NCBI GenBank assembly: GCA_000091205.1
Contig: AP006496.2
Reading direction: 5' to 3' (one strand)
Source: Cyanidioschyzon merolae
Lineage: Eukaryota
Length of the DNA: 64,000 nucleotides
This document shows, piece by piece, positions 1 to 64,000 of this stretch; positions within the stretch are counted from its first letter, which is position 1, and each line of letters starts with the position of its first letter. The notes under the pieces were generated by a model. It was given only the letters and a program-made list of their open reading frames with translations. It made no database searches and had not been told where the DNA came from. The position numbers and the translations under genes are program-made.

Positions 1-8
1 GCGTCTTC

Positions 9-138
9 CCCGTAAACATACTCTATTTTGGTGAAAACCCTGACATACTGCAGAACGCATTTTGCATGATGATCATATCGACTGCCTGTGCGTTTCCCCA
101 CAAACATACTCTATTTTTGTGAAAACCCTGACGTATGC
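9..138. repeat. Two direct copies of a ~46-bp unit (period ~84 bp) at the window edge; may continue upstream of the window
   Basis: Read directly: 9-54 'ccccgtaaacatactctattttggtgaaaaccctgacatactgcag' vs 93-138 'ccccacaaacatactctatttttgtgaaaaccctgacgtatgctgg', ~85% identical. Confidence 0.6.
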
Positions 139-564
139 TGGATACCTTCGTCGAATCCATTGCTTGCGCCTGTGAATCGGAACAGGAATCGCAGAAACAG
201 AGTTGCGATCCAGTGAAGCGATCCCGACGGCTTTGCAATGAATCCCGTGTCTGTGCGGCCTTCTCGTGGACTGTACATGCGCATCCGAGGGGTGCAGCTC
301 CGTCGCATGCGTCCCGCGCCATCCAAAAATGACACTACGGGGTATCGCCCTCGTCGATCGTTGTCAGGAAAGCGACAGCGCTTCTGATTTTGCAAAGCGC
401 GCATACCTAGGTCCTTGAATTCCAGACGCGGTCCACGAGGTCTACCCCAGTCAGGTCCATGTGCGAACGCGTTTATCGACGGTCGCACCGCATCGATGCA
501 GTGATGATGGGAGCGGCGACGAAGGCGCTGCACTTCGGGTCGATAGCCGCAACGGCACCGCAAT

Positions 565-725
565 ACTGTGCGATCTGCGGTTGGCGACTTTTATCTCAGG
601 CACGGCATCTCGAGGTCTTTTATTGCTTGGTCAATCAAAGGTCAAAGCCCGACGACGAGACCGGTCTCGGGTTCGTAGCACATAGAAGCGTCTGCGGCTG
701 ATGCGAGATCGCTTCCGTGGTAACA
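565..725 (+). repeat. Copy A of a diverged ~160-bp dispersed element (partner in inverted orientation at 10925-11085)
   Basis: Hand alignment of 565-725 against the reverse complement of 10925-11085. Shared blocks are 'ggcgactttt', 'ggtctttt', 'cccgacg.gagaccggtc', 'agaagcgtctg' and 'atcgcttc'; ~65-70% identity. The resemblance also shows in two short ORF translations (459..701 + and 10942..11181 -). Confidence 0.5.
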
Positions 726-996
726 GGCACCACTCGCACATCCTAAGAATCCTGATTAGGCGGATCCAGCTTGTTTCACAGACAAAGAATGTAGTGCATG
801 CTGCGCCCTGCGCGGGCGCAGAGGTCTCGTTGCTCGAGTTTTGCAGCGTGAACCGCTGCGCAAACGCGCTACCGACCGCGTCGCGTTGCTGACCCAGCTC
901 GCTTATGCAAAGAGCGCCGCTTTCCCGCAGGCAAAGATCATTTCCGGGATGCCAACACTGCCACCGCCTTCGCCATTATCACCATTACCACGAAAA

Positions 997-2091
997 CTAG
1001 CGCTGCAACGGAACCAGGCCATCCGCAATCATCTGCTGAACATGCTCTCGAATCGTCAGATCGACACCGCGATACTCCATGCCAAGAAGCGTCTTCGATT
1101 TCGCGACATTGAAGCAAATCGGAATACCAACTCGATGACGAATCATCTCCCACGGCAGTCCGATAAATGGACCCGCCAAGTACATGAGCCACTTGGGAAG
1201 CTCTCGTTGTGGTAATCGGAAGCGCTGACCCCATTCGGCTCGCACCGCAGACGCCACTTCCAGAATGGACTTGTACCCAGCAACGACAATATACCGGCCA
1301 CTGGGGACGCGCTTCTTATCGCTGCCAGCACGGAGATGCGCCAGCGCAACGTCCCGAACGTCCACGATGGACTGCTGCCAGGCGGGCACACCCAATGCCA
1401 AGCGGCCGCCAAGCAGCTCTCGCATGAACTCGACTGAACCGGACTCGGTCTCCGTGGTTAACGAAGGCCCCAGGACGAATCCCGGCAGGATGGTGACCAA
1501 GTCCCAGCTCTTGTCCCGGTTCTCAGGGGCATGCGCGAGTTCCCAAGCGCGCCGCTCTGCTGCCGTCTTGCTGAAGCTGTACGGATCATTCTGCGGCGTT
1601 GATGTGGTGTTCCAGTCGGTCTCGTCATAGGTAGGCACCGGGTTGCCGTGCTTCTGATCATAGAAGCCGGTGACGGCAGCGATGGACGACGTCACCACAA
1701 CGCGACGGAGAGTCCGGCGCGTCTCAGGCCGCAAACAAGCACGCAACACGTTCTCCGTTCCCCGGACAGCCGGGTCGATAAAGCGTTTCTGACCACTTTC
1801 TCGAGACTTGCTGATTTGGAAAGGTGACGCAGTATGGTAGACCACTGAGCACTGCTTGATTGGTTCATTGAAGCTTTCCGCGTCCAGCAGGTTCGCTTGG
1901 TGAAGGACGAGTTGTCCGCCCTGCGAAGCGTGCTCCTCTGCGAGCCTCTTCAGGGGCTCTGTTTTCCGGTTCAAGTCCCGAACTGTGGCGTGAACGGTGT
2001 ATCCCTGCTCTAGAAGGTACTTTACGAGCCAGCATCCGATGTAACCGCTTGCACCTGTGACACAGACCGATTTATCTGCAGAAGAAGTCAT
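997..2091 (-). CDS. NAD(P)-dependent epimerase/dehydratase-family reductase (extended SDR; cinnamoyl-CoA/dihydroflavonol reductase-like)
   Basis: N-terminal Rossmann motif 'VCVTGASGYIGCWLVKYL' and catalytic 'YSFSK' (YxxxK). The track ORF starts on GTG at 2112. The first ATG, verified at 2091..2089, gives 'MTSSADKSVCVTGASG'. Confidence 0.75.
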   Translation of the reverse strand: MTSSADKSVCVTGASGYIGCWLVKYLLEQGYTVHATVRDLNRKTEPLKRLAEEHASQGGQLVLHQANLLDAESFNEPIKQCSVVYHTASPFQISKSRESGQKRFIDPAVRGTENVLRACLRPETRRTLRRVVVTSSIAAVTGFYDQKHGNPVPTYDETDWNTTSTPQNDPYSFSKTAAERRAWELAHAPENRDKSWDLVTILPGFVLGPSLTTETESGSVEFMRELLGGRLALGVPAWQQSIVDVRDVALAHLRAGSDKKRVPSGRYIVVAGYKSILEVASAVRAEWGQRFRLPQRELPKWLMYLAGPFIGLPWEMIRHRVGIPICFNVAKSKTLLGMEYRGVDLTIREHVQQMIADGLVPLQR

Positions 2092-2894
2092 CTGGAGCAA
2101 ACATAGGTGCACGACTCGAGCGCGTGGGTACTGCCGTCTGGGGTGCAGCAGCGTTCGGCGGCGGGTTGCCGCCCTACACGCGGCAGATTTGTTGTGCGGT
2201 GCGCGTCACTCGGGGTTACGCAAACGCGTTAGGCTGTGCACTCACTGAGGCACGTTACCCAGCACAGAAAAGACTGACCCAGTGGTCGCGGAGGTCGAGC
2301 TCGGACCCGGGCGCAAGCGCTCGCGCCGCCAGCAGCCTTGCGCCTTGCCTCTTTGCCCGACGGGTAGACCAGTGTCGGGGAACTAGGCTTTGCGCGTTTT
2401 TAACGGGGCGCTGTGCCCAGCGCGCTTGGCTTGCGGCGATGGATCAACGGAACGCTATGAGTGAAGTGCTTCTGCATATGCTGGTAGCATCTCCGAGTCT
2501 CATGCGCTAGGCGTGTGCGTGTTTTGTCGGGATTCTAGTATGCAGCAGCTATCGGTGCTGTGGCGCCGGCGTACATCCAGTGACATCGCCCATCTTCCTG
2601 TTGTTGTTCCTGCAATGCATCGCTGGATTCTCGGTCACAGGAGCGAGGAGATGCTTTACAGCCGGGAATACGCGCTAGTGTGGCGACACACAGCTTTTGC
2701 GCCGCCTGTTCGCCGCATCAGCGACGACGTGCACACCAGACCTCAGAGACCGACACAAGTCCTTTGACGCGCCGTTGATAAAAGCTGCCCAAAATCTGGA
2801 CAGTGCTCCATGGCCAACCCGCGTTGAATCACTGCAGCACCGTTGCGGCCAACGTGAAAACACCACAGTTGTCGACTATCTTTTATCAACAGAC

Positions 2895-4720
2895 CTAGTT
2901 TGCCTGCGTTCCCCGATGACTCGCCAATCTGGAGGGCCAAAGTGGCCCACCAGCCGCCCATTCTGGATTGTAACCTTTCCGCAGATACTCGGCATGCATG
3001 CGTTCCGCGAGATAGCGCGCGCGTTGTTCGTAGAGGCGCGCATCTGCCCAGTAGGTAGCCGGGTGCAGAAGGCGCGAATCGAGCCCGGGAATCGCACGCG
3101 GCACCCGCAATCCGAAAATCGGATCTGGCGCGGACACCTGACTCGTAGGGATCGCATCCGTGGCGATGGCACGCACGATTGCCCGCGAAACCTCCAGGTC
3201 CATGCGTGCGGCACCGTCGGCAGCGCCGCCGCCCGCCCAACCGGTATTCACCAGGTACACCTGGGTGCCGTGACGCTCCAGTTTCTCATTGAGCAATTGT
3301 GCATAGACTTGACCATTCAACGGCATGAACGCTGCTCCAAAACAGGTGCTGAAAGTGGCGGTCGGCCTCAGCACACCACGCTCCGTTCCAGCAACCTTGG
3401 CAGTGTACGCTAGAATAAAATGATAAGCAGCCTGGAGTGGTGTCAACACAGACACCGGGGGCAAGACGCCAAAAGCATCGCATACGAGGAAAATGAATGC
3501 CTTGGGCGGTGGACCCTGGCGTGATGCCTCCCACTGCGGTATATTGTGGATTGGGCAGGTCGCTCGGGTGTTCTCGGTTTTGGAAGCGTCATCAAACTGG
3601 ACAACGCCGTGTCCATCCACGACGACGTTTTCGAGAATCGTGGACGGCTTTCGAATTGCACTGTAAAGAATCGGTTCCTTCTCCGGCGACAGGCGGATCA
3701 CTTTGACGTATATACCACCCTCCATGTTGCGGATCGCCGTTTCGTCCCAGGAGTGCTCGTCGTCCCCGATGAGTTTCCGCTCGGGGTCCGCGGATAACGT
3801 TGATTTTCCGGTTCCCGACAAGCCGCTAGATTTCACGCAATGGTTAGTGTTCCGTTTTGCTGAATCGGCCTGCTGCGTGCTTCTGCGATGTTCCAAACTT
3901 ACGCAAAACAAATAGTGTCCGGATTCGTGTCCGATAGGGAGCGCGTCGCTGCGCAGTGTAACGGCAAAATGCCTTTCAGCGGCAGCATTCCGTTCATGAT
4001 GGTGAACACCGATTTTTTCATTTCACCCGCGTAGCTCGTGCCAGCGATAAGCGCCAAGCGACGCTCGAAACCGAGCACAATAAATATATCCGAGTTCAGT
4101 CCCATTGCCCGATAATGTCGATTGCGCAAGCCGCTAGCGTAAACCACGGTAAAGTCCGGCTCGCCGAAGCTCGCTGCCTCCGCCGGACTCGATAGCGGTA
4201 TAAATATGTTGCTGGCGAAGGCATGATGCCAGGCGAGTTCGGTCACGACGCGGAGCTTGAGACGGTTCGGTCCGCTGGATACGAGCCCGTCGAAGACGAA
4301 CAGCTCAGGCAAGGCTGATAAATAGTTGGCAACCTGTTTCTGAAGTTCGTCGACGATTGTTCGCTCTATTGGCTGGTTGACCTCGCCCCAGTCGATGCGT
4401 TCCGCTAGGGGCGAGCCCTCGCGACGTTCGATGTAGCGGTCACGCGGCGACCGGCCCGTGAACTCTCCGGTATCCACGCAAAGTGCACCCGGTGGGTCTC
4501 TCGCTTCAACGCCCTCACGTCGTTGTAACGCCAGTGCTTTCGCCTCGGAGAACGGCAGGTTCCGGTGAATGGCACCAGGCGCACGCTGGAAGCCTAGCTG
4601 CCTCACCAAGAACTGCTCTACGGTTTCCGGAGACGTTCCGCCGCTGCTTAGGCGGCGTTGCCAAGTGCGAAGCAACCGTGGACCGCTTCTCAAGCTGGTT
4701 CGAAGGCGAGGAAACCACAT
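2895..4720 (-). CDS. PCK: Phosphoenolpyruvate carboxykinase (ATP). Two exons: 4720..3903 and 3825..2895 (stop included); 77-nt intron at 3902..3826.
   Basis: Two adjacent minus-strand ORFs in different frames give one PEPCK-ATP protein once the intron is removed. The splice junction restores '...PDTICF|AGLSGTGKSTLSADPERKLIGDDEHSWDE' (kinase-1a motif). Downstream motifs include 'KTENTRATCPI', 'CDAFGVLPPVS', 'YHFILAYTAKVAGTERG', 'TFSTCFGAAF' and 'VYLVNTGWAGGG'. ATG verified at 4720..4718. Predicted product ~582 aa. Confidence 0.85.
3826..3902 (-). other. Spliceosomal intron (77 nt): GTAAGT donor, CACTAAC branch point, CTAG acceptor
   Basis: Minus-strand reading: 'ttttgc|GTAAGTttggaac...ggaaCACTAACcattgcgtgaaatcTAG|cggcttgtcgggaaccggaaaatca'. 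It contains the in-frame TAA that terminates the upstream ORF. Confidence 0.8.
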
Positions 4721-5258
4721 TATATTCTATTGAGCTCCTGGATAGCGTCCGTGTCCAGCGAGCGCTCTAGGTCGATGGAGGCGGCCATAACGATGTTCGC
4801 GCCTCAGATTGCTCAATTGGCGAAACGTTTACCAAGGCCAGCGTTCTCCGATTGTGTGCTTTTCTTTTTTTTTTGTTTTTCTTCAGTGCGCGATGACGTA
4901 TCTATCAGGTCCCCTACTTCCCAGTTGCATTACACATACTTCTTCTCGGATGTACTGGTCGTTCATCGCAATGCATGCAACGCATGCGCGATGTCGCACG
5001 TGGAATCCGCCGAACAGCCATACAGTGCGCTGGCGCGCATTGATCGCACTGCCTCCGTCTATATTGTCGCAAAACATTTAATATTATATAGTTCTGTACC
5101 GTTGGTGCAAGAGGTCCATGGAAGCGCGCAGCGCAGTGCGCCATCCCCAGCGAAAAGCGACTACATCTTCCAGACGATAGCTGAATGACCTCGCCTGCTG
5201 GACGGTATTTTCGGACTGCAGCGTCAGCCACAGAGACGAACGCGCCACGCACACCATC

Positions 5259-7550
5259 ATGGACTTGTCTAAAAGGGCAACAATAGCGCAACAACTTGAG
5301 TCTGCTGGAAGTGTACGGCGTAAAGAGCGGTCAAAGGACGTCGCTGTCTACAGGAGACGCTGCTTCCCAGTGCTGGTGACACTCCTGATGGGCTTGGCGC
5401 TTGGCCAGTTCCTGGTCTGCTTACATTCAGTGCAGGAAGCAGTTGCAAATGGGCCTCCTGAAGCGCAGAACGTTGTGTCACGGCCGGAAGAGGCGGTACC
5501 GGCCGCAATGCTGGGTTCTGGCGGTGCGGCCGCTGGCAGCTGGGGTGGTGTAGCGTCGCTGGCCGAGACGGTCACGGCGGATGAGGCCAAGGCGGCTGGG
5601 TCGGCGTCGTCTCCAGAGCATCCGCCGGACACCAGTGCTGCTGACGGGGCAACGGGGCCACCGCGCACGGATCCGCACGCGGAGAAGCACCTTGGCCTCG
5701 GTCTCTTCTACTCGATAGTGGCGCTCCTGATAGGCATCTTGCTCTCTTATCTTCTGCTGCAATACGGGTTTCACGCTCTACCAGACTGCATCGTGTATGT
5801 GATCATTGGTCTGACTGTTGGCGGGTTTTTGCGGCTCGCTGGAGACGACTACGCAGCGGTATCGCGAGCGCTCCCGAACCAGGAACAGTTTATGCTCTTC
5901 ATATTGCCCCCTGTGATCTTCGAAGCTGGGTATTCGCTGAACAAAGGCGACTTTTTTGCACAGGCTGGTTCCATTATTAGCTTCGCGGTGTTTGGAACCA
6001 TCATTTCCGCTCTAGCGTTTGGACTGGGCATGTGGTTCCTAGGCGTGCTCCACCTCTCGTACCGGTTGTATTTATTTGAGGCACTCGCTTTCGGATCTCT
6101 GATATCGGCTGTGGACCCGGTGGCCACCATTGCGATCTTCAATGCCCTCAAGGTGAACCGTACACTTCATTACTTGGTTTTCGGCGAGTCGGTGCTCAAT
6201 GACGCGGTCGCGATTGTGTTGTTCCAGACTTTTGGGGGCATGGTTGGCAGCGAGAGCGCAACCTCCTGGTGGCAACCAGTTGGTCATTTCGTGTATATTT
6301 TTCTGGGGAGCACAGCGATCGGCGCCGCGGTTGGCATGCTTTCAGCGCTCATGTTCAAGTACACCCGCCTCTACCGCTATCCAGTCCTGGAACTGAGTAC
6401 GTTGCTTCTGGTAGCGTACTTGCCTTATACATTTTGCGAGGGACTCGGCTTGAGCGGCATCATGAGCATTTTGGCAAATGGTGTCATGATGGCCCACTAC
6501 ACGCACCACAACCTTTCCTCAGTGACCAAACTGACTTCACAGCAATCGTTTAAGATGATCGCTTTCATTACGGAGACGTTTATTTTCATCTACCTGGGTC
6601 TCGCGCTGACGCTCTTCGCCCACTCTTGGCATTTCATGACTGTTTTCTGGGGTATCCTGTTGACGCTTCTGTCCCGGTTTGTGAACGTGTTCCCTTTATC
6701 GGCGATTCTCAACCGATATCGCCGTGAGAAGATCAACGCCACGAATCAGTTCGTGCTGTGGTTCTCCGGGCTCCGAGGCGCGATCGCTTTCGCGCTGTCG
6801 TTGAACTTTCCGTCGGCGGACTCGGGAGACCCTGCCCGAGATCTGGAAACCCGGCGAGCGATTATCTCCACAACGCTGGCTATTGTGATCTTCACAGTGA
6901 TCGTGCTGGGCGGTGGAACTTTGCCCCTACTTCGATTGCTTCGCGTCGAGCAAGCAGAGTCCGCAGACAACTATGAAATGTCCCGGGTGCACGCCGACGC
7001 CGTAAGTTCAACGGATCAGGCGGCAGCGACCACGGTGAGCTTTGCGGACGCTGATGCTGCTGGCCAAAGAACCGCTATCTTTGTGGGCTTTGAAACAGAC
7101 TCGCCTGTTTTTCGTCCGGCACAAGACGCGACAACGACAGGGGACGGCTCGGCGACATGGAACGCCCCGACGATACAAACATCCATGGACGCGCACCGAG
7201 AAGCGGCGGCGAGTGCTTCGTCTTTGCAGCACCCCGTTGCGTCTGGGCATGCTGCATCGATGACTGCTGAGGAGAGCATGTCGTGGCTGCAGCGCCTGGA
7301 TGAACGAATCCTCCAGCCATTCTTCCGAGCGCAGCATCGACAAGTTGGGCGCCAAGGTATAGAGCGGTTTCTCAAGGACGGGGAACGTCGGCTTTTGTCG
7401 CCCACGGAACTTGCCCAGATCGTCTCCCGAGCTGCTTGGGATGAGAGCGACGAGGATACCGGATCGTCCCTGCCCGAGACCGCAGAACATGCGGAAATGG
7501 GTCAACTGGGGCAACAGACACTGGAAGATGGCTCGACATCGGGTCGGTAA
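5259..7550 (+). CDS. Na+/H+ exchanger (CPA1/NHE family), 763 aa
   Basis: ATG verified at 5259. Multi-TM core with NHE hallmarks 'FMLFILPPVIFEAGYSLNKGDFF', 'FGESVLNDAVAIVLF' and 'SGLRGAIAFALS'. Ala/Ser-rich N- and C-terminal extensions. Confidence 0.85.
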   Translation: MDLSKRATIAQQLESAGSVRRKERSKDVAVYRRRCFPVLVTLLMGLALGQFLVCLHSVQEAVANGPPEAQNVVSRPEEAVPAAMLGSGGAAAGSWGGVASLAETVTADEAKAAGSASSPEHPPDTSAADGATGPPRTDPHAEKHLGLGLFYSIVALLIGILLSYLLLQYGFHALPDCIVYVIIGLTVGGFLRLAGDDYAAVSRALPNQEQFMLFILPPVIFEAGYSLNKGDFFAQAGSIISFAVFGTIISALAFGLGMWFLGVLHLSYRLYLFEALAFGSLISAVDPVATIAIFNALKVNRTLHYLVFGESVLNDAVAIVLFQTFGGMVGSESATSWWQPVGHFVYIFLGSTAIGAAVGMLSALMFKYTRLYRYPVLELSTLLLVAYLPYTFCEGLGLSGIMSILANGVMMAHYTHHNLSSVTKLTSQQSFKMIAFITETFIFIYLGLALTLFAHSWHFMTVFWGILLTLLSRFVNVFPLSAILNRYRREKINATNQFVLWFSGLRGAIAFALSLNFPSADSGDPARDLETRRAIISTTLAIVIFTVIVLGGGTLPLLRLLRVEQAESADNYEMSRVHADAVSSTDQAAATTVSFADADAAGQRTAIFVGFETDSPVFRPAQDATTTGDGSATWNAPTIQTSMDAHREAAASASSLQHPVASGHAASMTAEESMSWLQRLDERILQPFFRAQHRQVGRQGIERFLKDGERRLLSPTELAQIVSRAAWDESDEDTGSSLPETAEHAEMGQLGQQTLEDGSTSGR

Positions 7551-8451
7551 CCGCGCGCACTCGCTTGTGCGCAATCCTTGCGGTTTAGCGGGCACATGAT
7601 GCTGCATATATACATTTGTTCACGAGTTTGCTCGTTATTGTTGGTGTTCGGCGTTCTCGTGTGTGGCCCTGACGACCAGCGACAGGGCACGCGGCATGCC
7701 GGGAGCAGCATTGGACTCATCGTATAAACGCAATGCTTGCACTGTTTCTCCCGAGCGATCCGTCACAGTTTACGAGCTGCCCAGGTAATTCCAGAGACAA
7801 TGCGTCTCTGGTGACGGCGGTCTCTAGTGCTCACAGAGACGCTATGGAACTCGCGCTGCGCTTCATGTTCTGGGCGATAGGTACACAGCAGGAAACCGGC
7901 ATCGCAAGAGCATGCACGTGCCGTCGAGGTCGGGTCGTTCAGGCAAACCCCTTGGGGCCTGTTCGCAACAAGCGCGGCGCCTGCGTTCCCCTCGAGACAA
8001 GTCAGCGCCCGTCTGCAGCCGGTACGTCGGCTTGCGGCAGCTCGGCTGCATGCAACGCTGAACAGCGATGATCAACCTAACAACAACAACAACAACGTCA
8101 TCATCGACTGGAGAGGTGGATGCGCAGCACTCGGATGCCGCCTGCGAAACACATCATACGTCGTTGCGTTGTGCTTACTGAGCACGAAAGCGTCGCTGTT
8201 CCACGTTGCAAGGTGCTTCATCGTCGACTTTAAGAGTACGTCCCATTGCTTCGCTGGCCGCACGCTGTAACCCGTCGAGCCAGTGTTGTACCCAGTGCAG
8301 TATGGAGCACAGCATAACCGAGAGGCCGCGCGTTGCGTCCACTAGTCGGTTTCCTGAACGCCACACCCGCCTGGGACCCCGTGTAGACGCTGCGTACTCG
8401 AAGGCACCTCTCGCGGCCAGGTGCAAGCACTGCAGTATAAGTGAGGAGCGT

Positions 8452-8682
8452 TCAGTTTGATTGAGAGGAGGCTGGTGAACGTGGTCGTCGTGCTTCACTT
8501 GCGAGATAGTTCAGCTCACGTTTCACCAGCAGTTCTTTTGCAAGACATTGATCCAGTTCACGCTTGCAAGCGTTGCACTTACCGAAGAATTTGAGGACCT
8601 TGTGATGATAGTGGCAATCTTCCAACTGCTTGATCAGCTCCCGACACAACGGGTGATCACTGGCTTTCAACACGGGATGCAT
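8452..8682 (-). CDS. Small twin-Cx9C (CHCH-domain) protein, likely mitochondrial intermembrane space, ~76 aa
   Basis: 'CRELIKQLEDC' and 'CNACKRELDQC' are two C-x9-C motifs about 12 residues apart. The in-frame ATG at 8682..8680 was verified ('MHPVLKASDHPLCRELIK...'). The longer track ORF upstream lacks coding character. Confidence 0.55.
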   Translation of the reverse strand: MHPVLKASDHPLCRELIKQLEDCHYHHKVLKFFGKCNACKRELDQCLAKELLVKRELNYLASEARRPRSPASSQSN

Positions 8683-8942
8683 GTGCACGGCTGCAAATCC
8701 AGCAACAAAATTTAAACTCAACAAACAGTGATAATAACCTGCACAACGCTGCAAGCGTTGACTACGAACGTCTCTGACTGACCGACCGACTGACTGACTG
8801 ACTAGTTGCAGCCCGCGCAACGGCATCACAAACGCGCTTGCTGCGGGGCGTTACGGGAGCGGCACTGCTAGAGAGTCGCGGACGGCGTTTTGGTGGCAGT
8901 TTGAAACCGAAAAACCTCTCTGTCACGATAAAGCAGTCTAGG
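8683..8942. promoter_or_regulatory. Divergent intergenic/promoter region between the CHCH gene (-) and the glucosidase II beta gene (+); contains a (GACT/CCGA)n microsatellite at 8771..8803
   Basis: Head-to-head gene arrangement; 'ctgactgaccgaccgactgactgactgactag' read directly. Confidence 0.45.
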
Positions 8943-10604
8943 ATGAAGCTCGGGCGGCTAGGAACACCAGTCATGCGACCCGCTTTGCACGTGTGGTGTC
9001 TCTTGTGGCTCTGCGCACTCTTGACGGAGTTCGTTGCTGCAGGCACGATTCAGCGGGTTATTGGCGCTGACCCTGAAACCGAGAGACGTTTCATCGCCCA
9101 GATCGCTTCGTTGGGAGGATTCCGGTGTTCGAACGACAGCGGAACGCTGCTGCCGCCTTCTTTTTTAAACGATGACTACTGCGACTGCCCGAACGGTGCT
9201 GATGAACCGGGCACGGCAGCCTGTGCTGGCCTCGCTCCGCTCTCCCAAAAGTTCTTCTGCCCCGGAGAAGACAACGATAAGCAGACGCTGCCGCTCTCCT
9301 GGGTGAACGACGGCCAGTGCGACTGCTGCGACGGCTCGGACGAGTGGCTCTCAGGTGTCCAATGTGAGAACGTTTGCGACGTGCTGCGCTCGGAACGCCT
9401 TCGGGAGCTCGAGCTGCAGTTAGCTCGTTACCGACAAGGCCTAGAGAAGCGAGCCGAGCTTGTTGAAGAGGCAGCTCGGATCCGACAGGCGGAAGGCAAC
9501 CAGCTCGTAGTGACGAAGCGACAACGACTCGCCGAAGCGGAACGCACCCTAGCCGCCATCGAACAGAAGCGAAGGTTCTTTGAAACCTGGCTCCGCTGGT
9601 TCGATACTTCTACGGAAGCGCTTGCTGACGCTGGAGAACGACCACCTGCACAGCAACAGGATGCACAGCAGCAGGCATCGCCTTCTGGGCTGGCAGAAAT
9701 GGTCACTTCCGAAGTCGAGCGCGAGTTGGCGGCAGTTCCGAGCGAGCGCGACCTTACCACCGCACCCCAGGCGAAGCCTCTCTGGCGACGGTGGTGGTGG
9801 TGGTCGTGGCGGCGGCACCACTTCTGGGAACGCTTCATCGGGGCGTCCGACTCGAGCGCACCCATCGTTGAACTGGATGAGCCGGTCGATCTCGAGAGCA
9901 CTGCTTGTATGCGACTGATGCGACTGCAGGCGCCCATCTGGGTCGTGCAGCGCTTCGAAAGACTCTGGGGACAACACCTGGCACCAATGGAACGCATTCG
10001 ACGAAGCGTTGGGCGCTTTGCAGCTCCGCTGCTGAAACGCAGTGTTCAGCATCGGCACATCCGCACTTGTCTGCGTCTAGCGCAGGGGGGCGTTGCACGC
10101 GCCCACCGAGAGCGCGAGGAGGCTGCGCGGGCGCTCGAGGAAGCGCAGCGCCTCGAAGATGCTTATCTGGGCCCTCAGGATGTATTGTTGGGTATGCGGG
10201 ATCATCCTTGCTTACGGAAGACTGTTGGACAGTACGACTACGAAGTGTGTCTTTTGCAACACGTGAAACAGTATGAACGAGTGAGCAGAGGGAGCCACAC
10301 CGGCATCGTGCTGGGAAGTTTTGCGTACGCGGAGCACGTTTCGGTGAACTGGAGCGGTTCACCTGATAAACTGGCCCTCCAGTACCTGGGCGGGGATATG
10401 TGTTGGAATGGACCCCAGCGCGAAGCTACCGTGATCGTCGAGTGTGACCCGAACCTGAGCATCCTGACCGTAACAGAGACTGAACGATGCAAGTACCGCG
10501 TGACACTCCAGGGGCCTCTGGGTTGCTTCGAGGAGGCGCTAGCGGAGCTGGAGCGGCAACGAGCTCGCCTCTCAGTTCAACAGCAGCCCGCTAGCTCATC
10601 CTGA
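8943..10604 (+). CDS. Glucosidase II beta-subunit-like protein (PRKCSH family): signal peptide, two LDLa-like Cys modules, coiled coil, C-terminal MRH domain
   Basis: 'MKLGRLGTPVMRPALHVWCLLWLCALL' signal. 'DDYCDCPNGADEPGTAAC' and 'VNDGQCDCCDGSDEW' modules. MRH domain 'CLRKTVGQYDYEVCLLQHV...DMCWNGPQREATVIVECD...ERCKYRVTLQGPLGC'. The track ORF starts on TTG at 8838; the first ATG, verified at 8943, was used. No C-terminal HDEL was seen. Confidence 0.75.
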   Translation: MKLGRLGTPVMRPALHVWCLLWLCALLTEFVAAGTIQRVIGADPETERRFIAQIASLGGFRCSNDSGTLLPPSFLNDDYCDCPNGADEPGTAACAGLAPLSQKFFCPGEDNDKQTLPLSWVNDGQCDCCDGSDEWLSGVQCENVCDVLRSERLRELELQLARYRQGLEKRAELVEEAARIRQAEGNQLVVTKRQRLAEAERTLAAIEQKRRFFETWLRWFDTSTEALADAGERPPAQQQDAQQQASPSGLAEMVTSEVERELAAVPSERDLTTAPQAKPLWRRWWWWSWRRHHFWERFIGASDSSAPIVELDEPVDLESTACMRLMRLQAPIWVVQRFERLWGQHLAPMERIRRSVGRFAAPLLKRSVQHRHIRTCLRLAQGGVARAHREREEAARALEEAQRLEDAYLGPQDVLLGMRDHPCLRKTVGQYDYEVCLLQHVKQYERVSRGSHTGIVLGSFAYAEHVSVNWSGSPDKLALQYLGGDMCWNGPQREATVIVECDPNLSILTVTETERCKYRVTLQGPLGCFEEALAELERQRARLSVQQQPASSS

Positions 10605-10924
10605 GCGTTTTGCACGGGTCCAGGGCAATGAGTGCTCCGCTCTCTACCGATGGGAACGGTGGCAATGGTGACGATAACCGTGAAACGCGCAACCAAGCGC
10701 TGCACTTGGCGTTTTCGGAAAGGTTGGCGATGAGGTCGTGCGCAACAGACCTGGTTGCTGGCTTGTAGGTACAGGATCGTTTTCGAACGCAAGCTACTGG
10801 ATGCAGTGCAATGACGAGCGGGGTATTGACTCCCGACGGCACGCTAACTGCTAGAAGTTTTGGACGCTGTCATACCGATGTGTATCATGAGATTTCTGCG
10901 GATACAAGAGAGCGACCAGACATC

Positions 10925-11085
10925 GCTGAAGCGATTTGAGATCATATACAGACGCTTCTGTATGGTGCGAATTCCGGACCGGTCTCCGCGTCGGGAATAG
11001 CGCTTCGATAGAGCAGAAAACAAAAGACCCCCGAATGCCGAGCTTGACCCAAAAGTCGCCGAGCACAGTCAGCACTGCTTTGCGA
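10925..11085 (-). repeat. Copy B of the diverged ~160-bp dispersed element (inverted relative to 565-725)
   Basis: See copy A. The reverse complement reads '...cggcgacttttgggtcaagctcggcattcgggggtcttttg...cccgacgcggagaccggtccgg...cagaagcgtctgtatatgatctcaaatcgcttcag'. Confidence 0.5.
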
Positions 11086-12062
11086 TGCTTTTATGGGTAT
11101 CGGATCGCAGGAGGCTGGCATCTTCCACGTTGATCGCTGATCACCCGAGCGTGTTTCCCGGCGGCTGGTTCTCGTCTGCATTGCAAGCGGTATCGAATCT
11201 CCAAGGATTTATCCCGGTTACCAGGATAGCTTGTGTTCCAAGCGCACCTAGTATCTACAGCTCGTCGAGCGCATGGAATGCCGCCTTGTATTCAATTTGG
11301 GCACAGGGGAATGGAATCCCAGAACAGACATCCAATGATGATGATGATGATGATGGTGATGATGACGCGAACCCGTCGGATTATAGGCTAATGATGCTAG
11401 AGGTTTCTACGATCGCGCTACGCAAGAGCGTCCTAAAGACATGGACGACTTTGGGTCTGTTCTGGATTTCGTGCGGATACCCGTCCATTCCAGTGCGCCA
11501 CTTTTCACGTACTTGAATGGGCATCCTTCGGAACAGCCTCTTTGCAGTGGATCCACGGTCTTCGAAGCGTCCGAATTCCCCACGATGCCCCGAACGCCAA
11601 GTCATGCGCATCAGGAGCTGCCTCGCCACTTTGGCGGTATCATCGGACGACGTTTCCGACGCTCAAGAATCGAGAACCCGTCGCCGCAGCATAGATCACG
11701 TGCGATCCATCGTTTCAGACCAAGTCGCGAACGAGAAGCGAGTGCGACACCGCAAATCGTGCACTTGCCCCTGGAATAAACGCCTGCGTGCGCGCTCAGA
11801 GAAAAGGTTTCATAAGATTCGTCCCCGAGGAGCGGCACCTTCTCGATACCGCACGCTCTCTGTCTGGTACGAACAAGGTTCTGGAACCGCGATTCCAGTG
11901 GATTCATCATAGCGCGCGGGTGTTGCTTTTGGTTCAACAACGTCAGAGGCATCGGGCTCATTATCGAATGAACCCAGGGCTTTGCTGCGGATCGTGAACG
12001 TCCTCACTCGTATGCGCTATCGTGACGAGCGTCGCTGGTCTCTGAAAGGCCTTGGGCAATAT

Positions 12063-12064
<2 letters not shown>

Positions 12065-12101
<37 letters not shown>
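12065..12101. repeat. (CTG)12 microsatellite, intergenic
   Basis: Read directly. Confidence 0.9.
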
Positions 12102-12102
<1 letters not shown>

Positions 12103-12581
12103 GTGCAGCCGGTTTCTGCGTTTTCCAGGGAGCGACTTGTATACAGACACAGGATTTTATGTCGCACACGGCTGCATCGTCGTTCTCCGTGACGCATTTC
12201 CGCCCAGATGGCGACTGGCGTGCCCTCCAGGCACCAAGACGCGCGACAGCTCGCAGGGGATTCGTCCCCCCCGGCCCTGAGAACGTATCCTCAACGAACG
12301 GTCTGCGCCCCTGTTCATCTATCCATGCGTTTCTACATCTGTACATCGATGAGTTCTGGGGTATGCTCGAACACGCGAGCAGGCACCTGGTCACACAATG
12401 CCAGGTCGGGAGGCCGTCGACGCAGCGCACCGATGACCGCAAGTGAACGATACATTATGGATGCATAGCGACCATGCTGTGCATTCATGTACAATAAAAC
12501 GTTCCTGAGTCTTTCATGGCGGGATCACGGGCTCAGACCAATACCAATATTGAAGCGCTGCCGGTTTCCAGCGCCCTTTCG

Positions 12582-12950
12582 TCACAGCTCGGTAAACGCA
12601 CGCTTCAACGAGCCCCAGTACTCGAGCTTGCCGTTGCTCTGCAGATAGGCCTGCTCCTTCAGCAGATACCCCACATCCGCGCGTCCGATACTATCAAAGT
12701 GCGCTGCTAGCACCAACCAGTTAAAAGGGTCGTTGCGAGCCGTGGCAGCCGCAACCTGCAGACTTCCGTAATACCGTTGGTTCCTGGGATCCAGCAGAGA
12801 CTCAATGACCCGATCTAAGCGGGAGTATCGCCTATCTCCATGAAAAACGTAGGGATCTGGCACGTATATATTACCAAGGAAGGCAAATGCTAGAAAAAAA
12901 CCGCTCCCAAAAGCGATCCATGGACTCCAACGGGAGACCGGTGCAGCCAT
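12582..12950 (-). CDS. Hypothetical small single-pass membrane protein (122 aa), unassigned; possibly a respiratory-complex accessory subunit
   Basis: ATG verified at 12950..12948. N-terminal hydrophobic helix 'WIAFGSGFFLAFAFLGNIYV' followed by a soluble domain. No family recognised by eye. Confidence 0.35.
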   Translation of the reverse strand: MAAPVSRWSPWIAFGSGFFLAFAFLGNIYVPDPYVFHGDRRYSRLDRVIESLLDPRNQRYYGSLQVAAATARNDPFNWLVLAAHFDSIGRADVGYLLKEQAYLQSNGKLEYWGSLKRAFTEL

Positions 12951-13533
12951 ATACTCGGCTGAGGTGGCTGCACACTAGACGCCGCGCCGAACGAACGACC
13001 GCTCCGAGCGCAGACGTGCCACTGCACCGGGAGCTCGAAGCCCGGCAACGGATCAGGAGGGTTCCGGGTGTCCTTCTAGGTTCAGAAGCTGGTCCGCTGA
13101 GAGACGCGATACGCGGGCCAGTGTCTCGTGCGTCTACGACAGTGCGCTTCGCGGGGCGTCTCGGTTAGGAGCCAGGTACGCACACTGCGCAGCAGCAGGC
13201 ATGTTTCTAATCTGGAACTTTATGTACTTTATGCGACTAAAGAGACATCCCAACTAGAAAGCGCTCTGCACCACCAGAAACAATGACAAACACCGAGTTC
13301 CTGTGGATGCTTTGCAGACGTGGCAGCACGCTCATTCGAACGCTGCATAGCATGATTACTCGCTATTGGAGCTATGCACGATGTCGAGCAGTATGCACCG
13401 GGAGCAGCAACTGCTGGTGGCGACGCCTGCGCGCGCCCCAGCCGATGAATGAGCGCCATGCTGCGTATCGTGCGCCATTTGTACGCAGTCGCAGTACTGG
13501 CGTGAACTGGTTTCGTTTTTGGAGGCCGAACCC

Positions 13534-14295
13534 ATGTTTTTGGCCCAGACAAGTCCGGCGCCAAGTCGTGTGGCTGCCCTGCGTCCTTCAACCAGTTCAG
13601 AGAGGAAGCAGCATTCCTGGGTGGCTGCGGGAGCACCTTCTCAGAGGCTGTTCAGCAGCTGCAGCGGCGAACGCACGGAACGGCCTGCGTCTGCGCTTCC
13701 GTCGTCTGGTGCAACGACTGGAGCGCTGCACTGGACCCGGCGCTCGCTGATTCAAACAACGCTGTTGTTGGCTGCGGGCTGTGTGGCGGGTTCACCTGCT
13801 CTCGCGGAGAAGGCGACAGCGGAAGCACCAGCAGTTCCGCGGGACGTTCGCAACCAGCTCGAGCTGTACGTGGATCTTCAGCGCGGTTACAAGATGTATC
13901 GCCCGAAGGGCTGGAACGAGTTTGACGGAGACCCAGGGAATACGAAATACGAGAAAAAATTCCAAGACATCATTCAGCCCCTGGAGTTTGTGACCGTGTT
14001 CTCGATCCCTGTGAAACCGGGTAAAACGCTGGCGAGCCTCGGCGATGCGGAAGCTGTCGGGAAGCGTCTTGCGGAGCAGCGCGGCGCAACGCTTGTCGCT
14101 GCCAACCAGAAGGAGTCGGACGGTATTCTTTACTACGTGTTCGAGTACGTGCGAGAGCCTGCACATCAGCTGAGTCTGCTAACGATCAACCGCGGCCGCT
14201 TGTTCAGCGTGAACGCCTGTGCGAGTGAGGCGAGATGGAAAAGGCTGGAAAAGCTCCTGCGAGCAGTTGTTGATAGCTTCGTCCCACAGCTCTAG
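13534..14295 (+). CDS. PsbP-domain protein (PsbP-like/PPD family), predicted thylakoid lumen, with an N-terminal transit peptide and twin-arginine (TAT) signal
   Basis: Conserved C-terminal PsbP fold segments 'YKMYRPKGWNEF...FVTVFSIP', 'DGILYYVFEYV' and 'HQLSLLTINRGRLFSVNACASEARWKRLEKLLRAVVDSFV', compared with plant PsbP from memory. The TAT-type signal is 'TRRSLIQTTLLLAAGCVAGSPALA'. The track ORF starts on TTG at 13519; the first ATG at 13534 was used. Confidence 0.75.
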   Translation: MFLAQTSPAPSRVAALRPSTSSERKQHSWVAAGAPSQRLFSSCSGERTERPASALPSSGATTGALHWTRRSLIQTTLLLAAGCVAGSPALAEKATAEAPAVPRDVRNQLELYVDLQRGYKMYRPKGWNEFDGDPGNTKYEKKFQDIIQPLEFVTVFSIPVKPGKTLASLGDAEAVGKRLAEQRGATLVAANQKESDGILYYVFEYVREPAHQLSLLTINRGRLFSVNACASEARWKRLEKLLRAVVDSFVPQL

Positions 14296-14452
14296 GTCGT
14301 AACAGAGAGCTGTGGCTTCTATCGTAGACTGATCCACGCGGCAGCGTCTAAGATCCGAGGGGTTTAGGATTGGCGTCTAAACGGTATCCAGGGGTCGTTC
14401 GTCAGCGCCTATGGACTAGATTGTGGTTGTTTGTGGCAGGCGCGAAAACGTC

Positions 14453-14758
14453 TCAGTCCTCAGATCCGATCCGTGCCAGGGTGCTGTCCGTTGTCCCCAG
14501 GGAGGCGGCAGCGAGTGAGCGCTCATTGGCGCCGCTGGCGAGCCGCTGAAACTCCCGACGAGCGTCAGCATACGCCATACCCATACCGATGCCGCTGCCG
14601 AGTCCAGCGATGCCGGCGCGGGCGTGTCCACCGCGAAAGAGAAGCAGTCCAAGCGCACCGCCAGCGGCGAGCCCGTACACCGCCCACTTGATGCCAGTCT
14701 CGAGCGCACGGTCCCATGCATCCGCGAGAACCTGCTCTGAAGGTGAATAGTCTCGCAT
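14453..14758 (-). CDS. MIC10: MICOS complex subunit MIC10 (MINOS1) homolog, 101 aa
   Basis: 'DAWDRALETGIKWAVYGLAAGGALG...GLGSGIGMGMAYADARREFQ' matches the MIC10 signature (KWDRCL...GxGxGxG...GMAYSNCQHDFQ). ATG verified at 14758..14756. Confidence 0.75.
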   Translation of the reverse strand: MRDYSPSEQVLADAWDRALETGIKWAVYGLAAGGALGLLLFRGGHARAGIAGLGSGIGMGMAYADARREFQRLASGANERSLAAASLGTTDSTLARIGSED

Positions 14759-14837
14759 GGCGACTTAAAAGCCTTGCCTCTGAACCAGTGCTTGTCCAGG
14801 TTTTACGAAATGCACTGCAAGCACTCGAACAGCGTTC

Positions 14838-14858
14838 GCACACACACACACACACACA
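14838..14858. repeat. (CA)n microsatellite
   Basis: Read directly. Confidence 0.9.
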
Positions 14859-17537
14859 AGCGCTGACACGCGCTGGTGAGGCAGCACGTCGCTCGTACGA
14901 CGCGTTCGCCGGGCGCCGCCTGCAGCGCGTTCGGCGGCAGCCTGCCACGGAGGCAGTCATCGATGAGGTCGTCGACACCCTGGTCAATGTGAAATGGAAC
15001 AGGTCTTCTCATTGTTACGTACGTACCATAGGCATGTGTCTTTTTAAAGGGTCATTCACATCAACGTTCGTGGGCATAGTGTGTGATTGTTTCCTTCTTC
15101 TCCTTCTGATCCGCGGTTTTGCCTCCAGCTCTGGTGTCAGCGGTCTGAGGATATTGATGAAGGCCGTAGTCGGGTCCCGATTTCACGGTATGCAGTTCAT
15201 GTCAACGCATTTCATGCACACATGGTCGTTGTGGTCGACGCTCCTCTTGCCGTTATCATTTTCATTGTATGAAGCATCGGTGCGCGCATCGTTGCGCTGG
15301 CACCATGCTGTGGTCGTCTGCTTTCATATACAGCCACGACACTGGATGCATCGAGATTCACGCTGTGGTGGATGACGGCTTCAGCAAACGCTTGGTTCAT
15401 GCCCTTGACAGGTAAAGCTGGCGCTCATCGATACCGTCATCTGTTTCCGGGCCGGGTATCATTCGCCAGGAACACAGGCTCGTGCTGGGCGACGCAGTTG
15501 GCGCGTACGCTGTCTGCTGCTCACGCATGCAGATGCTGCTCCATTCGAGGGAGGATTTTTGGAATGCGATGTTGCTCATAATGACATAGGTACCGGAAGG
15601 AAAATTCGGGCTGTAGCACAAGCCGGGAAATTTGAATCCGCCTAATTTCCATTGGAAAAGATCGCTACAATGACTGAAATCCGTGTTCAAGCCCCCTTTT
15701 CCATGCAAACAGAAGAGGTGGCAGCCTCTGAGCGTATATCCAGTCAGAGGATTCTTGCTAATGCAGTCGAATGGCGTTTCTCTCGTAGCCGCAAAGCGAG
15801 ACGGATTTGTCTTTCGATTCAAAATCGATTCAGTGGCGTGACAATTTCAGTGAACATACGACATGAGCAGCTGGCCAAGTCGTCCGGGGACAGCGTCGAG
15901 GATTTTTCGTCGCCAGGCCGGCAGCTCGAATTGTTGCGCCCACGAGATGCCCTGGAACAGACAGATCGGAAACTTGAAGAACATGTGATTCAAGCATCTG
16001 GTATCGAAGATACGGCGAAGAATGGAGCGTTCTGAATATGAATTGGGCCACGATATGGGTCGCTGGAGAGAGCCAGGTTCGCGTGCGTCGCGAATCATGC
16101 TGATCACGACGACGTACCGTGTGGTAGCGGCAAAGTGTCGCACGAACGGGCCACTCCGATAACACGACCGAGAATTCTCAGGCTACGTGCGAGTCCGTAA
16201 AGCGTCATTCGCGAACCAAGAATGTCAACGGTGTACATATAGAAAAAAGTACGAGGAAATTCGCCTGGCAGGTACAGAGCGAACAGTTCAGTTTTCCATT
16301 TTAATCTGGCACAGGTGCAGCACTGGATAATCGATGAGCCTGATTGAACTTTTTCAGCTGCGCGCACCAAGTCCTCGACTCTTTTGCAAGCACTTGTACG
16401 TTCTACCATCTTCAGCGCAGTGTTCCGCGATGGACTAACAACCCGGTCTATGGAACTCTAGCGCCCGAAACCTCTGCGCATAGCGTTCCGCGCGATCACC
16501 ATATCCTTCTGGAGCTGGCGGGCAGTGCATGTGCTCCTCGCGTTCTACCAGAGCGTCTCTGCTGCTATGCAAGCGAATTCGCAACACAAACATGAACAAA
16601 ATCAAAACACAACTTTACTTGTAGCTCCATACCGAATACCAACATACGGGGTCTTTCGGCGGCATTTCACAAGCCAGTTCGAAGCGTAGACGTACAAGAC
16701 TGATGTCGACGAGCGTCGCCGCTCGTTGCAGCGCCCACATTACCAACGCACTGGATCACCTTAGCGCGTCGGTTGTGACGCCCCTCGGGGTAAACCAGAA
16801 ATGGTTTCTCGACTAGAATCACGAGACATAGCAGCGAAGTGACGGATGTTGGGATTCAGCAGCGCGCCCCACCTGAGCACGGTACCCGCACGCGATCGTG
16901 CACCCCAAGCCGCGGCGACTCGCAGCACATCAGGGCTAGTGCTCGTTCGAGGCGTGATTTGCTTACGGGCTTGCAAGCCATACTCATATCCTACCAGTTG
17001 TCTCCGTTCATCTCATGTGTTTATGGTTGGTTAGGTTTCGCAAGTATTGCTGCGAACGCGAGCAGAGCGCCTCATTCGCATATGTGCCTGCTCTAGTCTG
17101 CGACACCGAGGATCGGCACAGATATGGGAAAAGATTCACGATCGACTGGCCCGACTGCCAGACTCGCAAACGACATGGCATTCGACATTAGTGCACTGGA
17201 ATCTCTTCACCGGTTACCGAACATATCCGAGCTACCTCGTAAACCAGGTTCATTTCATCATGAGTACACCAGCATCGAAAAGCGCCTGCGTGAACGAATC
17301 AGGTCGTTCGGGTGTCCAGCGCGACGATCGCCGTACCGGCGTTGCGAGGCGTTCCTTGCGTCGCCGCGACCGCAACAGCAACAGCAAAAGCAAACAACCT
17401 TACGTCTGCCTAGGGGCCTACGCTAGGGCCATTGATAGGGAACCGCGAGCCTCCCTTACCGTGACGCTGCCGCTCGACGTGTACGTGTGCGCAAACTCTG
17501 CCTTGCCGCGTGGTCGAGACCCTGATCCCTGTTCGGA

Positions 17538-17924
17538 ATGGTCGCGGATCGGTGCCCTGTCGGGGCGTCGCTAATGCGCAAGCTCGGTTGGTCAGAGGGC
17601 AAGGGTCTCGGTGCTCTCGAACAGGGCCGCCAGAAACCTTTATTGGCACAGCCGAAGTTCGATACCTGTGGCATTGGCGCCAAGGCCTCGGACGCAGCAC
17701 CCGCAGACCTGAGCATCGTTTTGTCCCAGCTGCCAACCTGGGTAGAACCGCTCCAGACAGAGGTTATGGACGACACGAGTAAGCTCTCGCTCGATGACGT
17801 TTTTCGCAAGCTCCACGAGAGACGTCACAGAATGAAGAAAACGAAACGGGACAGACGGAAACGGGATAAGCTGGGAACGCACCAAGCAGCGACACCTGCC
17901 AAGCGACCAAAGAGCGAACGATAG
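17538..17924 (+). CDS. Small G-patch domain protein with a basic C-terminal tail (128 aa)
   Basis: 'PVGASLMRKLGWSEGKGLGALEQGRQKPLLAQPKFDTCGIG' is a G-patch (GxxLLxKMGWxxGxGLG...GLG). Lys/Arg-rich C-terminus. ATG verified at 17538. Confidence 0.55.
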   Translation: MVADRCPVGASLMRKLGWSEGKGLGALEQGRQKPLLAQPKFDTCGIGAKASDAAPADLSIVLSQLPTWVEPLQTEVMDDTSKLSLDDVFRKLHERRHRMKKTKRDRRKRDKLGTHQAATPAKRPKSER

Positions 17925-19192
17925 CACCCGCGCGCGCTTCGGTGCCCTAAACATAAAGCGATTGATAGGACGCTGAGGTGACTGGCCTCTGGTACGCGCG
18001 AAGCCTATGCACGACTTGGCCTTGAAGGGCGTAGCGAGGACGCGCCGACGAATCATCATGCCTGAACGAGCGACACGAGGCTTTGCGCGGCTTTGCTGGT
18101 GGACGCGACGTCGACCAGGAGCGCACGGTCTGCACCCGAGCCATGCGGTCGTCGCTCAAGGGGGATCAGCGGGAGGTTTCCGAACATCACTGGTCTGTGT
18201 ATGCGGAAGCAGGAAAGTCGCGTGGTCGATCGGGGTCTGCTGCAGGGCGTGGAGTGCATCTCGCAGTGGGCAGGCGTCTCGATGACGGCGCCGGCGTCGA
18301 ATACCGGTGCAGCGGCACATCGGCAAGCGTTCTCGCAAAAGCACCGCTGTACACCTGCCCAGGAGCATCGCTTCATCCATTCAGGATTTGCTTCCACCGC
18401 TGATTGTAAAACAACGAGCAATGGTATCAAGTGACGCACTAGGCCTTGCGAGGCTTTCGAATCGGCGCTCGTATGGAAGATGCGGCGGGGCGTCGGGCTC
18501 ACGATTCGAAGGGGTGGTACGACTTCGGCACATGTCCAGCTTGAACATGTACCTGTCGCTATTCTCGGCCGCCGCGGGGTCGTTATAGTAAGGAAACTTC
18601 TGAAGCGGGTCCTCGTGGTGCTCGACGGCGCACAGTTTTGACTGATTTTCTACCGTCGACTTGGCACGGATAGCGTTGCAGAGCGCAGAGGTGTCCCTGG
18701 ACAGATGCTGCGTTGCTGATCGGTTACGGATTCCCGAGCACGCGAACGTTAAACAACCGAATCGGTTCGCTGTTGAGAGTCTGTGGAAAAACGACACGTC
18801 CTTGGAACTTTAGCGCGCTCATCAATATGCCCGCAGGGCGTGAAGCGCGTTCATCTGAGCAAAAGCACGGGGGCAATCGACGCCTGTTTGCTGCGTTACC
18901 ACATCTCTGTTTGAGCTGACGATTCCTCTGCTCGTGATGCTTGCAAGGCGTCGCGCTTCGCACTCGGGATAGGATTGCCCTGGGGCAAACACCGCATCGT
19001 GCAGCATAACAATACCAAAGCATGTTGCCTCTAGAGCAGCTGGCTATTGCGCGTACGTATCGCACGGTGCTCAGTACAGCTAGGATTTCACGTCGGAGCG
19101 TATGCCTTGAGTGCGCTGCATCATGGCTCTGAGCCTTCTCCGACTGTGCACTCCAGGGACCTGACCGTATGGATAACCTGGTCACGCAGCGC

Positions 19193-19909
19193 TCATGTGC
19201 ACTCGTTGTCGTTAGCGTCGGCCTTGGTGGTGTCTCGCGACGTGGTTTGTGGTTCGTTTCGTGGTACGCGGCCGGCGCGCGGGCTCCGTTTCGGGGCTGC
19301 AGTCCGCCGAAGATGCACAACCCTTCCAGATACCAGGGCCACAACCGGCGTTCGATGCCTGTTTACCGCCTCTTGCAGGGCTTTCAGCAACTCCTCATTC
19401 TCATACGTTTCGTCGTCGTCGTCGTCGTTATCATCATCATCGCCTTCGAGTTCCTCGTCGAGCTCGTCGCGAAGGGCGTCCAAGCTCAGCTCCGGCCAGC
19501 CGCTCGTCTCGTCGCGGATCTGCGCCAGCCATGCTTCCAGGGCGGCTCGGTCGCCGTCGACGTCGGAGCCCAACTCCCCGGTTTTGAAGGACGGCAGCTC
19601 CCGCCCGCCAGTTTCCGTAGAGTGGTGCTCGTGGTCGCTCCCGTCGACGACGTCGCTGGTGGACAGCCCCCAGTGCCAACGTCCGCGTCCTTCACCGAAC
19701 AGCGGTGCGGAGCTCGTGTGCCACTCGGAGCGACCGAGCGTGCTACGTTGAAGATGTCCCACAGCGGCGATGCGTCCAAGTGTCAGTTGACCTTGAAGGT
19801 ACGGCAGGTGCCGCGCCGTCAACATCGTCCACTCGCGCAGTGCGTAGCCTGTAGCCCGCTGTGACTCTCGGCGCAGGAGCGCCCGCACAACAGCGGCGAG
19901 GGAAGCCAT
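19193..19909 (-). CDS. Hypothetical acidic protein (poly-Asp/Glu tract); function unknown, extent uncertain
   Basis: 238-aa ORF from a verified ATG at 19909..19907. It contains 'ELDEELEGDDDDNDDDDDETYENEELLKALQEA', encoded by the (GTC)n(ATC)n microsatellite at 19411..19443. No recognised domain. Confidence 0.25.
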   Translation of the reverse strand: MASLAAVVRALLRRESQRATGYALREWTMLTARHLPYLQGQLTLGRIAAVGHLQRSTLGRSEWHTSSAPLFGEGRGRWHWGLSTSDVVDGSDHEHHSTETGGRELPSFKTGELGSDVDGDRAALEAWLAQIRDETSGWPELSLDALRDELDEELEGDDDDNDDDDDETYENEELLKALQEAVNRHRTPVVALVSGRVVHLRRTAAPKRSPRAGRVPRNEPQTTSRDTTKADANDNECT

Positions 19910-20791
19910 GTGAAAAAAGCGCCCCCGTTGCTGTACCGGGCGTCAAGCAGGTTCTAGCCCGGCCTCGAGCTTGGCTATCAGGTACTAGACAACGCTTCTG
20001 CGAACGTTTGTTCCAACCACACGCCACCAACCGGACGGAATGGTGTGAGAATTTGGGCGCTGCGATTCTCGCTCTGCGCCTCGCATCGGTATACGGTCCC
20101 GCTGCTGCTCGCGTACGCGTTCGAGTGGTACGGTATTGGATAGATTATTCTTATTTGTACAGTTATGTACCTCACGGATGGAGCGAACGTGCATGCGTGC
20201 CGAATTTCTGTGGTGCGCAGGCTGGTTGAGAGCGCAAGCGGTTATCCTTAGGTGCGCGATGTTTACCGGCATCCAGGGAAGCATACATCATGCCGCATCA
20301 GACCTCCAAGTAGCGCTAGGTACCAGCGTCTCGGACGGAACCTAGGGATCGTGTTTCACTCAAAAGAATTTACGGGCGCCGAACTTGGCTTGAGTCCCTT
20401 GAACAGCGCGTGTACGATGGACGTGAATGCCGAACGGAAACAGAACGTCTCTGTGGTACCCCTGCGGGTGCCCGCTCGCCGAGTCGTGTCACCGCTGCCG
20501 CGACCTGGTCGGAGCCGCGACGCATCGCTCTGTTGGCATTCACAGGGATTTTACGGATCCCTTTTCAGAGGCTAGGTTTCGTCAAACCAAACAACAGCAC
20601 AGGAGGTATGGATCCTTGTTCCGTGTCAACGTTTTTCCAAACTAAAAAACAGCATGGCGTCGCGGCAATCGCCCTCGTTCGAGACGCCCGCATTCCCCCG
20701 TCACGTACGTCAGTGCGCGCGACGCGCCGCTCCAGACACATCTTGCGCCTTTTGCCATCAAGGGTGAAACGTGAAGGGGGTATTGTATTTT

Positions 20792-23317
20792 ATGGCGGAT
20801 ACATCAGATAACATCGGAAGAGAAGCTTCAATTTCGTTGCATCAGGGCATTCAGACAAGAGAGGGCGCCCAAGAGCTGCCTTTTTCAGCGGAAGACTTGC
20901 TTCAAGGACGTACAAGGGGCACTAGCCCCGGCACTGGGTCGCTGGAGAGCAATTCACCCGACGTGACGCCGGACGACGCGGACGACAAAAAGGACCGTAA
21001 CCACGCGAAACTTTTCACGGGTGCATCCACAAGGACGCAACTGAGGCTAGCTCGTTGCCGCAAGGCAATTAGTTTGGAGTTTCACAACATCCACTACAAG
21101 GTTCCTCTCCGGCGACCGCCGCCGCCACGGAGCCGTTGGGAGCGCTACGTCACCCGGCCGTTGCGTTCCTTCTTGCCCGCATCCATCTCCGAGCGTACGT
21201 ACGGAAGCGTTGAGCTTCTGCACGGCATCAGCGGCATCGTTCGACCCGGAGAATTTTGCGCTATTCTGGGCGGCTCGGGGGCAGGGAAAACCACGCTGTT
21301 GAACGCTCTCGCCGGTCGATCGGCGGTACCCATATCGGAAGGCTCGATCCTGTTTAATGGGAGACCGCGAACCCATGCGACGAGACGCCTTATCGGCTAT
21401 GTCATGCAGGACGACATTTTCTTCAGCAATCTGACTGTTGGACAGACGCTCCAGTTCACGGCCGACATCCGGTTGCCACGAACCATGTCTGCCCAGGAGA
21501 AGCGGGAACGCGTCGATGAGGTGCTGCAGTTCCTTAATTTATCAAAGGCAAAAGACACGATCATTGGTGACCAGCAGTTCCGCAAAGGCATCAGCGGTGG
21601 TGAGCGGAAGCGAACCAATATTGCGGAAACGCTGCTGACGAATCCATCGCTTCTGCTTCTGGATGAGCCGACCAGCGGTCTCGATTCAACAACTGCGCTG
21701 GCAGTAGTGCGGCTGCTAAAGGATCTAGCGATCACTGAAGGGCGCACCGTCATCGCGACAATCCACCAGCCGAGCTCCATCATGTGGGCTGAATTCGACA
21801 AGGTTCTGCTTCTCGCGGAAGGCAGTGTGGTCTACTTTGGACAAGCCAGAGATGCGACGGATTATTTTGAGAAGCAAGGTTTCCGTCTGCCCTACGGGTA
21901 CAACCCGGCGGATTACCTGCTGGACTTGCTCGTGAGCGGCGTGCACAGTGGAGGTCGGATGACCGAGGAGCGGTGGACCACAGTTCCGGATCAGGTTCGG
22001 TGGGAGACTCGACGCCTTTTCGGTGGTCTCGATCAGTTCGAAGACCCGTCCATGTATCCAGTAGAGAACGACTATAACTTAACTGCATCGATGGTGCTCC
22101 GAGCGGCTTGGCGGCTGCACGAGGAGGAAATGCTTGCACGCGAACGGAAACTGTACGAGGAAAGAATTCGCGAGCATTCCACAATCGCTCGAGCTGCAGA
22201 TGCCTCCAAACGAGAAATGGAACGCGCAGCAAACGACGTTGAGCGGACGCGACCAACAGAGTCGCTGCGCAATGTGCTGCACAGAATCCGCTCGCACCTT
22301 CCAACAGGTCCGGATCGTCAAACAGCGCGCACCAACGACGACGACGAGAACAACCACGTCGTAATCAAGCTAGATTCAGCTATCAATGAGTTCGATGAAG
22401 ACGATACCGCGGAACTGGAAGAGATCGAACGACACAAGTATCCAGTTTCATGGCTGCAGCAGTTCCGCGCACTAGCTATCCGCGCTATGCATCAGCGAAA
22501 GGGTGTCTTGTTTACGTTCCCAACGCTTATCCAGTGCGTCATTATATCGGTGCTAGTGATGCTAATCTGGATCAATTCACCGAACAACGCGAATGGCATT
22601 CATCAGCGTTTCGGTCTGGCGTTCTTTTCGGGAATATTCTGGGCGTTCTTCGCGCTCTTCAACAGCATCACCTCGTTCCCGTCAGAGCGGGCGGTGCTCG
22701 CCAAAGACCGATCCTCCGGTAGCTACATGCTGTCCGCGTATTTTCTCGCCAAGACATCCGTGGAGAGCCCACTCGAGCTCATCTACCCATACCTATACAT
22801 ACTCATTGTTTATTTCGCCACGGATCTGCAACGAACGGCCCGAGCGTTCTTCCTTTTCGTGATCCTGCTCTCGCTCTTGACGCTCGTTGCGCAGTCCATG
22901 GGCTACTGGATCAGCAGCATGGTGATGGAGTTCAAACAAGCTCAGGTTATCGCGTCCATCTGGATGCTGGCTTCGATGCTGGTCGCTGGTTTCTATATCA
23001 GCGAATCGCAGATTCCGGTGTGGATCCGATGGATTCGTTATGTGTCCTTTGTATACTACGGTTACGTGGGTCTTGTGATGAATGAATTCCAGGGCTCGAC
23101 GTACGCATGTGTTAGCGACAGCTCCACGGCCAAGTCGTACCCGTCATGCGCGCAATCGCCGCCGCAACCCATCACCCCGCACGAGGTCTATCAGGCATAC
23201 AGTGTGAACACAGTGTTCGGCATCGGAGGGAGTATCGGCATGTTGATCATGTTTCTCGTCGTTTTGCGATTTTTCGCGTATTTGAGTTTGAAGTACATTC
23301 AAGCTGTACGCAAGTGA
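20792..23317 (+). CDS. ABCG-family (White-type) half-transporter, NBD-TMD, with an unusually long charged linker
   Basis: Walker A 'GGSGAGKTTLLNALAGR', signature/Walker B 'ISGGERKRTNIAETLLTNPSLLLLDEPTSGLDS', 'NPADYLLDLL', then a six-helix TMD ending in 'LVVLRFFAYLSLKYI'. The track ORF starts on GTG at 20771; the first ATG, verified at 20792, was used. Confidence 0.85.
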   Translation: MADTSDNIGREASISLHQGIQTREGAQELPFSAEDLLQGRTRGTSPGTGSLESNSPDVTPDDADDKKDRNHAKLFTGASTRTQLRLARCRKAISLEFHNIHYKVPLRRPPPPRSRWERYVTRPLRSFLPASISERTYGSVELLHGISGIVRPGEFCAILGGSGAGKTTLLNALAGRSAVPISEGSILFNGRPRTHATRRLIGYVMQDDIFFSNLTVGQTLQFTADIRLPRTMSAQEKRERVDEVLQFLNLSKAKDTIIGDQQFRKGISGGERKRTNIAETLLTNPSLLLLDEPTSGLDSTTALAVVRLLKDLAITEGRTVIATIHQPSSIMWAEFDKVLLLAEGSVVYFGQARDATDYFEKQGFRLPYGYNPADYLLDLLVSGVHSGGRMTEERWTTVPDQVRWETRRLFGGLDQFEDPSMYPVENDYNLTASMVLRAAWRLHEEEMLARERKLYEERIREHSTIARAADASKREMERAANDVERTRPTESLRNVLHRIRSHLPTGPDRQTARTNDDDENNHVVIKLDSAINEFDEDDTAELEEIERHKYPVSWLQQFRALAIRAMHQRKGVLFTFPTLIQCVIISVLVMLIWINSPNNANGIHQRFGLAFFSGIFWAFFALFNSITSFPSERAVLAKDRSSGSYMLSAYFLAKTSVESPLELIYPYLYILIVYFATDLQRTARAFFLFVILLSLLTLVAQSMGYWISSMVMEFKQAQVIASIWMLASMLVAGFYISESQIPVWIRWIRYVSFVYYGYVGLVMNEFQGSTYACVSDSSTAKSYPSCAQSPPQPITPHEVYQAYSVNTVFGIGGSIGMLIMFLVVLRFFAYLSLKYIQAVRK

Positions 23318-23765
23318 GGCCGCAGCATTTGGCGCCATCATTGCTGGTCTAGCGGCCATGCTCCCCGCGCCTGAACCCTATAGCACTGTACTGACTCGTG
23401 CACTGCCGGATATTGGAACGCATCCTAGATCATCGATAAAAGACACGGATATAGTGAGGAGTCGCAAGCGTTCCTTCAAGGGCATGACGCTGGAGCGATG
23501 CCCCATCGCGCGGCAGCGGGTATGCGCTCAGCGAGCGTTCGCAGCGGCAGCCGCACGACCACGGGCAGCGTTCCATCACCAGGTCGTTTCCAGTGCTCCC
23601 TTTCCACGGCTTTCATACCCAAGCGCACTTGATCAAGGCCCTGTCTCGCGTTGGCATCACCCGGTTAACCGAGAGCTTGGCTGGGGCGTCTCCGACTGAT
23701 GGCCTATTCCCGGCGTCAAGGCGCCGGCGCGCGTCGAAGATAGCGTCTTACTATCGAAAAGCCGC

Positions 23766-24041
23766 CTAGTCAGACGAAACCCAGCTCTCTTCCGATTTCT
23801 TTGATCCTGCGTTTGCATCTGAAGTAGTGGGTGCCGCTTCTTTCACATCTAGTGCGCGTTGTTTTTTCCGTTGCCGCCACGCACGCAGATGCGTCAGCTC
23901 GTCGGTAGTACTCCACAAGTCTGGCTCCTTCGTGTCCTGATTTTGGGCTCGACGCTTCAACAGCTCCCGTTTAAGCCTTTTCTGCTTAAACGGTAAACGC
24001 CCTGTGCGAGAAACTTTACTGATCTTTGCGGACTTTCCCAT
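23766..24041 (-). CDS. Hypothetical small Lys/Arg-rich protein (91 aa), possibly nucleolar/ribosome-biogenesis-like
   Basis: 'MGKSAKISKVSRTGRLPFKQKRLKRELLKRRAQNQDTKEPDLW...'. Internal ATG verified at 24041..24039. The upstream part of the track ORF looks non-coding. Confidence 0.3.
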   Translation of the reverse strand: MGKSAKISKVSRTGRLPFKQKRLKRELLKRRAQNQDTKEPDLWSTTDELTHLRAWRQRKKQRALDVKEAAPTTSDANAGSKKSEESWVSSD

Positions 24042-24978
24042 GAACGAAACGCAGCGGATAATTGCGTTGGGCGTGCGCTGCTGTCGCCGCATGCACGCCA
24101 TGTGCTCTGCGATACAGAAGAAACGTAAGAAAAGAAAAATGCGCATCATCGGAGAACGCTGGCCTAAGTAACCGTTTTGTCCATGAAAAAAAATGCCCTC
24201 TGCGATATGCCTTCGATGCCGCGCTGCTGTTCGATTTTCACCGCGTACACACAAACAAACAAACATACACACACACGTGTGGATACAGGGACCATGCGCG
24301 TTTGCCTGTTCTTCGCTTCAGTCTATGCATGAGAGGAACGATATCGTCCAGCATGGGTCCTGACAGATGGTTCCTGGAAGCGATAAGCGGTGGCAAGGAA
24401 CTGATGACCGCTGAACTCTTTATTGTCCTGCAAATGGCATTCCAGATTGCGCATCGCCTCGTGCGTGCTATGCCGCATGGATGCTACTGTTCGGGAGATG
24501 TGCCGTGCTACGCGCTGCAATGAAAGGTCTTCTCGTGATCGGTGTTTGTCCGGTACCAGCAATGCTTTCATGAATCGTTGATACAAGTTGCAGTCCAGTG
24601 CACAGAGGTTCTGCCGCCTCTGATCGTTTCCGCTTGTATCTCTCGGGAGTGCGACGTGGAGGCGCACAGCCCGGGTCTCCGAGCGCTCATCGAGATTCCC
24701 GCCAGTAGCGTCCAGGGAAACGCGACTCTCCCGACCAAGCGACCACCCCGCTGCATGCCCGCTTGTATATCTGGACGGCATATCAATGCACAGGACGGCG
24801 TGATCGAAGAGGCAGCGTCGAAAGCCGTGCCCGCTTTCACGCTGAGATCACTCGAGGCGCCGGGGAACATACGGCCTCGTGCCGATGCCCCTAGAAGCAC
24901 CACAATGCCGTTCTGGCTCGGTGCAGCGACCACAGCTGCACATCCAGTATCGTCGCAAGCGCCTGCGATACGCCCAGC

Positions 24979-25103
24979 ACGTGCAAAATGACCGGAACGG
25001 ACGGATCTCTATACCTATGGAGAAACGTGGCGCGGGGCCTCACGTGGAAAATGACCGGAACGCACAGATCTCTATACCTATGGAGAAACGTGGCGCGGGC
25101 CCT
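24979..25103. repeat. Tandem duplication: two copies of a 62-bp unit
   Basis: Read directly: 'cacgtgcaaaatgaccggaacggacggatctctatacctatggagaaacgtggcgcggggcct' followed by 'cacgtggaaaatgaccggaacgcacagatctctatacctatggagaaacgtggcgcgggccct'. Confidence 0.85.
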
Positions 25104-25220
25104 CTAGACTGCAGCAGCGCCCGTGCGTGTACGGAGATCCTTTTCCTGGGTGAGCGCAGCATGTGCGTATCCGCGGCATCCAGTATGTTCCGTGGATCTC
25201 GCACTACCAGGAATCACCCA

Positions 25221-26402
25221 TCACATTGACGGGCATTCGCTGGACCTTTGACTGTCCCGTAACCGATCACAGACACCACTGCACCCGCCCGGAGATTCAT
25301 TGGGCTCTACGCTAGCACCTGCAGGTGCATGCAACTTAGAGGTGTTCTCACGTTCCCGTCGTTCCTCGACCCGAATCAGGAAGAAGAGAAAGACTGCGCA
25401 GAGCCCGTCCGGAACATTGTTCGCCCAGACGCTGAAGGGAACCCCCAGCGCAGCCAAATACAAGCTATAGACAACGTCCGATATGAACGTGAAGAGAACC
25501 CACAACGTGGACAAACTTCCACGATGTCCGTAGGTGTAAGTGGTAATAATCTGGGGTATCCACATCACTGTACACAAAAGCGTCGCCAGGTAGCCGCACA
25601 CATCAGCGAACAGGACGGTGAGCCAGCCCGACCCAGTGTCGTAGCCGCCAATCAGACCGGCAGCAGGGACCGCCACCAGCACCACTACCAGCAAGAATAT
25701 CTTGAAAAAGAGCGCCGCATGTGCGGAATCGTCGAAATAATAGCGGTGGTGACGATAGTGCGCGTGCCGACGGTGCTCGCGCGGGACTGCATGCCACCAC
25801 TGCGGGTCGGGGGTCGCGTCGGCCTCGGGGTCGCTGGCCGAGTTCTCATCGGTGCTCAGCAGAGGCGTCGACGGCCCTGGACGCGGACTCGTCAACTTGG
25901 AGACGGTTTCCGTCCGTGGGCTCTTCCAGTGAGCGTCCGCTGGAGAGTCAGAGAACACGATGCCGGCTCGGATTCGCTGCAATTCGCGCGCCTCATCCAG
26001 TTTCTCGTAACGTAGGTACCAGAACCAGAGCAGGCTCACGAGCAGCCACGAACCAACGACCTGCACAAACGGCTGGATCTCAGTGAAGCACACCAGCCAA
26101 CCTCGGGTGCACGCTCGGAGCCATACTCCGCGGCTCTGCACGAGGTAGTCGATCATGGTCAGGTACGTGTACAGGGAGCCGAAAAAGATCGTCCACGCAG
26201 AAAGCCCTACAACACTCTTGCGTTGATATAACTCAATATGTTGCGGTATAAACTGCCCCAGTTGCACGAGTGTCACCAGCGCCGATGCCGCAGACGAGAC
26301 CCACGGGCGCACCGCACTCCAGGCTGCACCGCTCAACTCGTCCGTGCGCATAGTTCCCAGAACGACTGCCCAGGTCGGCGCGTTTGCCATTATCCGGGCC
26401 AT
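25221..26402 (-). CDS. PQ-loop repeat transporter (cystinosin/PQLC2-like lysosomal-vacuolar amino-acid transporter family)
   Basis: Two PQ-loop motifs, 'LVQLGQFIPQHIELYQRKSVVGLS' and 'CTVMWIPQIITTYTYGHRGSLS', within seven predicted TM helices. ATG verified at 26402..26400. Confidence 0.7.
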   Translation of the reverse strand: MARIMANAPTWAVVLGTMRTDELSGAAWSAVRPWVSSAASALVTLVQLGQFIPQHIELYQRKSVVGLSAWTIFFGSLYTYLTMIDYLVQSRGVWLRACTRGWLVCFTEIQPFVQVVGSWLLVSLLWFWYLRYEKLDEARELQRIRAGIVFSDSPADAHWKSPRTETVSKLTSPRPGPSTPLLSTDENSASDPEADATPDPQWWHAVPREHRRHAHYRHHRYYFDDSAHAALFFKIFLLVVVLVAVPAAGLIGGYDTGSGWLTVLFADVCGYLATLLCTVMWIPQIITTYTYGHRGSLSTLWVLFTFISDVVYSLYLAALGVPFSVWANNVPDGLCAVFLFFLIRVEERRERENTSKLHAPAGASVEPNESPGGCSGVCDRLRDSQRSSECPSM

Positions 26403-26615
26403 AGACAGGAATGGAAGGAAGCATGCAACCCGGTTCAGGTTTCCGCTGGCTCGCAGTATAACGCCGCAGTCCCTTGCTGGAGCAGCATGTCGGTTGACGT
26501 TGGATCGCCGGTGCGCAGCTGGCGCTGGAGTCGGGCAACGCGTTGCTGCTGCGGCTGCTGCAGTCGTTTCTGGTGCGGGCCTTGCGGTGCCTAGTTGCGC
26601 TCAGCGCGCTGCGGT

Positions 26616-26692
26616 GCTGAGTAGGAGGAGGAGTAGGAGGAGTAGGAGTAGGAGGAGGAGGAGTAGGAGGAGTAGGAGTAGGAGGATGCCGC
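26616..26692. repeat. (GGAGGAGTA)n-type microsatellite
   Basis: Read directly. It generates an artefactual PTPTPP-rich ORF on the minus strand. Confidence 0.9.
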
Positions 26693-29028
26693 ACGGGCCC
26701 GAGATCACTGCGTCAGTGTGATGCATCTGGGAACGGGAAACAGCGCAGACGGTTGGAGCAGGTGCTGGTGTTTCTGTCCGGCTGGGGTGTACTCGATGGG
26801 TCAAGTGTGCATCGGGTGCACAGCCGCTGCGTGCTTGTTTCTGATAGTGCGTGAAGGACACTGGGGATTTTGCTCGCGCCGATGCCCACTGCTATATATG
26901 GCAAAGCGTTCTGTCTCCGTGATGCATTGGTATCAGCGGCAGAGGCGCCGTTGCGGATGCAGCAGGACAAGCATTCGGCGAACGATAGAACGTATGAAGC
27001 GACCAGTATATCCGAGAAGAAGTTTGGGATATGCAACTTGGGAGCAGGGCGTAGAACGTTGGTTGCTTCACCGCGTGCCGATCATAAGCGCACAGGCGGG
27101 GAACGTGGGTCTGTGTTCAGGTTTTTTCCATGAAAAAGAGAACTGGATTATCTCGGCTGTGCATGCAGGTTGGGGATTGGGCTGGCACTGAGGGCGGCGG
27201 CGGCGGCGGCTTCTCGTGCATCTCGGGGCGTCGGAGTGCCAGAAGAGCATTTGTTCAGGCTCGAGCGTTGCCCAGGAGGATATACTGCAGCGATCGCGCA
27301 GCATCCGTGCCCGACTAGGATTCAGGTTCTGCCAAGCACCAAGTCCTGGTCGAAGAACGACCGACACCCGCGTGCCTCATCATTGTTCGGATCGTGCGAG
27401 CAACCCTTCGTTGTAGTGACGCGAGGCAGGGCGGCGCGAGACAGGCCCAGAGGGCAGTCTCGGGTTCCAGAAGGGCCACCCTCCGAAGACCATTCTCTGC
27501 AAAAGCCGCCACTTGACGTAACAGTCATTCGCATGCGTCCAGCGTTCGAGGCAGGCATTTGCGTCGCTCGGGGCGCGTACTCGATGCCGGTACGCTTCGC
27601 ATGCCGACGGATTCTCTAATGGCTGAGGTGCGGGTCATCGTTGGCAGATTCCAGTCCGTCGCCGAAGCCGAGAGTCGCTTGTCGTTTGCCTCATTCCGTG
27701 TCGAAAACGGGCGCCGAACCACATGTACCACAAGATGACGCCCAAGTCCAGTCGATTAGGCCAATGCCCCGGCACGATCACTACGGATACACCAACTGCA
27801 TTCATGTCATGCGTCTGGTGCCGCAGGCAGCAGGCACTAGCTACAAACGGGTCCTCGCCCGCATCCAGGGCTAGAGACTTGACGCCAAATGCTCGCGACG
27901 CCACGCGTTCCAGTTCCGTGCCTCTCATCCGATGGCACTTGGATGCACGCGCATCTGAGAATAGGGTAACGCTGAGTCGCAAACGGGTGTTCCGCAGCGG
28001 ATGCTGGGCTCCGTGGGAAACGCGTCGCACGTCCGACAGGGTCAGGAGCCTACGCAGACTCGACATCGCCTGGTGATCAGAGACCGCGACCTCGGATCGA
28101 TGTACAGAGCTCCGGAGCCGTTCACGTAACGAAAGACAAATCCTCCTCTCTTTGAGGCCATCAAAGAAAAGGCACTCCAAAGCGGATTGTCATCCATCCT
28201 GGGATATGATTGCAGAGGAACCCGTCTCTTCTGGTTGCATGGAAAAAGGTCAGGTGCACGGGCTTGCGTCATGGTAGCGATCGCGTCCGGTACATGGTGC
28301 CGCACCGCGTTGCGCGAATGGAGTAGAGACGGGTCGATATTTATCGACTCGTGCGTCAGTGTGGATTTTCCTCCCTGCACTTGTTTCATCATGAACAATA
28401 TCGTGCGCCACAAGTCCTCTATTGAATGGAACAGCGTGCGTTTGCGTGTCTAGCGGACAGATAACTTGGCCAGGGCATCGCCCAGAGCGAGCCCCTGATC
28501 GTAGGCGGAGGCATCAGGCATGGAAACGGAGCAGGGCATCGATCGAAGCCTTCACCACCCGCCAGAGGCATGCACCGAGCGCTGGGGCAAGCGTTCACGC
28601 GCCACAGGGCGCGCCCCTCGATGGGGAAGCGGTATGTTGAATATCCAGCACCAACAGAACACAGTCGAGTGTGGGCGCTGCAAACAGCACATCGAGGCTG
28701 AATGCAAGGAAGATGAAAATCGGCAGCGAAGCGTTGATCGCAACGTGCGCGTGTGCATGTCGTGCGCGAACTACAGCTGGAAGCAGCGAAATCGGGACTT
28801 GAAAGCCACCATCACGATCCGTCGAGCGCCAAAAGCGTATCAGTAGGACAAAGACAAAAGACTGGTTCATGGAAAACCGGAAATAAGAGATACGGACAGG
28901 AAGCAGACGCAGAAAACTAGCCCGTAAAGACCTACATTCACGACACTGGAACACCACCAAATTTTAGCGTGTGCGCCCGAGTCACAAAACCTGTTCCACT
29001 TTTTATTCTTACGCGGCTATAGCACTAT

Positions 29029-30522
29029 TCAGTTGGATTGCAACGGGGCCAGAACACCTCCGGAAAGGTGCCTGATGGCAGCGTACATCCCTACCAGCGC
29101 CCGAGCATATGGATGAAGGCCCTGCCTCGGCGGCGTCACGAGGAAGCGTTCGCGCCCAATGCCCAGCGTGCCCGCAAACCTGCTTATATACAAGTTCCAT
29201 ATCCATTCGAGGACACGCAGCGGTACGAACGCAGCATGAGCGATTTCATGCGACTCCAAGTTCCCATAACACGACACCAGCACGCCGTTCACCAGCAGCG
29301 TTCCCGCCTCCGTCAGCGGCGCATAGGCATCTGCGTGCCGCACGCGCGTCATCGACTCGATGCGCTCGAGGTGTCCGTTCGCGCTGCGCACGTACACGCC
29401 CGGGTGCAGGCGCCGGGCCAGTCGATACCCCCCAGCCCCCAGAGGTGCATCTGTAGCCCATATTAAATGATTTTCCGTGATCTCGAGCAGCTGCCTCGTC
29501 GTCGTGATGCGCAAATACGGAATTGCGCTACCGTGTGGGATACGATCTACGAAGCCGTAGACGCGAGTGGCTACTCGCCTGGGCGTCCCCGATGGGTGCT
29601 CACCCGCGCTCAGGGTCATGACTTGGTCTCCGACGCGAAGTTCGCGCATACGCACAGCGCTGCCGTCGGGGCGCTCGACCAGCGCATCACCCGGGAAACA
29701 GACAAATCCGGATCCACTCGAATACGAGGGCTGGAACGCACCCGCTGCCTTACCGCTGTGCGGCTGATACAGCGGAATTTCGGTTTGTACCGGATTTGGG
29801 GGACATTTCGAGTTTCCGTTGAACTCTCGACACTGGTTTTGAGTGTCATAGGCGATCGTCATGTTGATATTGGAAACAAATCGCAGGTCGAGAAGTGCGG
29901 TGCACTGTGGCGAGATGCCAACGAAACCTGCCTCCGGCAAGTCATAGCTCTCACCGGGATTCAGTGTGAATACAAAGCATATGACTCGACTATCCTGGCC
30001 TATGGCAGCAATTGGTAAACTCGCACTCGAGCCTGTCAACGCAGGGTACGGTCCCGCGGCGATGAAAGCGAGGTTGTCCTCCAGGTACGCGGGCCAGAAC
30101 GCATCACCGAGACAATACGTTGACCCCGGCTGCTGGAGAATGCCGCGGTTGAGAGCAACAGCACCGCTCTCGTTCGTCGGGTTTTCGAAGGTCCACATGA
30201 CAACGCCCTCGTTCTGGTTGAGCCACTTCCAGCTCACACGCAGCCCCTGGTCGCTCACACACTCCTGACCGTCTTCGAGCGGAGCCGGTGGCGGGCTTAC
30301 CGGAGACGGCGCCGGCGCTGATCTCCCAAGGGTTTCCAGCTCCGCGTCTACATTCAATACGAGCCGGCTTGCACAGCCCCGCCCGGTACGCCCTCGGCCA
30401 CTTTCGGGTTGCGTCGCCGCACCGAACACTTCACGACGAGTAACGACAGCACTACTGACGAGGCTGCTGAGGCTCAGAACCAGTACTATCGCCAGTACTA
30501 TTTGCGTACCGTTTCTAGTCAT
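29029..30522 (-). CDS. Secreted Hedgehog/intein-type Hint ('Hog') autoprocessing protein 1: signal peptide + uncharacterised N-terminal domain + Hint domain
   Basis: Signal peptide 'MTRNGTQIVLAIVLVLSLSSLVSSA'. The Hint module starts at the conserved Cys in 'SGFV|CFPGDALVERPDGSAVRMRELRVGDQVMTL', close to the Hh 'GCF' autocleavage site (Cys ~aa 275, nt ~29700), and continues '...FVDRIPHGSAIPYLRITTT...TENHLIWAT...THAD..LVNGVLVSCYG'. ATG verified at 30522..30520. Confidence 0.75.
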   Translation of the reverse strand: MTRNGTQIVLAIVLVLSLSSLVSSAVVTRREVFGAATQPESGRGRTGRGCASRLVLNVDAELETLGRSAPAPSPVSPPPAPLEDGQECVSDQGLRVSWKWLNQNEGVVMWTFENPTNESGAVALNRGILQQPGSTYCLGDAFWPAYLEDNLAFIAAGPYPALTGSSASLPIAAIGQDSRVICFVFTLNPGESYDLPEAGFVGISPQCTALLDLRFVSNINMTIAYDTQNQCREFNGNSKCPPNPVQTEIPLYQPHSGKAAGAFQPSYSSGSGFVCFPGDALVERPDGSAVRMRELRVGDQVMTLSAGEHPSGTPRRVATRVYGFVDRIPHGSAIPYLRITTTRQLLEITENHLIWATDAPLGAGGYRLARRLHPGVYVRSANGHLERIESMTRVRHADAYAPLTEAGTLLVNGVLVSCYGNLESHEIAHAAFVPLRVLEWIWNLYISRFAGTLGIGRERFLVTPPRQGLHPYARALVGMYAAIRHLSGGVLAPLQSN

Positions 30523-32773
30523 GAAGTGAAAGAAGCCGCTGAGGCCCTAAAGTTACAATCCAATTTTTTGCCTACACGAGTGACACGTAGCCACAAGCTG
30601 TCGAGGCGACGGTCGAGAATCTGACGCGTGTCCATTGAGGAGAAAACTCTTCACGCGTGTGATGGCTAGTGCGCCGCCAGCCAGCGCGCTCGCCTGGCGT
30701 GGATGAAGCAGCGACATTTCATCATGTTCAGATTTTGTCCGAAGATGGTATACGGGTATATCGTGGAGTGCTGCTCGGATATGTATTTGCCGTTCTCGAT
30801 CAGAGAAGCGCCTGCAGTTTCTCAATGGGCGCTTCTACGATCCACAATGCCCATACTAGTCCAGTCCAGTCCAGTCCATTCTTTCTACGGCGAGTAGACG
30901 CCGGATCGATGTAGTGATTCAGCGGGTGCTCTCCTTTGGTGCAAGTTGTCCGAGTCTACCTGAGTTCCTCTGCAGGCGCGAATGCTATGTAACACGATAG
31001 AAGCGACCACCACTCGTCTCGACGCACCGCGACGTACACGTTACCCGCACCAGACTTGCTGTCTGCATCAATAATTGGAACTATCCAGGGGCTCGCAGGC
31101 ATCGGAGCCTGATATACTTGCCTACCGTATTCTCGGATCGTGCGCTGTTGCTGTTGATGCTGCCGCTGCAACGGTCTTCTGATACAGATACAACGGCTTT
31201 GGGGTGCTTCTCAGGGCGTCAGCTCGAGGCTCTTGTCCGTTGAAGTACGCACTCGCGTTTCGAGTCATGGAAGACGGCACTCTCGACGCCTGCTGCGCCA
31301 TCAGCGTGACTGCAGACTGCAAGCACGTTCGCTTCCATATGACGAGTTCGCTGAAGCGCTCTGCGGACGCGCACCCTGGAGCACGCTCTTCAAGTCGTTC
31401 ATCGGATCCTCGGTCTGCAGAGCGGAAACCGTTTTGCTTTGTCGTACTGGGGGCATGAGGCGAACACCACGCGGCCTTCGCGGCTGACACGCGTACCAGC
31501 ACTGCAGCTCGGGCAGCGACATATGCAGTACTGTTTCCGTCGACCAAATGGAATACGCCTGCCTTGATGCATCAGAAGCGTTCCAGGCGAGTGTTTCGAT
31601 CGAGTCTTGATGGTCTTGGCTCATAGCACCTACACTTTTGGAAAGCATGTCCGTGTGCCGAGCACCTTGAACCTTTACGAAAGTCTGGGACCGGGGTCGG
31701 GACCTCTGCCGTGCGGCTTCCGGGAGCGCCTGCCGTTTCCCTGGAACGCGTAATCGTTATAGCGCCTTGCTATGCGCTAGACAATCCCTCTTCAATAGAT
31801 CACAGAACAGCGGTCTCACACTTGTGTTTATGGTCTCTGCATGCCAGTATTCTCGTGGAATCGAAGCAAAATCAGAGGCCGTAAACGCATTGCTGCAGAC
31901 GCAGCGCTACGACTGGCCGGAGATACGTACAGCCTCGATGCAAGAACCAGTCCACGCGTCCAATCCGTACCGATCAAGAAGACATGAGAGCTGGTTCTAG
32001 ATGAACGCGAACACCGAGATCGTGTCCAGTCGTCTGTTGCACAGTCTGTGGCGTGGTGACTGCGGTGCGCGCGTCGGAACAGGCTGTCCGCTACGCCCAC
32101 TGGTGTCTGGTCCGTAAGCGGATCGTGTCGGCCCAGGGCGAACCGAGAACGCAACCTTGCAGGGAGTCTCTTCCAGGGCGAGACTTCCGACTAGAGAGCC
32201 ACCGATCCTGTCTGTTGGGATGCGTGGAGGCGTATCAGGCGTCGACGCGGAACACAAACGCTGTGGAGCGGGTACCACGTCCCGTGATGGCTGTGTTGGA
32301 CCTGAGCTCTGCCTCTGCCGCTGGTGAATCGCTACGCAACCGTGCCGCGCAATCGGCACTCTCCGACGGGCATCCTCTTTGCACCTAGACGCCTAGCGGG
32401 TTGTGTCCCAGTGACTACCAGATTCAAGAAGCCGTACCCGCTGCGGCGACACGTCCCGGACGAAATCAAGCGCAGTTTCGGCTGCAAGACGCGCCTAGTC
32501 CCTGGTTATCGCACACTCCGCGTGCAAACCTGTGCGTTGTTGTTGGCAAGGCTGCATGGTTGCACGCGCCGAGCGCGATACCACCCCGTACCCGGATACC
32601 AGCACAGACCTGAGGTCGCACGCTTCATTCATGGTACACGAGCACCTCGAGGACATCTCGCATAGGATCCGAACCCAGTCGTTTTTCACAGCATTTTCCT
32701 CATTCAAGTCGTGATGTATTCGTCAAATGCGAAGCGATGAGAGCGTTTAAGGTGCGTGACTGGAGTATCTCGA

Positions 32774-34555
32774 TCAGAGCGCATCGCGTGCGGGGCAGAG
32801 CGGTCCCAACGCACGACAAATCATGATGAGGAAGCGGGCATACGGATGAATTCCGCTTCTGCTGAACGTCGGTTGGGGCGGGGTTTGCGTTTGCGCATGA
32901 GGCGCGATCGACCAGGCGCTCGCAGTGTACCGCTTGACCCGATGGTAGACGCGGAGAGGGAGAAACGCGAGGTGCGCCCATACCTGCGAAACGCGGCCGC
33001 TGTAGCAAGATACCAGATGATCGTTCACGAGAAGCGTCCCTGTATCGGTGAGTGGTGCCAATGCACCATGCACAGTGGTTTGATCAATCCGCACGACAAT
33101 GGCGGTGGTCAGCGCCTCCACGAGCAGCCTGGAGCCGACCTCCAACCTGCACGCTGGTACCATCTTGATCTGGCCATCGGAGGGGGATTTCACCGCCACC
33201 AAATGATCCGCAGAGAGTTCCAATGTGCCATGATCCGTAGTGATCCGGAGATAGAAGACTCCATAGTCCTCGGGTTCATAGTCTGCAAATCCGTACACTT
33301 GCGTCAGCAGACGAGCGTGCGGCTCAGTGGCGGCACGTGTCCATATCCATTCGCCGACACGCAGCTCTCGAAGGGCTCGCATCGAGCCGTTGCGCAAGCG
33401 CACCTGCATTTCTCCCGAGAGGCAGTTGCCTCGACGCGGTAGCGTCGCCCGTTCGCGCACGACCACAGCCGGCAAAATGAGGTCACCCGCCGAGGGCCAG
33501 AACGCACCCTCCAGGGATCCGTCGATCGGGGCATACACGGGAAACGTGTTCAGGTAGGGATCCGGCGGGCAGCGCGTCGTTCCCGCAAAATCGTGGCACT
33601 GGAACGCCACGTTGTACGTGATCTGGTATGCGCTGTTTTGTATGAAGTTCACATCGACGAGCTCGTGGCAGTACGGCTCGGAGCCCGCATAGCCGCCTTC
33701 GTCGACGGTGATTGTTGCGCCCCCGCGAATCGGGAACACGAAGGCAACGCCCGGATGGCGGATGCCGACGAGCGCCAGCGGCAAGTTCTGCACGGGGCCT
33801 TCAATTGGGGCGTACGGCCCAGTGCCAATGTGTGTCAGGCCGGTTTCCAGGTACGCTGGCCAGAAGGCGTTCCCGAATGCGTACCAGCCGCTGCCGAGAA
33901 CACCGCGGGTGAGCACCACGACGCCTTGTGATTCAGTAGGGTTCTGGAACGTCCAGCGTACCAAGCCCGCTGCTTGATCCACCCAAGTCCAGTGGACCTG
34001 GATTCCACGCCCACTCTGACAGAAGAAGCCGGTGCTGGTCGGGCTCGAAATCGGCGATGGAGGCGCGCTGACTGTTCTCGACTGTGACGAAGGTGTCGAT
34101 GGCGTGTCCGATTGCCGCTGAGATGGAGTCTGAACCAGCGTGGGTGTCGGTACCGTCGAGCAGCCACAGCAACAGCAATCGCGAGTACAGCACGACATAC
34201 AGCACGGGTAGCCAATGGTGGGTATGCTCGGGATCTGCGCATTGAGCGAGGGAATCTGCCCAAAAGAAACCGGAGGCAGAGACGGAAACGTGAATTTGAG
34301 CATGCCCACGGATCGTTCTCCATGCTCCAATGCGGATAACCAAGTTGAGCTTGTTCCGTTTGGCGTCTCTGTGCGAAACGATGCGTTCACCACGCGTGCG
34401 GATTCTGCGTTACGTGTCCATCCCGACCCGGTACTGCACTCTGTTTGCCTCACGGAGAAAGAGCGTGATTGAGCCGCTGCCAAGTGCTGAACAAATGCAC
34501 TGCTCGAGAGCCACCAGAGCATCAAAAGCGAGCGAAACCTTCTCGTTGAAATCAT
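32774..34555 (-). CDS. Secreted Hedgehog/intein-type Hint ('Hog') autoprocessing protein 2 (paralog of 29029..30522), with an added Cys-cluster and a Pro/Ser/Thr-rich linker
   Basis: Signal peptide 'MISTRRFRSLLMLWWLSSSAFVQHLAAA'. 'CCMSCCTRDCCCCGC' then a mucin-like 'TPTLVQTPSQRQSDTPSTPSSQSRTVSAPPSPISSPTST'. Shared N-domain motifs 'WTFQNPTESQG' and 'GNAFWPAYLETGL'. The Hint module begins 'RRGN|CLSGEMQVRLRNGSMRALRELRVGEWIWT...FYLRITTDHGTLELSADHLVAV...LVNDHLVSCYS' (Cys ~aa 378, nt ~33424). ATG verified at 34555..34553. Confidence 0.75.
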   Translation of the reverse strand: MISTRRFRSLLMLWWLSSSAFVQHLAAAQSRSFSVRQTECSTGSGWTRNAESARVVNASFRTETPNGTSSTWLSALEHGERSVGMLKFTFPSLPPVSFGQIPSLNAQIPSIPTIGYPCCMSCCTRDCCCCGCSTVPTPTLVQTPSQRQSDTPSTPSSQSRTVSAPPSPISSPTSTGFFCQSGRGIQVHWTWVDQAAGLVRWTFQNPTESQGVVVLTRGVLGSGWYAFGNAFWPAYLETGLTHIGTGPYAPIEGPVQNLPLALVGIRHPGVAFVFPIRGGATITVDEGGYAGSEPYCHELVDVNFIQNSAYQITYNVAFQCHDFAGTTRCPPDPYLNTFPVYAPIDGSLEGAFWPSAGDLILPAVVVRERATLPRRGNCLSGEMQVRLRNGSMRALRELRVGEWIWTRAATEPHARLLTQVYGFADYEPEDYGVFYLRITTDHGTLELSADHLVAVKSPSDGQIKMVPACRLEVGSRLLVEALTTAIVVRIDQTTVHGALAPLTDTGTLLVNDHLVSCYSGRVSQVWAHLAFLPLRVYHRVKRYTASAWSIAPHAQTQTPPQPTFSRSGIHPYARFLIMICRALGPLCPARDAL

Positions 34556-37299
34556 GGGGACTGCTCTAGTTGGTAAAGCACTTCACAGAGGCGAAAATTC
34601 CATGTTGCGTTGTCGGTGAAGTTGTACATGCGTTTCACGCATGTTTCCCGCCATGCCCACGGACGGATGTTCGAGCGTTCACGCATGGATGCGCGTGCGT
34701 GTCTGCAGAATCTCGAACGTGTCTGGACACGTGTCCGTCGTGCATGCATGCGTTTTCGCGATTTTCCTGGACGATTGTACGGACGGGGGTGCTTCGTAGC
34801 GGGGTGCTTGCGTTCCCGTACCCGCAGCCTCTTTGAACTGCGTCGCTCGAACGAAGGCGACGCCCCGAACACGAGCATAAGCGACCATCTGCCGAGGTAT
34901 CGAGTTCAGCGTTGACAGACCAGCTGGTCTCGCTCCTTGCCCAGACTCTACGAGATGCCGCCAAAGCCTTTCCTGATCAGGATGACGATGAAAAGCTGTA
35001 AAAAGGGAGCTCTTCGCGCTGCTGTGAGCAGACGCGAGCATCACTGTTCATGCTGAGCTCGGGGTGCGCTCGTAGCGATTCAGGTCGCGGAATCGGGCGC
35101 GAGCCATGGCGAGCGCCGAGGAACGGCGCTTCTGGACGCAAGCGGAGACGCATTGGCACCGATTTCAAATCCTGCCAGCACAATCCTCCTGCATCGTGGA
35201 CAATCTCTCGCAACCGGGAGCTGTGAATGTGCTTCCATACGCGCACCACATTCACTGCAGGCGCAACACCGACGTCTAAGATGCCCAGCGCTGGGTTCAA
35301 AGAACCGAACTTGGTGCACATCGATTGAAAACTAGGCTGTTGAAGCTGCCAGATATGCTGCTCTCCTTCCGCGATGCACACATGCCACGAATGCCAGAGT
35401 CATTTTCGAGCGTCTGCGGCATCAGAATCTACAGTGAAACTCCCGCCTGTGAAAAAACCTGTGCGCCAGCGGGCAAGCGAGAGTCGCTCGGTTCAATCAC
35501 TTGGCCATGCTCGAATGCGCATGCAAAGCTCCCGGATCTGCAGGGGCGCTGCGGGCGGCATTCCTTTGGCAAATGTCATGGTTCATCGGGCTCGCTTCAC
35601 AGGAGGTCGAGCATTGGCGCCATGGAGTCGCATGGCGCGGAATGGCACTCCACGTGTCAGCGGACGATGTGCATGCCGCAACCGCGCCTGCATGCCGTGA
35701 ATCCTCGACATCCGGGTCTGCGCAGCGGAATGTCAAGAACCCGCCACCAACAACACCCGCTGATTCTCGACGAGCTCCGTCTAGACCAGTCGTGGGATCG
35801 TCAATGCGTACACAAAGCAAAGGCTTTTGCTCTGTCTTTCACAGAACGCGTCGCGAGCGCCCTATTTTAGAATTCGTATCCGCTATTCCTCAGCAAGGAA
35901 TGTGCACTGCGTTTACATCGATTTCGGGAAGAATTTCTCGTGAAAATACCAGAGACTGTTTGTTGTAGAACGCTGCGCACATGCACCTGATGCCTGCTTC
36001 AACCAATGAGGTGCGAGGCACCGAGTAGCGCAGTGCCTTCACAGCATCTTTTCGTTGCATTGACTTTGATTTCTCTGTGGCGGCGCCAGTGAGGGCATGA
36101 TATTGGTTGGTTCTGCTTCTCAGGCCGTTCGTCGCCGATGAATCCTGGCAACAGCAACGTACAGTATGTCGCTTACAGCTCGCGAGCAACGACTCTTCTC
36201 TTGGAAAACGTCTTCGGCATGTGAGGTTCGCATCAACCTACAATCCGCACACTCCATCGTCGACCGGCCTCTCGTGAGTCCCATATTAAAAAGCTTGTAA
36301 AGACAAAGCGTCTCTGCTACTCGGAAGTACGTTTGGCTTCTTTGCACGAACTTGCTGCGAAACGCGTTTCTCAGAAACGTCAAGGCGCCGAGGCTTTTTC
36401 ATCGTATGCCTTCAGAAGAGCAAGCACACGCTGCATCGTGGTAGGCCGGCTCTCTGTTACAGCACCAGTCGCGCCACGTATACCTCGTGACGACTGTGTG
36501 GTTCCCAGACTCCCCGCCGTTCTCTCCGTCGGTCTGCCGAGCTCCATAGCAAGTGTGATACCCTTGGACGCTTCCATTACATAACTTTCTAGCTTTCGCT
36601 CCCGTTCCTCGGGATCTTCCATCAAACGAGAAATCCAGTACTTTATAAGGTTCATATGGGGGCTCCTACTGCTGCGACTGCGCTAACTCGCGCCCGTTGC
36701 AACCTCTGCGGCTTTGGGCGCTAGACTAGACACTTGGCGTGTCACGCGATGCGTTCGATTCCGTCACACGAACGGTGAAGGCCCGGCCCGCGGCCCTGCA
36801 GGGATGGCGCTGCGGCATCGCATTACCCAGCGGCCACAGATGACGCGTTGGCTGGTAGCGTTTACCCGAGCGCTTCATCATTGCCGGGTACCAGGTGCGG
36901 TAGACAAGTCGTTGCACCAGCGGAAACGTACGGTGAATCTATTTTGCTTTGTGGAGTTGTTTGGGACGCCCGGCGGACGAAGGGTAGTAACGCAAACGAG
37001 CGAAAGGCCCACTTAAACGGGATTTGGAACAGAGTTCCGCTCCGTTACCGCGTTTGGAGCGACCCGCAAGCACTCGAACGAACAACGCGGTCGCTTGGAG
37101 GCCGTTGCACCGCAGCTGCCGTTTTCCCGCAAATTGGTTGCGGTTCCTCTAGTATTCATCCATTGTAGTTGACGTGGAAAGCCTGTGGGTGAAGTTTGAA
37201 ACTTCGGGCTAGTGTACGATCCTGTGCAAGGGCTTTCGTGCCAACGACGGCGGCTGGTGACTACCAACAACTACTCCAGCCGCCGCGCCGTGAGGCACC

Positions 37300-39264
37300 A
37301 TGAGCTTCGTGGGGCCCAAACCGACACCGACCTCCCGCATACGGAAGGACGACTCGCCGGAAACACGCAGCAACGGCAGTAGTGTGTCGCCAGTGGATAC
37401 CTCACCGCGAACCGCGCCACAAGAGGCGCAGCTTCAGCTCCCGAAGCGACGTGACTGGTACCGGATTCCGAATGCGGCAAGCGCCGGCGGAGTCGGGTTC
37501 TCTGATCGAGCAGAGCTCGAGCGACAGCGCCACGTTGTCCGGGATATGCTTCGGCAGGTTGGTTCTAGCTTCATTGAAGGCAAAGACCTCGTGAACGTAA
37601 GTTTACCGATTCGTCTGTTTGAGCCGCGCTCGTTCCTTCAGCGCCTAACCGATGATTGGGCGTATTGCTCAACGCTATTGAAAGCAGCTGCGCACGCGAC
37701 CGACACACTCGATCGCTTCAAGTTAACGATTGCGTTTGCCATTGCGGGTCTACACAAGTCGGCAACCATGTTCAAACCGTTCAATCCTTTGCTTGGGGAG
37801 ACCTTTCAAGCGTGTATGCCTAGTGATGGAACCCGGATTTATCTGGAGCAAACTTGTCATCACCCGCCGGTGACGCACTGGCGCATCCGTGCCGCAGACC
37901 GATCCTATGAGTTCACCGGTTTCGGCGCGTACAGCGCTCGCGTGCAGCTATTTGAGAACGCGATTCGCGCACAACGCCTCGGCGTCAACGTTGTCCATTT
38001 TCGCGATGGATCGCGCATTATTTTCTGGCTACCCTACATGAAAATACATGGCATTGTGTTTGGCGAGCGGCGCTTGGAATATCTAGGAAAGGCGGTGTTC
38101 TTGTACGAACCGCCACGCAATTTCACGACATCCGGTATACCGAGCCGAGCCTCGCTCTCAGACGGTGAAAACACCGAACAACGGCGAAGCAGCGAGACTT
38201 TTGCGGAGCCGGATCGAGCGCTCGTTGCGGTCATGCTTCTGAACAGCGAAAAAACTGGATTCGTTGGCACGCTTCGTGGCGTTGCACGCGGCATCGGTCG
38301 CATGTTTGGCGGTCGTAACAACAACAACAGCAGCAGCAATAACGCTAACGCTAACACCAATGCCAATGTCAGCAAGAGAACCCCAGTCGCAGGTGGCCGT
38401 CCCGTTAGCTACCCGACAGGGCGAGCTTCGAATGGCGCCATATCGGGGTTGGATACGAGCCGTCCGATACCAACAGATGTGTTTCGTGGCATCATCGCTA
38501 GTGTGGATGCACCACAGACACCGAACGCTGGCTATCTTGCCGGTGACGACTCGAGCACGACTCCAAGTCAGCCAGGCAGGCCCGGGCAACCCATACTGAA
38601 CGCACAGCGACGCAAAAGAATTACCCGCCGGCAGGTCAAGCAGCTTCTGGCAGAGTTTGCTACGCGTAATGGTCCGCTTGCCTCCAGTCCATGGTCGTCC
38701 ATGGACTGGCGAGCGAGCCAAGACGTGGACCAGGTTGCCGTTCGAGAGCAAGCGCCGAGTCTGTCGGTCACCGATGGCGTCTCCGATGCAAACCTGCAGC
38801 GTTCGTCGTTGTCGTCGTCCTCATTGGCTTCATCGGCACGCAACGATCCGTACCGGGGCGCCGGCAGACGCCAGCGTTCCCACAGCGCCCTCGATCCCGT
38901 TGTATTATGTAGTTTCGAGGGCACATACCTCGGATTCGTTGATTTTGATGGGCAACGATACTGGGATATTCGTGATATGCCAGGTGAGGCGCCGCTTCCG
39001 GTGCCGCTCGAGGAGGCGCTGCCCAGCGATAGCCGTTTCCGCGAAGATGCGCGGGCGCTTGCAGGCGCACTGCAGCCTGGGTTAAGTGAGCGAGAGCAAA
39101 GCGATCGCATGATGAAGGCGCAAGCAGCAAAAGAACGCGTGGAGAATCAACAGCGTGCAGATCGGGTCCTTCGCGAACGAGGTCGCCGCGAGCGTGGCAT
39201 CAAAGAATCCAACGCATTTGTTCCTGAGCGCATTCTCCGCGAAGATACGTGTTACTGGCCTTGA
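37300..39264 (+). CDS. Oxysterol-binding protein-related protein (ORP/OSBP family) with a long low-complexity insertion
   Basis: OSBP fingerprint 'EQTCHHPPVTHW'. Conserved C-terminal 'FDGQRYWDIRDM...LPSDSRFREDARAL'. Asn/Ser-rich insertion 'NNNNSSSNNANANTNANV'. ATG verified at 37300. Confidence 0.8.
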   Translation: MSFVGPKPTPTSRIRKDDSPETRSNGSSVSPVDTSPRTAPQEAQLQLPKRRDWYRIPNAASAGGVGFSDRAELERQRHVVRDMLRQVGSSFIEGKDLVNVSLPIRLFEPRSFLQRLTDDWAYCSTLLKAAAHATDTLDRFKLTIAFAIAGLHKSATMFKPFNPLLGETFQACMPSDGTRIYLEQTCHHPPVTHWRIRAADRSYEFTGFGAYSARVQLFENAIRAQRLGVNVVHFRDGSRIIFWLPYMKIHGIVFGERRLEYLGKAVFLYEPPRNFTTSGIPSRASLSDGENTEQRRSSETFAEPDRALVAVMLLNSEKTGFVGTLRGVARGIGRMFGGRNNNNSSSNNANANTNANVSKRTPVAGGRPVSYPTGRASNGAISGLDTSRPIPTDVFRGIIASVDAPQTPNAGYLAGDDSSTTPSQPGRPGQPILNAQRRKRITRRQVKQLLAEFATRNGPLASSPWSSMDWRASQDVDQVAVREQAPSLSVTDGVSDANLQRSSLSSSSLASSARNDPYRGAGRRQRSHSALDPVVLCSFEGTYLGFVDFDGQRYWDIRDMPGEAPLPVPLEEALPSDSRFREDARALAGALQPGLSEREQSDRMMKAQAAKERVENQQRADRVLRERGRRERGIKESNAFVPERILREDTCYWP

Positions 39265-39461
39265 AGAGGTTGTATGCAAAGTGCCACATGTTCGACGCTC
39301 CAGGGCTTGCACGAGCACGCATCGATCGGCTTTTCGGACGCACGCATCCATGCATTCATGCGTGCATCCATGCGCTGCATGCATCGAGGCGCTGCGACGC
39401 TACCAGCACCAGCCATTGGCAGGCGTGCGGCACCGCCCGATTGATGCCGGCTGCTGCAGCG

Positions 39462-40460
39462 TTACGGCTGTGCGCGCGCTGTACTCGTTGCAGATACGCA
39501 GGGTCGAACGATAAAAATCACGCCGTCACCGCGCACAAACAGGCGCGAGATGAATCGCTCGCGCAAGTCTGGAGGCCGATCGGGTTGTGACTCCTGCCAG
39601 ATTTCCCGTACATGCTCCATAATGAGGTTAAAGTGCTTATCATAGGCGCGCAGCGTGCCGTAGAGCTTTTTATTATGACGACAGCTCACGAGACACGGCA
39701 CTCGATCGGTGATGCACCGGTCGAGCAGCGTGAACGGTGTTCGCGGCGAGCCGTTTGCGGCATGCACTGCTGGCTTCAGAGCTGACGCAGCGCTTTCGCT
39801 GCTATTCGGAATGCTCTGCGTCGTTGCTGGGGTCGTCGCTGCGATTAGCGTTTGGTAGGATGTCGAAGCTTCTGCTGCAGCGCTGAGCTCTGATGCGGCA
39901 GGCGTTGCCCCAGCTTGATCCAAGTGCGTGTCGTGTGCATCAAGGGGTCTTCGTTTCCGGGGCGCGGTAGGCGGGGCGCTGGCCGGCTCCGCCCAGCGTC
40001 GTTTTCGTCGTTGCGTGGTGGTCGTGCTCTGTGGATACGCGCTAGACTGGATCGGTGACGGCGATAGAGCAGCAGGGTCCAGGGTTTGAGCCAACTTCTG
40101 CTCCTGCTGCTGCTCCTGCTGCTGCTCCTGCTGCTGCTCCTGCTGCTGCTCCTGCTGCTGCTCCTGCTGCTGCTCCTGCTGCTGCTCCTGCTGCTGCGCG
40201 GACGATGTCGTCGTTGCGTCTCCAAGGTTGGTAGCCCGACCAGCTTCTCCCTGTGTGGCTCCAGGCGCGACGCTAGAGTCCTCATCGCGAGCCTCTTGTT
40301 CGAGTTTCACACCTAACAGGTCCAGCAAACGTTTTTGGAGTTCAGCCTTTCTACCGCTGGTTGGAGCTTCTCGCGCGGCAAGCTCCCGACGGAGCTGCGC
40401 CACCGTCAGTCCCGCTACAGCCCCCGCTTCTAAAGCAGTGGGCTGATCAACTGGAGGCAT
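39462..40460 (-). CDS. Sm-domain protein of the SmD2 family carrying a ~250-aa N-terminal extension with a SAP-like motif and a (QQQE)n repeat
   Basis: C-terminal Sm fold 'CLVSCRHNKKLYGTLRAYDKHFNLIMEHVREIW...RERFISRLFVRGDGVIFIV' matches SmD2 ([33 protein letters not shown]...KDRYISKMFLRGDSVIVVL, from memory). N-terminal 'LTVAQLRRELAAREAPTSGRKAELQKRLLDLL' is SAP-like. ATG verified at 40460..40458. There is no other in-frame ATG before the Sm domain. Confidence 0.6.
   Translation of the reverse strand: MPPVDQPTALEAGAVAGLTVAQLRRELAAREAPTSGRKAELQKRLLDLLGVKLEQEARDEDSSVAPGATQGEAGRATNLGDATTTSSAQQQEQQQEQQQEQQQEQQQEQQQEQQQEQQQEQKLAQTLDPAALSPSPIQSSAYPQSTTTTQRRKRRWAEPASAPPTAPRKRRPLDAHDTHLDQAGATPAASELSAAAEASTSYQTLIAATTPATTQSIPNSSESAASALKPAVHAANGSPRTPFTLLDRCITDRVPCLVSCRHNKKLYGTLRAYDKHFNLIMEHVREIWQESQPDRPPDLRERFISRLFVRGDGVIFIVRPCVSATSTARAQP
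40095..40197. repeat. (CTGCTGCTCCTG)n 12-bp microsatellite inside the SmD2-like CDS; encodes (QQQE)n on the minus strand
   Basis: Read directly. Confidence 0.9.
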
Positions 40461-41093
40461 TCCTGCTCGCCAAGAGTGCTTATTTGGGCGTCATTAAACG
40501 ACCAGCGTTGACGATTGCACCAGCTTTACAACGAACGTCACGGAATGCGATCCATTCGCAGGGCGTTCGCAGAAACGCGTGTTCCGACGCCGCGCCCAGG
40601 TGGCATTGCAGCAGCTAGGATCAAGCGTTGTTGGTGCGGGGCTTTCACGCCTCTGTAGAACAGTTGCTCCTGGTGTTGTCATTGTTTTGTTTTTGGGCAG
40701 ACGAGACGCTTACAGGTAAGCACTGGGTAGGTCGTGTTGTTCTCCACAATGAGAACTCTGAGTTAGCCACGAGAGGGGGCGCCGCTGCTTCACGGGCTCG
40801 AAGCCTTGTCGCTGGGCACCAGTCTGGCGGGATGGGTTCGGATCTAGTACTGGGTGCTGGTTTGAACCTGAAAACGCGTCTGAATCCGAGGTATGCACCA
40901 CGCTAAGGTGTAGTGTTTACGCTGTCGGCGCGTTGAAGCGGACTTGCTGTTTCAGGAGTGCACACGTGAAAGGCCCCTTGGCCGTGACAAGCAGCGCACA
41001 CTGCGTGCCGCAGCTCAACAGACGTACTGCTTTCGCCTGGAGGCGCCGAAAGGGCGGCGGTGGTGGTGCTTTGGCGACGACCTAAGCCGGAGA

Positions 41094-42662
41094 TCATAAC
41101 CGGGTATCGTCGCTGACCTGCGGCGTTGCAACTTGGTTCTCCAACTGAGCGTAGACGTCGCAAAGCTGTTGAGCGGTTTCCCTCGCGAGATCAAACTCGT
41201 CCAAGTTCGACGCAAAGGGCGGTTCTCGGCAGTAGTTGTCCAGAAAAGCGTTGCGTCTGCGAAGCTTGTCGTAGGCAGCGATGGTGCGTCCCAACAACGT
41301 CGAGATGCCAGTGTGGTTTGCGAGCATAAGGCCGCGGACGCGGTGGGTGCATTTCAAGTAGGGGGACTTGCGAGCGAGCGTCACCTGTACGTTTGCTGAT
41401 GTAAGTGGTGTGAAACCGAGGTTTTCACGCTCCATCAGTCGCTGCAAGCTCCTCTGCACTTCGGAGGGGTCCTCGATTTCACCCTGTAGAACACCCAGCA
41501 GGGAAAGGTAGGAGCCACGACGAAGCGGGCAGCTCGCCATCAAGCTTTTTGGCTGGACTAGGCGTCGCATCACATCGTATACAGAGGTTTTTCGAATACG
41601 GCTTTCAGCGACCGGGAGCACTTGCGGCAGGCAGTCGACACCGGACGCGATCTGGTTAGTGTCCACATGTTTGGCGTTCATCTGGTTGGCGCCAGCGCCT
41701 GTGTAAATCGTGAGCGGTGTACAACTTGCCACCAGAAAGTGACAAGGCGGGAGCGGCACCAATGTAGACATCAGCTCCCGCAGATCTTGGTGGCTGTACG
41801 CTGGGAATCGCATCGTCGTGGTCGACGCTGCCATGACCATCGACACGAGGGCGTTCGTCTGGTCGAAGGTAGGGTTGTCCACGTACAAACGCTCACTCGC
41901 GATGCGGTTTAGTGCTGCATTATCGAGCACCGTGACCATATCCGCAAATTCAACGAGTCGTCGCAAGGTCAGTAGCGAGTTGTACGGCTGCACAACAACA
42001 TCGCTGAACATGGCGTTCGCATCGTCTTCTTCAGCGCCGCTGCCGCCACCGCTGGCTAGCCCCGTGGCGGCGCTGCCGCTGTTCGCATAATCCCTTGCGT
42101 CTGCATGGCGTTCGCCCGAGGCCACTGCGTACGACTGGTTCGGAAGGATAGAATAGGTCTGCACGACCTGCTTCGGGTAGCGATCGTGAAGCTGTTCCAT
42201 AACGTAGGAGCCGAGACCGCTTCCGGTCCCGCCAGCAACCGAGTGGCAAATTTGAAAGCCTGCTAAGCACTCGGCGTTCTCCGCCTCACGGTCGATCATA
42301 TCGAAGAGGAGCTCGTCGAGCATCTGTCCCTGGGTATAGCCGCTCGCCCAGTTGTTGCCCGCGCCACCTCGATCCCGAATGTCAAGAAAATAGTTTTCAG
42401 GGTTGAACAGTGACCCGTAGGCGGAGTTCTTAATCGATTGAATCACGCGAGGCTCCAGGTCAATAAGCAGTGCTCGTGGAACGTGCCTGCGATCGTCCGC
42501 TTCATAAAAGAAGGCGTCCTTGCGGTCCACGTTCGGGGCTGCGTAAGGTTCTAGCCGCCCATCCGGCCCTATGGCGTGCTCCAAACATAGCTGCTTCCAA
42601 AACTCGAGACCAATCTGATTCCCACACTGTCCTACTTGCAGCGTAAGCACCTCGCGCGGCAT
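41094..42662 (-). CDS. TUBG: Gamma-tubulin (522 aa) with a Gly/Ser/acidic insertion
   Basis: '[31 protein letters not shown]...[14 protein letters not shown]...[17 protein letters not shown]' are canonical gamma-tubulin motifs. Insertion '[25 protein letters not shown]'. ATG verified at 42662..42660. Confidence 0.9.
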
Positions 42663-43194
42663 CGAGGTTTCAGGTACGAAGCCGCTGCCGCCTCACTGCG
42701 GAAGCGCAGCGCTTGTGTACCCGCGCGCGTCAGCGCTGCGTGCCGGCGTGCGTCGAGCGGATCGATGCGCGCGCGCGCCCCGCCGGAAATTCAAAATTCG
42801 CTCGCGTTCCTGAATCGCCGCGTGATGATGCCAGCTGCGGTGGCGCGATAGCGGCGATAGCGTTGTCGACGCTCGGCACGTCGTGCGTGCGTCACCCGTA
42901 GGCAGTGCGCGAGGCACTGGGGCCCGGGGCGTGCGACCTGCAGCCGTACTCATGAGTGAAGGAGGAAAGAACGATTACCCGGCGCACTCGGAGTTGATTG
43001 AAGGGTACGTAGCAGGAAATCGGAAAGGGGAACCGACGCTCACGCCTCAGGCAATCGACACGAACACCAGGAATAACATGGATGCACTGTGTGTGCCGAC
43101 GTCGTCGAAAGCTGCGGAGCCTGAGGTGCTTGCTACGGTTTCCGCTCAAGCCGTAGAAACCCTGGATGACTGTGCTGATACAGCGTATCCATCC
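42663..43194. promoter_or_regulatory. Divergent (bidirectional) promoter region shared by gamma-tubulin (-) and MIS12 (+); very GC-rich with (GCGC)n and 'ccgccggaaattcaaaattcgctcgcg'
   Basis: Head-to-head arrangement read from the coordinates. The extent depends on which MIS12 ATG is used (42952 or 43195). Confidence 0.4.
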
Positions 43195-44091
43195 ATGCCG
43201 CTAGAAGAGCGCTTTTTTGGTTTCCACCCATGCAAACTCGTTGAACAAGTCGAAGACTGCGTGCGCGACCTCTTGGAAGACGCGCTGGACGGCCTCGAGA
43301 CGAGCCTATTCCGCGAGTGTGCGCTAGCGTTTGACGCTTTACAGGAGAACGCGGTTACCAGCGAGCACGAGCATGCGAAGCGCCTGCTGCTGCAGCAAGG
43401 TCTCATGCGTCTTCGAGATGCGCTCTTCACCGCATTTTACGACCAGATGGATCGCTTGCAAGTATACCTTTTGCGCAATGTTTTCCACATTCCGCCCGGT
43501 TTACGCATTCCCAATGTGAATACTTCCGAGGATCTTGTCGAGAACTGGGAGCAGGCACTCGGCATCGACCCTTCCAGTGTGCAGATCGATGCCAACGCAG
43601 AGGATGAGCATGCTGTTGATCAGGAGCTCGTCGCACTGCGCCAATCCCTTCGGGTTGCGCGGCAGCGTCTACAACGGCTGTGCAGAGAGCGATCCGTCCT
43701 GGAGGGCGCTTTTCATCGGCTGGAGGGTGCGCTGCAGTCGCGACTGGCTTCGACTTTGATACCAACGGAGCCGGAAGATCCGTCCGGTGACTGCGACGCG
43801 CTTGCAAAGCAGGTTGTAACCATCGCCCGCGCGGTCTCTGAGCTTGAGGCGGTTGTGCGCTCGTGCAGAGACCAATTCCTGGGGGATCGTTCCTCGGCGG
43901 CAAGCGGTGGCGCTCCGCCGTCCGGAACGGTACCCGCAGCTGCTGGCGGATCCGATGTTGGTGCACAGGGCGCACTGGTGCGTCCGCCGCTAGAGCTCGA
44001 GCGCATCTTCGATGCGCACACGAAAGCCACCCGAGTCGATAGTCTGGATGCAGTGGACGCGCTTCGTCGCGCCCTGCACCGCTCGTGCTGA
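43195..44091 (+). CDS. MIS12: Kinetochore protein MIS12 homolog (alternative upstream ATG at 42952)
   Basis: N-terminal 'MPLEERFFGFHPCKLVEQVEDCVRDLLEDALDGLE' matches the Mis12 family start (human 'YEAQFFGFTPQTCMLRIY...', from memory). Later '...LLRNVFHIPPGLRIPNVN' resembles 'LFLQLILRIPSNILLP'. The track ORF begins on GTG at 42883; ATGs were verified at 42952 and 43195. Confidence 0.65.
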   Translation: MPLEERFFGFHPCKLVEQVEDCVRDLLEDALDGLETSLFRECALAFDALQENAVTSEHEHAKRLLLQQGLMRLRDALFTAFYDQMDRLQVYLLRNVFHIPPGLRIPNVNTSEDLVENWEQALGIDPSSVQIDANAEDEHAVDQELVALRQSLRVARQRLQRLCRERSVLEGAFHRLEGALQSRLASTLIPTEPEDPSGDCDALAKQVVTIARAVSELEAVVRSCRDQFLGDRSSAASGGAPPSGTVPAAAGGSDVGAQGALVRPPLELERIFDAHTKATRVDSLDAVDALRRALHRSC

Positions 44092-44136
44092 GAACGAGAG
44101 AACGTGTTTCGAAGCCGTCGCTCGTGTGTGATGCGC

Positions 44137-47100
44137 TCAAGCCGCTGACAGGGTTTCCTCAGCGTCATCATCGCTCTGACTCGGATCGCTGTCGATGCGG
44201 AGCTGGCTACTCACTACCTCGCCATCCAGGTTCTTGTGGCGTAGTGTCCCCATCCAAAACGATGAAAGAGAGGCGTTTGCGCTTAGCATCTCCTTCACCC
44301 GGTAGAGGAAAAGCTCTAGGGCTCTTTTCAAGGGCGGCGTCAGCGCGATCAAACTCCGATCTCGTTGCTCTTTCGCAAAGACGCACACACGTTGGAGAAT
44401 TCTCGTGCTCTTTTGGAAGGCTGCACAGGCGCTCGCTATATCTGCCGCACAGACCTGAAAGTGCACGATCCACAACGGCACGAGGGAACGATTCAGGCTG
44501 TCGGCAAAGATTCGACCCAGGCGCATGCTCGCTCCGAGCGCGCGATGGTCCCTTCCACGAACAGCCTTGTCAAGCAGCGTCTTGAGCAACTGCGCAAATC
44601 GGCGAAAGAGCTTGAAATGGGCCGAGTCCAGCGGCGCCGTCACGCATACCGCTGCATTCGAGCGGGCAGCGCGCCGACCAGGTGCTTGTTGTTGTTGTTG
44701 TTGTTGTTGACACCAGATTCGAAAGCATCGCTCCAGTGCCTGGGCAACCAGTACGAATCGAGCAGGTCGAGCGTCCAAAAAGCACGAGATGCAACGCGGC
44801 CCCTGGTTCTGGCAAATGTGACGAGCCGGCATGTAGCGCTCCAAGGTGGCGAGCGCCCATTCGAACGTCGGTTCCGTTGCAGCCGTATCAACAGCTGCTT
44901 CAATGAGATGCAATGCGGCTTTGAGAACGGCTTCTGTGAAGCGTAGGTCTTCGAAAGCCTGACTGTACAAGTTTGACTCGAGCCATTGCTGCAATATTAC
45001 GGCTCTATCGAACGACACTCCTTCTAGCCTCATCATGATTGCCAGTAAAAGCAGTGAGGTCTCGTCATCACTCCAGTCCAGGGGTGATGTCTGCGTCAGG
45101 AACGCGTCACAGAAGAGCTCGGCATCAAGGCCGGACGCCGATTCGAGCACCCGCAGCACCTGGTGAAGAGTGTCGCGAGCCTTGCACGCTGGGGGCGCCT
45201 TTGCGATACGTATCAGGACTTTGAGGTTGGCGTCAATGACCGCAGCATCGCATCGGCGGACGTGTCGGAGCGTCCACAGTAGGATCTCTGGATCGGCGGC
45301 ATCAGCAGCGGTCTCGGCGAGCAGCCACGACAGCAGGGAGCCTGGTAGGCAGGGCTCCTGCGGCATCTCCAGGACGATCGGGAGAGCGTTTGCCGCAGCC
45401 TCCATCGCCAAGTGCTCTGCAGCTGTTTCCACTGCAATCAAATGCCTGATCCTCTCTACTAAATGCGATCGAGCGCCGTGCATATCCTGCTTTGCGAGCA
45501 CAGCGAAGAAATGCACTTGCGCCCCCAACCAGTTCGAAGCGATCGCGAGACTTTGCATTTGGTCTCGGAGCTGCGCACATGGAATCGAAGCGGTCGGCTT
45601 CGAGAATGGCGCCACCGGGAGTTGAACTGCTGCGCCCAGCAGCGGGCACAACTCCTTCTGAAACCAATGGCTTGTGTAGCCGTGTTGGCCAACACCAATG
45701 CACCATATCAAGCGTAGTAGAGGTACCAGAAGCACGAGATTTGCAAAGCCGTCCTTCTTCGAATGCACGAGATTTGCGACCGGAATCACGAGGTCCAGGG
45801 AGCCCTCCATGGCGAGGCCGAATCGCGCCTCTGATGGGATCGACGCTTCATGCGCTTCTGCGTCGCTCGATGGCATCCAGATGAATAGACTGGCAAACTG
45901 TTGCAATGTGTGTGTTAAAAGCCACAGAGCGGGCGCGGGTGCCCTGTGCAAATCTGACGAACTGCTGCTGGCAGCGGTACCCAGCGATGGCATCCAGGCT
46001 GCAGCGAGTTCTGCATATAGCTGCGCGGCTATCGCGGGGCGTCTCGCCGTGCACTGAAGCGCGAGTTCCAGCAAATCCTGGGCTTTGGAGTAGTCTGCCT
46101 CACGCTGGCTCCAGGTCTCGACGAGGATCGCTGTCGCCAGGCATCCGCAACGTTGATAGAGTGCGTCGGGGTGTGTCAGCAGCTTCCGAACCATCAGAGG
46201 CAAGAACGTTTCGAGGCGCTCCGGCGCTTCTATGGAAGCGCACGCATGCGTATTCACGGTGCGATGCATGAGCGCAAAGGTGCTATACATCAGGGTCAGA
46301 GGGAGCGCGCCGGGCGTCTTGAGTGCGCCTTGAATGTTGGCGCATGGCGAAGGAGCGCGCCCGAAATCATGTTGCCACGTGGACGGTGCCAGGCTCTCAC
46401 ATAGCTCTGCGAGTCCATGCACAAGCGGAGCGAATGGAGCCAGTTCTGCCGGCGTCTCCCGCGCGATACACACGAACGCATGCAGACTGAGAAGGCGGCA
46501 GTACTCTGATTCGCTGTGTGCAAGTTCCAGGAAACTCAACAGACAGTCTTGGCGGAGCGCGGGCACGGCCTTGAAGAACGCGGCTATGAGCTGAGCGAGC
46601 GTCTCAACATGACCAACAAGGGGTGCGTGCGCGGTCATTTTCGGTCCGGACCGGCAGATAAGATTCAATAGCTGAAGCAGTGCGGATCCATCGTGCGTAT
46701 GCAGAATGCTTCCCCAGCGAAGTATCGCTCTTCGACCTTGATCACCGCATAGGATGTATGCCGTCGCGGCTTCGAGAGGACACGGCATGCGATGCGTACC
46801 CGTCGCTGGCCTCGCCCGATGTGCTTTCATTTCGAAACTCTCTGGATTCGCCCGATACAAAGCCAGTAGCAGGAAAAGATCTGCCGGTTGAGGGGTAGCG
46901 TCGGCACTGGCCCCGTCGGTCCACTCTTGAAGCGCTCGACAGACAAGGCCGTAGGCGCTCTGAGAATACCAGGCAAGCATACGCTTGACGGCCTGTTGGC
47001 TGTGCTGAAGCGCGCACGCAACCGCACTGGTAACAATGACCGCATCATGCGATGTCGCTGTCTGCTGTTGATGCAGCTGCTGCCGCTCTGCTAGAAGATT

Positions 47101-48258
47101 TTCGCGAAGCGCCGCCATAATCGCATTTTCAGCGGATGTCTCAAGACAATCGACCTCGTTCCCAGTCAGCAGAGCGCTTTCCGCATCGGAGGTAGCGCCC
47201 AGGGACTCGAGCGCTCCTACCAGAAACTGCAACCCCATTGCCAGGCTCTCTGGGCTGTACAAACCAGGGACGATGCTCAGGATCTCGCTGAGCAACGATT
47301 TGCGCACAGCACGTCTGGCTGTCGCCGTTTGCAGAGCGTTTGCTGTATCTACAACCGTATTCATGAGGCGCACGTTGCATTTTTCTCCTCGAGCAGCTCC
47401 CTGCAAGAGACCTGGAAGCGAGTTGGCCAAAGCGAGCTCGTGGCGCTCTGCGTCAAACGATTGCTGCACCAGCTCTGGCAGTATCTCGAGGAGCGTCATT
47501 TGTAAATCGGGCGACACGATGCCAAGCGCGCCCAGAATACTTTCGATCAATGCGCCCAAGCCGCCAGATTCTTCCGCAGCGCTCTGGTGCGCAATGACTC
47601 TTTCGCTGCCGAGCTGCATGGGTAGGATATGCGACAGCGACAGGTCAGAGTTCAACCATCGCAACGCAGACGCACAGCTCAGCGCTAGCGTCGACTTGGC
47701 GGCTTCGCTCGGATCCACGGACGAGGAGCCCAGGTCTCGCTCCAGCGCTTCCTGCAGCAGTGCGCGAGCTGCTCCGAGACGAAGTCCTCGAATCCGCAAC
47801 AGCAGACAGCTGAAACTGACGCCAGTTGACCTGAGCTCGAGCTCGCACCGCTTCGCGTCAAGGGATACGACCGTTGATGCGCGATCATCAGACGCCGGAA
47901 ACTGCAGCTCGGCAATGGGTGTCAGCGAGCGCGTTAGTGCTGCGTCGTCCGTTTTCCATGCCTTTTCGATAGCATCAACCAGTCTGGAAGCTCGACAAGC
48001 AGTTTCCTCTTGAGCTGTTGAGGTTTGCGGGTCGGACTCACCGGGTGCTTCAATTTCGGCCGTCAGCGCGGTGCAGAGTCGCTCCAGCGCAGCCACGGAC
48101 TCCACAACATAACACGTCTCGTGTAAGCCCCCACGCCCAGGCCAGTGAAGCAGCCGAAGCCCAACCTGGTTTAACTTGACCACCAAGGTAGCCGGAAGAT
48201 AGCAGACCAGTGGGTCTTGCGACTCGTCAAGTGGTAGGATACGCGCGTTAGGTTCCAT
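44137..48258 (-). CDS. FANCD2: FANCD2 homolog (Fanconi anaemia ID-complex subunit), ~1373 aa
   Basis: Very long Leu/Ala-rich helical-repeat protein. Its C-terminus 'SFWMGTLRHKNLDGEVVSSQLRIDSDPSQSDDDAEE' matches the FANCD2 C-terminus ('[33 protein letters not shown]', from memory). Size fits FANCD2. Internal ATG 'MEPNARILPLDESQ' verified at 48258..48256. The upstream part of the track ORF translates a palindromic low-complexity region. Poly-Gln from (TTG)n at 44686..44709. Confidence 0.7.
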   Translation of the reverse strand: MEPNARILPLDESQDPLVCYLPATLVVKLNQVGLRLLHWPGRGGLHETCYVVESVAALERLCTALTAEIEAPGESDPQTSTAQEETACRASRLVDAIEKAWKTDDAALTRSLTPIAELQFPASDDRASTVVSLDAKRCELELRSTGVSFSCLLLRIRGLRLGAARALLQEALERDLGSSSVDPSEAAKSTLALSCASALRWLNSDLSLSHILPMQLGSERVIAHQSAAEESGGLGALIESILGALGIVSPDLQMTLLEILPELVQQSFDAERHELALANSLPGLLQGAARGEKCNVRLMNTVVDTANALQTATARRAVRKSLLSEILSIVPGLYSPESLAMGLQFLVGALESLGATSDAESALLTGNEVDCLETSAENAIMAALRENLLAERQQLHQQQTATSHDAVIVTSAVACALQHSQQAVKRMLAWYSQSAYGLVCRALQEWTDGASADATPQPADLFLLLALYRANPESFEMKAHRARPATGTHRMPCPLEAATAYILCGDQGRRAILRWGSILHTHDGSALLQLLNLICRSGPKMTAHAPLVGHVETLAQLIAAFFKAVPALRQDCLLSFLELAHSESEYCRLLSLHAFVCIARETPAELAPFAPLVHGLAELCESLAPSTWQHDFGRAPSPCANIQGALKTPGALPLTLMYSTFALMHRTVNTHACASIEAPERLETFLPLMVRKLLTHPDALYQRCGCLATAILVETWSQREADYSKAQDLLELALQCTARRPAIAAQLYAELAAAWMPSLGTAASSSSSDLHRAPAPALWLLTHTLQQFASLFIWMPSSDAEAHEASIPSEARFGLAMEGSLDLVIPVANLVHSKKDGFANLVLLVPLLRLIWCIGVGQHGYTSHWFQKELCPLLGAAVQLPVAPFSKPTASIPCAQLRDQMQSLAIASNWLGAQVHFFAVLAKQDMHGARSHLVERIRHLIAVETAAEHLAMEAAANALPIVLEMPQEPCLPGSLLSWLLAETAADAADPEILLWTLRHVRRCDAAVIDANLKVLIRIAKAPPACKARDTLHQVLRVLESASGLDAELFCDAFLTQTSPLDWSDDETSLLLLAIMMRLEGVSFDRAVILQQWLESNLYSQAFEDLRFTEAVLKAALHLIEAAVDTAATEPTFEWALATLERYMPARHICQNQGPRCISCFLDARPARFVLVAQALERCFRIWCQQQQQQQQAPGRRAARSNAAVCVTAPLDSAHFKLFRRFAQLLKTLLDKAVRGRDHRALGASMRLGRIFADSLNRSLVPLWIVHFQVCAADIASACAAFQKSTRILQRVCVFAKEQRDRSLIALTPPLKRALELFLYRVKEMLSANASLSSFWMGTLRHKNLDGEVVSSQLRIDSDPSQSDDDAEETLSAA

Positions 48259-49313
48259 GCAAGTGCTGTTGCGACGCTCCCGTACGCAACAACGGCAATT
48301 GCAATGAACGTGTTCGCGCGCCGCAGTTCGACGATCGATCGCGCTGCGGCAATGCGTGCGTGCAATGCGTGCGTGCATGCGTGCATTGCACGCATCGAAC
48401 TGGAGAGCACGCATGCGTTCAGTTTCAGTAAGCGGCTCCCGGTAGGCTGCGGTAACTGCTCAGTTTCTTTTTGGAGTATACGGTCGGTGCAAGGAACCCG
48501 GGGATCTCCGATTGCGTGATGGTTATTGGCATGGGAGGCGGCGTCCATCACGTCGCACCAGAATTTCAAGGCGCGCCAGTGATACTGCATTCTTTCCTTT
48601 CCAGATCACGGTTCGTGCAAATGCTATTTGGTATGCCGCGCCTAGCGTGGGCGCTCGCTTCGACACCCCTACAGCTCAGTGGGTTGATGTGCTCGCTGCA
48701 CTGGCGCTGCATGCAGTGCGTACGGCGACCGCACAGCCGAACCAACTCGGGCGTCATTGACTTGCCACGCACGACCAGCGAAGCGTTTTCCAGGCGACGG
48801 TGCCCTTTGCTTCTCACGGTTGACCGATGAATCTGAACCTGATGTGCAAAGACGAGTTGGCGATGCCGCTCTCGTGCCAGACGGATTCCGTACAAGCGGA
48901 TGCTCTGGATCAGGGGGAAACGCTGCTTTAAGGTCTGGCGTTGACGTTTCTGTCGGACTGACCGGTCTGATTGCGTGCGACGTTGCGGACAGGTGAGCCA
49001 GGTCGCTGCGTTCTCTACCAGTGAGCTTCTGTGGTGGCAAAGTGGCGCCCGCCCTGCCCTGTTCCCGAACTCTCTCGACTCCCATGAACCGAGCACAACC
49101 TTCAGTCGTAGCGCATCGCTGTCCAGTGGCGCCTTGATGCCATCGCTGGCCAATGAACGCCATATCTGAAAGCACGTATGGGAGGCAGCTGGCCGAAATC
49201 GGAGGTAAGATAAAAAATGATACACGCTCCCATGGGTGTTGGTATCAGCTGCGCAATCGAGGATCTCTGGTAACTCTACATGCCCTGCGGATCGGAAGGA
49301 TCGCACGACGTTC

Positions 49314-50351
49314 ATGGACCAGTGCGTCCGGCACGGGCACTGGTGCGCTTCCGCTCAGGGAGACAAACCACGAGCTTTTCGAGTACGTCGCACGGACGCC
49401 GCGGGTCGCTGTCTCTCCAGTTCAAGAGAGGAAACCTCAAAGGCTGCGCACTCGGAACCGTTGTTTGATCTGCTGTTCGTCGTGTGCTGGCCAAGGTTGC
49501 CTGGAACGAGCACCTTTACTCGAAAGCAGGTTCGTAACTCAAACACTGAAACTAAACCCGCGCCTCCGTCCCCTGCTCCGGAAGTTTTGGAGCCACTGGC
49601 GCAACGCTTTCCACTTCATTGTGAAGATTTTGTCAACAGGGAACGGAGGTTGCTCGTGAAAGCGATGTACTCCTGGTTACAAGCGCGCCGACAGCCGCCG
49701 CCGCCCCCTTGCGTGCACCCCAGTACACCGTGTTTCGTTGCCGCGTGGCGTCCGCTCGTGGCGGGCCTGACCACTTGTGGCGCACTAGTTCCGATATCAC
49801 GAGCTAGAACCACAGTGCGATCGCATCCGAACCGACAGCTTCGGTTAGGAGCGGTCCGGTGCGTTCGCTGTGCGAGTGACCAGGCGGATGACTCGTCGGC
49901 CCCGCTTGATCCTGCGAAACCGGATATGCAGACGAACCCGCGCTATTTCACGCGTCCCAACCGGGTTTCTACTCGACAGCGGATGTTCGAGCGCAATCAG
50001 AACAATGTCTCTCGCCAGCGGAGACGAAGAGCGCTCCAAGCAATACTTTGCGGCCAAGTGATTGCCGAGACCTACGACTACGTTTTTACGGATGGTCGGT
50101 ATTATTTTCCGCCTGGTTCCGTCAATGATACTTTCCTCATCGAGACCGAGGAGACGCGAATGATGAACCCTATTGGCAGGGCCCGAATGATGGACATTCG
50201 AGTGGGCCATGTGCGAATTCGCCGAGCAGCATGGCGCTTCTTCGAGGTGCGACGTAGTGACGGCGGTGTTTGGACCACCCTCCAGAACTATACCGCCTTT
50301 TGGAAGAGCGTCCGACTTCGCTTTGCTCCACGGAACAACGCTGGTGATTAG
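49314..50351 (+). CDS. Hypothetical protein, no family assigned; Pro-rich N-terminal half, structured C-terminal ~100 aa
   Basis: Long ORF. The track start at 49236 is GTG; the first ATG, verified at 49314, was used. C-terminal 'YDYVFTDGRYYFPPGSVNDTFLIETEETRMMNPIGRARMMDIRVGHVRIRRAAWRFFEV' looks like a folded domain but was not recognised. Confidence 0.3.
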   Translation: MDQCVRHGHWCASAQGDKPRAFRVRRTDAAGRCLSSSREETSKAAHSEPLFDLLFVVCWPRLPGTSTFTRKQVRNSNTETKPAPPSPAPEVLEPLAQRFPLHCEDFVNRERRLLVKAMYSWLQARRQPPPPPCVHPSTPCFVAAWRPLVAGLTTCGALVPISRARTTVRSHPNRQLRLGAVRCVRCASDQADDSSAPLDPAKPDMQTNPRYFTRPNRVSTRQRMFERNQNNVSRQRRRRALQAILCGQVIAETYDYVFTDGRYYFPPGSVNDTFLIETEETRMMNPIGRARMMDIRVGHVRIRRAAWRFFEVRRSDGGVWTTLQNYTAFWKSVRLRFAPRNNAGD

Positions 50352-52791
50352 CTGAGTGCACGTCATCGCCCAGGACGAATCGTCTACCGTGCAATCTCGG
50401 AAGCAGAGCCGGCGCTAAAAGCGCCAGCGCGCGAACCGTGGACTCGTCACATGCTGGAAACGCGGGAAATTGTGGACCACGCTTGTCTCTATGGTGGAAC
50501 ACGTTGGATACGCGTGCATGATGGGACCATTCGCACATGCTTTCGGCGAGTGCACGGCAGGGCGCGGGTGACGTTCAATGCGATCTGAACGCCACCAACG
50601 ACAGCATCCAAAGCGCTTCCTTGAGCGAAAACGCCGACACTGACTTGAGCCTCGATCGGATGACGCGTTTGGTGAGGGATGTCGAAGCGCGAGCGAACGA
50701 GCGACTTGGACACCGCCGTGGCAACGTATGTTGCCGGTGACTGAACCCCCCAAGCTTGTGGCGAGCAGTACACGCGCTTTCTCCCCGATGAGTGTGATCT
50801 GTGAGCCAGATGGGATTTCCGGATCCCTGGTTGTCGAATAGGCATGTCGTGTGCGAGGTGGTACTCGGCGCACGCCACATGCGCTTCGACAGCAGCCTGC
50901 CTCAGACAGAGATGCTTCGCGCAATGCTTGACTTCACCCATGCAAGAGTACGAGTAGGGAGTTCATGGAATACGGGCGTATAGTCTAAAATTTAAATCTC
51001 TTCGAGCAGTCATCAACATCAACCTTTTGAGGGTTTTTCGCAGTGGCTGCTTCCTCTTCATCATTCTCATTTGTGGCTTTACGTACACCGGACTCTGCTT
51101 TCCCACTGGCGCCGTCATTCGCTTTCGCGGGATGTTGATGGTTGCGTTGCATTCCCGATACCGCCGATTCCGGCTGTTGTCGACGCCTCTGATACGTAGA
51201 CGGAAGTTGCGATCTACACTTCGCTTTCCATGTCGATCTTCTTTGGATACAGCCTTAGTGGGCCCTCCGCAGTGATGACACCTGGGTGTTGTCAACTGTT
51301 GCTGTAGGTGCATTGCATATCGCCCTCCGAGTGCTACCCTGTGGCGCTTGAAAGCTTGTTTGACCACTCAGTACATATCCTTGACGGGTACAGATGAGCC
51401 CATACAAATGACCTCCTTCGTTTCAGCGCCCGCTGCCGTACCCCTCGATCACGGACCTGTTCTGGGCGATCCCCTGGTCAAGTACTCTGCCGGCAGCATG
51501 CCCATGCGTATGCTGCTCCATTCGATACGGGATGTGTCATACGCGATATTGTCCATAGTGAAACAAGTACCGGGAGGAGAATCTAGTCCTGGGAGGATTT
51601 CGAGAAATTTCGATCAGTTCGCGCTCCTTTCATGCCACTCGGTGGCATACAGTTCACTGGACGCGATCGCTGCGATGACTAGAGTCCGAGTCCAAGACCC
51701 GCTTTCATGCATACAGAAGTGACGCGAGCCGCTGCGAGCGCACCCATGACAGGTACCATGGTGCTGTGGAGTGCCGTTTCGTTCATAGTTACGAAGAGAG
51801 AGAATGATTTGTCTTCCGAACGGCTTCGATTGTTTGACATGACAAGTTCAGTGAACGTTTGGCATGAGCATCCAAAGCGGCCATCAACGTAAGACGTTGA
51901 GTCTCTTTAATCGTCAATCCGGCCGATCGAAACGGTGCGCCAACGAGCTGCGTTTTAACGGAGAGATCGTGGATTTGAAGCATGCTTGCGCTATGCGTAC
52001 GCCAAACATAAGGAAATGAGAAGCATGCAGGCTTACGCGAATGAATTGGATAATGGTATTCGCTATTTCACGGGAGCTTGTTGGTCGGCATCGCGAAGCG
52101 TCATGATTCCGGTATCGTGACCACGTCCAGTGACAAGGCGTCGTTGGGGTCATTGCGGTACGATGGCCAAGCATCCTAAACCTGCTTACGTAACCTTTAG
52201 CCTTTATTGCTGTACTTCGAATCTAGATACTGTACAGCTAGAAAAACTCAAAAAAAGACCACAGGCTGGAACAGATCGTCCACTCTAGTCCTCAGTTTCA
52301 TCTGACACGGGTAGAGTGAAAATCCCATATTCACGTTCGTGCTCACGTCCTAGTCGTCTGGCTGCCGCCAGCTCCGACGCAATCCAAGAGTTGACCTCAC
52401 AAACCTTGCAGAGAAACCGCGTAAGGATCGCGGGCAGAGGAGGACGACCGCTCCCCTGCTGTCGCACGCCGTCGCGGCGTGCTCGCGCCTCGCGTCTCGT
52501 CTGTAAGCGTACTCGTTCTTACAGTGACCGACTCCGTCGAGCATCTGCCAGTTTAAGAGTCCGCGGAGCCACTAGTTTGCGGCCTGGAAAACACGGTCTC
52601 CGAGTCTGGCGTGCCTGCTCGAGGTCGCGGCCCCATGTTGCGGGCAAAGTTCGCGAGAAGGAAGACGGCGCCTCCGATCCCAAAGGCTGCAAGGGAGCCG
52701 CTCGTCAAGTAGAACAGCCCATCCACTATCCTGTGTGTACTCATTTTCCAAAGTATGTGAAGTTTTCCGTTGGTATTTGCAAAGTTCTGGG

Positions 52792-52817
52792 CAGCAGCAG
52801 CAGCAGCAGCAGCAGCA
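52792..52817. repeat. (CAG)n microsatellite, intergenic
   Basis: Read directly. Confidence 0.9.
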
Positions 52818-53425
52818 GAATCACGTGCTCACATCCCGATGACCACAAGGAATCGGTCGGCAGTGCTTCCGTCGATGTATCCGGACTCTGCTGACCAGTG
52901 ATGCGCCGCTTTGGATCGTACCGAATGCATGAGACTGCTTTATGCAAATTCTACGCAAAAGATTCATGATTGTACAGATTAGTAGTGGTGCGCCTCTGCG
53001 TTCGGCGAAGGTGCTAGTCACGTCGATGGTGTCATGGTGCAGCAATGGTGCGATCTTTGATCCTATCCATCTCTATATGATAGTATTCAATGATATTCAA
53101 AATGGACCTTCGATCCATTCTACCGTCGCGTTTCCGCGGCGCCTCGTCCATGGGCTTCAACGATGCCGCGCCTGCCTCGGCGATTCGCTCGTACGAGACA
53201 TCTCCGCGAACCCGGTACTTTCTCTATTGAGCTGTGTGTGCCAGACTAGTTCTTAGTGCACTCTTTTTTGCTGTGTATTCATTGTCGTCGGAACCAAGAT
53301 CAGGAATGACCGTGCTGGCTTTCCGAAATTGCTTACCACGCACGCCCTGAGTGCTCGCCCGCGTGGAACAAGCTCGATTTTTTCTGGGGCAAGGCACTCG
53401 TGAGGCCGCTGTTCAGTTGCTTGAG

Positions 53426-55249
53426 ATGAAGCGCTCCAAGCGACAGGGCAACGGCGCGACGAGCACACAGCACGAAAAGAAACGGTCCACGCACGCTAAG
53501 GGCTCGTCGGACGCAGGCCAGGTGTCAGTCCCGTGCACACTGCTGGACCAGTCAGATCGTCTGATCAGCTTGCGCGAGAAATACACCAGCGCAGAACCTT
53601 TTTCACATATCCAGCTGCGCGAAGTTTTTGATGAGGTTTTTCTTAATGCAGTGCGTAACGAGATCATTAGCAACTGTACCGGATCTTTGAAAGAAACCGA
53701 TATTTACAAAGTCTATCAAACGGGAGAGCTCCGTAATCTCGACGCCCTCAGCACTGAAGAGCAGCGACGTCTGCGCAACCTGCGGGTCCTCCGGGATATA
53801 CTCTATTCAGAGCGCTTCCGAAAATTTTTGATGGCGCTTACCGGTTGCTGTGATGAGTCGTGTGGCGAATGCCTCGACGGGGATCTCATCGATTGCTCGA
53901 TCAACGTGTACACGAGAGGATGCCATCTGCTCTGCCACGACGACGCCATCGGGACGCGACGTCTGAGCTATATCCTGTATTTGACGGAACCGGAGCATAC
54001 ATGGACGCAGGAAGATGGCGGATCCCTGCAGTTGTTTCGGCTTCGAGATGGGAAACCGGTTCAGGGCGCGATACCAGAGCCGGAGAACTACTCGCACACT
54101 TCGCTGTTGCCGGAGTGGAACACGCTAGCAGTTTTCCAGGTATTACCGGGGCGCAGTTTTCACGCGGTAGAGGAGGTGCGCACGGACGAGATGCCACGCC
54201 TAAGCATCAGTGGTTGGTACCATGTCCGCGCGCCCGACGATAAGACTCCAGTGGACCCGGCGGCATCGTTGAGGCAGCTGCAGACGGGCGCCCATAGACC
54301 GTTTTTGCCGCTGTCGGCCGAGTTGTCAGCGTCTTGTGCTGTGCTATCTCAGGGGTCAGATCGCGCCCGGACGCTGCTAGATGCGGCGCTCTCCACTGCT
54401 GAACTGGAGTATTTGCGCACCTACATACAGCCAGTGTATTTTGAGGACGCCCACGTGCGAGCTATTCGGAAACGATTTCGCCGCGAAAGCAGCGTTCAAC
54501 TGCATGATTTTCTGAAAATTAGCGGAGAGGCCTCGGCGCTGGTGGCAGCTTTGCATGAGACCGATAGCGACGCTCGAGTCAGATGGCAACGACTTGCAGC
54601 TGGCGGCGAAAGCAGTGACGATCCGTCTGGGTGGCGAACCGTTGGCCCGCCACACCGCCAGCGATATCTGGAGTATCAGGGATATCTGGATTCTGGGCCG
54701 CCTGTTTCGATTCTAGAGGGAACCCTGAATTGTTTCCAGGCACTCTTTGCATCTCGAAGCATGGCTCGCTTCCTCATGGTCCTGACTGGCTTGGATGCCT
54801 CATACGGGCGTATTCGGGGGTATCGTTGCAACATCCGCCGATTCCGACCGGGACTCGACTACACACTAGCAACCTATGAGACGCTGGTGCCGCGGACAGA
54901 GCCCTGCCTTCTTGACGCAACGCTCTGCTTCGTCGACGACCGAGAGCAGGACAGTGCGGAAGCTTGGCGGAGCGGCGAGTGTGGCGGCTATGAATGCTAC
55001 ATGGATAGTGGCGACGGAGACGGTGACCCCAGCGTTTATCGAGATGTCGACGATGCAGATGACGCTAACGGGAACGCGAACCAACTGCTGAATCTACCAC
55101 CGGTATCGAATGCCTTGAGCCTAGTCCTTCGGGATCACGACGTTTTGCGATTCGTCAAATACGTCACTGCCGCTGCTCCGAGCAGCCGCCTCGATCTCGC
55201 ATTTGAGTATGCATTAGCGGAAGAGCACAATGGCAAGGCGTCCCAGTAA
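53426..55249 (+). CDS. OGFOD1/Tpa1-type 2-oxoglutarate/Fe(II)-dependent prolyl hydroxylase (ribosomal protein uS12 hydroxylase family)
   Basis: Matches yeast Tpa1 (from memory) in register: 'ETDIYKVYQTGELRNLDAL', 'LRVLRDILYSERFRKFL', 'INVYTRGCHLLCHDDAIGTRRLSYILYL' (HxD iron motif), 'FQVLPGRSFHAVEEVRTDEMPRLSISGWYH'. The track start at 53351 is GTG; the first ATG, verified at 53426 ('MKRSKRQ...'), was used. Confidence 0.85.
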   Translation: MKRSKRQGNGATSTQHEKKRSTHAKGSSDAGQVSVPCTLLDQSDRLISLREKYTSAEPFSHIQLREVFDEVFLNAVRNEIISNCTGSLKETDIYKVYQTGELRNLDALSTEEQRRLRNLRVLRDILYSERFRKFLMALTGCCDESCGECLDGDLIDCSINVYTRGCHLLCHDDAIGTRRLSYILYLTEPEHTWTQEDGGSLQLFRLRDGKPVQGAIPEPENYSHTSLLPEWNTLAVFQVLPGRSFHAVEEVRTDEMPRLSISGWYHVRAPDDKTPVDPAASLRQLQTGAHRPFLPLSAELSASCAVLSQGSDRARTLLDAALSTAELEYLRTYIQPVYFEDAHVRAIRKRFRRESSVQLHDFLKISGEASALVAALHETDSDARVRWQRLAAGGESSDDPSGWRTVGPPHRQRYLEYQGYLDSGPPVSILEGTLNCFQALFASRSMARFLMVLTGLDASYGRIRGYRCNIRRFRPGLDYTLATYETLVPRTEPCLLDATLCFVDDREQDSAEAWRSGECGGYECYMDSGDGDGDPSVYRDVDDADDANGNANQLLNLPPVSNALSLVLRDHDVLRFVKYVTAAAPSSRLDLAFEYALAEEHNGKASQ

Positions 55250-56279
55250 CACTGGTGACCGTCTCTTGTTGTAAAGGTCGACGCAAAGGCCCCGGAATGC
55301 GATGGTACACAGCTCGTGCATAGATTCTCTGTTTGATAGATCGGTTACACGGACCAAATATCCCAGGTTGAGGCTGAATATTGGCTTTCGGGAGAGCGTC
55401 CATCATGGTGCTAAATCCTACCTCCAAGTTCCATCACTCCTGCTTCCTCTCGTACGTACGAGTCATTTTATACGCTCCATCGTGCACCAAGTGCCTGCCT
55501 TGCTGCACCCGCCGTAGCGTCTATACCGCTGCAGCGGATCCAGCACAGAGACAGAACGGCTTGGTCGTACCACAAGGTTGTCGGCTCGTAGTGTCGTTTA
55601 TCCGACACGGGATCACAGGACATCATCATGCAGGGAGCCTGCAAGCTGTGCATATGGATGTACCGCCTGCTGTAGCGCGAACCGATATACTAGGCGTCCA
55701 CAGCGACCAGGGCGGCGACACGCAGACGCAGCATACCTGGCCCTAGTCCCAGCATAAGCAGCGTTTCAGACGAGTTGCTCAGATCTCACGACAGCACTAG
55801 ACGCTTGGCGCGAACACGAACCACGAGCCCGGTATTCTCGTCCGGCTTACGGGACCTTCCGTCTCTGAGATAATCTTTCGACAATACAGAGACCTTTTCC
55901 CCCTTTTAACGCGTACCGTACGCCTGGAATGAAATTTTTATCGATTGACGAGTTCGTGATTCGTTTCTGTGCTTGCCCGTCTCGTGCGTAGGTGCGTCGC
56001 GCACGCATCGGTCAAGAATCTCGATGGCAACGCTGCGAGATCGCGGCAACAGGCACGCCGTTCCAGCCACGTGGCGCTCTGTCCAGCGACGGAGGCACGT
56101 GCTGTCCGCGATCGCCGCATCCCCGGCAGATACGCGGACACGCCGCCCGCGTCCATCGTCAAATCGACGTCGAAGAAAAGCGCCCTGGACGCACGCACGA
56201 GGGGTTCTCGGATGCCGCGTATCACCCGGCCGGTGGCGCGATGCGTGACGTCGCCTCCGTCGAGCACCGGAAATTGCAA

Positions 56280-56280
<1 letters not shown>

Positions 56281-56306
<26 letters not shown>
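56281..56306. repeat. (CTGC)n microsatellite, intergenic
   Basis: Read directly. Confidence 0.9.
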
Positions 56307-56311
<5 letters not shown>

Positions 56312-56551
56312 GCGCTGAGCATCCGATCTCGCCGGTGCAACGCGTCTCTTCGGGGGAGGCGTTTCGTTTGCAGGCTACACTCGTGCTTGTATCTTCTGGA
56401 TGCTCAGTAGATCAAACGTTGAGCTTCTACCCGAGTCAGTGTTCTAAATCAGCTAACGAGATTTTTCCGTTGGGATAGGTGCTTGCGGTTGGCGGTCACG
56501 TTTTCTTATTTCTGTTGGATATCGTGTCGAAGATTGCGGCTTTGGGTTCCG

Positions 56552-58903
56552 ATGAGACGTTTCCCAGGGTCTGCGGGGTTATTTTTAGCGTGGAATGACT
56601 TTGACTCCTCGTTTGGTTCAGGGAACGATGCGGCTTGCGAAAGCGGCTCGGCGGAGGCGCTGCTCCCTCCGCCGGGGCCACCGCTTCGGTTGTCGGGGCT
56701 GCTTGCAGGTACCGGCACCGGTGACCCAGTCATCCAAAAGCGGCGACTGGGGGAGCGGCGGCCGCCCAAGCCCGGCGGAAGCAGCGAGCGGAGAAGCTAC
56801 GGGGCGGTCGTGGATCCGCAGTGGGCCATCGCTGCGTGCTCACATTCGCACACTGCGGAAACTGCGAGCTGTAGCACGACGTATCCGCTACACGACGGGC
56901 GCTATGTGCCCTCATCGGGTGCTGGCCTGCGAGGATCAACGATGCCAACAACGAAGGATAGATCCAATTGTTTGCATGCGATGCGGCAGTCGCGCTCCAC
57001 CGATTCGATGGAGCGCGCTTTTGTTGGATTCCATTCCGACAGACGGCAAGATGACCTGGCTCCCGTGGACGAAGCAGTCCTATCTCAAGCTTCAACCGAG
57101 AGACTTGAAGGCATCGCTGGGAAACGGAACTCGAATATGCCCGATCTCTCGCTCTGTTCGCACTCTGAAACGGCACCCGGCATCGACGCGGCGCCCGGGT
57201 ACATCAGCACCGACGAGATACCAGAGCGCCATGGCCCTGTACTGCATCGTTGCATTTGGGTTGAAGCGGTCCTCCACGGAGACTGCCCTGCGGAGATTGC
57301 ACAACACTCAATGCTGGAGATTCGGGCGAAAAACGGTACCCAGTGGCAGAGCATCTGTCCTGATCTTGATCACGACCTCGAAGGCAGCCCAGCACATGAA
57401 TGGCACACGACGCTGGCCCCAGATCGGAATACGCACCTGCGGCATACCGCCTCGCAACCAGTTCACCAAGATGCTCCGGATGCGTCATTTGCCAGGGTGA
57501 CGATTTTCGGCAGCGACGCACCAGCATCGCCACCGCTGAGACAGACGGCGGCGGTGGCGCTGACCGCACGACACAGTCGCCCAAAGCAGCCTCGCGCTGC
57601 AGAGAGCCGGCTCCACGTACTCCGTATACCCTGCGGATGCCGCCTGGCATCAAACGGCGTCTGCGAACTGGAGATCTACCTGCATATGCGCATCAAGGTG
57701 GCATCAGAGACGCGTTTCGGCTGCACGCTGTTCGCTTTCGATCAACAACGGACGCCCCTGGCAAGCCCTCACTTTGTGTATGTCACCATTTCTGGGGGAA
57801 ACGTTACAGACCGGAACAACCCAATCGGTCGTCTGCAGGTAACCTGTGAGCGCGCCAGCAACTGGAGCAGAGAGCGGATGCGTGGAATCCCCGAAGCATC
57901 CTGGCAGCGCGCAACCTGGTTGCTTCCGACATCACTTCACGATCCAGTCACCGCGGGGCTCTCGCAGGCGCCCAATGAAACGGAGCTCGCCGCACCGCTC
58001 GACATGTTCGATGTCTTCTGGAGACCTGCGGCGAACTGCGCTCTCGCAGGGTCTCCATCTCGAGCCTCTTCGCAGCCTTGCCCGAGGAGCGTCAAACACG
58101 CTCCCGATGCTCCGGTACACCCGCGCAGGGCATCCGGTGTGAACGCTGCCGCTCTCGGTATCGAGAGCGATGCTCCATTCCAGAGTTGCTGTGCGCTGGA
58201 GGGCGCCAGCGCCCGCGCAGCAGCCTCTCGAGTGAGTCCAGTTACAGACGCCTGGTCCAGCGTTGAACAAGCAGAAACGTATGCACTGTGGTCTTTTTCG
58301 CTGGACTCTTTCGAGCCAGTTGCCGCTGTGGAACCGAGGTCTTCGCTAGCGACAGAGCAGCTTGTCGCTGAACGTGAATGCTGCCCCCTGGAAAAGCCAG
58401 ATTTCCCGGGCGTAGGGGTTGCATGCAAGCCACCATCAGCCACTAGTCCGCACTCGTCGGCGAGCGGAACGCCCGGACACGCTTCCAGCGATTCACATGG
58501 CATTGATTCGCAGCCTGCAGTGGACCCGGACACAGCGCAGGCTTTTGCCCGGGTTCGTGAACGAATTCGTGGCAAATCGAAACGTTTCACGCTCTACGCA
58601 ATCACGCTCTCCGACTTGCGCTCTTTCTTTCATTTGCCCCGTGACGTGGTGGCTAGGCATCTTGGAATCTGCGTGACGCTCCTCAAAAAGATTGCTCGTC
58701 GCAACGGTATTGCACACTGGCCGTATCGTCGCCTCAAAACGCTTCGGAGCAAAATCGCGGCGCTTGAGGTTGAGCTTCAGCTCCCAAGTGTTGTTGATCG
58801 AAACGGTCGCGCACTTTGCCGTCAACTCCAGCAGCTGCGCCAGCGAATGCAGCAGATTCAGGGTAATGGTGCGGTCTCCGATGACGCGCTACCAGCATCC
58901 TAG
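56552..58903 (+). CDS. RWP-RK domain transcription factor (NIN-like/MID-like), with a C-terminal RWP-RK domain at ~58590-58770
   Basis: 'FTLYAITLSDLRSFFHLPRDVVARHLGICVTLLKKIARRNGIAHWPYRRLKTLRSKIAALE' is an RWP-RK domain with the variant core 'HWPYRR'. The track start at 56483 is TTG; the first ATG is at 56552. The extent of N-terminal coding is uncertain. Confidence 0.6.
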   Translation: MRRFPGSAGLFLAWNDFDSSFGSGNDAACESGSAEALLPPPGPPLRLSGLLAGTGTGDPVIQKRRLGERRPPKPGGSSERRSYGAVVDPQWAIAACSHSHTAETASCSTTYPLHDGRYVPSSGAGLRGSTMPTTKDRSNCLHAMRQSRSTDSMERAFVGFHSDRRQDDLAPVDEAVLSQASTERLEGIAGKRNSNMPDLSLCSHSETAPGIDAAPGYISTDEIPERHGPVLHRCIWVEAVLHGDCPAEIAQHSMLEIRAKNGTQWQSICPDLDHDLEGSPAHEWHTTLAPDRNTHLRHTASQPVHQDAPDASFARVTIFGSDAPASPPLRQTAAVALTARHSRPKQPRAAESRLHVLRIPCGCRLASNGVCELEIYLHMRIKVASETRFGCTLFAFDQQRTPLASPHFVYVTISGGNVTDRNNPIGRLQVTCERASNWSRERMRGIPEASWQRATWLLPTSLHDPVTAGLSQAPNETELAAPLDMFDVFWRPAANCALAGSPSRASSQPCPRSVKHAPDAPVHPRRASGVNAAALGIESDAPFQSCCALEGASARAAASRVSPVTDAWSSVEQAETYALWSFSLDSFEPVAAVEPRSSLATEQLVAERECCPLEKPDFPGVGVACKPPSATSPHSSASGTPGHASSDSHGIDSQPAVDPDTAQAFARVRERIRGKSKRFTLYAITLSDLRSFFHLPRDVVARHLGICVTLLKKIARRNGIAHWPYRRLKTLRSKIAALEVELQLPSVVDRNGRALCRQLQQLRQRMQQIQGNGAVSDDALPAS

Positions 58904-59582
58904 ACACGCGAGATAGCGTATGAGGCAGCGCAGCAGAGGCGGCAGCTCCTTGACAGCGATGCTCTCAACTATTGATAAGGAGGCAGCATGTGCCATTCGC
59001 AGAACTCGTTATCTTTGGTAGCGTACGAACAAGTCGCTCTGATTCCTGTTCGACTCGCTTTACGCGAAGGTGCACATTCTTGTGCATAGATCGGCAACGG
59101 AAGCGATGGTACGCTGGGACCTGGAAATAGGCACCAGCGGACGGGGAGCAGGACTAGTGCAGCTTCCAAGGAGCACCCGCCGCCGCTGGCGAGTTTCCTG
59201 GTACCGCAATAGCAGCGGCCGCTGCTTCGCTCGCGGATTCTCGCGGGTTACTGCCAGCCACAGCCGTTCAACGCTGCTCGACAAGCGCTTTGGCGTTGTG
59301 GTCAGTCCGAAGCAGACGATGCCCAGATTGTAACTGCATAGCGCCAAAATAATGCCAACGCGATACCACAACGCTCGGCGGTATCGCTATCATCTGGAAC
59401 CTGGCCAGCGTGCGTTGCAGCAAAGTAAAGGTCTCGGCATCGAGCGGCACTGGACGGCTCATTTCCGAACAAGTATCGCTTGCCAGGGGAGCACGCTTTC
59501 CGTAAGTATTGCCTGGGTAGCTTCGCGTACTAGCGTCCAGTGCCGGTACGTATCATTTCCTAGCAAGCCTGATCGCGCTCTC

Positions 59583-60608
59583 CTAAACCTGAGCGGCAGC
59601 CATTCGCTCGCATTCCTCCAGATACTGAGCAAGTGACCAATCCACATCGACTGGTTCAATGTTATGATACCAGACCGCACCAGAAGCTTGAGATTGCGTT
59701 CCTGCGGAAATCCGGAAACAGCTCCGACCGCCTGGGTACCATACAAACCTTTGCGCTTGTATTCCTGGGACATTTTTCGCGAGATACTCCTGCAACGCGG
59801 CTACTGGACCATACACCTGGAGCTGACCTCTCTCACCACGCTCCACGTGCAGTGTCTGCACCGACTCGCAATAGAGTTCCAGGTCGCGATCATCGGGAAC
59901 GTGTGCGCTTCTCGCGGGTCCGTTCACGAGGTGTACACGCCTCTGCTGATCTAAGAGCGTGCAACCTGCGTTCGAGATCTTCCATATGCGATGGTACGAA
60001 CGTGGCTGGCCAATAGCAGTGTTCAACAAAGCGCGAATACTCTGTTGATGCGCGATCACGACCCAGTGGTTTGCGGGCGACACTGCGGATACGCTTGCCG
60101 AGTCTCGAGTTTCCCAGAACTTTTGGGCCCTTGCATAGAGCTCCGCAAAATGTGGACAGTTCTCGGGCTCCTTGCGATGAATACGATACGCTTCAGCGTA
60201 TTTGTCGTCAATGTCGCCCCGCTGTTGACCCTGCCAGGGCACGGAAACCTCCCAGAGCAGTTCGGTGTCCCAACGTACCCAGTTCCTCCGTTTCGCTGCA
60301 AACGTGTCGAAGTACTTGGCAGTTTCCTGTGCTCGACTGAGCGTTGACACCGCCAGGGTGTGAATTCTCTCCGCAGCACTCGCGGTAACCCACTTGGCCG
60401 TCTGTGCCGCCTGCTCGTGCCCAGTGCTCGTCAGGCGTGGTTCGTTGCTCTGACCCTGGGCCCGACCACTTCGGTTCCAGTCAGTTTCACCGTGTCGAAT
60501 GAGAAGTGTTGCACCGGATAGCACAAGAATGAACATGAAGCACTGGCAAGGAACGCTCCGAGTCCACGCGTGTATCGCGGTAATCGCAGCTCGCTCGCCC
60601 ACGAGCAT
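59583..60608 (-). CDS. Histidine phosphatase superfamily protein (phosphoglycerate mutase-like, branch 1)
   Basis: 'LLIRHGETDWN' is the catalytic RHG motif. ATG verified at 60608..60606. The true start may be the internal Met immediately before it ('MFILVLSGATLLIRHGE'). Confidence 0.65.
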   Translation of the reverse strand: MLVGERAAITAIHAWTRSVPCQCFMFILVLSGATLLIRHGETDWNRSGRAQGQSNEPRLTSTGHEQAAQTAKWVTASAAERIHTLAVSTLSRAQETAKYFDTFAAKRRNWVRWDTELLWEVSVPWQGQQRGDIDDKYAEAYRIHRKEPENCPHFAELYARAQKFWETRDSASVSAVSPANHWVVIAHQQSIRALLNTAIGQPRSYHRIWKISNAGCTLLDQQRRVHLVNGPARSAHVPDDRDLELYCESVQTLHVERGERGQLQVYGPVAALQEYLAKNVPGIQAQRFVWYPGGRSCFRISAGTQSQASGAVWYHNIEPVDVDWSLAQYLEECERMAAAQV

Positions 60609-61512
60609 ATGGTCGCTTCAGCGATGGTCGAGCGGTAGCAGCTGAAGCCTGCGTTGCATCCTGCACCTGTAGTGTCGAACGAACGAACGAACGATTATTC
60701 GATAGTTTAAATATGGATCCGGTGTTGTGGAATCTCACGGTATGTCTTGAGCAGCTGGCTTGTCTGGTGTGTATCTCGGACGGGCGTACGCGACTATACT
60801 CTATGGGGAATACAAACGTTTCACGGTAAGCTGAGGTCATTTGCCAGCTCACCGGAGACGTTCGCGCACCTTCGCATGCGCTTGTTTTACCTTCTGATCT
60901 TATACGATAAAAACGAGGACTGCAGAGGGTATCTCTAAACGGGGCCTCGTTCAGAGCGCTCCGCAACGCCCTGGGGTGCAAGGGAGCGCCCATGAAGGAA
61001 TCGTCTCAAAGCTGCATCGACGCTCCACTGCCGTATCTCCTGAGCAGAGCGCTCTCCCAGAGAGAGATACTCAGTATACGCAAATGGGTCTGTCTGAATT
61101 CTCAGAGCACAACTTGGACGTGCCGTTCCTCTACCGCGTTCAACAAAGCTCGTAAGCCGTGTGCGCACTTGCCACTCTGAGGTGTCGGCGAACATTCGCA
61201 TCCGTCGCTCACCCGGCAGTCAATCGCCTGTGTGCCTAGGCCGTCTTGGGTCCTGCAAGCCAACAGGCACAGTGGCGTCGCGTCTCACGGCACTGGGACA
61301 CTGAACGCGCTCAAGCGGGCCCGTCGAGGATCACAGCACACACATACACACACACACCGCTACCGCAACGGGGTTGTGTTGACGCTCGCCTGCTCTCGAC
61401 GGAAGCGTCTGCACACACAGAGAACGCCTTCACGACCTTCCTGAATACGGTCGCTTTACAGAACGCAAGCAGGCGGGGCACACGTTTCCCAGCGCTTGAC
61501 CAGCGCCCAGTA

Positions 61513-64000
61513 TCAACGATGCTCCTGTCCACAGCTTGCGTCGCTCGCGTAGCCGTCGAGAACACCTCGATACGTGCTCGTTTCAAAACGGAACATGCCA
61601 TAAGCGGAGCCCTGTTGTTGTAGCGTTTGCAGAGATGTCTCCAGCGGCACCGAACTCGCGTGAACCGCTGAACGTGCCCACTGTGCGCTGGGGTCGTGCT
61701 GTACCGGCCTTCCCGCGGCGTCTTTCGGATGTATGGTCGAGCACATGTTTCGTCCCTGAAACATTTGACCTGCAGCTTGCTTCTGCTCAGTGATTCCGTT
61801 CGATGCAATGCGACCGATCGACGGCAGACGAGGAATACCTGCTTTCGAAGCAGGGCAGTCTCGCCGCTTATGGCCGATTTTGCCGCAAGCAAAACAAGTG
61901 ATCCTCGCGGAACGATGTGATACACCGGCAACGACTCCCTCCGGAGCGCTTTTTTCGATGATACTGGTGCCCGCGGGCGCAGCCGCTTGTTCTGTCGCAG
62001 ACTCGCGACCCGAGTGCTTATCAGCACCGTTCCTGTCGGGAAGCGCGGCATGCTGTTGCATTGCTGCACGTTCTTCCGACGACGACGACGACGACGCGAC
62101 GTTTCCCTCGGAGCGCTGCGTCCTTTTCGCGTCCGTGGTGTCGTCCTGGGGAAACGCTCGTTTCCGCCGCGGAATATACGGCACAGCGGATACATCCACC
62201 AGCATAGCGGATGTCACCGATGCAGAAGCCGGCACCTGCTGACCCCCTGCTGCTGGTGTCTCGCGATTCATGTCGTCGTCGCCGTCGTCCCAGGCGGTGA
62301 GGAGAAGCTTGGCGGCGGCGTCGACGGCCGCCCCGGTATCCTCTTCCGCTGAAACTGATCGTCGACGAGGCCCTAGGGCTTTTCTGATCCCCGCAATCTG
62401 CTCGGTAATGTGTTGCAACGAGGCAGCACGGCGATGCTCAACCGCCTCCATCGCCTGTTGTTCGTCGAGCGCGCTGGCGAAGGGTCCCCCGCTGATCCAA
62501 CCGCTGCACGAGGCTGCTTGACAGAGGCATCGAATCGGAACAGAAGCGTCGCTCTCATTAAGATCCAGGTCGCGACGCGGTGATACCCGCTGCAACAGCG
62601 ACGTCTCCTCGGCGGCAGCAGCAGCAGCAGCGCGTCTCTCCATTCGGTAGTCGAAGGTGAGCTCCTCGCCAGCCGCGATATCACGACTGGCAAAGATACC
62701 GACGCGAACTTTGCCAAGCACGAGCCATTTCTGCGTGTGGCAGTTCGGCTCGCACGAGTGGTTCAGAAACCGACCCCAGGTTCCTTTGCGACTTGCATCG
62801 AGAAACGTGCTCTGGTCAAGCGTCATGAAATAGACATGTCGTTCGAGGGCGTGATCGCGCTTCCGGCGAGCAAGTTCCGTCGGGCCAATCACTTCACCCA
62901 TGTACTCCACGATAAAGTCACCTTTCTTGAGCGGCGCTCGGCTGCGGATACCACAACCACGGCCGTTTGGACTGAAGAAGAGCTCCACGGGAGCATAGGC
63001 TTGTCGCTGGAATCGCATGTTGCCACATTGCGGATCCGTACTGCTCCGCGACCGAGCAACTGGGCATGTCGCCGGATTGCATTCCACGCACACAGTGCTG
63101 TTCAGGCAGACTCCGGGTACGCATGCTCCAATGCACTGACACACATCGGCATGTGCTGGTGCAACGGACGGTGGAACCAGATACTCGTTCGCCGTTAAAT
63201 GGATAAACGGTGACGGTTTCCCGTCATCCGTATCCAGCATCCGCTGCTTCCTGTCCTCGAGAATGGCCAGTCGGTAGGAGAGCAGCGTATACCAGCTACG
63301 CTCGCCAAAGTCTCCAGCGGACAAACGGGACCAGTCCCAGTCTGGCAGTCGGAGACAAGTGGAAGGCTCAGCGGCGTCAGGTGCTGTCGACGGCCTTTCC
63401 TGCGACACGTCTACTGCTTCTACACTGGTGTGGAGAGGGTGCAAGCCCGCTGCAACCGACGCCTCCCGTCGCCGATTCTCCAATCCGTGGAGGAGCACCA
63501 TGTAGGCAGCGCGATCGTCGGTATTGGTCAGGCGTCCAGCGACAAGCGGCAGTCGCCGGAGAACCGCCAGTAGTCGATCGAGTCCGCGGCGACTGGAGAA
63601 GCCCAAGGCATTGCAGACTCGTTGCAGAAACAGCTCGGACGATTCGCGCAAACAGGCTACGTGGCAGCTGGCCAGAAAGCGCATCACCGCTGGGAAGAAG
63701 GCATCTCGAACGACGCGCATCGTCTGTTGTGCAAGGGCGTCTTCGGTGAGAGTCTCGTCGCTGGACGAATCCTCGATGTCGTCTTCGCGCAGGCCCTCTG
63801 TCAGCAGTTCCCAGAGACGCCTCAGCAGGTCTGCCCAGGTCGATACTGCACTCGCTTCGCTGAGCGCTCGAAGCAGGAGCTTGGAATCCGCACAACACAG
63901 ACGGGTGAAGGTCTCCAAAAGTTGATGCCTGAGGGTGCTTGCGCCGTAGCGCTCCAGCTGCCGGGCCGAACTGGTGCCCCAGGCCTCCTTGCAGATCTTC
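61513..64000 (-). CDS. AWS-SET-postSET histone-lysine methyltransferase (SET2/ASH1/NSD-like) with a C-terminal CCHC zinc knuckle; 5' end runs off the window
   Basis: AWS 'CQCIGACVPGVCLNSTVCVECNPATCP'. SET 'GCGIRSRAPLKKGDFIVEYMGEVI...GTWGRFLNHSCEPNCHTQKWLVLGKVRVGIFASRDIAAGEELTFDY' (aa ~259-460, nt ~62540-63145). Post-SET Cys cluster. Zinc knuckle 'CFACGKIGHKRRDC' at ~61855-61896. The track 'start' at 63918 is TTG, and the frame stays open to nt 64000, so the gene is truncated by the window. Confidence 0.75.
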   Translation of the reverse strand, partial: KICKEAWGTSSARQLERYGASTLRHQLLETFTRLCCADSKLLLRALSEASAVSTWADLLRRLWELLTEGLREDDIEDSSSDETLTEDALAQQTMRVVRDAFFPAVMRFLASCHVACLRESSELFLQRVCNALGFSSRRGLDRLLAVLRRLPLVAGRLTNTDDRAAYMVLLHGLENRRREASVAAGLHPLHTSVEAVDVSQERPSTAPDAAEPSTCLRLPDWDWSRLSAGDFGERSWYTLLSYRLAILEDRKQRMLDTDDGKPSPFIHLTANEYLVPPSVAPAHADVCQCIGACVPGVCLNSTVCVECNPATCPVARSRSSTDPQCGNMRFQRQAYAPVELFFSPNGRGCGIRSRAPLKKGDFIVEYMGEVIGPTELARRKRDHALERHVYFMTLDQSTFLDASRKGTWGRFLNHSCEPNCHTQKWLVLGKVRVGIFASRDIAAGEELTFDYRMERRAAAAAAAEETSLLQRVSPRRDLDLNESDASVPIRCLCQAASCSGWISGGPFASALDEQQAMEAVEHRRAASLQHITEQIAGIRKALGPRRRSVSAEEDTGAAVDAAAKLLLTAWDDGDDDMNRETPAAGGQQVPASASVTSAMLVDVSAVPYIPRRKRAFPQDDTTDAKRTQRSEGNVASSSSSSEERAAMQQHAALPDRNGADKHSGRESATEQAAAPAGTSIIEKSAPEGVVAGVSHRSARITCFACGKIGHKRRDCPASKAGIPRLPSIGRIASNGITEQKQAAGQMFQGRNMCSTIHPKDAAGRPVQHDPSAQWARSAVHASSVPLETSLQTLQQQGSAYGMFRFETSTYRGVLDGYASDASCGQEHR

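Follow-up and report, generated by a model that had tools for sequence, protein, structure and literature searches.

Two neighbouring genes in the 64-kb window (the whole stretch of DNA that was analysed) from the red alga Cyanidioschyzon merolae encode proteins, P1 and P2, whose N-terminal cargo domain is a member of phrog_6678, a recognisable and uncharacterised family with viral, archaeal and bacterial members. Sequence comparison supports placing both proteins in the Cyanidiophyceae non-Hedgehog "Hog" class, each with a complete Hog domain. Taken as a whole, we consider it likely that P1 and P2 form a Hog pair that undergoes autocleavage and lipid tethering, with a cargo gained by horizontal gene transfer.

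The two genes are separated by 2,252 bp by ORF coordinates (Table 1), and P1 and P2 align over 421 residues with 36% identity (E 2e-77), well above chance. The first-pass annotation had reported both ORFs on the minus strand at a spacing of about 2.2 kb, and both are present exactly as claimed, as are the shared N-domain motifs (WKWLNQ in one and WTWVDQ in the other, WTF(E/Q)NPT, G(D/N)AFWPAYLE, GPYP or GPYA, and QC(R/H)(E/D)F..CPP(N/D)P), the Cys sites GFV/C275FPGD in gene 1 and RGN/C378LSGE in gene 2, and the Cys cluster and PST-rich linker by which gene 2 is extended. The former of these extras is kept in orthologue P0154 as CCLSCCAQDCCCCGC. Both putative signal peptides were judged by eye on a basic n-region, a hydrophobic h-region and a c-region reading SSA/VV or AAA/QS, and an N-terminal hydrophobic segment is common to all full-length orthologues. 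A tblastn search of the 64-kb window for a third paralogue found none, and no tRNAs, Rfam RNAs or tandem repeats were found at the locus.

Table 1. Features of the P1 and P2 genes (a slash marks a predicted cleavage position).
Feature	Residues and details	Coordinates	Strand	Basis
Gene 1 (P1)	497 aa	29029..30522	(-)	ORF, Pfam Hint
P1 putative signal peptide	aa 1-25, MTRNGTQ-IVLAIVLVLSLSSLV-SSA/VV	30448..30522	(-)	hydrophobicity heuristic; N-terminal helix in model
P1 disordered Pro-rich linker	aa 26-84, includes APAPSPVSPPPAP	30271..30447	(-)	pLDDT <50, residues 24-82
P1 cargo domain	aa 85-269, all-beta, phrog_6678 family	29716..30270	(-)	HMM, model pLDDT 92.6
P1 Cys275 codon	predicted autocleavage nucleophile, scissile bond V274/C275	29698..29700	(-)	aligns to Hh Cys258, SHH GCFPG
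P1 Hint module	aa 275-420, D326, T349, H352	29263..29700	(-)	Pfam, PDB alignment, model
P1 SRR/ARR-like tail	aa 421-497, motif GLHPYAR	29032..29262	(-)	two predicted helices, 423-452 and 471-486
Gene 2 (P2)	593 aa	32774..34555	(-)	paralogue of gene 1
P2 putative signal peptide	aa 1-28, ...LLMLWWLSSSAFVQHLAAA/QS	34472..34555	(-)	heuristic only
P2 Cys cluster	aa 118-132, CCMSCCTRDCCCCGC	34160..34204	(-)	sequence
P2 Pro/Ser/Thr-rich mucin-like linker	aa 133-175	34031..34159	(-)	sequence
P2 cargo domain	aa 176-358, same family as P1 cargo	33482..34030	(-)	sequence comparison
P2 Cys378 codon	predicted autocleavage nucleophile, N377/C378	33422..33424	(-)	alignment to Hh C258
P2 Hint module	aa 378-519, D425, S448, H451	32999..33424	(-)	Pfam, alignment
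P2 SRR/ARR-like tail	aa 520-593, motif GIHPYAR	32777..32998	(-)	alignment to Drosophila Hh

With regard to the C-terminal half, Pfam Hint (PF01079, gathering cut-off 29.7 bits) matches P1 with E 5e-33 and 114.8 bits and P2 with E 1e-32 and 113.9 bits, covering positions 9-209 of the 213 in the model, with the P1 match reaching 208/213. Among solved chains, Sonic hedgehog (E 2e-11) and Drosophila Hh (E 1.5e-13) are matched, in the full-length model a beta-rich Hint precedes two C-terminal helices, and Cys, Asp and Thr/Ser-x-x-His are present on alignment in both proteins. We assign both proteins to the Hog class, as had been proposed from the sequence at the outset, because the Pfam match, the SHH and Hh matches, the aligned catalytic residues and an alignment that continues across the SRR motif all support it. 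The N-terminal 270 residues of P1 and 375 of P2 gave no Pfam match whatever at E<=10, to the HhN "Hedge" domain or to any other, nor did Pfam find a Kelch or trefoil domain in either protein. Intein features are likewise lacking, with no Intein_splicing match, Hint_2 and Vint sub-threshold in Pfam, and both proteins ending after the SRR tail.

By analogy with the established Hedgehog mechanism, the precursor would enter the ER, where Cys275 of P1 or Cys378 of P2 would attack the preceding peptide bond in an N-to-S acyl shift. The thioester would then yield to a lipid nucleophile that the SRR-like tail holds in place, a sterol being the most plausible candidate, and the cargo would be freed with a C-terminal lipid ester and tethered at the outer face of the plasma membrane. 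Such surface tethering would fit the wall-less haploid cells, where expression of most cyanidiophycean Hog genes is reported; the 17 Hog genes of C. merolae are expressed mostly in haploid cells (PMC13353863). It is possible, if rather unlikely, that autoprocessing is real and that water or a non-sterol nucleophile resolves the thioester, in which case Hog would be a maturation or release protease and not a sterol transferase. Burglin renamed the region ARR on the ground that the adduct may differ in Hog proteins other than Hh (PMC2362128). Only part of the SRR-like tail can be aligned to SHH, and its confidence in the model is low, yet the alignment of P2 with Drosophila Hh extends as far as residue 458, the SRR motif GIHWYA included, and GxHxYA is invariant across the orthologues. 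Also at odds with a non-sterol adduct, the equivalent of the sterol-activating Asp, D303 in Drosophila Hh, is conserved in P1 and P2.

The cargo, which the first-pass annotation could not assign to any family, indeed has no family in Pfam (searched to E<=10), NCBIfam or PADLOC, and neither has any of 113 relatives, but it is not without kin. P1 cargo matches phrog_6678 with E 7.4e-15, cargo residues 10-145 corresponding to profile positions 30-167 of 235, and the HMM search that had been suggested for the N-domain, run as an exhaustive profile search, gave 115 matches at E<1e-3, 57 of them at E<1e-10, with relatives well beyond the algae and E-values for non-algal proteins down to 1e-23. Viral proteins match the algal-seeded HMM reciprocally (E 1e-32 to 1e-51), and by tblastn the cargo from the window matches SMRV1 at E 8e-12. 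A word-indexed homology search with the cargo alone as query returned no match, a false negative, since many relatives came up with a full-length query and in the exhaustive profile search. Foldseek against BFVD retrieved the models of SFV1 A0A346LU67 (E 2e-9, TM 0.65) and SBRV1 A0A3Q8Q407 (E 1e-8, TM 0.70) and nothing significant beyond these two, and a solved-structure relative was sought with no significant structural match. UniProt names a "Pherophorin domain" in Cyanidium P0014; we dropped this name, as Pfam does not reproduce it.

Taxon labels, available for about 30 of the 115 matches, place the family in Sulfolobales lipothrixviruses and rudiviruses, Ferroplasma, Thermoplasmataceae, Marsarchaeota, a MAG labelled DPANN and some bacteria, with Thermoplasmatales, Acidimicrobiales and Paraburkholderia among the non-algal members, which comprise intein-bearing and multi-domain forms; the eukaryotic members found in the exhaustive profile search are all from Cyanidiophyceae. 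A cargo homologue occurs in 41 Ligamenvirales records, and the fold has been conserved in practically every lipothrixvirus genus as well as in many rudiviruses. Three residues, R126, E197 and G199 in P1 numbering, are conserved in 73/73 family sequences, and another 13 positions reach at least 80% conservation in the algal group and the prokaryotic/viral group alike (16 family-wide in total), other family-conserved residues being W, N, Y, G-x-A-F-W-P and F-x-F. In contrast, C88, C207, C231 and C240 of P1 occur without exception in 13/13 algal members but are for the most part lacking in the 60 prokaryotic/viral members, which are also without signal peptides. Some metagenomic homologues carry an intein in the AFWP motif, a location that suggests the motif to be functionally central.

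For the cargo our best guess is a beta-sandwich that binds a ligand or glycan and is centred on the invariant Arg/Glu and the aromatic AFWP motif; the signalling or adhesion role floated by the first-pass annotation would be speculation. Neither the gene neighbourhoods of the relatives nor their partner domains gave a functional clue: the Acidimicrobiales, Ferroplasma and another archaeal homologue lie in housekeeping neighbourhoods with no operon logic, and among the multi-domain relatives P0065, P0078, P0015, P0043 and P0079 the C-terminal regions matched nothing informative beyond weak DUF346 repeats in P0079. The viral and archaeal homologues are seemingly cytoplasmic, and their function may therefore not transfer to the putatively secreted algal protein.

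The cyanidiophycean orthologues compared span three genera and three paralogue groups. Gene order in Cyanidiococcus is the same as here, running tubulin, SAP/LSM, OSBP, Hint, Hint, PQ-loop and ABCG, with the orthologue at least 75 kb from the contig end, and the Cyanidium orthologues CDCA04G1189 and CDCA04G1190 adjoin each other. P1 and P2 form a long-standing syntenic pair with conserved housekeeping genes around it, and are not recent subtelomeric duplicates. The algal cargo clade receives 97% NJ bootstrap after removal of one long branch, that of a Galdieria gene, and its sister group 13% support in the unrooted tree. The chances seem to us evenly balanced that an archaeal or viral fold was captured by the ancestor of the Cyanidiophyceae, adapted for secretion, Hog-fused in Cyanidiales and displayed as a lipid-tethered surface protein, with the direction of transfer resting on taxonomic distribution and the unrooted NJ tree. 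In the overall reading that we consider likely, the cyanidiophycean ancestor would have acquired the cargo domain by horizontal transfer from an acid-hot-spring gene pool, and the domain would then have gained a signal peptide and, from the four alga-specific Cys, two likely disulfides. Fusion to Hog would have followed in the Cyanidiales lineage, as would expansion into three or more paralogue groups, of which this ancient tandem pair represents two.

That the cargo is instead an old eukaryotic or red-algal invention passed from Cyanidiophyceae to archaea living alongside them and to the viruses of these archaea, or an ancient domain lost nearly everywhere, we hold to be distinctly unlikely. 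Such a history could draw on the missing root and the poorly supported sister group, and acidic hot habitats are common to all partners, so that transfer is ecologically possible in either direction, but the non-algal members are far more diverse, with several virus families, archaea, bacteria and the intein-bearing and multi-domain forms, whereas the eukaryotes found form one tight clade to which the putative signal peptide and the four Cys, as derived characters, are limited.

Less probable still is a Hog domain that is catalytically dead or structural only, with the uncleaved protein secreted or membrane-associated via its hydrophobic SRR-like helices. Val or Asn, not Gly, precedes the nucleophile, and the P2 lineage, to which the change is confined, has Ser for Thr in TxxH, but Ser is an accepted variant at this position in Hint-fold proteins. 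Moreover, no cyanidiophycean orthologue, whatever its genus or paralogue group, departs from the Cys, Asp and His (Cys and His are present in 14/14 Hog sequences, Asp in 12/12 cyanidiophycean sequences), a constancy that argues for purifying selection on catalysis. Finally, the notion that the likeness of the cargo to the viral and archaeal proteins is spurious, stemming from composition or convergent beta-sandwiches and leaving the cargo a true orphan, is effectively refuted: pairwise identity is just 21-33% and the first word-indexed search came back empty, but the HMM, phrog_6678 and tblastn matches concur as independent methods with Foldseek hits to viral models only and with the 16 conserved positions.

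Hedgehog evolved from Hog proteins, and to our knowledge almost nothing is known about the cargo and role of those outside animals. The genes themselves are already described: P1 is 100% identical to C. merolae 10D XP_005537407.1/BAM81371.1, which bears out the algal host and is annotated "similar to hedgehog protein", a label that C. merolae genes also carry in Nozaki 2007 (as cited in PMC13353863), and PMC2362128, PMC9812998 and PMC13353863 all discuss non-Hh Hog proteins of Cyanidiophyceae. Since the Hog annotation was already known, the contribution here is the cargo family and where it occurs, and not the discovery of the genes. A conserved cyanidiophycean Hog subfamily can now be given a cargo, identified as a structurally unassigned domain common to Sulfolobales filamentous viruses and acidophilic archaea, which brings together three fields, namely the evolution of Hedgehog, extremophilic red algae as recipients of horizontal gene transfer, and archaeal-virus "dark matter". 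If the proposed history is true, no Hog cargo before this one would have come from archaea or viruses, and the genetically tractable C. merolae would offer a way to learn what a "dark" core protein of filamentous archaeal viruses does.

Compared with known systems, P1 and P2 have the layout of the non-Hh Hog proteins with variable secreted N-termini of protists and algae (PMC2362128), which combine a signal peptide (putative in P1 and P2), a lineage-specific N-terminus and Hint with ARR/SRR, and gene 1 is among those annotated. In the literature searched, the N-terminus of these proteins is left unassigned (class "Hog" versus "K+Hog"), whereas here it is a defined domain of about 185 aa with viral, archaeal and bacterial homologues. 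The subtelomeric Kelch+Hog/trefoil family of the Cyanidiales (PMC9812998, PMC13353863) shares the organisms, the Hog type and Thr/Pro-rich linkers, but P1 and P2 have neither a Kelch nor a trefoil domain and lie in a conserved housekeeping neighbourhood. With metazoan Hedgehog (Shh and Drosophila Hh; PDB 7e2i, 6td6, 1at0) they have in common a homologous C-terminal autoprocessing domain featuring the CFPG cleavage motif (P1), the Asp, TxxH (Ser in P2) and the SRR motif GxHxYA; they differ in being without HhN "Hedge" and in the non-Gly residue before the Cys, and no Patched/Smoothened pathway is implied. Choanoflagellate Hoglet, with its cellulose-binding-domain cargo, Thr-rich linker and Hog (PMC2362128), is alike in being a secreted Hog, as P1 and P2 are predicted to be, with a small beta-rich cargo and a mucin-like Ser/Thr/Pro linker as in P2, but the P1 and P2 cargo is unrelated to known CBMs by sequence, with no significant structural match. 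The phrog_6678 proteins of archaea and Ligamenvirales, the latter including SIFV0066, AFV1 ORF224, AFV6 gp62, SFV1 ORF28-205 (absent from the virion proteins annotated for SFV1), SMRV1 orf32 and SIRV4 gp46, differ in standing alone at about 200-240 aa, with a C-terminal helical tail and without Hint, signal peptide or the four algal Cys, but the viral proteins are homologous to the algal cargo in sequence and predicted structure and share with it the invariant R, E and G and the GxAFWP motif.

Genes 1 and 2 encode paralogous proteins, P1 and P2, which align over 421 residues with 36% identity (E 2e-77). Both minus-strand ORFs lie exactly where the first-pass annotation had placed them, 2,252 bp apart, and tblastn found no third copy in the 64-kb window. 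All motifs quoted in that annotation were recovered in the two sequences, including GFV/C275FPGD in P1 and RGN/C378LSGE in P2 (slashes mark the predicted cleavage sites), as were the Cys cluster of P2 and its PST-rich linker (aa 133-175). P1 shares all 497 residues (100% identity) with BAM81371.1/XP_005537407.1 of Cyanidioschyzon merolae 10D, annotated as "similar to hedgehog protein"; the window is thus nuclear DNA of C. merolae, and gene 1 was already in the public annotation. The flanking ORFs are long, uninterrupted and of ~57% GC, and encode typical eukaryotic proteins: a Na+/H+ exchanger, an ABCG transporter, a PQ-loop protein, an oxysterol-binding protein (OSBP), a SAP/LSM protein, tubulin, FancD2 and an Ofd1-type oxygenase. 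The same gene order is found in Cyanidiococcus (locus L006: tubulin, SAP/LSM, OSBP, Hint, Hint, PQ-loop, ABCG), and in Cyanidium the pair lies side by side (CDCA04G1189 and CDCA04G1190); duplication and Hog fusion are therefore older than the split of these genera. The position of the OSBP gene next to the Hog pair is likewise kept in Cyanidiococcus; that a gene for a sterol-binding protein lies beside Hog genes of putative sterol-transferring function is probably synteny by coincidence. The Cys cluster of P2 is retained in the orthologue P0154 as CCLSCCAQDCCCCGC, appears as a looser Cys/Pro/Thr pattern in Cyanidium P0007 and is absent from P0009; in a protein of a metal-rich habitat such a patch could serve to bind metal or be acylated.

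Positions of the genes and sites discussed in the text
Feature	Position (nt)	Strand	Details
Gene 1 (P1) ORF	29029-30522	minus	497 aa
Site in P1 equivalent to the intein insertion site	~30085-30108	minus	P1 aa 139-146
Gene 2 (P2) ORF	32774-34555	minus	593 aa
Cys cluster of P2, CCMSCCTRDCCCCGC	34160-34204	minus	P2 aa 118-132
OSBP gene	37300-39264	plus	PF01237, E 8e-41; 2.7 kb from gene 2

Both proteins match the Pfam Hint module PF01079 over profile positions 9-209 of 213 (E 5e-33 for P1, 1e-32 for P2), and solved Sonic hedgehog and Drosophila Hedgehog chains were matched directly by P1 (E 2e-11) and by the C-terminal half of P2 (E 1.5e-13). Aligned to C258, D303, T326 and H329 of Drosophila Hedgehog, the residues that drive its autoprocessing, are C275, D326, T349 and H352 in P1 and C378, D425, S448 and H451 in P2. 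The Cys and His are invariant among 14 Hog sequences, the catalytic Asp is present in 12 of 12 cyanidiophycean ones, and the exchange of Thr for Ser is limited to the P2 lineage. The alignment of P2 with Drosophila Hedgehog reaches residue 458 of 471 and takes in the SRR motif (GIHWYA in Hedgehog, GIHPYA in P2), GxHxYA being invariant in orthologues. An AlphaFold model of full-length P1, built on a shallow 12-sequence alignment and with a mean pLDDT of 65.7, has a hydrophobic helix at the N-terminus, disorder at 24-82, a beta-rich cargo, a flexible segment (260-272) that runs into the cleavage site, and a beta-rich Hint module (273-420) followed by two helices (423-452 and 471-486). Pfam returned no HhN domain for P1 or P2, also at E<=10, which rules them out as Hedgehogs, and no C-terminal intein splicing block, which rules them out as inteins; they therefore count as Hog proteins as Burglin uses the term (PMC2362128). 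Hog architecture and conserved catalytic residues are observed features of both proteins, and the Hog reading of the first-pass annotation is supported at the level of module, structural relatives, catalytic positions and SRR motif alike.

The processing and display of P1 and P2 can be sketched by homology with Hedgehog. The precursors would enter the ER and undergo an N-to-S acyl shift at V274/C275 (P1) or N377/C378 (P2), upon which a lipid, probably a sterol, brought by the SRR-like tail would attack; the lipid-esterified cargo would then be displayed on the plasma membrane of the wall-less haploid cells.

The cargo domain (~185 residues; P1 aa 85-269, P2 aa 176-358) is matched by no model of Pfam (cut-off relaxed to E<=10), NCBIfam or PADLOC. 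Used alone in a word-indexed search it gave no match either, a negative that does not amount to absence, since the same search missed 99-100% identical proteins present in the collection. Exhaustive HMMER searching of 1.84 billion representatives with a two-sequence cargo profile, on the other hand, yielded 115 proteins with E<1e-3, of which 57 lay below 1e-10 and 10 below 1e-30, and PHROG 6678 ("unknown function") was matched by the P1 cargo at E 7e-15 and by relatives at E values as low as 3e-33, so that a domain at first considered unassignable does belong to a family. None of 113 relatives checked carries a Pfam family over the cargo domain, and in a structure search of BFVD the sole significant matches were SFV1 and SBRV1 proteins (TM 0.65-0.70). 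R126, E197 and G199 are invariant in 73 of 73 family sequences, with W110, N114, Y136, G139, A141, Y146, F183, F185, Y225 and P244 nearly so; four cysteines (C88, C207, C231 and C240) are invariant in all 13 algal members and mostly missing from the 60 prokaryotic/viral ones. The invariant Arg and Glu, together with the aromatic GxAFWP motif, are suggestive of a pocket for binding or catalysis. We favour, with low confidence, a ligand- or glycan-binding role; archaeal and bacterial genomic contexts, fusion partners and defence-system models were uninformative. Three metagenomic homologues (P0074, P0080 and P0088) carry a ~360-aa LAGLIDADG intein within the hallmark motif (GNAFW/C...intein...THN/CVY; algal counterpart GDAFW/PAY), and inteins usually sit in functionally critical sites. 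With an intein inside these homologues and Hog behind the cargo in algae, the family is thus tied to Hint-fold elements in two ways.

With a metagenomic relative as tblastn query, 41 GenBank phage records were matched, all from Ligamenvirales of Sulfolobales or Acidianus and every homologue annotated as hypothetical: SIFV0066, SIFV2 gp61, AFV1 ORF224, AFV2, AFV3/6/7/8/9, SFV1 ORF28-205, SBFV1, SMRV1 orf32, SBRV1, SIRV4-11 and two S. shibatae viruses. The C. merolae cargo itself matches SMRV1 at E 8e-12 (tblastn). The viral gene usually adjoins, or lies close to, conserved SAM-dependent methyltransferase and glycosyltransferase genes, and the SFV1 homologue is not listed with the annotated virion proteins. 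In SIRV4, AFV1, SMRV1, SIFV and AFV6 (loci L005, L009, L011, L012 and L013) it lies near one genome end, and old annotations mention a "putative calcium binding EF-hand motif". Taxon labels of non-phage relatives, taken from cluster look-ups for ~30 of the 115 profile matches, include Ferroplasma acidiphilum (a chromosomal gene), Thermoplasmataceae and Candidatus Marsarchaeota among archaea, and Acidimicrobiales and Paraburkholderia (a 989-aa protein) among bacteria. A further relative, P0018, is carried by an 11,335-bp contig (L004; JAVYRY010000007.1 of GCA_038729505.1, a MAG binned as "Candidatus Parvarchaeum") that consists almost entirely of small same-strand ORFs without Pfam match and has the look of a viral or mobile-element genome, not of cellular DNA. 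Prokaryotic and viral relatives are mostly 200-290 aa long without predicted signal peptides, whereas those of Galdieria phlegrea, G. partita and G. sulphuraria are predicted to be secreted and lack Hint. Among the 93 stand-alone prokaryotic/viral members (P0022-P0119), 20 share a conserved motif near the start (residues ~4-9), G[GS] followed by two hydrophobic residues, as in MKIVGGILPY, against 0 of 93 at control residues 61-85. Many also have a helical tail at the C-terminus that bears a Cys...Cys pair.

In an unrooted, bootstrapped NJ tree of 104 cargo-domain sequences all cyanidiophycean members cluster together, with 97% bootstrap when the long branch P0033, also a Galdieria sulphuraria gene, is left out. 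Cyanidiales (93%) and Galdieria (93%), whose cargo is unfused, form separate groups. The Cyanidiales sequences fall into three paralogue groups, those of P1 (86%) and P2 (91%) and a third (73%) that includes C. merolae BAM81542.1, encoded on another chromosome; each holds Cyanidium, Cyanidiococcus-like and Cyanidioschyzon members. The sister group of the algal clade has 13% support in this tree. The most economical reading, its direction being inferred, is that the cyanidiophycean ancestor acquired the domain once, from the prokaryotic/viral gene pool of acidic hot springs, and that the cargo was afterwards adapted to secretion and, in Cyanidiales, fused to Hog. P0033 is divergent and without predicted signal peptide; among the neighbours of its gene (6001-6733 of BPMW01000043.1, locus L014) are a gene with a DNA polymerase B exonuclease domain, DUF5767, a kinase/TFIIS-zinc-ribbon fusion and numerous ORFs lacking a Pfam match. 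The region may stem from a large DNA virus that became endogenous, and would then hint at transfer by way of viruses.

Secreted Hog proteins with lineage-specific N-termini have been described from red algae, mosses and alveolates (Burglin, PMC2362128), and Hog, Kelch+Hog and trefoil genes of Cyanidiales by Cho et al. (PMC9812998) and in a 2026 Plant Cell paper (PMC13353863), both of which name the non-Kelch class simply "Hog"; a description of the N-terminal domain of that class did not turn up in the literature searched. Of the "undescribed" module proposed in the first-pass annotation, the genes and their Hog nature were thus already known, while the cargo family is indeed uncharacterised. 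What is new here is the placing of the cargo in a family that is real and widespread, though uncharacterised, and that has no solved-structure relative. A red alga shares this family with filamentous viruses of archaea and with acidophilic archaea, and in the alga it is clearly marked by adaptation to secretion and by ancient fusion to Hog.

Follow-up and report, generated by a model that had tools for sequence, protein, structure and literature searches.

A probable SmD2 orthologue of Cyanidioschyzon merolae 10D with an N-terminal SAP domain, a disordered linker and a basic-tryptophan motif

The 64-kb window (the whole stretch of Cyanidioschyzon merolae DNA that was analysed) contains a minus-strand open reading frame (ORF) in which a SAP domain and a Q/E repeat precede an SmD2-type Sm domain. 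The locus raises the question of whether this ORF encodes one long SmD2, an SmD2-derived protein with another job, two separate products, or a gene of ordinary size obscured by an intron. A preliminary description had read the ORF as a fusion in one frame and had kept a short 5' exon followed by an intron as the fallback. The features of the locus are given in Table 1.

Table 1. Features of the SAP-SmD2 locus, with positions in the 64-kb window
Feature	Position	Strand	Details
Single-exon ORF, complete: SAP-linker-SmD2	39462..40460	-	332 codons and stop, ATG start; both Pfam domains share the frame
SAP domain	40314..40412	-	residues 17-49 (LTVAQLRRELAAREAPTSGRKAELQKRLLDLLG); Pfam PF02037
Linker, fast-evolving, predicted disordered	39741..40313	-	residues 50-240; contains the repeat and the basic motifs
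12-bp microsatellite (CTGCTCCTGCTG on + strand)	40098-40197	-	(QQQE)n, residues about 88-121; TRF
Basic-tryptophan short linear motif RRKRRWAE	39987..40010	-	residues 151-158; resembles a UHM-ligand motif (ULM), part of a nuclear localisation signal, or both
Second basic cluster RKRR	39948..39959	-	residues 168-171; motif scan
Sm domain, SmD2 type	39501..39740	-	residues 241-320; helix alpha1 and five beta strands, Sm1 and Sm2 motifs
Spacer, 197 bp	39265..39461	.	lies between the stop codons of two convergent genes, oxysterol-binding protein (+) and SmD2 (-); ORF coordinates
Imperfect tandem, 17 bp, GCATGCATCC-type	39359-39395		in the 197-bp spacer

The ORF cannot be extended upstream since an in-frame TGA lies 11 codons 5' of the ATG. 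Met is present in the product only at residues 1 and 281, and because the second is inside the Sm domain the sole usable in-frame ATG is the one at the 5' end of the ORF, as the preliminary description had stated; residue 281 was rejected as an alternative start codon for a short SmD2 on the same ground. Out-of-frame ATGs at the locus opened only dead ends of 25-146 aa. The neighbouring gamma-tubulin and oxysterol-binding protein (OSBP) were each identical to a C. merolae 10D protein (BAM81375.1 and BAM81373.1), which identifies the window as 10D DNA; the algal source implied in the preliminary description was right. Both of these 10D proteins were present in a collection of 15 billion proteins from which the exact 332-aa product was absent.

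A genuine Sm fold of the SmD2 type, its uridine pocket intact, makes up the C-terminal 80 residues, which agrees with the initial assignment. The Pfam LSM family (PF01423) matched residues 257-318 with E=1.8e-13. A phmmer search against PDB sequences matched the SmD2 proteins of yeast, S. pombe and human over residues 241-320 with E=4e-16 to 1.5e-15, and Chlamydomonas SmD2 was also matched (SmD2 range E=4e-16 to 1.5e-13), whereas the best match outside SmD2 was LSm3 with E=1e-6. The profile matches ranked after the SAP-bearing group were, among those checked (P0047, P0054, P0057, P0061 and P0063), named SmD2. AlphaFold2 modelling of residues 225-332 alone produced one helix and five strands with a core pLDDT above 90, and full-length modelling with six sequences produced a poor Sm domain (pLDDT 50-68). 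The top 29 Foldseek matches in the PDB were all Sm-core chains from spliceosome or snRNP entries. Those cross-checked (3jb9_G, 3jcm_U, 9l5r_c, 5xjt_B and 8xi2_d) were SmD2 chains, matched with a Foldseek probability of 1.00, and the top matches had an rmsd of about 1-3 Å (1.1-1.6 Å for most) and 34-39% identity. In addition, the residues of the RNA (uridine) pocket, H276 and N278 in loop L3 and R310-G311-D312 in loop L5, were in invariant alignment columns with canonical SmD2s.

Canonical SmD2 (human SNRPD2, yeast Smd2) shares with the 332-aa protein the Sm fold, the Sm1 and Sm2 motifs and the H/N/RGD pocket, but a short acidic helix stands where the 332-aa protein has an N-terminal SAP and a linker of ~190 aa. 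The solved SmD2 chains are 94-118 aa long, so the protein is approximately three times the canonical size; the earlier claim that canonical SmD2 is much shorter was thus borne out, and the canonical architecture of about 100-120 aa with no second domain does not describe this protein. Alignments with the PDB SmD2 chains began at chain residue 24-29, and therefore the N-terminal segment of canonical SmD2 has no counterpart here. The lysine-rich loop L4 of canonical SmD2 is replaced in the alignment by a short loop that is not lysine-rich. The orthologues of the protein are labelled SmD2 by JGI and UniRef, with the UniRef name 'snRNP core protein D2' for that of Cyanidium caldarium.

At the N-terminus, the motif first described as SAP-like was matched by Pfam PF02037 with E=1.6e-10 and a score of 40.8 bits (gathering cutoff 23.9). 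AlphaFold2 assigned a pLDDT of 88-94 to residues 11-50, with the SAP helices at 20-29 and 38-49, and the helix-extended-helix of ~35 residues, the hydrophobic spacing and the Gly-x-Lys turn of the SAP family were all present. The closest solved SAPs were those of MKL1 (E=0.01) and hnRNPUL1 (E=0.14). All orthologues passed PF02037, that of Cyanidium twice, and thirteen residues were identical across lineages (T19, V20, Q22, R24, E26, L27, A28, G36, R37, K38, L41, R44 and L45). The SAP domain is under purifying selection. Its family membership suggests that it may bind nucleic acid, and the SAP domain of SAF-A is known to bind DNA directly (PMC11419091). Other Pfam partners of SAP RNA-processing proteins (SPRY, AAA, RGG and RRM) were not found in the 332-aa protein by Pfam.

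The SAP-linker-Sm ORF was recovered in five further lineages by the comparison with related algae that the preliminary description had proposed. Orthologues with the SAP and LSM architecture had 34-43% identity to the 10D protein and came from Cyanidiococcus yangmingshanensis, the P0007 lineage (GCA_041825655.1), Cyanidium caldarium, which has two SAPs, and two more lineages. The sizes of the orthologous ORFs were 282-316 aa, and 406 aa as called in P0052. Four lineages with enough flanking DNA had the common gene order FancD2 / Mis12 / gamma-tubulin / SAP-SmD2 / OSBP, and the ORF was also found in two lineages besides these four, where this neighbourhood was not recovered. Across 1.84 billion proteins, an exhaustive profile search turned up SAP and Sm in one protein in only six clusters, those of these lineages. 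The dN/dS values for the Cyanidiococcus pair were 0.35 for the SAP, about 0.80 for the linker and 0.14 for the Sm domain, and the value for the Sm domain between lineages was about 0.05. Frame 0 of the linker was open in all six lineages, with a joint composition-based chance of about 1e-14, and the other frames had up to 15 stops each, although one reverse frame was also open in three lineages. Frame constraint holds over the entire ORF, which is a single coding unit, and the single-frame fusion of SAP, Q/E repeat and SmD2 that had been proposed is supported.

Canonical SmD2 was also looked for in Galdieria. Word-index searches with the Sm domain only produced two SmD2s of 104 aa, and these came from an AT-rich (33% GC), poly-Asn-rich eukaryote that is not evidently Galdieria; these matches do not date the fusion.

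The linker is ~190 residues long in 10D and about 110-290 across the lineages, and its pLDDT in AlphaFold2 was below 50 at residues 55-84 and 128-244. Its evolution is almost neutral, the basic-tryptophan motif excepted. The 12-bp microsatellite coding for Q/E repeats that had been noticed in it was confirmed by TRF as 8.3 copies of period 12 with 100% matches. Copy number was polymorphic with the frame always kept, near-identical environmental alleles being 307, 310, 315, 318 and 332 aa long. The repeat was missing from the lineages other than that of 10D in the alignment, and its region was modelled by AlphaFold2 as a single long helix (87-126, pLDDT 79-87). It is an in-frame microsatellite that varies between strains of the 10D lineage, and its effect is probably limited to lengthening the spacer.

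The basic-tryptophan motif was the sole recognisably conserved element of the linker, and the flanking sequences could not otherwise be aligned. It was found as RRKRRWAE in 10D, RKRRWQD in P0007, RRKRRWQA in Cyanidiococcus, KRSRWEA in P0049 and KRSRFQS in Cyanidium; the Trp after the basic cluster was kept in four lineages and replaced by Phe in the fifth. The motif was unrecognisable in P0052, the most divergent lineage. W156 is the single Trp of the 10D linker. Outside the 10D lineage the second cluster, RKRR at 168-171, was kept in the alignment only in part, as KR in P0007, and the two clusters (RRKRR and RKRR) are spaced as in a bipartite nuclear localisation signal. The basic-tryptophan motif could simply be such a signal.

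A second likeness is to the UHM-ligand motifs (ULMs) of SF1 and SF3b1/SF3b155, in which, as here, a basic run stands directly before Trp within a disordered segment of a splicing protein. This resemblance was judged against an ELM-style ULM pattern, [KR]{1,4}[KR].[KR]W., and a published core, KSRWDE. The core is the minimal SF3b1 ULM peptide (PMC7648758). Arg/Lys-Trp with upstream basic residues and disorder was present in 10D, P0007, Cyanidiococcus and P0049. The sequence departs from a ULM in that Trp is followed by Ala in 10D, Phe takes the place of Trp in Cyanidium and the motif is gone in P0052, and the last two points weaken the ULM reading. A phmmer search of the motif region against PDB sequences had one irrelevant match and none related to ULMs.

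Several known proteins resemble parts of this architecture. SAF-A/hnRNP U, SAFB, Acinus and hnRNPUL1 likewise consist of an N-terminal SAP, disordered sequence and an RNA-binding or RNP module, but the partner of the SAP here is a core Sm subunit, so that the SAP would sit stoichiometrically in every Sm-class snRNP. SARNP/Tho1/MOS11 of TREX have a SAP and C-terminal motifs that bind Sub2/UAP56. Their N-terminal SAP is very close in sequence type (LTVVQL...GG.K.EL.QRL in yeast Tho1) and, as here, precedes a disordered stretch that contains basic-aromatic motifs, but an Sm domain forms the C-terminal module in the 332-aa protein. An origin from SARNP/Tho1 was considered and rejected, with no Tho1_MOS11_C Pfam match at E<=0.1. 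Sm folds with long disordered extensions for localisation or partner binding are also known, such as the RG tails of SmB/D1/D3 and LSm4 and the extensions of ataxin-2, LSm14 and EDC3, but these extensions are C-terminal and without a SAP.

The architecture is already visible in automatic annotation, as precomputed Pfam SAP and LSM matches and in the JGI and UniRef names. No text on SmD2 together with SAP was found in the papers searched, among them Reimer 2017, Black 2023, Hudson 2015, Qiu 2018 and a 2026 preprint (10.64898/2026.05.17.725761). This preprint refers to 'novel sequence regions' in six splicing proteins, so the feature may have been noticed already.

Overall, the gene is very probably the intron-free SmD2 orthologue of C. 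merolae 10D, and the SmD2 of Cyanidioschyzon, Cyanidiococcus and Cyanidium has in all probability gained an N-terminal arm. The arm would comprise one SAP (two in Cyanidium) and a fast-evolving disordered linker in which the conserved basic-tryptophan motif is embedded. In the U2, U4 and U5 snRNPs the Sm domain would be the SmD2 member of the heptameric Sm ring, placed between SmD1 and SmF on the Sm site of the snRNA, which would give each of these snRNPs one flexible arm. The SAP head may bind DNA or structured nucleic acid and so concentrate snRNPs on chromatin or nascent transcripts. The basic-tryptophan motif may act as a nuclear localisation signal, or offer a UHM-ligand-like docking site to a partner such as the UHM of CmMud2/U2AF65, or do both. 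The arm likely tethers Sm snRNPs to nucleic acid or partner proteins, to judge from the families and motifs that it resembles. C. merolae is predicted to have CmMud2/U2AF65 (PMC10158995).

C. merolae and its relatives are a model of a minimal spliceosome that works without U1 snRNP. Contacts of the U1 snRNP, U2AF35 and Lea1/Msl1 type are considered missing or 'a mystery' in C. merolae, and among the questions raised for this group are how its snRNPs find introns and whether transcription and splicing are coupled in it (PMC10158995). It is conceivable, though doubtful, that the SAP/basic-tryptophan arm is an adaptation of the U1-less cyanidialean spliceosome, with a SAP head and a ULM-like dock for Mud2/U2AF65 on every U2, U4 and U5 snRNP. 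If true, SmD2 would supply the co-transcriptional recruitment and the early intron-bridging contacts that U1 snRNP, U2AF35 and Lea1/Msl1 give elsewhere. A core Sm subunit with a SAP and a conserved Trp motif suggests, as a concrete hypothesis, that snRNPs may be brought to chromatin or to Mud2 by the arm, and this is genetically testable because C. merolae permits homologous recombination. The architecture also shows that 'universal' Sm core proteins are able to gain folded accessory domains.

A paralogue is a very unlikely alternative. The protein would then be an SmD2-derived Sm-like protein with another job, such as a chromatin or mRNP factor, and a canonical SmD2 elsewhere would build the snRNP core. 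Sm proteins with long extensions and roles outside the ring are known (ataxin-2, LSm12/14, EDC3), the canonical lysine-rich loop L4 and acidic N-terminal helix are missing here, and the genome comparison covered 64 kb of C. merolae only. However, exactly seven Sm proteins are counted in C. merolae in PMC4829280, and orthologues of all C. merolae splicing proteins are given for Cyanidiococcus and Cyanidium in the preprint (10.64898/2026.05.17.725761). The SmD2 names of the orthologues, the very strong constraint on the Sm domain (omega about 0.05) and the retention of H, N and RGD in the uridine pocket, as for an essential ring subunit, also argue against a paralogue. Sm proteins have been detected in C. 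merolae by snRNA pull-down mass spectrometry (PMC5435867).

Slightly less probable still is that the one ORF gives two products, either through proteolysis or because transcription starts internally and translation begins at a non-AUG codon, so that the SmD2 of the ring would be of normal size and the arm a pro-sequence or a separate protein. A long, disordered and fast-evolving linker would suit this, the dibasic clusters RRKRR and RKRR are possible protease sites, and a Met stands shortly before the Sm domain in P0005 ('SSMTPRTPF') and P0049 ('KRMPLSLL'). This Met was not conserved, however, with Ile in its place in P0006 and no Met in 10D, P0007 and Cyanidium, and no sequence sign of internal initiation was found. 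In addition, a frame kept open over a linker of 110-290 codons in six lineages is needed only if the linker is translated through.

The least credible reading is the fallback of the preliminary description, in which a short 5' exon and an intron, or an intron covering the linker, would leave a mature SmD2 of ~100 aa and the SAP/Q-rich stretch would either code for nothing or form part of a different gene. It draws on the canonical SmD2 length of 94-118 aa, on a linker that is near-neutral (omega about 0.8) and predicted disordered, and on the inefficient splicing of the clade and its 12 previously unannotated introns, as given in the preprint (10.64898/2026.05.17.725761). The same preprint describes cyanidialean introns as almost invariant in their 5' GUAAGU, branch ACUAACC and 3' AG signals, with in-frame stops in about 85% of them, and an exhaustive RNA-seq census in it gives C. 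merolae only 39 introns. No GTAAGT or ACTAAC(C) was found on the minus strand of 39265-41093, the whole stretch between the flanking genes, and a hidden intron at the locus was rejected for lack of these signals on the coding strand. Of the shorter signals, the same strand and range had one GTAAG (40713) and one CTAAC (40766), both of which lie in the spacer upstream, in an order that does not fit an intron. As a positive control, the same search found the one GTAAGT...ACTAACC...AG intron of the window, at 3826-3902 in the PEP-carboxykinase gene, with both signals. Against an intron also stand the linker of about 190-195 codons, open in six lineages at the joint probability given above, the SAP, which is under purifying selection and in frame with the Sm domain in every case, and a short SmD2 that would have no in-frame ATG in 10D and no conserved Met in the relatives.

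The 3' ends of both convergent genes are presumably in the spacer between them. Rfam and tRNA scans of the 64-kb window had no matches. Finally, the tryptic peptides within residues 1-240 of the SAP-SmD2 protein include ELAAREAPTSGR, LLDLLGVK and WAEPASAPPTAPR, and the peptide that carries the W156 motif is TTTQRRKRRWAEPAS.

The SAP-SmD2 ORF could not be longer than 332 codons because an in-frame TGA was present 11 codons 5' of its ATG in the window sequence. Its only Met codons were at residues 1 and 281, the latter within the Sm domain. The preliminary description of one open frame joining an N-terminal SAP-like motif, a 12-bp microsatellite encoding Q/E repeats and a C-terminal Sm domain was confirmed by the ORF, repeat and Pfam results.

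Coordinates and motifs of the SAP-SmD2 gene, its surroundings and the control intron
Feature	Position	Strand	Details
SAP-SmD2 ORF	39462-40460	-	332 codons, no interruption, ATG start
SAP domain	residues 17-49		Pfam, E=1.6e-10, 40.8 bits against a cutoff of 23.9
LSM domain	residues 257-318		Pfam, E=1.8e-13; same frame as SAP
12-bp repeat	40098-40197		8.3 exact copies (Tandem Repeats Finder); encodes (QQQE)n tract
Basic-Trp motif	residues 151-158 (10D)		RRKRRWAE (10D); RKRRWQD (P0007); RRKRRWQA (Cyanidiococcus); KRSRWEA (P0049); KRSRFQS (Cyanidium, Phe for Trp)
Gamma-tubulin	41094-42662	-	exact match to BAM81375.1 (C. merolae 10D)
Oxysterol-binding protein (OSBP)	37300-39264	+	exact match to BAM81373.1 (C. 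merolae 10D)
Spacer between convergent stop codons of OSBP and SmD2 genes	39265-39461		197 bp
Imperfect 17-bp tandem	39359-39395		in OSBP/SmD2 spacer
92-aa ORF	40628-40906	+	in spacer 5' of SmD2 gene
Control intron, ATP-dependent PEP-carboxykinase-like gene (2895-4720)	~3826-3902	-	GTAAGT 3902-3897; ACTAACC 3848-3842; 3' AG ~3827/3826; in-frame TAA at 5' splice site

A phmmer search against all PDB chain sequences aligned residues 241-320 with SmD2 of S. cerevisiae, S. pombe, human and Chlamydomonas (E=4e-16 to 1.5e-13), whereas the best non-SmD2 paralogue, LSm3, reached only 1e-6. The AlphaFold2 model of residues 225-332 had a mean pLDDT of 78.9 with a core above 90, and the predicted fold was an Sm-type helix followed by five strands. 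Foldseek against PDB placed Sm-core chains from spliceosome or snRNP entries in the top ranks, and those cross-checked with the phmmer matches were SmD2 (3jb9_G, 3jcm_U, 9l5r_c, 5xjt_B and 8xi2_d), with an rmsd of approximately 1-3 A (1.1-1.6 for most) across roughly 80 columns and 34-39% identity. The uridine pocket of Sm proteins is built by His and Asn of loop L3 and Arg-Gly-Asp of loop L5, and residues H276, N278, R310, G311 and D312 were invariant in the alignment. Judged by predicted fold, paralogue assignment and RNA-pocket residues, the protein is SmD2, as had been proposed. The 332-aa, SAP-bearing protein departed from canonical SmD2 architecture, and in the phmmer alignments two canonical parts were missing from it, a short acidic helix at the N-terminus and a lysine-rich loop L4. 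It was considered quite improbable that the ring contains another, true SmD2 of which this protein is a paralogue. Two canonical 104-aa SmD2 proteins, P0047 (locus L008, 4001-4315) and P0048, from a eukaryote rich in AT (33% GC) and in poly-Asn, shared the Sm1 motif variant DKHFNL with the cyanidialean proteins, so this variant cannot serve as a cyanidialean signature.

Word-index searching retrieved nine proteins, each of which had precomputed SAP and LSM domains. Four were near-identical environmental alleles with 90-92% identity because the repeat length differs, two were from Cyanidiococcus yangmingshanensis (39-40%), one was from a third lineage, GCA_041825655.1 (37%), and two were Cyanidium caldarium-type proteins (34-36%) with the UniRef name 'snRNP core protein D2'. 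The architecture was recovered in related algae at 34-40% identity. Cyanidium caldarium-type orthologues (P0008, P0020 and P0009; Cyanidium-like locus L013, 5001-5915) had two tandem SAPs before the Sm domain (Pfam, E ~1e-23) and a longer loop L4. Where flanking DNA sufficed (10D-type, P0007 of the GCA_041825655.1 lineage, Cyanidiococcus and L013), the gene order FancD2, Mis12, gamma-tubulin, SAP-SmD2 and oxysterol-binding protein was kept in all four lineages. Searching 1.84 billion representative proteins with a profile gave eight matches below 1e-30, namely four known representatives, two extra SAP+LSM proteins from Logan assemblies (P0049 and P0052) and two tandem-duplicated SmD2 gene models with sequences like plant SmD2. 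Every longer lower-ranked match checked was either an ordinary SmD2 or an artefact of fused gene models.

The most divergent SAP+Sm protein was P0052 (contig L014, 4700-6221), with 406 aa on a contig of 68% GC and different neighbours (EnY2, RPL37ae and HSF). It looks truncated as called, and the frame was open upstream to another Met approximately 60 codons earlier. A 140-aa call on a 1205-bp JGI contig (P0014) had a divergent N-terminus (MPQTARREHY...) and normal sequence from YQTLIAAT, and probably reflects a frameshift or the edge of a contig in a metagenome assembly, not a short isoform.

The SAP-to-Sm linker measured 110-289 codons across six lineages and frame 0 had no stops in any of them (composition-based joint probability ~1e-14), while the other frames had up to 15 stops each and one reverse frame was also open in three lineages. 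That SAP-linker and Sm are made separately, through internal initiation or processing, was judged very unlikely, since the Met just before the Sm domain in database proteins P0005 and P0049 is not conserved, being absent from P0006, P0007, 10D and Cyanidium. A 2026 preprint describes cyanidialean introns with a highly conserved 5' splice site GUAAGU, a virtually invariant branch site ACUAACC and in-frame stops in ~85%, and only 39 introns in C. merolae by RNA-seq census (10.64898/2026.05.17.725761). A motif scan of the coding strand between the flanking genes of SAP-SmD2 found neither GTAAGT nor ACTAACC, whereas the same scan detected the sole GTAAGT...ACTAACC...AG combination in the 64-kb window, which breaks the minus-strand PEP-carboxykinase-like gene into ORFs 3899-4720 and 2895-3911 and, by its signals, is a genuine cyanidialean intron. 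The hidden short 5' exon and intron initially offered as an alternative is hardly credible given the missing splice signals and the open linker frame in six lineages. Because of the orthologues, synteny, exhaustive search, open frame, lack of a conserved internal Met and lack of intron signals, the ORF is read as one gene and not a mis-read gene structure. Sequence and model together showed one translated unit with a predicted SmD2-type Sm fold and an intact RNA pocket.

The exact 332-aa product was absent from a collection of 15 billion proteins, in which both neighbours (BAM81373.1 and BAM81375.1) had GenBank, UniRef and EukProt accessions. A 332-aa allele on a JGI metagenome contig differed by five nucleotides. 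The locus (presumably BAM81374.1) may be annotated in GenBank differently from the ORF, or the repeat may vary in length from one assembly to another. The SAP+Sm architecture is already visible in automatic annotation, as precomputed Pfam domains and as SmD2 names in JGI and UniRef. No discussion of it was found in the accessible literature; the 2026 preprint mentions six splicing proteins with 'novel sequence regions', listed in its supplement (10.64898/2026.05.17.725761).

The SAP head was predicted with high confidence by AlphaFold2 (pLDDT ~90), had 13 positions invariant across lineages and a dN/dS of ~0.35 in the Cyanidiococcus pair; by its sequence it is a regular family member. The linker was predicted to be disordered (pLDDT <50 at residues 55-84 and 128-244), with an omega of 0.8 in the close pair and 0.5-0.6 between lineages, where dS was saturated. 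These values suggest that its amino-acid evolution is almost neutral; omega of the Sm domain was 0.05-0.14. The (QQQE)n tract, for which a single long helix was predicted, was restricted to the 10D lineage and polymorphic in length, always in frame (near-identical alleles of 307, 310, 315, 318 and 332 aa), and is best seen as a microsatellite that is tolerated as a spacer.

The conserved linker motif was a basic cluster with an aromatic residue at the end, and W156 was the sole Trp in the 10D linker. That Trp was kept in disordered sequence which otherwise could not be aligned speaks for a binding motif and not just for positive charge, and alignments showed constraint on both this motif and the SAP domain. 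The UHM-ligand motif (ULM) of SF1 contains KRSRW. The basic-Trp motif was similar to the ULMs of SF1 and SF3b1, the minimal form of the latter being KSRWDE (PMC7648758), but Trp was replaced by Phe in Cyanidium, Ala followed Trp in 10D, and the motif was missing in P0052, in which the otherwise conserved Sm-domain Trp was absent too. A second basic cluster in 10D, RKRR, lay 12 residues after the first, spaced as in a bipartite nuclear localisation signal, and such a signal accounts for the basic residues just as well.

SAP domains act as tethers to nucleic acid or chromatin, and the closest solved structures to the 10D SAP were those of MKL1 and hnRNPUL1. Direct DNA binding is described for the SAP of SAF-A (PMC11419091). 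C. merolae is an intron-poor red alga with a spliceosome without U1 snRNP (PMC5435867, PMC10158995), and the literature counts seven Sm proteins and U2, U4 and U5 as Sm-class snRNAs. The Sm domain would sit where SmD2 belongs in the Sm ring on these snRNAs, so that each U2, U4 and U5 snRNP would have one flexible arm formed by SAP, linker and basic-Trp motif. On the simplest reading, the arm would concentrate snRNPs on chromatin or nascent RNP. SAF-A, SAFB and Acinus follow the same logic of a SAP tether with an RNA-processing module, but the module in SAP-SmD2 would be a stoichiometric core snRNP subunit. A SAP on a core Sm subunit, regarded as unusual from the outset, was found nowhere outside these proteins in the 1.84 billion-protein profile search. 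A SARNP/Tho1 identity was rejected, as Pfam gave no Tho1_MOS11_C match.

C. merolae is predicted to keep Mud2/U2AF65, a UHM protein, and lacks U1, U2AF35 and Lea1/Msl1, for which reason its 5' splice-site recognition was called 'a mystery' and its transcription and splicing were predicted to be uncoupled (PMC10158995). Carried by a core protein of U2/U4/U5, a ULM would be a direct link to the branch-site complex; this step is weak because of the Phe in Cyanidium, the P0052 sequence, the Ala in 10D and the nuclear localisation alternative.

In the flanking regions, the 522-aa gamma-tubulin matched the Pfam Tubulin GTPase domain in two stretches, which suggests a lineage-specific Gly/Ser/acidic insertion. 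The 92-aa ORF between gamma-tubulin and SmD2 had no Pfam match and is probably a spurious gene call; gene calls of 90-92 aa stood at the matching place in several metagenome and Logan contigs. Finally, the imperfect tandem in the OSBP/SmD2 spacer was GCATGCATCC-like and partly palindromic, and may be linked to 3'-end formation of both genes.
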